A DNA stretch of 24,000 nucleotides, taken from assembly GCF_002985465.2 (NCBI RefSeq), contig NZ_CP135913.1; one strand, 5' to 3'. The position numbers and the translations under genes are program-made. This DNA is from Haemophilus influenzae. Lineage in GTDB: Bacteria; Pseudomonadota; Gammaproteobacteria; Enterobacterales; Pasteurellaceae. Below, piece by piece: positions 1-24,000 of this stretch. The notes below the pieces were generated by a model. That model saw nothing but the letters and a program-made list of their open reading frames with translations. It was not told the DNA's origin and did no database searches. Position 1 is the stretch's first letter. The number at the start of each line of letters is the position of its first letter.

Positions 1-2
1 CT

Positions 3-1313
3 TTGCCAAGTTTTGTTTCGGAACAAAACAGCCTTGCACCAATGTTAGAAAAAGTACAACCTGCCGTTGTCACTCTTTCCGTTGAAGGAAAAGCTAAAGG
101 AGCTTCTCGTTCTCCTTTCCTAGACGATATTCCTGAAGAATTTAAATTCTTCTTTGGCGATCGTTTTGCTGAACAATTTGGTGGACGCAGAGAATCAAAA
201 CGTAACTTCCGTGGTTTAGGTTCTGGTGTCATTATTAATGCAAGCAAAGGTTATGTTTTAACCAATAATCACGTTATTGACGGGGCTGATAAAATCACTG
301 TGCAATTACAAGATGGCCGTGAATTTAAAGCAAAATTAGTAGGTAAAGATGAACAATCAGATATTGCGTTAGTTCAACTTGAAAAACCAAGTAATTTAAC
401 AGAAATCAAATTTGCCGATTCCGACAAATTACGCGTAGGCGATTTTACTGTTGCAATTGGTAATCCATTTGGTTTAGGTCAAACTGTGACATCAGGTATT
501 GTTTCTGCATTGGGTCGTTCAACAGGCTCTGATAGCGGTACTTATGAAAACTACATTCAAACCGATGCAGCCGTAAACCGCGGTAATTCGGGTGGTGCGT
601 TGGTAAATTTAAATGGCGAACTTATTGGCATTAATACCGCAATTATTTCTCCAAGCGGTGGCAATGCAGGAATTGCCTTTGCGATTCCAAGTAATCAAGC
701 AAGCAATTTAGTGCAACAAATTTTAGAATTTGGTCAAGTGCGTCGCGGATTGCTTGGTATTAAAGGGGGCGAACTCAATGCTGATTTAGCCAAAGCCTTT
801 AATGTGAGCGCGCAACAAGGCGCATTTGTGAGCGAAGTTTTACCGAAATCTGCTGCTGAAAAAGCAGGTCTTAAAGCGGGCGATATTATCACGGCAATGA
901 ACGGTCAAAAAATCTCAAGTTTTGCTGAAATGCGTGCAAAAATTGCAACCACTGGTGCAGGCAAAGAGATTAGCTTGACTTACTTACGAGACGGCAAATC
1001 CCACGGCGTTAAAGTGAAATTACAAGCGGATGATGGCAGCCAACTTTCCTCTAAAACTGAGTTGCCTGCATTAGATGGCGCAACATTGAAAGACTACGAT
1101 GCAAAAGGCGTTCAAGGCATTGAAATCACAAAAATTCAACCTAATTCGCTAGCTGCACAACGTGGTTTAAAAGCGGGCGATATTATTATTGGTATTAATC
1201 GTCAAATGATCGAAAACATTCGTGAATTAAATAAAGTGCTTGAAAATGAACCCTCCGCAGTTGCACTTAATATTTTACGAGGTAACAGTAATTTCTATTT
1301 ATTAGTGCAATAA
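3..1313 (+). CDS. htrA: Periplasmic serine endoprotease HtrA/DegQ family, 5'-truncated by the window edge
   Basis: The ORF is open from the window start. It has trypsin-like catalytic contexts (TNNHVI, SDIALV, GNSGGALVN) followed by two PDZ-like segments (GLLGIKG..., GIEITKI...). It converges on mfd as I recall for H. influenzae Rd. Confidence 0.93.
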   Translation: MPSFVSEQNSLAPMLEKVQPAVVTLSVEGKAKGASRSPFLDDIPEEFKFFFGDRFAEQFGGRRESKRNFRGLGSGVIINASKGYVLTNNHVIDGADKITVQLQDGREFKAKLVGKDEQSDIALVQLEKPSNLTEIKFADSDKLRVGDFTVAIGNPFGLGQTVTSGIVSALGRSTGSDSGTYENYIQTDAAVNRGNSGGALVNLNGELIGINTAIISPSGGNAGIAFAIPSNQASNLVQQILEFGQVRRGLLGIKGGELNADLAKAFNVSAQQGAFVSEVLPKSAAEKAGLKAGDIITAMNGQKISSFAEMRAKIATTGAGKEISLTYLRDGKSHGVKVKLQADDGSQLSSKTELPALDGATLKDYDAKGVQGIEITKIQPNSLAAQRGLKAGDIIIGINRQMIENIRELNKVLENEPSAVALNILRGNSNFYLLVQ

Positions 1314-1336
1314 TCTGCTTGATATTTTTAAGAAAA

Positions 1337-1361
1337 AAGTCCGATCACAATGAGCGGACTT
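1337..1361. terminator. Bidirectional intrinsic terminator between convergent htrA and mfd
   Basis: AAGTCCG (1337-1343) pairs with CGGACTT (1355-1361). An A-run lies on one side and a T-run on the other, in the 52-nt gap between the two stop codons. Confidence 0.6.
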
Positions 1362-1365
1362 CTTT

Positions 1366-4300
1366 TTATGCAGAAATCGTTCTTAACAAATCCACCACAA
1401 ATTCTAACCGCACTTTGTTATCAGATAGATCTTTCATAAACTTAAATTTTAATGGGCCATCAAAGCGATACACAATAGGTTCTTTTTGAATTAATTGGAT
1501 AAATTTATCTGGATTCACTTGTGCTTTTGCTGAAAACTCAATAAAACCGCCTTGTGTTCCAGCATCAATTCGCACAACTTTTAACGGCTCAACCAATAAA
1601 CGCAACTCTGCAATTTGCAATAGATTTTTTGTCGCATCTGGCAATAGTCCGAACCGATCTATTAACTCAACTTTTAACTCGTCCAATTCTGATTTACTCT
1701 CTGCTGCGGCAATACGTTTATAAAAGGATAAACGCATATTCACATCACCTAAATAATCATCTGGCAATAAAGCAGGCACGCGCAATTCAATATCCGCTTG
1801 TTGTTGCGTCAATTCTTCTAATGATGGCTCTCGCCCTTCTTTTAATGCTTTAACCGCCGCATCCAATAATTCCATATAAAGCGAAAAACCGATGCTTTCA
1901 ATTTGTCCGCTTTGTTCGTTTCCGAGTAATTCGCCAGCGCCACGAATCTCTAAATCATGAGTTGCCAAGATAAAACCAGCCCCAAGATTATCAAGATTTT
2001 CCAAGGCATCTAGACGACGTTCGGCATCTTTTGTCATCATTTTAGGTGGGGGCGTAAGCAAATACGCATAAGCCTGATGATGTGAACGCCCGACTCGTCC
2101 GCGTAATTGATGAAGCTGAGCCAAACCAAAATGATCTGCTCGTTCAATAATAATGGTATTTGCCGTTGGTACATCAATACCCGTTTCGATAATGGTTGAA
2201 CAAACTAAGACGTTATAACGCTGATGATAAAAATCACTCATCACACGTTCTAACTCACGTTCTCGCATTTGTCCGTGCCCCACAATCACTCTCGCCTCTG
2301 GCACAAGTGCGGTCAGTTTTTCTGCTGTATTTTCAATGCTTGCAACATCATTGTGGAGATAATAAACCTGTCCACCACGGAGAATTTCACGCAAAATCGC
2401 TTCTCGCACAACAAGATCGTCATTCTGACGGACGAAGGTTTTAATACTTAATCGGCGCGCAGGAGGCGTAGAAATAATGGAAAGATCACGAATGCCATTC
2501 ATCGCCATATTAAGTGTTCGAGGAATTGGCGTTGCCGTTAGGGTAAGAATATCGATATTTGCACGAAGCTGTTTGATTTTCTCTTTTTGCCCCACACCGA
2601 AACGATGTTCTTCATCAATAATCAACAAACCAAGATCGCTAAATTTTACATCTGATTGAATTAATTTATGGGTACCAATCAGTATATCGACTTTGCCTTC
2701 TGCAAGGTTTTCCAGAATTTGTTTTTGTTCTTTTGCAGTTTTAAAACGTGATAACACTTCTACGTTCACAGGCAAATTCGCAAAACGATCTTTAAAATTC
2801 TCATAATGCTGTTGGGCTAACAATGTGGTTGGCACTAGCACTGCTACTTGTTTATGATTCATCACAGCCAAAAAGGCAGCACGCATTGCCACTTCAGTTT
2901 TACCAAAACCCACATCACCGCAAACAAGGCGATCCATTGCTTTTGGCTGACACATATCAGAAATTACCGCATTAATTGCCATTTCCTGATCGTAGGTTTC
3001 TTCAAAAGGAAAAGTTGCAGCAAATTGTTGAAATTCTTCACGATCATATTTAAAGGCAAAGCCTTTTTTCGCTTCACGTTGTGCATAAACATCTAGTAAC
3101 TCTGCCGCTACATCACGAATTTTCTCCGCTGCTTTTTGGCGTGATTTCGCCCAAGCCTCATTACCCAGTTTATGTAATGGTGCACTTTCATCAGAACCAC
3201 CAACATAACGGCTAATCAAATGTAATGAAGTCACTGGCACATAAAGTTTTGATTCATTTGCATAATTTAGTAGCAAATATTCTGCTTTAATACCGCCTGT
3301 ATCTAAGGTGACCAAACCACCATAACGTCCCACACCGTGATCAAGATGCACAACGGGCTGCCCTATTTTCAGTTCTGCAAGATTGCGTACAAGCGTGTCA
3401 GGATTAATCGTTTTACGTTTATCTCTAGAACGTTGTTGAACACGTTCGCCAAGTAAATTAGCTTCGCCAATAATCGCAACAGGAAGCGATTGTTCAATTA
3501 TAAAACCTTGTTCAAGAGAGCTGACTAACAAGCTAAATTTTTCATCTTGAGCCTGTTCCAAGGATTGAATTTGTTTTGGCTTGAGTTTTAACGCTGAAAG
3601 CAAATCAAGCAAAGTCTCTCGGCGACCTTCCGTCTCCACAGAAAACAGTATATTTCCTTTAAAATGCTCAATAAATTGGCGTAATTGCCCCAATGGTTCT
3701 TTTTGCTGGGATTGAATGGTCACTTCTGGTAAAGCGGCAACAGGTAAATTTTTCTGGCGTACCGATGACCGCACTTTTTCAGCCTTAAATGTAATACGTG
3801 GATAAGATTTCAATCGGCGATTAACTTCATCAACATTGAGCCATAATTTTTCAGGCGATAAAAGCGGACGCATCGGATCCACTTTACGTTGTTCATAACG
3901 CTGTTTGGCATCCTGATAAAAACGCTCGCCTTGCATTTGGTTGTTTTCCATATCCACAAACAGCGTTTGTTCTGGCAAATAATCAAATAAAGTAGCCATT
4001 TCAGAAAAGAAAAGTGGCTGCCAATATTCAATGCCAGAAATCAAAGTACCTTTACTGATTTGCTGATAAATATGTTCGGGATCTCGACGAATCTCCCCAA
4101 AAGTTTCACGAAATTGTGCACGGAAAAATTCAATCCCTTTGTCATCCGTTGGAAATTCGTGCGCTGGCAAAAGATTAATTGAGTTAATTTCATCAAGAGT
4201 ACGTTGCGTATCCACATCAAAAGTTCGAATGGAATCAATTTCATCATCAAAAAAATCAAGACGAAAAGGCACCGCACTTCCCATTGGGAAAAGATCCAAC

Positions 4301-4806
4301 AAAGCACCACGAACTGCGTACTCGCCGTGTTCTAATACTTGCTCCACAGCACGATAGCCCGCTGCTTCCAATTGTAAACGCATTTTATCGATGACCAAAC
4401 GATCGCCTTTTTTAATCAGAAGCACATTGTGTTGTAAATATTGTGGCGGGCAAAGGCGTTGCATTAATGTCGAAATCGGCAATAAGAAAATGCCTTTTTT
4501 CGCATTTTGTAAATGGAAAAGCGCACTTAAACGAGAAGAAATAATTTCTTGATGGGGAGAAAAGGTATCATAAGGCAACGTTTCCCAATCAGGAAATACG
4601 CATACATTTTGACTGCTTAATTCTGATAAAATACGTGATAAACGCACCGCACTTCGTGTATCTGGTGTGACTACTACGGTTAAATTTTGATTTTGCTCTG
4701 CAATTTCACTAATCGCCAGTGCATCAGCACCTTGTAAGACATTGCCTAAAATTTTATGATCATTAGGTGAGGTTGGAATATCAGGTTGGAAAAAAGCCGT
4801 TTTCAT
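1366..4806 (-). CDS. mfd: Transcription-repair coupling factor Mfd
   Basis: The 1146-aa product has a UvrB-homology N-terminal region, superfamily-2 helicase motifs ([26 protein letters not shown]) and a TRG-type C-terminal region. I place the start at ATG 4806 (MKTAFFQ) rather than 4842. A TTGAAA-N17-TACACT promoter ends right at 4843, so the 4842 ATG would lie upstream of the likely transcription start. Confidence 0.95.
1407..1415 (-). repeat. USS core (ACCGCACTT on + strand)
   Basis: Exact 9-mer match to the Haemophilus uptake signal sequence. Confidence 0.9.
2305..2313 (+). repeat. USS core AAGTGCGGT
   Basis: Exact 9-mer match. Confidence 0.9.
3768..3776 (-). repeat. USS core (ACCGCACTT on + strand)
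   Basis: Exact 9-mer match. Confidence 0.9.
4271..4279 (-). repeat. USS core (ACCGCACTT on + strand)
   Basis: Exact 9-mer match. Confidence 0.9.
4646..4654 (-). repeat. USS core (ACCGCACTT on + strand)
   Basis: Exact 9-mer match. Confidence 0.9.
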
Positions 4807-4842
4807 AAATAATGCATCAATCTTGTATAAAAATTGACGCAT

Positions 4843-4871
4843 AGTGTACTGGAATTTACCCTATCTTTCAA
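4843..4871 (-). promoter_or_regulatory. Candidate sigma70 promoter for mfd
   Basis: On the minus strand: -35 TTGAAA (4871-4866), a 17-nt spacer, and -10 TACACT (4848-4843). Confidence 0.4.
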
Positions 4872-4877
4872 TAAGTT

Positions 4878-4898
4878 TACTGTTTAAAAAAACAGTTA
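4878..4898. promoter_or_regulatory. LexA (SOS) box-like palindrome TACTGTTTAAAAAAACAGTTA
   Basis: CTGT (4880-4883), 8 nt, ACAG (4892-4895) matches the gammaproteobacterial SOS-box core CTGT-N8-ACAG with an AT-only spacer. It lies 6 nt upstream of the candidate mfd -35 and 5 nt after the stop of the small ORF. Confidence 0.4.
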
Positions 4899-4902
4899 AT
4901 AT

Positions 4903-5076
4903 TTATTTCTTTAAAGAAGATTCTTCTTTCTTCAAATTACCATTTTCATCTTCTGTTGCTGACATAGGCACGCAGCTACAATTAGGTTGATCTAACCCCC
5001 ATTCTTTAATGAAGTTGTCATATTTTTCAAGTGCGCGTTTAAACCAGCCTTTTGGTTTTGCGGTTTGTTCTGTCAT
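4903..5076 (-). CDS. Small 57-aa protein of unknown function, translationally coupled to tmcA
   Basis: Hand translation gives MTEQTAKPKGWFKRALEKYDNFIKEWGLDQPNCSCVPMSATEDENGNLKKEESSLKK. Its ATG (5076-5074) overlaps the tmcA TGA (5075-5073) as ATGA. An AGGAA ribosome-binding site lies 4 nt upstream. It is absent from the ORF track because it is shorter than 60 aa. Confidence 0.6.
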   Translation of the reverse strand: MTEQTAKPKGWFKRALEKYDNFIKEWGLDQPNCSCVPMSATEDENGNLKKEESSLKK

Positions 5077-7043
5077 AAAGTTCCTCGCGCTAAATATTGT
5101 TTAATTTCTAAACGCAAACATTCTACGCCTTTTTTCTTGTTAATGGGAAGTTGTTTTTTTGTTAAATAAGCGGAAATTAATGGAAAATTTTCTTTACCTG
5201 CTAATTTTAATAAACGCCTCATCGCAGGAACACTCGAAAATAAAGTGCGGTGAAAATTAGCGAAGTTTTTTAAGCTCAGCCAATCGAACTCATCAAGCTG
5301 CCAATCAAACTGATTTTGCTCAAAATTTATGGCGAACGGATGAAAAGATAAAGGGATATTACGCTGAAATTGTTTGTGTGCAGTATCAACTAAAGCCAAG
5401 CCTTCTTTGGAAAGACCTTTAAGGGCAATCGCTGAATAACAACCACTACTCGCTTCTTGATGTTCGCCTAAATGCACCAAAACAAAACCACACTTTTGCC
5501 AAAATTTTGCCAATTCGTCAGTGTAACCAAAACTTACCGAAAGAAAATCCACTTCTGAATTTTCCATAAATTTCATTAGATTTTGACCAATGCCCTTTTG
5601 CTGCCAATTTGGTTGCACGGCGATACGTGAAATGCGGAGTGAACGCAGTTTACAGGCTTGGGAAAGATTTTCATGGAAACATAACGCCTGCGGAACCAGA
5701 TTCCCTTTCGGACGGCGTTTGCCTTGTTGAATTTGAATAATCAACTCATCATCAGCCATATTTCCTTCTTCTAATGCCCAAATTGCACCGAGCAAATTCT
5801 GTTGATATTCGGCAAAATAAAAACGTTGATTTTCTCCATCCAGTAAACGGCGAAGATCGAGTGGCGATGTGCGGTAGTGAGCAATCGTCATTAGCCCATA
5901 AAAATCTCGAAAGAAAAATTGATGACTATATTCCCCTTGGCTGCCCTTGCTTGTGAGGGGTGCTACCGAAGGCTGAGGGGAGCTGGCTATATCTAAGTCC
6001 CCCTTCCGCCCTACGGGCACCTTCCCCCGCAAGCAGGGGAAGGAAAGGTTTTTAGCGTTTTCCTCAATGTTATAAGTAATATCGCTATAGTCGAAGTGCT
6101 GAAAATCATCTTCGGCATTTAGCAACAAAAGATCATCAATAAAATCTTCTAACGGATCATTTTCTTGCCAACGTAGAGGCTGTTTAAGCTCAAAATGCTG
6201 AAAAGTGCGGTGGATTTTTCGTTTAAATTTTAATTCAAAGCCACGCCCCGTTCCTTCGTAGCTATGAATTGTAGTACTGAAGACAATATGTTGAAAATAT
6301 TGAGAATATTGTTGCAATAATGGCAATGGGATCATCGCAGCTTCATCTACGAGCAACCAAGCGGATTGACTAAATTCAGATTCATGTTGTAACCGAATAG
6401 TCAGTTCATCGGGGGCGATAAATTCTATCTCTCGTTCTGAAAATTCAATAACCGAATGTACCGCACTTTTATTTGGTGCAGTGAGATAAACTGGTGCTTG
6501 AATTTGGTTAGTAAGTATCCCCAATAATGCCGATTTCCCTCTTCCCCGCTTTGCGGTTAGAAAATAAATATCCTGCTCAGCCTGTAAAATAGTCTCGATA
6601 ATTTGTTGTTGCGCTAACGTGGCATTTTTGTGATGCTCGTTAGAATAAAAAACCGAAGGAAATTCAACCGCACTTTCCTCTCTGAAAATAGGGAAATGAT
6701 AGCGTTCAATGCAATGTTTGAAATAATAAATAAAATTAGGCGTGGCGATTGCTGACTGATTTCCATTCCAACGTAAACTATCTTGATCAGGCTGCTGAGA
6801 TAAATTTTCCCAATCGGATAAGACTAAACAAAGTGTGCCACCCATTTTCAGTGTTCCAGCTGCAATAGCTAACGCTTCAAGATGAATGCCATTTCGTCCA
6901 TCAAATAAAATATGTTCAAATTCTTGTCCAAGCAAATTCGTTGCTTTCGAAAAAGCAATGCCACTTTCGCCGATAATCAAAACGTTATCAGGCACAAGTG
7001 GCAAAGTTTTACTGATTAAAATTTGAAGATGGCGAGATGGCAT
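5073..7043 (-). CDS. tmcA: tRNA(Met) cytidine acetyltransferase TmcA (helicase-like ATPase plus GNAT domain)
   Basis: Walker A TAKRGRGKSA, Walker B LLVDEAAMIP, HSYEGTGRGF, then a GNAT segment (RISRIAVQPNWQQKGIGQNL) and a C-terminal tRNA-binding-like tail. This architecture matches E. coli TmcA/YpfI. It contains an atypical G+C-rich in-frame segment, listed separately. Confidence 0.85.
   Translation of the reverse strand: MPSRHLQILISKTLPLVPDNVLIIGESGIAFSKATNLLGQEFEHILFDGRNGIHLEALAIAAGTLKMGGTLCLVLSDWENLSQQPDQDSLRWNGNQSAIATPNFIYYFKHCIERYHFPIFREESAVEFPSVFYSNEHHKNATLAQQQIIETILQAEQDIYFLTAKRGRGKSALLGILTNQIQAPVYLTAPNKSAVHSVIEFSEREIEFIAPDELTIRLQHESEFSQSAWLLVDEAAMIPLPLLQQYSQYFQHIVFSTTIHSYEGTGRGFELKFKRKIHRTFQHFELKQPLRWQENDPLEDFIDDLLLLNAEDDFQHFDYSDITYNIEENAKNLSFPCLRGKVPVGRKGDLDIASSPQPSVAPLTSKGSQGEYSHQFFFRDFYGLMTIAHYRTSPLDLRRLLDGENQRFYFAEYQQNLLGAIWALEEGNMADDELIIQIQQGKRRPKGNLVPQALCFHENLSQACKLRSLRISRIAVQPNWQQKGIGQNLMKFMENSEVDFLSVSFGYTDELAKFWQKCGFVLVHLGEHQEASSGCYSAIALKGLSKEGLALVDTAHKQFQRNIPLSFHPFAINFEQNQFDWQLDEFDWLSLKNFANFHRTLFSSVPAMRRLLKLAGKENFPLISAYLTKKQLPINKKKGVECLRLEIKQYLARGTL
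5243..5251 (+). repeat. USS core AAGTGCGGT
   Basis: Exact 9-mer match. Confidence 0.9.
5933..6048. repeat. G+C-rich, hairpin-rich MITE-like segment inside tmcA, read in frame
   Basis: By hand count about 74 of 116 bases are G or C, inside a visibly AT-rich gene. There is an 8-bp GC stem, CCTTCCCC (6020-6027) with GGGGAAGG (6036-6043). TGAGGGG occurs as a direct repeat at 5953 and 5974. The ends look like imperfect inverted repeats: CCCTTGCTTGTGAGGGG on the + strand versus CCCCTGCTTGCGGGGGA on the - strand. It encodes FPCLRGKVPVGRKGDLDIASSPQPSVAPLTSKGSQG. Confidence 0.5.
6203..6211 (+). repeat. USS core AAGTGCGGT
   Basis: Exact 9-mer match. Confidence 0.9.
6460..6468 (-). repeat. USS core (ACCGCACTT on + strand)
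   Basis: Exact 9-mer match. Confidence 0.9.
6667..6675 (-). repeat. USS core (ACCGCACTT on + strand)
   Basis: Exact 9-mer match. Confidence 0.9.
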
Positions 7044-7047
7044 CGTG

Positions 7048-7389
7048 TTATTTTAAATAGGCAATTAATATCGCACCAATAAAACTTACGCAAGCAAGCA
7101 AAAAGAAAATAGGTTTTGGTTGCACAACCTTTTTACTGAAAAATTTCGCAGCAAACAGGATATACAAAATCAGTAATGCAAATTTAGCTATCAACCACCA
7201 TTCAATATCAAAAACAAAGAGATATAAAATGACGGCACCAGAAACAATCAACAAGGTATCTGATAAGTGAGGTAAAATTTTTAATAATTTTATCGAACGC
7301 CAATTTTTACCATTAAGCTGCATTGCACCACGAATTACTAACAATGCCAAACTTAAAAAGGCGAAAAAAATATGTAAATGAACTAACAT
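7048..7389 (-). CDS. SirB2-family small inner-membrane protein
   Basis: A 113-aa product with four hydrophobic segments, only 4 nt upstream of tmcA. I place the start at ATG 7389 (MLVHLHIFF), which follows GGGAGTG. The longer ORF-track start at 7431 would run through the ettA terminator hairpin. Confidence 0.75.
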   Translation of the reverse strand: MLVHLHIFFAFLSLALLVIRGAMQLNGKNWRSIKLLKILPHLSDTLLIVSGAVILYLFVFDIEWWLIAKFALLILYILFAAKFFSKKVVQPKPIFFLLACVSFIGAILIAYLK

Positions 7390-7412
7390 AATCACTCCCA
7401 AAAAAGTAAGAA

Positions 7413-7438
7413 AAGTGCGGTCAAAATCCACCGCACTT
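7413..7438 (-). terminator. Inverted USS pair forming a hairpin after ettA
   Basis: AAGTGCGGT (7413-7421) and ACCGCACTT (7430-7438) form a stem of about 10 bp. On the minus strand a T-rich tract follows. The hairpin lies 13 nt after the ettA stop. Confidence 0.6.
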
Positions 7439-7450
7439 TCTCAATCTAAA

Positions 7451-9121
7451 TTACTTCGCAATACGTTTATATTTAATACGATGTGGCTGAGTTGCTGCAT
7501 CGCCTAAGGTTTTCTTTTTCCACTCTTCGTAGTCTGAGAAGTTACCTTCGTAGAACGTCACTTTACCTTCATCGCCGTAGTCTAAAATATGCGTTGCGAT
7601 ACGATCTAAGAACCAACGGTCATGGGAAATCACCATTGCACAGCCTGGGAATTCTAAGATCGCATTTTCTAAGGCACGCAAGGTTTCAACGTCCAAATCA
7701 TTGGTTGGTTCGTCCAATAACAGTACGTTACCTCCACGTTGTAGCAGTTTCGCTAAATGTAAACGACCACGTTCCCCACCCGATAATTCGCCCACGCGTT
7801 TTTGTTGATCTACCCCTTTGAAATTAAAACGTCCAACATAAGCACGGCTTGGAATTTCAAAGTTGCCGATAGTGAGAATGTCTTGCCCATTAGAGACTTC
7901 TTCCCATACAGTTTTTTTGTCATCCATAGCATCACGGAACTGATCCACCGAAGCAAGTACAACGGTTTCGCCCATCGTAATAGAGCCATTATCTGGCTGC
8001 TCTTGACCTGACAACATACGGAATAAGGTTGATTTACCTGCACCGTTCGCTCCGATAATCCCAACGATTGCACCTTTTGGAATACTGAATGATAAATCAT
8101 CAATCAAAGTGCGGTCGCCATAAGACTTGGTTAAGTTTTGCACTTCAATGACTTTATCGCCTAAGCGTGGACCTGGTGGAATAAAGAGTTCATTTGTTTC
8201 GTTTCGTTTTTGATATTCGCCAGAGTTCAATTCATCAAAACGAGCCATACGCGCCTTGCTTTTTGCTTGGCGACCTTTTGGATTTTGACGAACCCATTCC
8301 AACTCTTTCGCAATGGATTTTTGACGCGCATTTTCAGCGGCTTGTTCTTGCTCTAAACGTTTCTCTTTTTGCTCTAACCAAGAAGAATAGTTACCTTCCC
8401 AAGGAATACCCTCACCGCGGTCAAGCTCTAAGATCCAACCCGCTACGTTATCTAAGAAATAACGGTCGTGGGTAATTGCGACAACAGTGCCTTCGTAGTC
8501 GTGTAAGAAGCGTTCTAACCACGCCACAGATTCTGCATCTAAGTGGTTAGTTGGTTCGTCTAATAAGAGCATGTCTGGTTTTTCAAGCAATAAACGGCAA
8601 AGTGCCACACGACGACGCTCGCCCCCTGATAAATGCTCAATTTTCGCATCCCAATCTGGTAAACGTAACGCATCTGCGGCACGCTCTAATTGGTTATCTA
8701 AATTATGCCCATCATGCGCTTGAATAATGGCTTCAAGATTGGCTTGTTCTGCCGCTAATTTATCAAAATCTGCATCAGGATCCGCATAAAGCGCATACAC
8801 TTCATCTAAACGAGTAAGTGCATTTTTCACTTCAGAAACCGCTTCTTCCACTGCTTCACGCACGGTTTGTTGCGGTTCTAATTTTGGTTCTTGCGGAAGA
8901 TAACCGATTTTAATCCCAGATTGTGGACGAGCCTCCCCTTCAAACTCTTTATCTACGCCCGCCATAATGCGTAAAAGGGTCGATTTCCCCGCACCATTTA
9001 AGCCCAATACCCCGATTTTCGCACCTGGGAAAAAGCTTAAAGAAATATCTTTCAAAATATGACGCTTCGGCGGCACCACTTTGCCGACACGATGCATCGT
9101 ATACACAAATTGAGATGACAT
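7451..9121 (-). CDS. ettA: ABC-F translational throttle ATPase EttA
   Basis: Two ABC cassettes (GLNGAGKST / LSGGERRR / LLLDEPTNHLD and GANGAGKST / LSGGERGR / LLLDEPTNDLD). It aligns near-colinearly with the E. coli EttA sequence as I recall it, from MSSQFVYTMHRVGKVVPPKRHILK to the C-terminal RIKYKRIAK. Confidence 0.95.
   Translation of the reverse strand: MSSQFVYTMHRVGKVVPPKRHILKDISLSFFPGAKIGVLGLNGAGKSTLLRIMAGVDKEFEGEARPQSGIKIGYLPQEPKLEPQQTVREAVEEAVSEVKNALTRLDEVYALYADPDADFDKLAAEQANLEAIIQAHDGHNLDNQLERAADALRLPDWDAKIEHLSGGERRRVALCRLLLEKPDMLLLDEPTNHLDAESVAWLERFLHDYEGTVVAITHDRYFLDNVAGWILELDRGEGIPWEGNYSSWLEQKEKRLEQEQAAENARQKSIAKELEWVRQNPKGRQAKSKARMARFDELNSGEYQKRNETNELFIPPGPRLGDKVIEVQNLTKSYGDRTLIDDLSFSIPKGAIVGIIGANGAGKSTLFRMLSGQEQPDNGSITMGETVVLASVDQFRDAMDDKKTVWEEVSNGQDILTIGNFEIPSRAYVGRFNFKGVDQQKRVGELSGGERGRLHLAKLLQRGGNVLLLDEPTNDLDVETLRALENAILEFPGCAMVISHDRWFLDRIATHILDYGDEGKVTFYEGNFSDYEEWKKKTLGDAATQPHRIKYKRIAK
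8107..8115 (+). repeat. USS core AAGTGCGGT
   Basis: Exact 9-mer match. Confidence 0.9.
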
Positions 9122-9135
9122 TAATAATTCCTCAC

Positions 9136-9170
9136 AAAAAAATTCGCCCTATTTTACTGGAAAATAGGGC
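9136..9170 (-). terminator. Intrinsic terminator-like hairpin between higA and ettA
   Basis: A 10-bp stem, GCCCTATTTT (9146-9155) with AAAATAGGGC (9161-9170), followed on the minus strand by T7 (9142-9136). It ends about 15 nt before the ettA start codon. Confidence 0.55.
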
Positions 9171-9283
9171 AAAAATATAGGAAACAAGTGGACAGATTTT
9201 GCAAAAGTTTGGCGAAACCTAACCACTTGTAAATATTTAGAGTGAAGTATTCTCTAAATTAAATAGACACTTTAGGACTTAAA

Positions 9284-9607
9284 TTACATTGCAAATGCAG
9301 AAGTGCCATGCCGATGTAGAGCGGACTTAACATTCGCAAGGCTTTGTTGAAAACGTTTATTGTGTTCAAGGTTCCATAAATCAATACGTGTTTGCAGATT
9401 AAGCCAAAACTCAGGCGTAGTATCAAATGCTTTAGCAAGTTTAACTGCCATTTCTAGCGTAATTCGTGAACTATTATTAACAATATTGCTTGCCGTATTA
9501 CGATGTACATCTAAAATTTGAGCTAAATCATTAATTTTAAGACTTAAAGGTTCTAAAAACTCTTCTTGTAGAATTTCGCCAACAGAGGTGGGTTTTCTCG
9601 TCATCAT
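9284..9607 (-). CDS. higA: HigA-family antitoxin (XRE helix-turn-helix)
   Basis: A 107-aa product with an HTH segment (INDLAQILDVHRNTASNIVNN), placed directly downstream of a HigB-like toxin gene. This is the toxin-first order typical of higBA. As I recall, the gene is annotated vapA in Rd. Confidence 0.85.
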   Translation of the reverse strand: MMTRKPTSVGEILQEEFLEPLSLKINDLAQILDVHRNTASNIVNNSSRITLEMAVKLAKAFDTTPEFWLNLQTRIDLWNLEHNKRFQQSLANVKSALHRHGTSAFAM

Positions 9608-9617
9608 ATTATCTTCC

Positions 9618-9923
9618 TTATAAATTATAAGAATGTGGATCTAAATATAAATTATTTACTTCGTTATTCTCATATTTAAAAATTAGGCGATATTGTTTAT
9701 TTACTCTAATGGAATAAATTTTATTTTCTTTTGGCTCAAGCAACTCTAAGTGATTAGCTGGAGGAGAACGTAAATCATTGATGTCTTCTGCAGCACTTAT
9801 CATATCCAATTTTCTTGCCAATACTTTAGATAAATTAGAAGGAATCTTACTATGAGCATTACCATATTGATAAAACCTATAAAGATAATCATCTCTAAAA
9901 TGCTCACGCTTTAAATTAAACAT
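9618..9923 (-). CDS. higB: HigB-like (RelE/ParE superfamily) toxin
   Basis: A 101-aa product resembling the plasmid-maintenance killer HigB family (LRSPPANHLELL..., YSIRVNKQYRLIF). Only 10 nt separate it from higA. Confidence 0.8.
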   Translation of the reverse strand: MFNLKREHFRDDYLYRFYQYGNAHSKIPSNLSKVLARKLDMISAAEDINDLRSPPANHLELLEPKENKIYSIRVNKQYRLIFKYENNEVNNLYLDPHSYNL

Positions 9924-9952
9924 CTATTATTCTCTTGGTTATACTCGAGCTG

Positions 9953-9989
9953 ATCATAATAAGAATAAATGCACAATGCAAGAGTGCAT
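9953..9989 (-). promoter_or_regulatory. higBA promoter with overlapping palindromic operator
   Basis: On the minus strand: TTGCAT (9981-9976), 17 nt, TATGAT (9958-9953). The inverted repeat ATGCAC (9969-9974) / GTGCAT (9984-9989) brackets the -35. Confidence 0.5.
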
Positions 9990-10003
9990 CTTTCGACTTA
10001 GAT

Positions 10004-10028
10004 AAAAAAAACCACCCGAAACGGGTGG
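10004..10028 (-). terminator. Orphan intrinsic terminator upstream of higB
   Basis: CCACCCG (10012-10018) pairs with CGGGTGG (10022-10028) across a 3-nt loop. On the minus strand a T8 run follows (10011-10004). No ORF lies upstream of it on that strand. Confidence 0.55.
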
Positions 10029-10247
10029 CAGGAAAGTAGTTTAGCTATATTTATCATTATTTTATTTAGGAACTTTATGAATATCAAGCAATCACTTGAC
10101 GGGAGCTATTTTACTGAATATTGAAAGGCAAGGGAAATGCTATTGAGAGTTTTTTTGATTTACATCAACATTTTTGACAGAAAAATTCGTTTTTGCGTGT
10201 AGAATAAACAACTTCAAATTCTAGTGTTCAAAATAATAGGATTTTTT

Positions 10248-10868
10248 GTGAAAACGTATTCATTATTACTCGGTCTATTCATTAGTTGTGGTGTTTTAGC
10301 TCACCCTCACGCATTTATTGATATGCAAAGCACGCCCATTATAGAAAATAATCAACTTACTGGCTTTTCAATGAAATGGACGTTGGATGAACCAAGTTCG
10401 TCTGCGATTATTTATGATATGAAACAAGCTAGAACTAAAGCAGAGAAACAAAAACTTCTTGATGATGTCATGGGAAATATCGTCAGTGAACATTATTTCA
10501 GCTATTTATATGACAAGCAAAATAATAAAATCAAATATTCCCCTCGCCCAAAAAATTACGGCATTAACGTTCAAAACTTACAACTTCAATATTATTTTGA
10601 TGTGCCACTCTCCCATTCTCAAAAGTTAGAAAAAAACACATTTAGCTTACAAACTTACGATTCCACTTATTATGTGGCGATGACTTACGCCTCAAAAAGT
10701 GCGGTAGATTTTTCCGCACTTCCGAAAAATTGCCAAGGAAAATTAATTGAACCTAATGTGGATGAAAAAATCCAAGCCTACGCATCTTCACTTGATAAAT
10801 CCCAAAAGAACGAAGATGATTCCTTAGGTGTGATGTTCGCACAAAAAATAATAATTCAATGTGAGTAG
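10248..10868 (+). CDS. zevA: DUF1007-type periplasmic metal-binding component (ZevA-like)
   Basis: From GTG 10248 there is a signal peptide, MKTYSLLLGLFISCGVLA, then HPHAF. An AGGA lies 6 nt upstream. The ORF-track GTG at 10224 is the alternative start. The gene ends 2 nt before the NicO-type permease gene. The name zevA is from my memory of HI1249. Confidence 0.75.
   Translation: MKTYSLLLGLFISCGVLAHPHAFIDMQSTPIIENNQLTGFSMKWTLDEPSSSAIIYDMKQARTKAEKQKLLDDVMGNIVSEHYFSYLYDKQNNKIKYSPRPKNYGINVQNLQLQYYFDVPLSHSQKLEKNTFSLQTYDSTYYVAMTYASKSAVDFSALPKNCQGKLIEPNVDEKIQAYASSLDKSQKNEDDSLGVMFAQKIIIQCE
10697..10705 (+). repeat. USS core AAGTGCGGT
   Basis: Exact 9-mer match. An imperfect inverted copy (TCCGCACTT) lies 8 nt downstream. 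Confidence 0.9.
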
Positions 10869-10870
10869 AA

Positions 10871-11845
10871 ATGAAAAAATATAAAACAGGGCTCGTGTTA
10901 TTAGTGATTGCACTTTCCTTACTTGTCTATTTTTCCCCTTGGTTTTTCTTACATATTGCTGCATGGCAAAAAGATTTTAATCAACTTATTTCGGAAAATT
11001 TACATCAAATTCAAAATAATAGCATCAAGGCAGGTATCACGCTTATTTTCGCCAGCTTTGTTTACGGCGTACTCCATGCTCTCGGGCCAGGACACGGCAA
11101 ATTTATTATCGCCAGCTATCTTTCCACTCATGAAAGCCAATTAAAGCAAAGTACTATCTTGAGCCTACTTTCATCTTTAATGCAAGGCATTGTCGCGATT
11201 ACAGCAACCACGTTGCTCGTTGTAGTACTTAATCTATCATCACGTTATTTCAAATTAAGCCAGCTTTGGTTAGAACGAACTGCCTTGCTATTATTGGTAT
11301 TTCTCGGCTGTTATTGGATTTGGCAAGGTTTACGTGCCTATCGTAAAAAAACTACATTATCCATTAAATCCCTAAATCCCCTCCCCCAACACGAAAAAAG
11401 TGCGGTGAAAAATAACTGCACTTTTCAATCAAACACCTGTGGCTGTGGACACCAACATTTGCCAAGCCCCACGCAAACTGCACAAGCAACCAATCTAAAA
11501 TCACAATTTCTAGTCATTTTAACAATTGGTATGCGACCATGTAGTGGTGCAATTTTCGTTTTATTTTTAGCTTATATGCTTGAGCTTTATGGCTGGGGAA
11601 TTTTAGCTGTCTTGGCTATGTCTTTCGGCACAGGACTTATGCTGTCAGCCTTCGCGGGAATTGTACGTTATGCACGAAATACCGCAATTCACTTAGGGCA
11701 TTGGTATAGTTCAAAACATACGAAAGGAAAAAGCGAAAGCATCGTGAAATTAATAGCAGGTGGAATAATGCTATTTTTTGCCTTAAGTTTGTTGTATGGA
11801 ACGCTAAACCCAGTAAATGGAGGCACTATTTTATTTGGAAATTAA
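10871..11845 (+). CDS. zevB: NicO/RcnA-type metal-ion permease (ZevB-like)
   Basis: A multi-pass membrane protein with the HALGPGHGK signature and a Cys/His-rich loop (NTCGCGHQH). It is tightly coupled to the upstream DUF1007 gene. The name zevB is from my memory of HI1248. Confidence 0.8.
   Translation: MKKYKTGLVLLVIALSLLVYFSPWFFLHIAAWQKDFNQLISENLHQIQNNSIKAGITLIFASFVYGVLHALGPGHGKFIIASYLSTHESQLKQSTILSLLSSLMQGIVAITATTLLVVVLNLSSRYFKLSQLWLERTALLLLVFLGCYWIWQGLRAYRKKTTLSIKSLNPLPQHEKSAVKNNCTFQSNTCGCGHQHLPSPTQTAQATNLKSQFLVILTIGMRPCSGAIFVLFLAYMLELYGWGILAVLAMSFGTGLMLSAFAGIVRYARNTAIHLGHWYSSKHTKGKSESIVKLIAGGIMLFFALSLLYGTLNPVNGGTILFGN
11398..11406 (+). repeat. USS core AAGTGCGGT
   Basis: Exact 9-mer match. 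Confidence 0.9.
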
Positions 11846-12023
11846 TAAGCTATTAAAGCTATTTTATTATCAAGAGATAATAAGTTGCATTGATATTTTA
11901 TTAAATTATACACAACGGTCAGATATAAATTTTATTAGAAAATACCTCACAATCCGCACATCAACAGAAAAATGTATGTGTTGAACATATTTGAATTAAT
12001 CTGGCACTTTAAACAATAAAAAA

Positions 12024-12047
12024 ACTCCCTCAAAATATTGAGGGAGT
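12024..12047. terminator. Intrinsic terminator downstream of the adhesin gene
   Basis: ACTCCCTCA (12024-12032) pairs with TGAGGGAGT (12039-12047), flanked by an A-run and a T-run. It lies 17 nt past the adhesin stop codon. Confidence 0.65.
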
Positions 12048-12063
12048 TTTTGCTAATATATTG

Positions 12064-14793
12064 TTACCATTGGTACCCAATACCGCCACCAATAGCATAA
12101 TCGCCTGCACTAGTTGCCGAGCCACTCACTTTGAAATGAATACGGTTATTATCACTTGATTTACTTAAGCCTACCGCCACAGCATTTTGGCCTTTAAAGT
12201 TACCAACACCTACACCAATCATTGTTCTACCTGCTCGGTTTGTTGTTGGAATATTTGCCATAGCAACTACTCCAGCTATCCCACCACGAAGTTTCCTATC
12301 TGTTTGTTTTAGCTCGTTACGAACTGAATTTACAGAATAATCAACATAGCGTTTATTTGCTGCATCAGTTAAGTTTTTAGGATCTTGAACGTTTGTAATT
12401 CGACGTTCATGACCAACATCACCTACTGAAATAGTATTTTCTTCTTTCGCAACAGAGCCTTCACCTAATGCAACAGAACCCACTGCTTTAGCTTCTGCAT
12501 TATGACCTATAGCCGTTGAGCGATCTGCGTGTGCTTTAGCGTTATTACCTAGAGCAGTAGAGTGATCCCCTTTCGCTTCAGAGCCATATCCCATTGCAGT
12601 TGAATCTTTACCTGAGGCCTTAGCACTATTTCTACCACTAGTGTTATCAGCTGCAAATGCAGTTTTACCATCTTTACTTATTAAACCTGAATTTTCTATA
12701 CGGTTCTCGATTATTTTAACGTTATTTTCAGACGCCTTCGCTTTATCTTCAGAGGCTTTAGCCGCATCTTCTGAAGCCTTCGCTTTATCTTCAGAGGCTT
12801 TAGCCGCATCTTCTGAAGCCTTCGCTTTATCTTCAGAGGCTTTAGCCGCATCTTTAGCGTTCTCTGCTTCGGCTTTCGCTGTTTCGGCCTTATCCGCTGC
12901 TGTTTCTGCAAGTGCAACAGATTGATTAATCTCGTTAAGTTTAGTCGTTACAGTTTGTGCCGCATTTTTAGCATCTGTAATTGCTTGCTTAGAATCAGCA
13001 TTTAATTTATAAATTACTGAACCATCACTACCAGCTTCAACAGAAAGCCCATCCTCTGCTTTGAAGTTCAAAGTATTATTTTTGTTATTTTCACTTGACG
13101 CCTCGTTATTGCGCATAGTTTTAACTACTACATCTCCTACAGTAAACTTATATTCCGTTTTAGCAATTTCGTCAGTTGCTTTGATTACAGAATAAAGCTG
13201 TGAACCAGTGATTACATCACTCGATGTAGCAGAGATCTCACCAGCTCCAACATTTTGGATCTGGCGCTTAATATTACTATTACCAAAACTTACTGTGCCA
13301 TTATCGGTTGCGACAACACCTTTAGATAGCGTAATGTCTCCGATTTTCATATCACTTACTGCATGTTTAGTAGATGTACTTGAAGATTTACCAATAGCAA
13401 TATCGCCAGAATTATTAGCAACTGCACTTTGCCCTAAGGCAATACCATTATTTGCACCAGAAGCAACATTAGCACGATCACCAATGCTAATCCCTGTAGC
13501 TGCCTCTGTTTTAGCACTGTTACCTAAAGTAATAGAATAACTTGCAGCAGCTTTCGCTTGTGCACCATTACCAATTACAATAGCTTGATTTGCACCACTT
13601 TCCGATTTTGCTTTATTATTTTTTGTATCGCCCACGCCACCAATTACAATAGATTTTGAGCCATTGGCTGTTGCTTCTGGACCAATTGCTACAGTTCTAT
13701 CGCCTCCTGCTGTTGCATGTGCACCAATAGCGACAACTCTTTCTCGTTCTCCTTTTGCATTTTGACCAATAACAACAGAGTTTTCTCTTTTTGCAGTAAC
13801 ATTTGTACCAATAGCAACGGTATTTTCTCTTTGTGCCTTTACACTACTACCGATTGCAACAGTATCTTCACGTTCAACTGTTGTTTTATTACCAATCGCA
13901 ATACTGTTATCTGAGCCTTTCCAAACTCCACTAACAGCGTGGCTTCCTGTAATACTTGCATTATTACCTAAGGTAATAGCATTGCTTGCCCAGTTTACGG
14001 TGCTATTGTTACCAATAGCAATTGAGTTATCAGGTTTTAGTGAATAAGGAGTACTTGCCAGAAGTTTCGCATTGGTACCAAATGCAATTGAGTTCGTTGC
14101 ACCTTCAACTTGTGCTTGTCTACCAATAGCAATTCCATTTAGTGCTTCACGATATTGATTTCCCCAGTAGTTATTAACATTTGCTCGAGAGCCTATAGCA
14201 ATAGAATCAGCAGCTAAGGCATTAGCATATACGCCAACAGCAACAGATCGAGAACCTTGAGCACCAGATTTTTCTGTAAATTTACCCAAGTTATCACTAA
14301 ATAACCCACCTGAGTTTTTTGTTTCAGCCTGTACTTTTGAGGTCTGAGCTGTAAGCCAATCTTCCCAAATACCGGTCTTATTAGCTTTATTACCTTCTGA
14401 ATTAACATGCACAAAACCTTTATATCTCTCTAACATTCTGTTTAATGAATGTACTGCATCAGTAGCAGATAAAACTCCAAGGTTTTCTGTTCCTTCTAAC
14501 GACATACTTCTTAAAATGCCACTATCTGCATCATAAACAATAGCTACGCCCTGCTTGGGAATATCTTCGTAATTTATTTTTGCTGCATAAGAAAAACTAC
14601 TTGCAAGAATAGAGGTAACTAGTGTAGCCAGAATAGATATAGGGAGTGTTTTGTTATTTTTTTCCGAGCTAGATGTTGAGCTAGATGTTGAGCTAGATGT
14701 TGAGCTAGCTTTAACTGCACCTTTCGCTAATTCTGAAACAACCTCTAGTCTCTGTGTTGTTTTATTCCAAATAATTTTAAATATACGATTCAT
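12064..14793 (-). CDS. Trimeric autotransporter adhesin (YadA/Hia-like)
   Basis: N-terminal extended signal peptide motif MNRIFKIIWNKTTQRLEVVSELAKG. Many YadA-head-type repeats (SIAIGxxA, TVAIGxxA). An Ala/Lys/Glu-rich coiled-coil stalk. A C-terminal 4-strand beta anchor ending GGGIGYQW. An AAGG ribosome-binding site lies 6 nt before the ATG. Confidence 0.9.
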   Translation of the reverse strand: MNRIFKIIWNKTTQRLEVVSELAKGAVKASSTSSSTSSSTSSSEKNNKTLPISILATLVTSILASSFSYAAKINYEDIPKQGVAIVYDADSGILRSMSLEGTENLGVLSATDAVHSLNRMLERYKGFVHVNSEGNKANKTGIWEDWLTAQTSKVQAETKNSGGLFSDNLGKFTEKSGAQGSRSVAVGVYANALAADSIAIGSRANVNNYWGNQYREALNGIAIGRQAQVEGATNSIAFGTNAKLLASTPYSLKPDNSIAIGNNSTVNWASNAITLGNNASITGSHAVSGVWKGSDNSIAIGNKTTVEREDTVAIGSSVKAQRENTVAIGTNVTAKRENSVVIGQNAKGERERVVAIGAHATAGGDRTVAIGPEATANGSKSIVIGGVGDTKNNKAKSESGANQAIVIGNGAQAKAAASYSITLGNSAKTEAATGISIGDRANVASGANNGIALGQSAVANNSGDIAIGKSSSTSTKHAVSDMKIGDITLSKGVVATDNGTVSFGNSNIKRQIQNVGAGEISATSSDVITGSQLYSVIKATDEIAKTEYKFTVGDVVVKTMRNNEASSENNKNNTLNFKAEDGLSVEAGSDGSVIYKLNADSKQAITDAKNAAQTVTTKLNEINQSVALAETAADKAETAKAEAENAKDAAKASEDKAKASEDAAKASEDKAKASEDAAKASEDKAKASENNVKIIENRIENSGLISKDGKTAFAADNTSGRNSAKASGKDSTAMGYGSEAKGDHSTALGNNAKAHADRSTAIGHNAEAKAVGSVALGEGSVAKEENTISVGDVGHERRITNVQDPKNLTDAANKRYVDYSVNSVRNELKQTDRKLRGGIAGVVAMANIPTTNRAGRTMIGVGVGNFKGQNAVAVGLSKSSDNNRIHFKVSGSATSAGDYAIGGGIGYQW
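12734..12854. repeat. 42-bp in-frame tandem repeat, about 2.9 copies, in the adhesin stalk
   Basis: The unit GCCTTCGCTTTATCTTCAGAGGCTTTAGCCGCATCTTCTGAA occurs at 12734, 12776 and 12818. It encodes KASEDKAKASEDAA, which is 14 aa or two heptads. Confidence 0.9.
14666..14709. repeat. 12-bp in-frame tandem repeat, about 3.7 copies, in the adhesin signal-peptide region
   Basis: GAGCTAGATGTT occurs at 14666, 14678 and 14690, with a partial fourth copy. It encodes (S-T-S-S)n between the ESPR motif and the hydrophobic core of the signal peptide. Confidence 0.9.
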
Positions 14794-14894
14794 AAATAAC
14801 CTTCATTTCAGGGATATAGATAACCCACATATTTTTTAACGCATTTTCTAGATAATGACGTTTAAATAAGTGTGAGATTGAGATAAAGGTTGGC

Positions 14895-14960
<66 letters not shown>

Positions 14961-15004
14961 ATATGTTTAATGCTTTTTTTGTAAGAATTTGTAAAGAAAG
15001 AAGA

Positions 15005-15160
15005 GATTCAAATTAACTTCTTGACATCCTCCTCGCCCTAAAGGTCGGGGATTCCTACTCGTTCCCACGCTTTGCGTGGGTTACTCTCGGTGGGTTCTTG
15101 TTGCTGACCTCTATTGAGATTCACTTCACAAGCTCGACGGCTATGTCCCAGCCTGATATT
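15005..15160 (-). ncRNA. Predicted TnpB omega/right-end RNA (scaffold plus flank-derived guide)
   Basis: In known TnpB systems the guide RNA spans the tnpB 3' end and the right end, then reads into the flank. Here that region contains the stem CCCACGC/GCGTGGG (15064-15080) and the right-end hairpin (15031-15050). The predicted guide is the 16 nt GAAGTTAATTTGAATC (15020-15005, minus strand). The extents are inferred. Confidence 0.35.
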
Positions 15161-16296
15161 TTACGCTTGGACGATAGCTCGCCACGCGCTAAAACGTTTG
15201 ACGCCCCGACCACATCCGCATTTTCTGTGTAGCCACATTCTACGCATTCAAAATCAGCCTGCGTTTGGCGGTTTTCCTTTGCGGTATAACCGCAACAAGG
15301 GCAAGTTCGACTGGTGTTCTGAGATGGAACAGCCACTAAAAAACCACCTAGCCATTGCGTTTTATAGTCCAATTGACGGCGGAACTCGAACCAAGATTGG
15401 TCTAATATCGCTCGGTTCAAACCTGATTTCTGTTTCACATTTTTACCATGTTCTTCCGCTGTGCCTTTGGCTGATTTAGACATAGCCAACACCGGTAAAT
15501 CTTCAACGTAGATCATTTCGTGGTTTTTGCTGATTTTACTTGGAGTTTGGTTCAAGAAGTCTTTACGACAGTTGGCGATTTTGTGGTGCAATTTAGCGAT
15601 TTTCGCCTTTAATTTCTGCCAGTTTTGACTAAATTTAATCTTATTTTTAAGTCGGCGTTGTAGTTTTGCTAGTTTGCCTTTGTGGGTTTTAAAGGCATTC
15701 AACGGCTTAAAATATTCACTGTTTGAAAGCGTTACAAACCGTGCAACACCCATATCTATGTCAATTTCTCCACCTTGATGTGTTGGGATTTCATATTCAA
15801 ATTCCGTTTGAATACTGACAAAAAAACGACCGCACTTTTGGCTAACTGTGACGTTTTTAATTTCGCCGACGACATCACGGCTGTTGCGATAACGAACCCA
15901 ACCGATTTTCGGCAGATACAAGCGATTATTTTGTTGTTCCAGTTTGCAACCTTGCGGAAAACGAAAGCGCTCTTTCAAGCCTTTTTTCTTGAATTTCGGG
16001 AAGTCAGCACACTTTTGAAAGAAGTTTTTGAACGCACTTTCAAGGTCTTTTAACGACTGTTGGAGTACTTGGGAATAGCAATCTTTAAGCCAAAGTAGCT
16101 CTTTTTTCCAGTTCGGAAGCAGATTGGCTATTTTCGTATAACTGAACTTGACGCTATTATCTTGCTCATATTGCTCATTCTGCCAAGCCAATGCCCGATT
16201 GAAGACAAAACGAGAGCAACCACAGAACTGCTTAATTCTGCGGATTTGTTCGCCGTTTGGCATTATTTCGAACTTAAAGGCTTTACGTAGTTGCAT
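15121..16296 (-). CDS. tnpB: TnpB (IS605 OrfB) RNA-guided endonuclease, apparently intact
   Basis: A 391-aa product from ATG 16296. RuvC-I IDIDMGV, RuvC-II MIYVEDL, zinc finger CPCCG...CVECG and RuvC-III NADVVGASNV are all present. The N-terminus (QLRKAFKFEIMPNGEQ) is typical of TnpB. Confidence 0.9.
   Translation of the reverse strand: MQLRKAFKFEIMPNGEQIRRIKQFCGCSRFVFNRALAWQNEQYEQDNSVKFSYTKIANLLPNWKKELLWLKDCYSQVLQQSLKDLESAFKNFFQKCADFPKFKKKGLKERFRFPQGCKLEQQNNRLYLPKIGWVRYRNSRDVVGEIKNVTVSQKCGRFFVSIQTEFEYEIPTHQGGEIDIDMGVARFVTLSNSEYFKPLNAFKTHKGKLAKLQRRLKNKIKFSQNWQKLKAKIAKLHHKIANCRKDFLNQTPSKISKNHEMIYVEDLPVLAMSKSAKGTAEEHGKNVKQKSGLNRAILDQSWFEFRRQLDYKTQWLGGFLVAVPSQNTSRTCPCCGYTAKENRQTQADFECVECGYTENADVVGASNVLARGELSSKRKISGWDIAVELVK
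15829..15837 (-). repeat. USS core (ACCGCACTT on + strand) inside tnpB
   Basis: Exact 9-mer match with a T-rich 3' extension on the minus strand (AAAGTGCGGTCGTTTTTT). Confidence 0.9.
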
Positions 16297-16341
16297 TGGC
16301 AAGGTTTAGAATATGATTCTTCTACATTCTACACTTGGTCT

Positions 16342-16759
16342 ATGAAAAAAAGAAACTGAAATCAGACACGGTAGACATTGCATTTTTAATATGCACGTTC
16401 ACTTAGTCTTTGTTACAAAATACCGCCGTGATGTTTTTACGAAAGCGATTTTAGATGATCTCAATTTGGTTTTCTAAAGCGTCTGCAATGATTTTGAAGC
16501 AAAATTAGTCGAGTTTGACGGCGAAGACGATCACGTTCATTTACTCATTGAATATCCGCCGAGAGTGGCAGTTTCTACGCTAGTAAACAGCCTAAAAGGT
16601 GTATCAAGTCGAATGATTAGAAAGAAAAATTACCCAAGTATCCGAAAAAAACTTTGGAGCAATCAGCTTTGGTCACCATCTTATTTTGCCGGTAGTTGCG
16701 GTGGTGCACCTATTTCAATTATTCGCCAATACATCGAGCAACAACAAACACCCGATTAG
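16342..16759 (+). pseudogene. tnpA: IS200-type Y1 (HUH) transposase tnpA carrying two lesions
   Basis: ATG 16342 is followed by an A7 run (16345-16351), and translation stops after 5 codons. Removing one A restores MKKETEIRHGRHCIFNMHVHLVFVTKYRR. The restored frame then meets an in-frame TAA at 16475-16477, before the HUH motif (DDHVHLL) and the C-terminal Tyr region (RQYIEQQ). The track ORF 16565-16759 is the distal fragment. Confidence 0.8.
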
Positions 16760-16873
16760 TTAGCTTTGAAACGGCTACGCCGTTTGTGCCTTATATCTCC
16801 GCCCTGAAGGACGGAGTTTTACTGCACAGGGCTGATAAACATAATGTGACAACTAATTATCAATTCAATAAAT

Positions 16874-16898
16874 AAAATGTAAATTAAATTTACATTTT
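16874..16898. repeat. 25-bp perfect palindrome AAAATGTAAATTAAATTTACATTTT
   Basis: Every position pairs around the centre at 16886. It lies 12 nt upstream of the tRNA-Asn -35 and about 38 nt from the IS left end. Confidence 0.85.
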
Positions 16899-16910
16899 TA
16901 TACATTTTGA

Positions 16911-16939
16911 TTGACAAGGAATAAGCTCCTTATTAAAAT
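16911..16939 (+). promoter_or_regulatory. tRNA-Asn promoter
   Basis: TTGACA (16911-16916), 17 nt, TAAAAT (16934-16939), about 32 nt before the mature tRNA 5' end. Confidence 0.6.
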
Positions 16940-16971
16940 GTACGACCCATTCCTTGTGATACAAAGTTTAT

Positions 16972-17047
16972 TCCTCCTTAGTTCAGTCGGTAGAACGGTG
17001 GACTGTTAATCCATATGTCGCTGGTTCAAGTCCAGCAGGAGGAGCCA
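16972..17047 (+). tRNA. tRNA-Asn (anticodon GTT)
   Basis: A 76-nt cloverleaf folded by hand: acceptor TCCTCCT/AGGAGGA, D stem GTTC/GAAC, anticodon stem GTGGA/TCCAT with loop CTGTTAA, T stem GCTGG/CCAGC, and an encoded CCA. It is close to the E. coli tRNA-Asn sequence as I recall it. Confidence 0.95.
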
Positions 17048-17116
17048 ATTTTTCTTTTGGTTTAGAGTTTGTTTGTCTCCTTTTACAAATTCTAAATTAG
17101 CAACCAAAAGATTTTG

Positions 17117-17146
17117 AGCCCATCATGTTGATGGGCTTTATTTTTA
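17117..17146 (+). terminator. Intrinsic terminator after tRNA-Asn
   Basis: AGCCCATCA (17117-17125) pairs with TGATGGGCT (17129-17137), followed by TTATTTTTAT. Confidence 0.7.
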
Positions 17147-17166
17147 TCAGAATCATCTCTTTTTTT

Positions 17167-17201
17167 CTATCCACAGAGCCTGTGGATAACTTTGTGGATT
17201 A
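17167..17201. promoter_or_regulatory. Cluster of three DnaA boxes (DARS1-like) upstream of uvrB
   Basis: CTATCCACA (17167-17175, one mismatch to TTATCCACA), TGTGGATAA (17181-17189, perfect reverse complement) and TGTGGATTA (17193-17201, one mismatch). Box 1 is oriented opposite to boxes 2 and 3, with 5-nt and 3-nt gaps. Confidence 0.6.
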
Positions 17202-17418
17202 ACTTTTTAAAATTTTGCGGATCCCTTGTTCTTACAAGGATTGTTCGATCTTGATTACAGATTAGCCTAAAATTAAATTTTAATTGAAAATCAATAAGTT
17301 ATATTTTGTCTAGTAAAAAATTAAAGTTTTTTTTATGAATTTGTGAGATCTTTCTCTTGACATCACTAAGTCTGTGTAAAACTTAGATTTTTACCTGATC
17401 AATTTTCCCCATTAAATA

Positions 17419-17427
17419 TGCTAAAAT
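17419..17427 (+). promoter_or_regulatory. Candidate extended -10 promoter for uvrB
   Basis: TGCTAAAAT (TGn + TAAAAT) lies about 40 nt upstream of the uvrB ATG. There is no convincing -35. Confidence 0.3.
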
Positions 17428-17456
17428 AGCCCCTATTCAAAATTATCAAAAAACCG

Positions 17457-17465
17457 ACCGCACTT
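17457..17465 (-). repeat. USS core (ACCGCACTT on + strand)
   Basis: Exact 9-mer match, immediately before the uvrB ATG. Confidence 0.9.
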
Positions 17466-17466
17466 T

Positions 17467-19506
17467 ATGTCTGAAAAAATCAACACAAAACCATTCATTC
17501 TGCATTCCGACTTTCGTCCTTCTGGCGATCAGCCACAAGCTATCGAAAAATTGGCTGAAAATTTAACAGATGGATTGGCACATCAAACTTTGCTCGGTGT
17601 AACAGGCTCGGGGAAGACGTTTACTATCGCCAATGTAATTGCTCAATTAAATCGCCCCGCAATGTTACTTGCGCCAAATAAAACCCTTGCAGCCCAACTT
17701 TATGCAGAAATGAAAGCCTTTTTTCCAGAAAATGCGGTGGAATATTTTGTGTCTTACTATGATTATTATCAGCCAGAAGCCTATGTGCCTAGTAGTGATA
17801 CCTTCATTGAAAAAGATGCGTCTATTAATGATCAAATCGAACAAATGCGTCTTTCAGCAACGAAATCTTTTCTAGAACGTCGAGATACTATCGTGGTAGC
17901 TTCAGTTTCCGCAATTTATGGTTTGGGTGATCCTGATAGCTATTTACAAATGATGTTGCATTTACAACAAGGTGCCATTATTGATCAACGCCAAATTTTA
18001 GCGAAATTAGCGGAATTGCAATATACCCGCAATGATCAAGCATTTCAGCGTGGAACTTTCCGTGTTCGCGGGGAAATTATTGATATTTTCCCTGCGGAAT
18101 CTGATGATCGTGCGGTGCGTATTGAATTATTTGATGATGAAATTGAACGATTAAGTTTATTTGATCCGCTCACTGGCAGTAGTTTTGGTGCTGTTCCACG
18201 TTTTACGATCTATCCTAAAACGCACTATGTTACACCAAGAGAACGCATTTTAGATGCGATAGAAAACATCAAAAAAGAACTGGTATCACGCCGTGAATAC
18301 TTCATTAAAGAACATAAACTTTTAGAAGAACAACGTATCAGCCAACGTACCCAATTCGATATTGAAATGATGAATGAATTGGGTTATTGCTCGGGTATTG
18401 AAAACTACTCTCGCTATTTATCGGGCAGAAATGAGGGAGAACCACCACCAACATTGTTTGATTATATGCCCCCTGATGCCATTTTAATTATTGATGAATC
18501 TCACGTCACCGTGCCTCAAATTGGCGGGATGTATCGTGGTGACCGTTCACGTAAAGAAACCTTAGTCGAATATGGTTTCCGTTTGCCATCCGCCTTGGAT
18601 AATCGCCCGTTACGCTTTGAGGAATTTGAACGCTTAGCCCCCCAAACTATTTATGTTTCCGCAACTCCAGGGCCTTATGAATTAGAAAAATCAGGCAGTG
18701 AAATCATCGATCAAGTGGTTCGCCCCACTGGTTTGCTTGACCCAATCATTGAAATTCGTCCTGTCTCAATTCAAGTGGATGATTTACTTTCCGAAGCTCG
18801 CCAAAGAGCGGATAAAAATGAGCGCGTTTTAGTGACAACACTGACGAAGAAAATGGCAGAAGATTTAACGGATTATTTGGATGAACACGGAATTCGTGTG
18901 CGTTATCTACATTCTGATATTGATACCGTGGAACGCGTTGAAATTATTCGTGATTTGCGTTTAGGAGAATTCGATGTGTTAGTCGGCATCAACTTGTTAC
19001 GCGAAGGTTTAGATATTCCAGAAGTGTCTCTTGTGGCGATTTTAGATGCGGATAAGGAAGGATTTTTACGCTCCGAACGTTCTTTAATCCAAACCATCGG
19101 CCGTGCTGCGCGAAACTTAAATGGTAAAGCGATTTTATATGCGGATAGCATCACAAAATCAATGGAAAAAGCCATTACAGAAACCAATCGTCGTCGTGAA
19201 AAACAAAGTAAATACAATGAAGAACATGGCATTGTGCCACAAGCATTAAATAAGAAAGTCGGCGAATTGTTAGATATTGGACAAGGTGCAAATCAAAAAG
19301 CGAAAGCCAATAAGCAACGTGGAAAAATGGCGGCGGAACCAACCGCACTTTATAATGCACCGAAAAATGCCAAAGAATATCAACAACAAATCAAAAAATT
19401 GGAACAACAAATGTATAAATTTGCGCAAGATTTGGAATTTGAAAAAGCTGCGGCAATTCGCGATCAATTACATCAATTACGTGAACAGTTTGTTTTTGAT
19501 AACTAA
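17467..19506 (+). CDS. uvrB: Excinuclease ABC subunit B
   Basis: A 679-aa product with [11 protein letters not shown]alker A, DESH, helicase motifs, the beta-hairpin region ([10 protein letters not shown]) and the C-terminal UVR domain ([11 protein letters not shown]). Confidence 0.97.
19342..19350 (-). repeat. USS core (ACCGCACTT on + strand)
   Basis: Exact 9-mer match. Confidence 0.9.
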
Positions 19507-19510
19507 AAGA

Positions 19511-19532
19511 AACGCCAGTTTAAGCTGGCGTT
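19511..19532. terminator. Bidirectional terminator between convergent uvrB and the sulfatase-family gene
   Basis: AACGCCAG (19511-19518) pairs with CTGGCGTT (19525-19532), inside the 30-nt gap between the two stop codons. Confidence 0.7.
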
Positions 19533-19536
19533 ATGT

Positions 19537-21462
19537 TTATTTATTTTCATCTGAAGAATACAACCGATTCTTATATAAATAGCTGCCTAATAAAGCGTGA
19601 GCCAATGCCTCTTTTTTCATTGCATCAGGCACCTCTTTTGGCGTTAAAGTTTCTGAAGCTTTATCATAATGATAACCTTGCGCTGCTTTATTTGGCATTT
19701 GAATTACTACATCATTATTGCCTTTCATCATTGCTTGAGTTTGATCGTATTGCATAAAGGCACGATCTGGGTTCACATCTTGCGTTAAATCAAAACCAAT
19801 CATTGGATAATTACCACTTACACCTGCTAAAGAAAGTAACGTGGTTGGCATATCAATTTGGCTCACAAGACGGCTGTCACGACGTGGCATAATGCCCTCC
19901 CCGATAATCAAAGCTGGAATATGGAAATGCTTAATTGGAACAAGACTTGCTCCACCTACACGAGAATCGTGATCAGCAACAATTAAGAAAATCGTATCTT
20001 TCCAATAATTAGACTGTTTTGCCATTTTAAAGAAATGACCTAAGGCATAATCCGCATATTTTGCTGCATTATTACGAGTGGCTTTTGGTTGTTCATAAAG
20101 CTCAATCTTGCCATCTGGATATTCAAATGGATCGTGATTGCTAGAGCTAAACACTAAACTAAAAAACGGTTTACCTTCATTTTGTAATTTCGTGAAAGTT
20201 TCATTGGCTTTATCAAATAAATCCTCGTCACTCACGCCCCAAGTGCCAGTAAATTTTGGATTCTGGTAATCTTGTTGATCCCAAATATCTTTAAAACCAT
20301 TACCGTAGAAAAAGCTCGCCATATTGTCGAAGTGCTTTTCTCCGCCATAAATAAAGGAAGTGTTATAACCTTGTTTATGTAATAAATCCGCAATAGTAAA
20401 GAAACCACTTTGAGCATTATTAAGTTTAACAACTGCACGAGCTGGCGTTGGCGTAAAACCTGCGGTTGTTGCTTCAATACCGCGTACTGAACGTGTGCCT
20501 GTTGCATAAAGATTTTCAAATAACCACCCTTCTTTTGCAAGCTGATCCACATTTGGAGAAAGTGGTTTGCCACCGAGCGTTCCAATAAACTGAGCACCGA
20601 GACTCTCTTGTAACAAAATCACGATATTTTTAGGCTTCCCCTGATAAGCCGCGACATTTTTCGTTAAAGTTGGGTATTTATCTGAAATGTAATCGCTGTC
20701 TGGACGGCCACGGCTGGCTTTAACAATACGAAACATTTCATCTGCATCCATTTTTCCGTACATCTCTGAAGATTTTTCTTCATCTTTAAATTGCTGTGCA
20801 GCATAAATCACGGAATAGCCCGAATTAAGCACCAAAGAATTCACTAACGCATCGGAAGAAAATGCCACCATGGCGGGATTAATACCGCGGTGTTGAAAAC
20901 TTGAACGAGCTCCAAGAAAGCTCACTACAATCACAAGCAAAGCAATCACAGGGCGAAGTTTCCAACTGATTGATCGTAAATTTTTGACTGCCCAACCAGA
21001 AATTTTCCAATAAATCACGGCAGCTAAAACTGTGAAAACAAGGCTAAAAATTACCGCACTTAAATGCCCTTCTGCCAGCATTGAAAAAACTTCTTTCGGA
21101 TAAATCAGGTATTCGATAAATAAACGATTTGGGCGGTAATCATAGGTTTCAATAAAAGCAGGTGTGGCAATTTCCATAAAGATAATGAACACGCTACCAA
21201 GGGTTAGCCAAAGGCGTAAAATTTTTACCCAAACTTTGTTGCTATGGAACAATGTTGTGAGCAATGCAGGTACACCAAATAAATAACAGAGAGCAACAAT
21301 ATCCATTCGTACGCCTTGCAAAAATAATTGCAACCAGCCATCTACGGCGGATACACGTTCTAATTGCCACACAGCAAGTCCCAAACGGGATAAGGAAAGG
21401 ATGATGAGATTAATCAACACAAATGTGAAGATCGGGAATAAAGGGGAATGCGCTTTTTTCAT
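19537..21462 (-). CDS. LTA-synthase/sulfatase-family membrane protein (alkaline-phosphatase superfamily transferase)
   Basis: About five N-terminal transmembrane segments, then a sulfatase-type domain with LLQESLG, GTRSVRGIEATTAGF and LIVADHDSR motifs. I prefer the start at ATG 21462 (MKKAHSPLF) over the ORF-track GTG at 21474. The substrate is unknown. Confidence 0.8.
   Translation of the reverse strand: MKKAHSPLFPIFTFVLINLIILSLSRLGLAVWQLERVSAVDGWLQLFLQGVRMDIVALCYLFGVPALLTTLFHSNKVWVKILRLWLTLGSVFIIFMEIATPAFIETYDYRPNRLFIEYLIYPKEVFSMLAEGHLSAVIFSLVFTVLAAVIYWKISGWAVKNLRSISWKLRPVIALLVIVVSFLGARSSFQHRGINPAMVAFSSDALVNSLVLNSGYSVIYAAQQFKDEEKSSEMYGKMDADEMFRIVKASRGRPDSDYISDKYPTLTKNVAAYQGKPKNIVILLQESLGAQFIGTLGGKPLSPNVDQLAKEGWLFENLYATGTRSVRGIEATTAGFTPTPARAVVKLNNAQSGFFTIADLLHKQGYNTSFIYGGEKHFDNMASFFYGNGFKDIWDQQDYQNPKFTGTWGVSDEDLFDKANETFTKLQNEGKPFFSLVFSSSNHDPFEYPDGKIELYEQPKATRNNAAKYADYALGHFFKMAKQSNYWKDTIFLIVADHDSRVGGASLVPIKHFHIPALIIGEGIMPRRDSRLVSQIDMPTTLLSLAGVSGNYPMIGFDLTQDVNPDRAFMQYDQTQAMMKGNNDVVIQMPNKAAQGYHYDKASETLTPKEVPDAMKKEALAHALLGSYLYKNRLYSSDENK
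21053..21061 (-). repeat. USS core (ACCGCACTT on + strand)
   Basis: Exact 9-mer match. Confidence 0.9.
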
Positions 21463-21558
21463 TATGAAAACCACTAAACAACGGCATATAAGCCGTATTA
21501 AATTAAAGAAAGATAGGCTACTGTCTATCAGCTTCTTTTCGACAAGATAAAAACCTTA

Positions 21559-21567
21559 AAGTGCGGT
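21559..21567 (+). repeat. USS core AAGTGCGGT
   Basis: Exact 9-mer match. Confidence 0.9.
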
Positions 21568-21666
21568 CAATTTTCACATAATTTTCGTTAATCTCAAATG
21601 TAAACAATATGCCAAATTCTGTGTAGCATATTTTAGCTAATCACATTCAATAGAATGATAAAAATA

Positions 21667-21690
21667 AAGCCTCGAAAAAAATCGAGGCTT
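21667..21690 (-). terminator. Intrinsic terminator after maeB
   Basis: AAGCCTCGA (21667-21675) pairs with TCGAGGCTT (21682-21690). A T-rich tract follows on the minus strand, about 40 nt after the maeB stop. Confidence 0.7.
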
Positions 21691-21713
21691 CATTAAATAA
21701 ACGACAGAAATTT

Positions 21714-21722
21714 ACCGCACTT
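21714..21722 (-). repeat. USS core (ACCGCACTT on + strand)
   Basis: Exact 9-mer match. Confidence 0.9.
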
Positions 21723-21729
21723 TTTTCAA

Positions 21730-24000
21730 TTACTCTTGTTGTGCTTTCACTGCTGCATAGGCAATCATATTGATAATACGACGAACAGATGCACCTGGAT
21801 TAAGAATATGCGCAGATTTATTCATACCCATTAAGATCGGGCCAACGGTAATTGCGGTGGTTGTTCCACGTAATAAGCTATAACTAATACGTGATGAGCT
21901 CAAATCAGGGAACACTAATAAATTTGCACATCCTTTCAATGGACTATCAGGCATTAATTCTTTTCTGTGTGCTTCGTTCGTCGCTAAATCGCCACGCATT
22001 TCCCCATCGATCATTAAGTGCGGATTACGCTCTTTTACGATTTGTAATACTTCACGCATTTTTGGTGCGCCTAATGAATCAGATGAACCAAAATTAGAGT
22101 GAGAAAGCAAGGCAACCGCAGGTTCAATACCAAAACGATGAATTTCTTCTGCTGCCATTAAGGTAATTTCAGCTAATTCTTCTGCTGTAGGATTACTGTT
22201 TACGTGAGTATCAGTTAAGAATACGTTACCAGTCGGTAATACAAGACTATTTAAAGCAGCAGCAGTTTTCACGCCATCTTTTAAGCCAATAATATCGCGA
22301 ATCGATGCAAGGTGTTTTCCGTATGAACCAAATAAACCACATACTAAAGCATCGCCATAGCCTAAGCTCAGTAACGTAGAAGCTAATACGGTAGTGTTAG
22401 AACGCACAACACGTTTTGCGATTGCAGGTGTAATGCCTTTACGTTTGGTAAGTTCGTAATAGTGTTTCCAACATTCTTCATAGCGAGGATTATCTTCGTT
22501 ATCCACAATTTCAAAATCCACACCTGCAGTTAAACGCAAACCAAGTTTTTTAATTTTTTCTTCAATCACGCTGCGGCGACCAATTAGAATTGGATTTGCC
22601 AAGCCCATTGAAATCACTTCTTGGGTAGCGTGTAATGCTTTATTTTCCTCCCCTTCCGCTAAAATAATGCGTTGTTTCGCCGCTTTTGCTTGGCTAAAAA
22701 TAGGGCGCATAAACAAATTAGTTTTGTAAACAAACTGAGTAAGTTGGTCAATATAAATATCCCAATTTTGAATTGGACGAGTTGCCACGCCAGATTCCAT
22801 TGCAGCTTTTGCTACCGCTGGTGCAATACGCACAATCAATCGTGGATCGAATGGACGAGGAATTACATAATCTGCACCAAATGTTGCCCCTTCGCCGCCG
22901 TAAGCAGAAGTTACCACTTCATTTTGTTCTTCTAATGCAAGGTCAGCAATGGCATAAACTGCCGCACGTTTCATTTCTTCATTAATAGTGGTTGCGCCCA
23001 CATCTAATGCACCACGGAAAATGAATGGGAAACAAAGTACATTATTTACTTGGTTTGGATAATCAGAACGGCCTGTACATACAATCGCATCAGGGCGAAC
23101 CGCTTTCGCTTCTGGCGGGGTAATTTCAGGATTTGGGTTAGCTAAAGCAAGAATAATTGGATGTGCAGCCATACTTTTAACCATATCTTGTGTAAGCGCA
23201 CCCGCCGCAGAACAACCTAAGAAAATATCTGCATTTGGCATCGCATCGCCAAGTGTACGCCAGCCATTATCTTCAATTGCATAATCTTTTTTGGTTTGAT
23301 CCATTTTGTCATCGCGACCTTTATATACCACACCTTTCGAGTCGCAAACTGTGATGTTTTCACGTTTCATACCTAAAGAAAGTAATAAGTTCAAGCACGC
23401 AATAGATGCAGCCCCCGCACCAGATGCCACTAAGCGTACATCTTCAATTTTTTTACCCACAATTCTAAGTGAGTTAATAATCGCTGCCGCACTGATGATC
23501 GCCGTACCATGTTGATCATCGTGGAATACAGGAATGTTCATTCTCTCACGCAATTTTTGTTCAATATAGAAACATTCTGGTGCTTTAATATCTTCAAGGT
23601 TTACCCCACCGAAAGTTGGCTCTAACGAGGCAATAATATCAACAAGTTTATCGGGATCATGTTCATTCACTTCAATATCAAACACGTTGATGCCCGCAAA
23701 TTTTTTGAACAAAACACCCTTTCCTTCCATTACGGGTTTGCCCGCAAGCGCACCAATATTTCCAAGCCCAAGCACCGCTGTACCATTAGAAATAACAGCG
23801 ACCAAATTGCCACGTGCTGTATATTTATAAGAGGCAGCAGGATCTTTTTCAATTTCTAAACAAGGCTCTGCCACACCTGGCGAATAAGCTAAGGCTAAAT
23901 CGCGTTGTGTTGCGAGTGATTTTGTTGGGGTAACTTCAATTTTTCCAGGAATTGGAAATTCGTGGAAATCTAAGGCTGCTTGACGTAATTGTTCGGTCAT
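21730..24000 (-). CDS. maeB: NADP-dependent malic enzyme (malic enzyme domain plus PTA-like C-terminal domain)
   Basis: A 756-aa product. The N-terminus [23 protein letters not shown] closely matches the E. coli MaeB N-terminus as I recall it. The C-terminal half resembles phosphate acetyltransferase. The start codon is the last triplet of the window. Confidence 0.95.

What the first reader, a model, noticed from the sequence alone, without database searches (positions are those of the whole stretch)
15005..16839. IS605-like element with an intact TnpB nuclease but a doubly inactivated TnpA, next to the adhesin control region
The tnpB ORF is full length and retains all three RuvC acidic motifs and the zinc finger. 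The tnpA ORF has an extra A in an A7 run directly after its ATG and an in-frame TAA before the HUH motif, so it should be non-functional. The element therefore cannot move itself but may still make an RNA-guided nuclease. An exact USS inside tnpB fits long residence in a Haemophilus genome. The tnpB 3' end and right end, which give rise to the omega RNA in characterised systems, point at the adhesin upstream region. The predicted flank-derived guide is GAAGTTAATTTGAATC, and the (AT)30 tract starts 62 bp from the element end. This may simply be normal TnpB donor-site homing biology. Selective retention of tnpB after loss of tnpA beside a contingency locus still deserves a look.
Basis: partly seen in the sequence, partly recalled or inferred. 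Interest (0 to 1): 0.7.

Follow-up and report, generated by a model that had tools for sequence, protein, structure and literature searches.

The report
Decaying IS200/IS605 insertion beside an adhesin
This is one worn-out copy of a common Haemophilus jumping gene: its transposase is dead, and its RNA-guided nuclease gene is still open here but already broken in sister strains, so nothing suggests it was kept for a purpose.

Summary
Window 15021-16834 is an 1814-bp IS200/IS605 element in Haemophilus influenzae. It sits after a TTTAT target (16835-16839), and 15005-20 is the flank that would act as guide. An empty-site allele fixes both ends. tnpA carries the extra A (A7, 16345-51) and a GAA>TAA stop (16475-77).

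tnpB keeps its RuvC D/E/D residues and zinc finger, but it is not truly intact:
- A 1-nt deletion replaces the last six residues with 19 unrelated ones (391 vs 378 aa).
- Nine residues invariant in 120 relatives are changed, including G179D beside the catalytic Asp.
- Two window-specific changes break the right-end hairpin of a conserved, covarying omega-RNA.

Three other strains carry this same insertion with the same A7. Their tnpB has stop codons and frameshifts.

Fully intact copies of this IS sit at five or more other loci in the species. The internal USS is present in most (40/48) copies across Pasteurellaceae, so it says nothing about residence time here. The TA tract varies (4-30 repeats) with or without the IS.

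Verdict: an ordinary decaying IS copy, of low interest.

The parts
15005..15020 (-). Right flank of the element. This is the 16 nt that would be the omega-RNA guide (GAAGTTAATTTGAATC).
   Evidence: Empty-site alleles L064 and L066 read TTTAT immediately followed by this sequence. The only match in the window is the donor joint itself, which is preceded by GTCAA, not TTTAT.
15021..15155 (-). Right end (RE) plus the omega-RNA scaffold, about 135 nt, ending ...GGAGGATGTCAA.
   Evidence: The GGAGGATGTCAA end is invariant in about 55 family copies. The consensus structure has 33 pairs, 17 of them with compensatory changes. 97% of cells are paired, against 36-52% when the partners are slid. There is a weak Rfam HgcC hit at 15008-15111 (20.8 bits, E 0.056, below gathering).
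15031..15050 (-). RE subterminal hairpin, degraded in this copy. It reads CCCCGACC-UUUA-GGGCGAGG, where sister alleles have CCCCGUCC-UUUA-GGGCGGGG.
   Evidence: Window-specific changes at 15033 and 15045 break 2 of 8 pairs. The scaffold's minimum free energy is -39.5 kcal/mol (z -1.9), against -52.0 (z -4.2) for the sister allele.
15121..16296 (-). tnpB ORF, 391 aa. The RuvC D181/E265/D361 residues and the CCCC zinc finger are present. There is a 1-nt deletion at 15182-15183, which puts the canonical stop at 15161-15163 out of frame. Nine replacements fall at family-invariant residues.
15829..15837 (+). Hin-type uptake signal sequence (ACCGCACTT; AAGTGCGGT on the tnpB strand, encoding K-C-G). 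The adjacent A7 run at 15820-15826 is where L062/L065 lost one base.
   Evidence: The USS is exact in 40 of 48 family copies, plus 2 more where an alignment gap offsets the readout.
16297..16341 (.). 45-bp divergent intergenic region between tnpB and tnpA.
16342..16759 (+). tnpA pseudogene (Y1 HUH transposase). It has an A7 frameshift at 16345-16351 and a GAA>TAA change at 16475-16477. The HVHLL HUH motif lies downstream of both.
   Evidence: Pfam Y1_Tnp scores 1.7e-43 on the repaired translation. The A7 is shared by L062/L063/L065, and the TAA is unique to the window. Most TnpA relatives are 138 aa.
16760..16834 (-). Left end (LE) with its subterminal hairpin (16797-16816: CTCCGTCC-TTCA-GGGCGGAG on the tnpB strand).
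16835..16839 (-). TTTAT target site, which is the predicted TAM. It lies 5' of the LE on the tnpB strand.
   Evidence: TTTAT (TTAT core) flanks the LE in about 40 independent family insertions. There is no target duplication in the empty-site comparison.
14898..14957 (.). (TA)30 tract upstream of the adhesin gene. This is context, not part of the IS.
   Evidence: Repeat number is 30, 7, 4 and 9 in IS-bearing alleles and 10 in an empty-site allele.

Best explanation
This is a single, immobile, decaying copy of an ordinary IS200/IS605-family element (IS605-type, with divergent tnpA and tnpB). The element is common and still intact elsewhere in H. influenzae and other Pasteurellaceae.

**History of this copy**
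1. It inserted once, 3' of a TTTAT, in the intergenic region between tRNA-Asn and a trimeric autotransporter adhesin gene.
2. Before the carrier strains diverged, it acquired the A6>A7 frameshift in tnpA and a 1-nt deletion at the 3' end of tnpB.
3. Each lineage has since gathered its own lesions in both genes. The window strain gained the tnpA TAA, seven TnpB replacements (six at invariant residues) and two pair-breaking changes in the right-end hairpin. Sister strains gained stops and frameshifts in tnpB.

**How the family works** (established knowledge: Karvelis 2021, PMC8612924; Nakagawa 2023, PMC10097598). TnpA excises and inserts the top strand using the subterminal hairpins. TnpB bound to the right-end omega-RNA cuts TTTAT + flank in an emptied donor site, so that the element is restored by recombination.

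**What applies to this copy.** With no TnpA acting, that homing function has nothing to act on. Shown here: tnpB is drifting. Inferred: the open tnpB reading frame in this strain is survival by chance, not retention. Its position next to the TA tract is an accident of where a TTTAT lay in AT-rich intergenic DNA.
For: - **Ends and target.** An empty-site allele defines exact ends with no target duplication. The TTTAT target and the GGAGGATGTCAA end are conserved in about 40-55 independent insertions.
- **tnpA.** Both lesions are verified against intact copies.
- **Shared ancestry of the insertion.** The A7 and the tnpB 3' deletion are shared by all four alleles at this locus.
- **Sister alleles.** Their tnpB carries Q76*, Q121*, three 1-nt deletions and one 3-nt deletion. 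Gene callers find only a 236-aa fragment or nothing there.
- **Window TnpB.** It has 9 replacements at positions invariant in 120 relatives. Six of the 7 replacements on the window's own branch hit invariant positions. That is about what no constraint predicts, because 57% of positions are invariant.
- **RNA.** The omega-RNA scaffold took 4 changes on the window branch. Two of them break pairs in the terminal hairpin and cost about 12 kcal/mol.
- **Intact copies elsewhere.** Copies with a 138-aa TnpA and a 378-aa TnpB sit at 5 or more other loci in H. influenzae. The TnpA sequence is indexed in 782 blocks of the collection.
- **Purifying selection in intact copies.** Their dN/dS is 0.10-0.20.
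- **TA tract.** Its length varies independently of whether the IS is present.
Against: - The tnpB ORF is still open over 1176 nt with all catalytic residues, while sister alleles took 2-3 disrupting hits each. A neutral sequence could stay open by chance, but this is mildly suggestive.
- The crude non-synonymous to synonymous count on the window branch is 7:9 (dN/dS about 0.2 with all sites, about 0.5 with strictly derived sites). That is not clearly neutral. However, the demonstrably dead alleles give 6:3 and 6:6. Fisher tests do not separate the window branch from either the dead alleles or the intact copies.
- In ISDra2, deleting residues 376-408 leaves cleavage intact (PMC10097598), so the C-terminal frameshift alone may be tolerated.
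- No expression or activity data were available.
- Only 24 kb of this genome was seen, so an intact TnpA elsewhere that could act in trans is not excluded.
Confidence: 0.85

Rival explanations
1. TnpB and its omega-RNA are still functional in this strain and carry out the normal selfish job. They cut any TTTAT-GAAGTTAATTTGAATC empty site, for instance after trans-mobilisation by a TnpA from another copy, or after an IS-free allele is taken up by natural transformation. This would keep the insertion in place.
For: - The ORF is open and the RuvC triad and zinc finger are intact.
- Four of the six omega-RNA helices are unchanged, and a fifth has only a G-C to G-U change.
- The empty-site allele, with TAM plus target, circulates in closely related strains.
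- Intact TnpA of the same family exists in the species.
- The ISDra2 C-terminal tail is dispensable.
Against: - Nine replacements fall at invariant residues, including G179D two residues before the catalytic D181 and Q268P three residues after E265.
- The guide-proximal hairpin has lost 2 of 8 pairs.
- The same insertion is kept in three strains whose tnpB is dead, so TnpB is not needed to hold it.
- The degraded RE hairpin would also impair recognition by TnpA.
Confidence: 0.1
2. The element has been co-opted to influence the adhesin. This could be as a TldR-like RNA-guided regulator. Alternatively, transcription from tnpB and the omega-RNA could read through into the adhesin gene, which lies downstream on the same strand.
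For: - tnpB, the RE and the adhesin gene are all on the minus strand, with the adhesin downstream.
- No terminator-like site was found in 14700-17100.
- The IS separates a promoter-like site (TTTACA-16-GATAAT, 16883-16856, minus strand) from the adhesin gene.
Against: - The RuvC residues are present, whereas TldRs have lost them.
- Both transposon ends are retained.
- The guide is simply the insertion flank, and it matches nothing else in the window.
- tnpB is dead in sister alleles.
- The TA tract and the region from it to the adhesin start are found, with a few substitutions, in strains without the IS.
- The TA tract varies in both IS-bearing and IS-free alleles.
Confidence: 0.04
3. The lesions are sequencing or assembly errors at homopolymers, and this is an ordinary active IS.
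For: Two of the lesions (the A7 run and the CC run) lie in short homopolymers.
Against: - The element is 100% identical in an independent draft assembly (L001).
- The A7 and the tnpB deletion recur in three other strains' assemblies.
- The TAA is a base substitution, not a homopolymer error.
Confidence: 0.01

Closest known systems
IS605 / IS608 of Helicobacter pylori (IS200/IS605 family, Y1 HUH TnpA plus TnpB)
   Same: - It has a Y1 transposase and a TnpB, and the genes are divergent as in IS605.
- It has no terminal inverted repeats, and has subterminal hairpins at both ends.
- It inserts 3' of a short T-rich motif without a target duplication.
- The right end finishes in TCAA, as in IS608 (that comparison is from my own knowledge).
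   Different: The target is TTTAT rather than TTAC. This copy is non-autonomous because tnpA is a pseudogene. I could not consult ISfinder, so the formal IS name is unknown.
ISDra2 TnpB-omega RNA (Deinococcus radiodurans), the characterised RNA-guided nuclease
   Same: - The protein aligns over residues 4-369 at E 1e-42, with the catalytic D/E/D and the CCCC zinc finger conserved.
- A structured RNA of about 135 nt lies at the right end and would be followed by a 16-nt flank-derived guide.
- The TAM equals the transposon target.
   Different: - In this family the RNA scaffold lies almost wholly downstream of the canonical tnpB stop rather than overlapping the ORF.
- The TAM is TTTAT rather than TTGAT.
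- The window's copy has a frameshifted tail and a damaged terminal hairpin.
Intact copies of the same IS in H. influenzae (e.g. L070 LS483411.1, L071 CP095947.1, L074 CP095938.1) and multi-copy relatives in Gallibacterium anatis and Avibacterium paragallinarum
   Same: They are 92-95.5% identical over the full 1814 bp, with the same ends, the same TTTAT target and the same internal USS.
   Different: Those copies have a 138-aa TnpA and a 378-aa TnpB. The window's copy has neither.
TldR (TnpB-like nuclease-dead repressors)
   Same: It is a TnpB-family gene without a working transposase, next to a surface-structure gene.
   Different: The RuvC residues are intact, both transposon ends are present, the guide is the plain insertion flank, and the gene is not conserved across strains. 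It is not a member.

Membership tests
IS200/IS605 family insertion sequence | Y1 (HUH) transposase TnpA | tested here: met
   Pfam PF01797 scores E 1.7e-43 on the repaired reading frame. It is present only as a pseudogene, with the A7 frameshift and the TAA.
IS200/IS605 family insertion sequence | Subterminal hairpins at both ends, and no terminal inverted repeats | tested here: met
   The LE has CTCCGTCC-TTCA-GGGCGGAG. The RE has CCCCGTCC-TTTA-GGGCGGGG in the family consensus, with 2 mismatches in the window.
IS200/IS605 family insertion sequence | Insertion 3' of a fixed tetra- or pentanucleotide, without target-site duplication | tested here: met
   The empty site reads TTTAT|GAAGTT. The occupied site reads TTTAT|CAGCCC...GTCAA|GAAGTT. 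TTTAT flanks about 40 independent insertions.
IS200/IS605 family insertion sequence | Autonomous mobility (a working TnpA) | tested here: not met
   There is a frameshift right after the ATG and a stop codon before the HUH motif. It is a defective member, not an active one.
TnpB RNA-guided endonuclease (functional) | RuvC D-E-D triad and a CCCC zinc finger | tested here: met
   D181, E265 and D361 align with the catalytic D, E and D of ISDra2 TnpB (D191/E278/D361 in PMC10097598). The cysteines are C332, C335, C351 and C354.
TnpB RNA-guided endonuclease (functional) | Native full-length protein with the family's conserved residues | tested here: not met
   A 1-nt deletion changes everything after residue 372. 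Nine replacements fall at positions invariant in 120 relatives.
TnpB RNA-guided endonuclease (functional) | Conserved structured omega-RNA at the right end | tested here: inconclusive
   At family level this is met: 17 of 33 pairs covary. In the window's copy the terminal helix has lost 2 pairs, and the fold is 12.5 kcal/mol weaker than in the sister allele.
TnpB RNA-guided endonuclease (functional) | RNA-guided, TAM-dependent DNA cleavage | not testable with these tools
   This needs an interference or in vitro cleavage assay.
TldR-type domesticated TnpB regulator | Loss of RuvC catalytic residues | tested here: not met
   All three catalytic residues are present.
TldR-type domesticated TnpB regulator | Gene conserved intact at the locus across strains, with a guide matching a host promoter | tested here: not met
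   Sister alleles are pseudogenes. The guide is the insertion flank and has no other match in the window.

The most novel reading that the evidence does not exclude
In this one strain the drifted TnpB and its omega-RNA could still be active. In a naturally competent species they would then cut IS-free TTTAT-GAAGTTAATTTGAATC alleles taken up by transformation. That would lock in the IS-bearing haplotype upstream of a phase-variable adhesin. TnpB homing would be acting as a barrier to allelic replacement rather than as an aid to transposition.
Probability: 0.05. Interest if true: 0.45.

Novelty: already known. Interest (0 to 1): 0.12.

Why it matters
It matters little beyond annotation. The locus should be labelled as a defective IS200/IS605 element: tnpA is a pseudogene and tnpB is frameshifted at its 3' end. 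The work gives three small by-products:
- The ends, the TTTAT TAM and a covariation-supported omega-RNA structure are now defined for a TnpB family that is widespread in Pasteurellaceae.
- This IS family carries a conserved uptake signal sequence.
- An open tnpB next to a dead tnpA is not evidence of domestication until sister alleles have been checked.

Tried and rejected
- **First boundary call.** From three loci I placed the right end 3 nt further out, because GAA follows TCAA in the four closest insertions. I also mis-indexed the ruler by one. The empty-site alleles and about 50 family ends corrected this.
- **dN/dS as a test of retention.** The lineage counts are too small: window 7:9, dead alleles 6:3 and 6:6. 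Fisher tests do not separate the window from either dead or intact copies. I relied instead on where the replacements fall.
- **Rfam.** No family reaches its gathering score over the element. There is only a weak HgcC hit at the RE.
- **Guide targets.** Searching TAM + guide, and the guide alone, with up to 3 mismatches found only the donor joint. The rest of the genome was not available.
- **TTGATA-(TA)n-TATAAT as the adhesin promoter.** The spacers are 54, 8, 2, 14 and 12 nt in five alleles and never 16-18. The model is neither confirmed nor useful for judging an effect of the IS.
- **Literature.** I found no paper linking H. influenzae TnpB or IS605 to this locus.
- **Not attempted.** Structure prediction (it would not decide activity), ISfinder (not available), and identifying the adhesin by homology search.
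Full report
**What is there**

The window is Haemophilus influenzae. Its UvrB and this TnpB are exact matches to proteins that NCBI names as H. influenzae.

On the minus strand, 15121-16296 is a 391-aa ORF. Pfam assigns it HTH_OrfB_IS605, OrfB_IS605 and Cas12f1-like TNB domains.

On the plus strand, a tnpA reading frame runs from the ATG at 16342 to 16759. Once repaired, it scores 1.7e-43 against Y1_Tnp. The two genes are divergent and 45 bp apart, as in IS605.

**Exact boundaries**

Looking up contigs that encode the identical UvrB returned the same chromosomal region from other strains.

- L064 and L066 lack the element. They read ...CAAATTAACTTC|ATAAACATAATG....
- The element is therefore 15021-16834 (1814 bp).
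- On the tnpB strand it reads TTTAT|CAGCCCTGTG...GGAGGATGTCAA|GAAGTTAATTTGAATC, with no target duplication.
- About 55 family copies from other Pasteurellaceae all end in GGAGGATGTCAA and have unrelated flanks. About 40 have TTTAT 5' of the left end.

My own first boundary call was 3 nt off and was withdrawn.

**tnpA**

- Intact close relatives (L060, L061) have A6 after the ATG and GAA at codon 45. The window has A7 (16345-16351) and TAA (16475-16477).
- Most TnpA relatives are 138 aa and start at this ATG, so the extra A is inactivating.
- Gene callers find a 122/123-aa internal-start ORF in sister alleles. The TAA removes even that ORF here.
- An independent draft assembly (L001) is identical over all 1814 bp, so these are not sequencing errors.

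**tnpB is open but not intact**

- D181, E265 and D361 align with the catalytic D, E and D of ISDra2 TnpB, and the CCCC zinc finger is present. PMC10097598 gives the ISDra2 numbering.
- Nearly all 120 listed relatives are 378 aa. The window lacks one C at 15182-15183. The tail RAIVQA* therefore becomes 19 unrelated residues.
- In ISDra2, deleting residues 376-408 is tolerated, and the RuvC domain runs to residue 375. The shift after residue 372 is therefore borderline.
- The protein has nine replacements at positions that are invariant in 120 relatives: H74Y, R96C, G179D, G193S, H249N, S252P, A260E, Q268P and N271A.
- G179D lies two residues before the catalytic D181. Q268P lies three residues after E265.

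**The omega-RNA**

Aligning the last 140 nt of 49 family copies gives a six-helix consensus of 33 pairs. Seventeen pairs show compensatory changes. 97% of cells are paired, against 36-52% when the partners are slid, and no shuffle reached the observed covariation score.

This is good evidence that the family makes a structured right-end RNA of about 135 nt. The scaffold lies almost entirely downstream of the canonical tnpB stop.

In the window's copy, changes at 15033 and 15045 break two of the eight pairs in the terminal hairpin. That hairpin is also the right-end hairpin that TnpA recognises. The predicted fold is -39.5 kcal/mol (z -1.9), against -52.0 (z -4.2) in a sister allele.

Rfam has no hit at gathering score, only a weak HgcC match.

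**The decisive comparison**

Three other strains (L062, L065, L063) carry this same insertion at the same site. They share both the A7 and the tnpB 3' deletion. Those two lesions therefore predate the split of these strains.

| Allele | tnpB lesions | Gene call |
|---|---|---|
| L062 / L065 | Q76*, a 1-nt deletion in the A7 run beside the USS, a 3-nt deletion | 236-aa fragment |
| L063 | Q121*, two 1-nt deletions (one near the catalytic D181 codon) | none |

On the window's own branch there are 7 replacements and 9 synonymous changes. The dead alleles give 6:3 and 6:6, and intact copies give dN/dS of 0.10-0.20. These counts cannot discriminate between the models.

Where the replacements fall is more informative. 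Six of the window's seven hit invariant positions, and 57% of positions are invariant. That is what no constraint predicts, and it is not what the family's own constraint allows.

**The element is ordinary and alive elsewhere**

- The intact 138-aa TnpA (P0270) is named H. influenzae and is indexed in 782 blocks of the collection.
- Full copies with a 378-aa TnpB sit at five or more other loci. They are 92-95.5% identical to the window's copy.
- Another H. influenzae locus (L057, between znuA and a peptidase_S11 gene) has a copy with about 345 bp deleted from tnpA. L071 has the intact version at that same locus. Decay of tnpA is therefore recurrent.
- Relatives are multi-copy in Gallibacterium and Avibacterium.

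**USS**

AAGTGCGGT is exact at the same position in 40 of 48 family copies across genera. It encodes the invariant K-C-G. It is a trait of the IS family and perhaps helps it spread by transformation. It is not a clock for residence in this genome.

**Adhesin context**

- The 909-aa ORF is a YadA-type trimeric autotransporter.
- Its upstream TA tract has 30 repeats here. It has 7, 9 and 4 in other IS-bearing alleles, and 10 in an empty-site allele.
- The tract therefore varies regardless of the IS.
- The same kind of promoter repeat is reported for TabA1 (TA8) and TahA1 (TA5) in biogroup aegyptius (PMC3309571).
- tnpB and the adhesin gene are co-directional, and no terminator was predicted between them. 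Read-through is possible but untested.

**Verdict**

The interpretation of selective retention is not supported.

The best explanation (confidence about 0.85) is a defective, decaying copy of a known IS. Its open tnpB frame in this strain is a chance survivor.

It is already known in kind, and interest is low.

Noticed in passing
window 14898-14957; L062 5477, L063 5480, L064 7280, L065 5473: The (TA)n tract upstream of the adhesin varies among closely related strains: 30, 7, 4, 10 and 9 repeats. On the adhesin strand it lies between TTGATA and TATAAT. That gives spacers of 54, 8, 2, 14 and 12 nt, never 16-18. The draft assembly L001 breaks inside the tract. TabA1 and TahA1 of biogroup aegyptius are reported with TA(8) and TA(5) promoter repeats (PMC3309571).
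   Followed up: partly
window 15829-15837 and the same position in 40 of 48 family loci: The IS family carries a conserved Hin-type uptake signal sequence inside tnpB, encoding K-C-G. This could favour its spread between competent Pasteurellaceae by transformation.
   Followed up: partly
right flanks of L001/window, L057, L060, L002, L071, L074: In the closest subclade, GAA follows the TCAA end in five independent insertions, with three exceptions (L070, L072, L046). It is rare in more distant copies. The empty site shows that GAA belongs to the target, so this may be an extended target preference or chance.
   Followed up: partly
window 15008-15111 (-): There is a weak Rfam match to HgcC family RNA over the right end (20.8 bits, gathering score 50, E 0.056). 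It may reflect distant similarity between omega-RNAs and that archaeal RNA family.
   Followed up: no
L039 3242-3431, L030 3240-3429, L052 452-641, L012 2309-2498: These are right-end, omega-RNA-like copies whose upstream sequence is not the 3' end of tnpB. They may be tnpB-less miniature derivatives or rearranged elements, in Lonepinella koalarum and Gallibacterium.
   Followed up: no
L074 (H. influenzae CP095938.1) 3679-5492 and 8905-10417: Two copies of the IS lie about 3.4 kb apart in opposite orientation. They bracket RNase T, RNase H and a porin gene.
   Followed up: no
L062 2704-5374 versus window 12064-14793, L063 2120-5377, L064 4401-7178, L065 2698-5370: The adhesin gene differs in length between strains (909, 890, 925 and 1085 aa). 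In L062 it is split into a 121-aa ESPR piece and a 771-aa piece, which suggests a frameshift in or near the Ser/Thr-rich repeat after the signal peptide. L063 has a different passenger domain and an extra DUF2827 gene downstream.
   Followed up: no
window 16883-16856 (-): A promoter-like site (TTTACA-16-GATAAT) lies just outside the left end and points towards the adhesin. In empty-site strains it would be about 250 bp upstream of the adhesin start. The IS moves it 1.8 kb further away.
   Followed up: no
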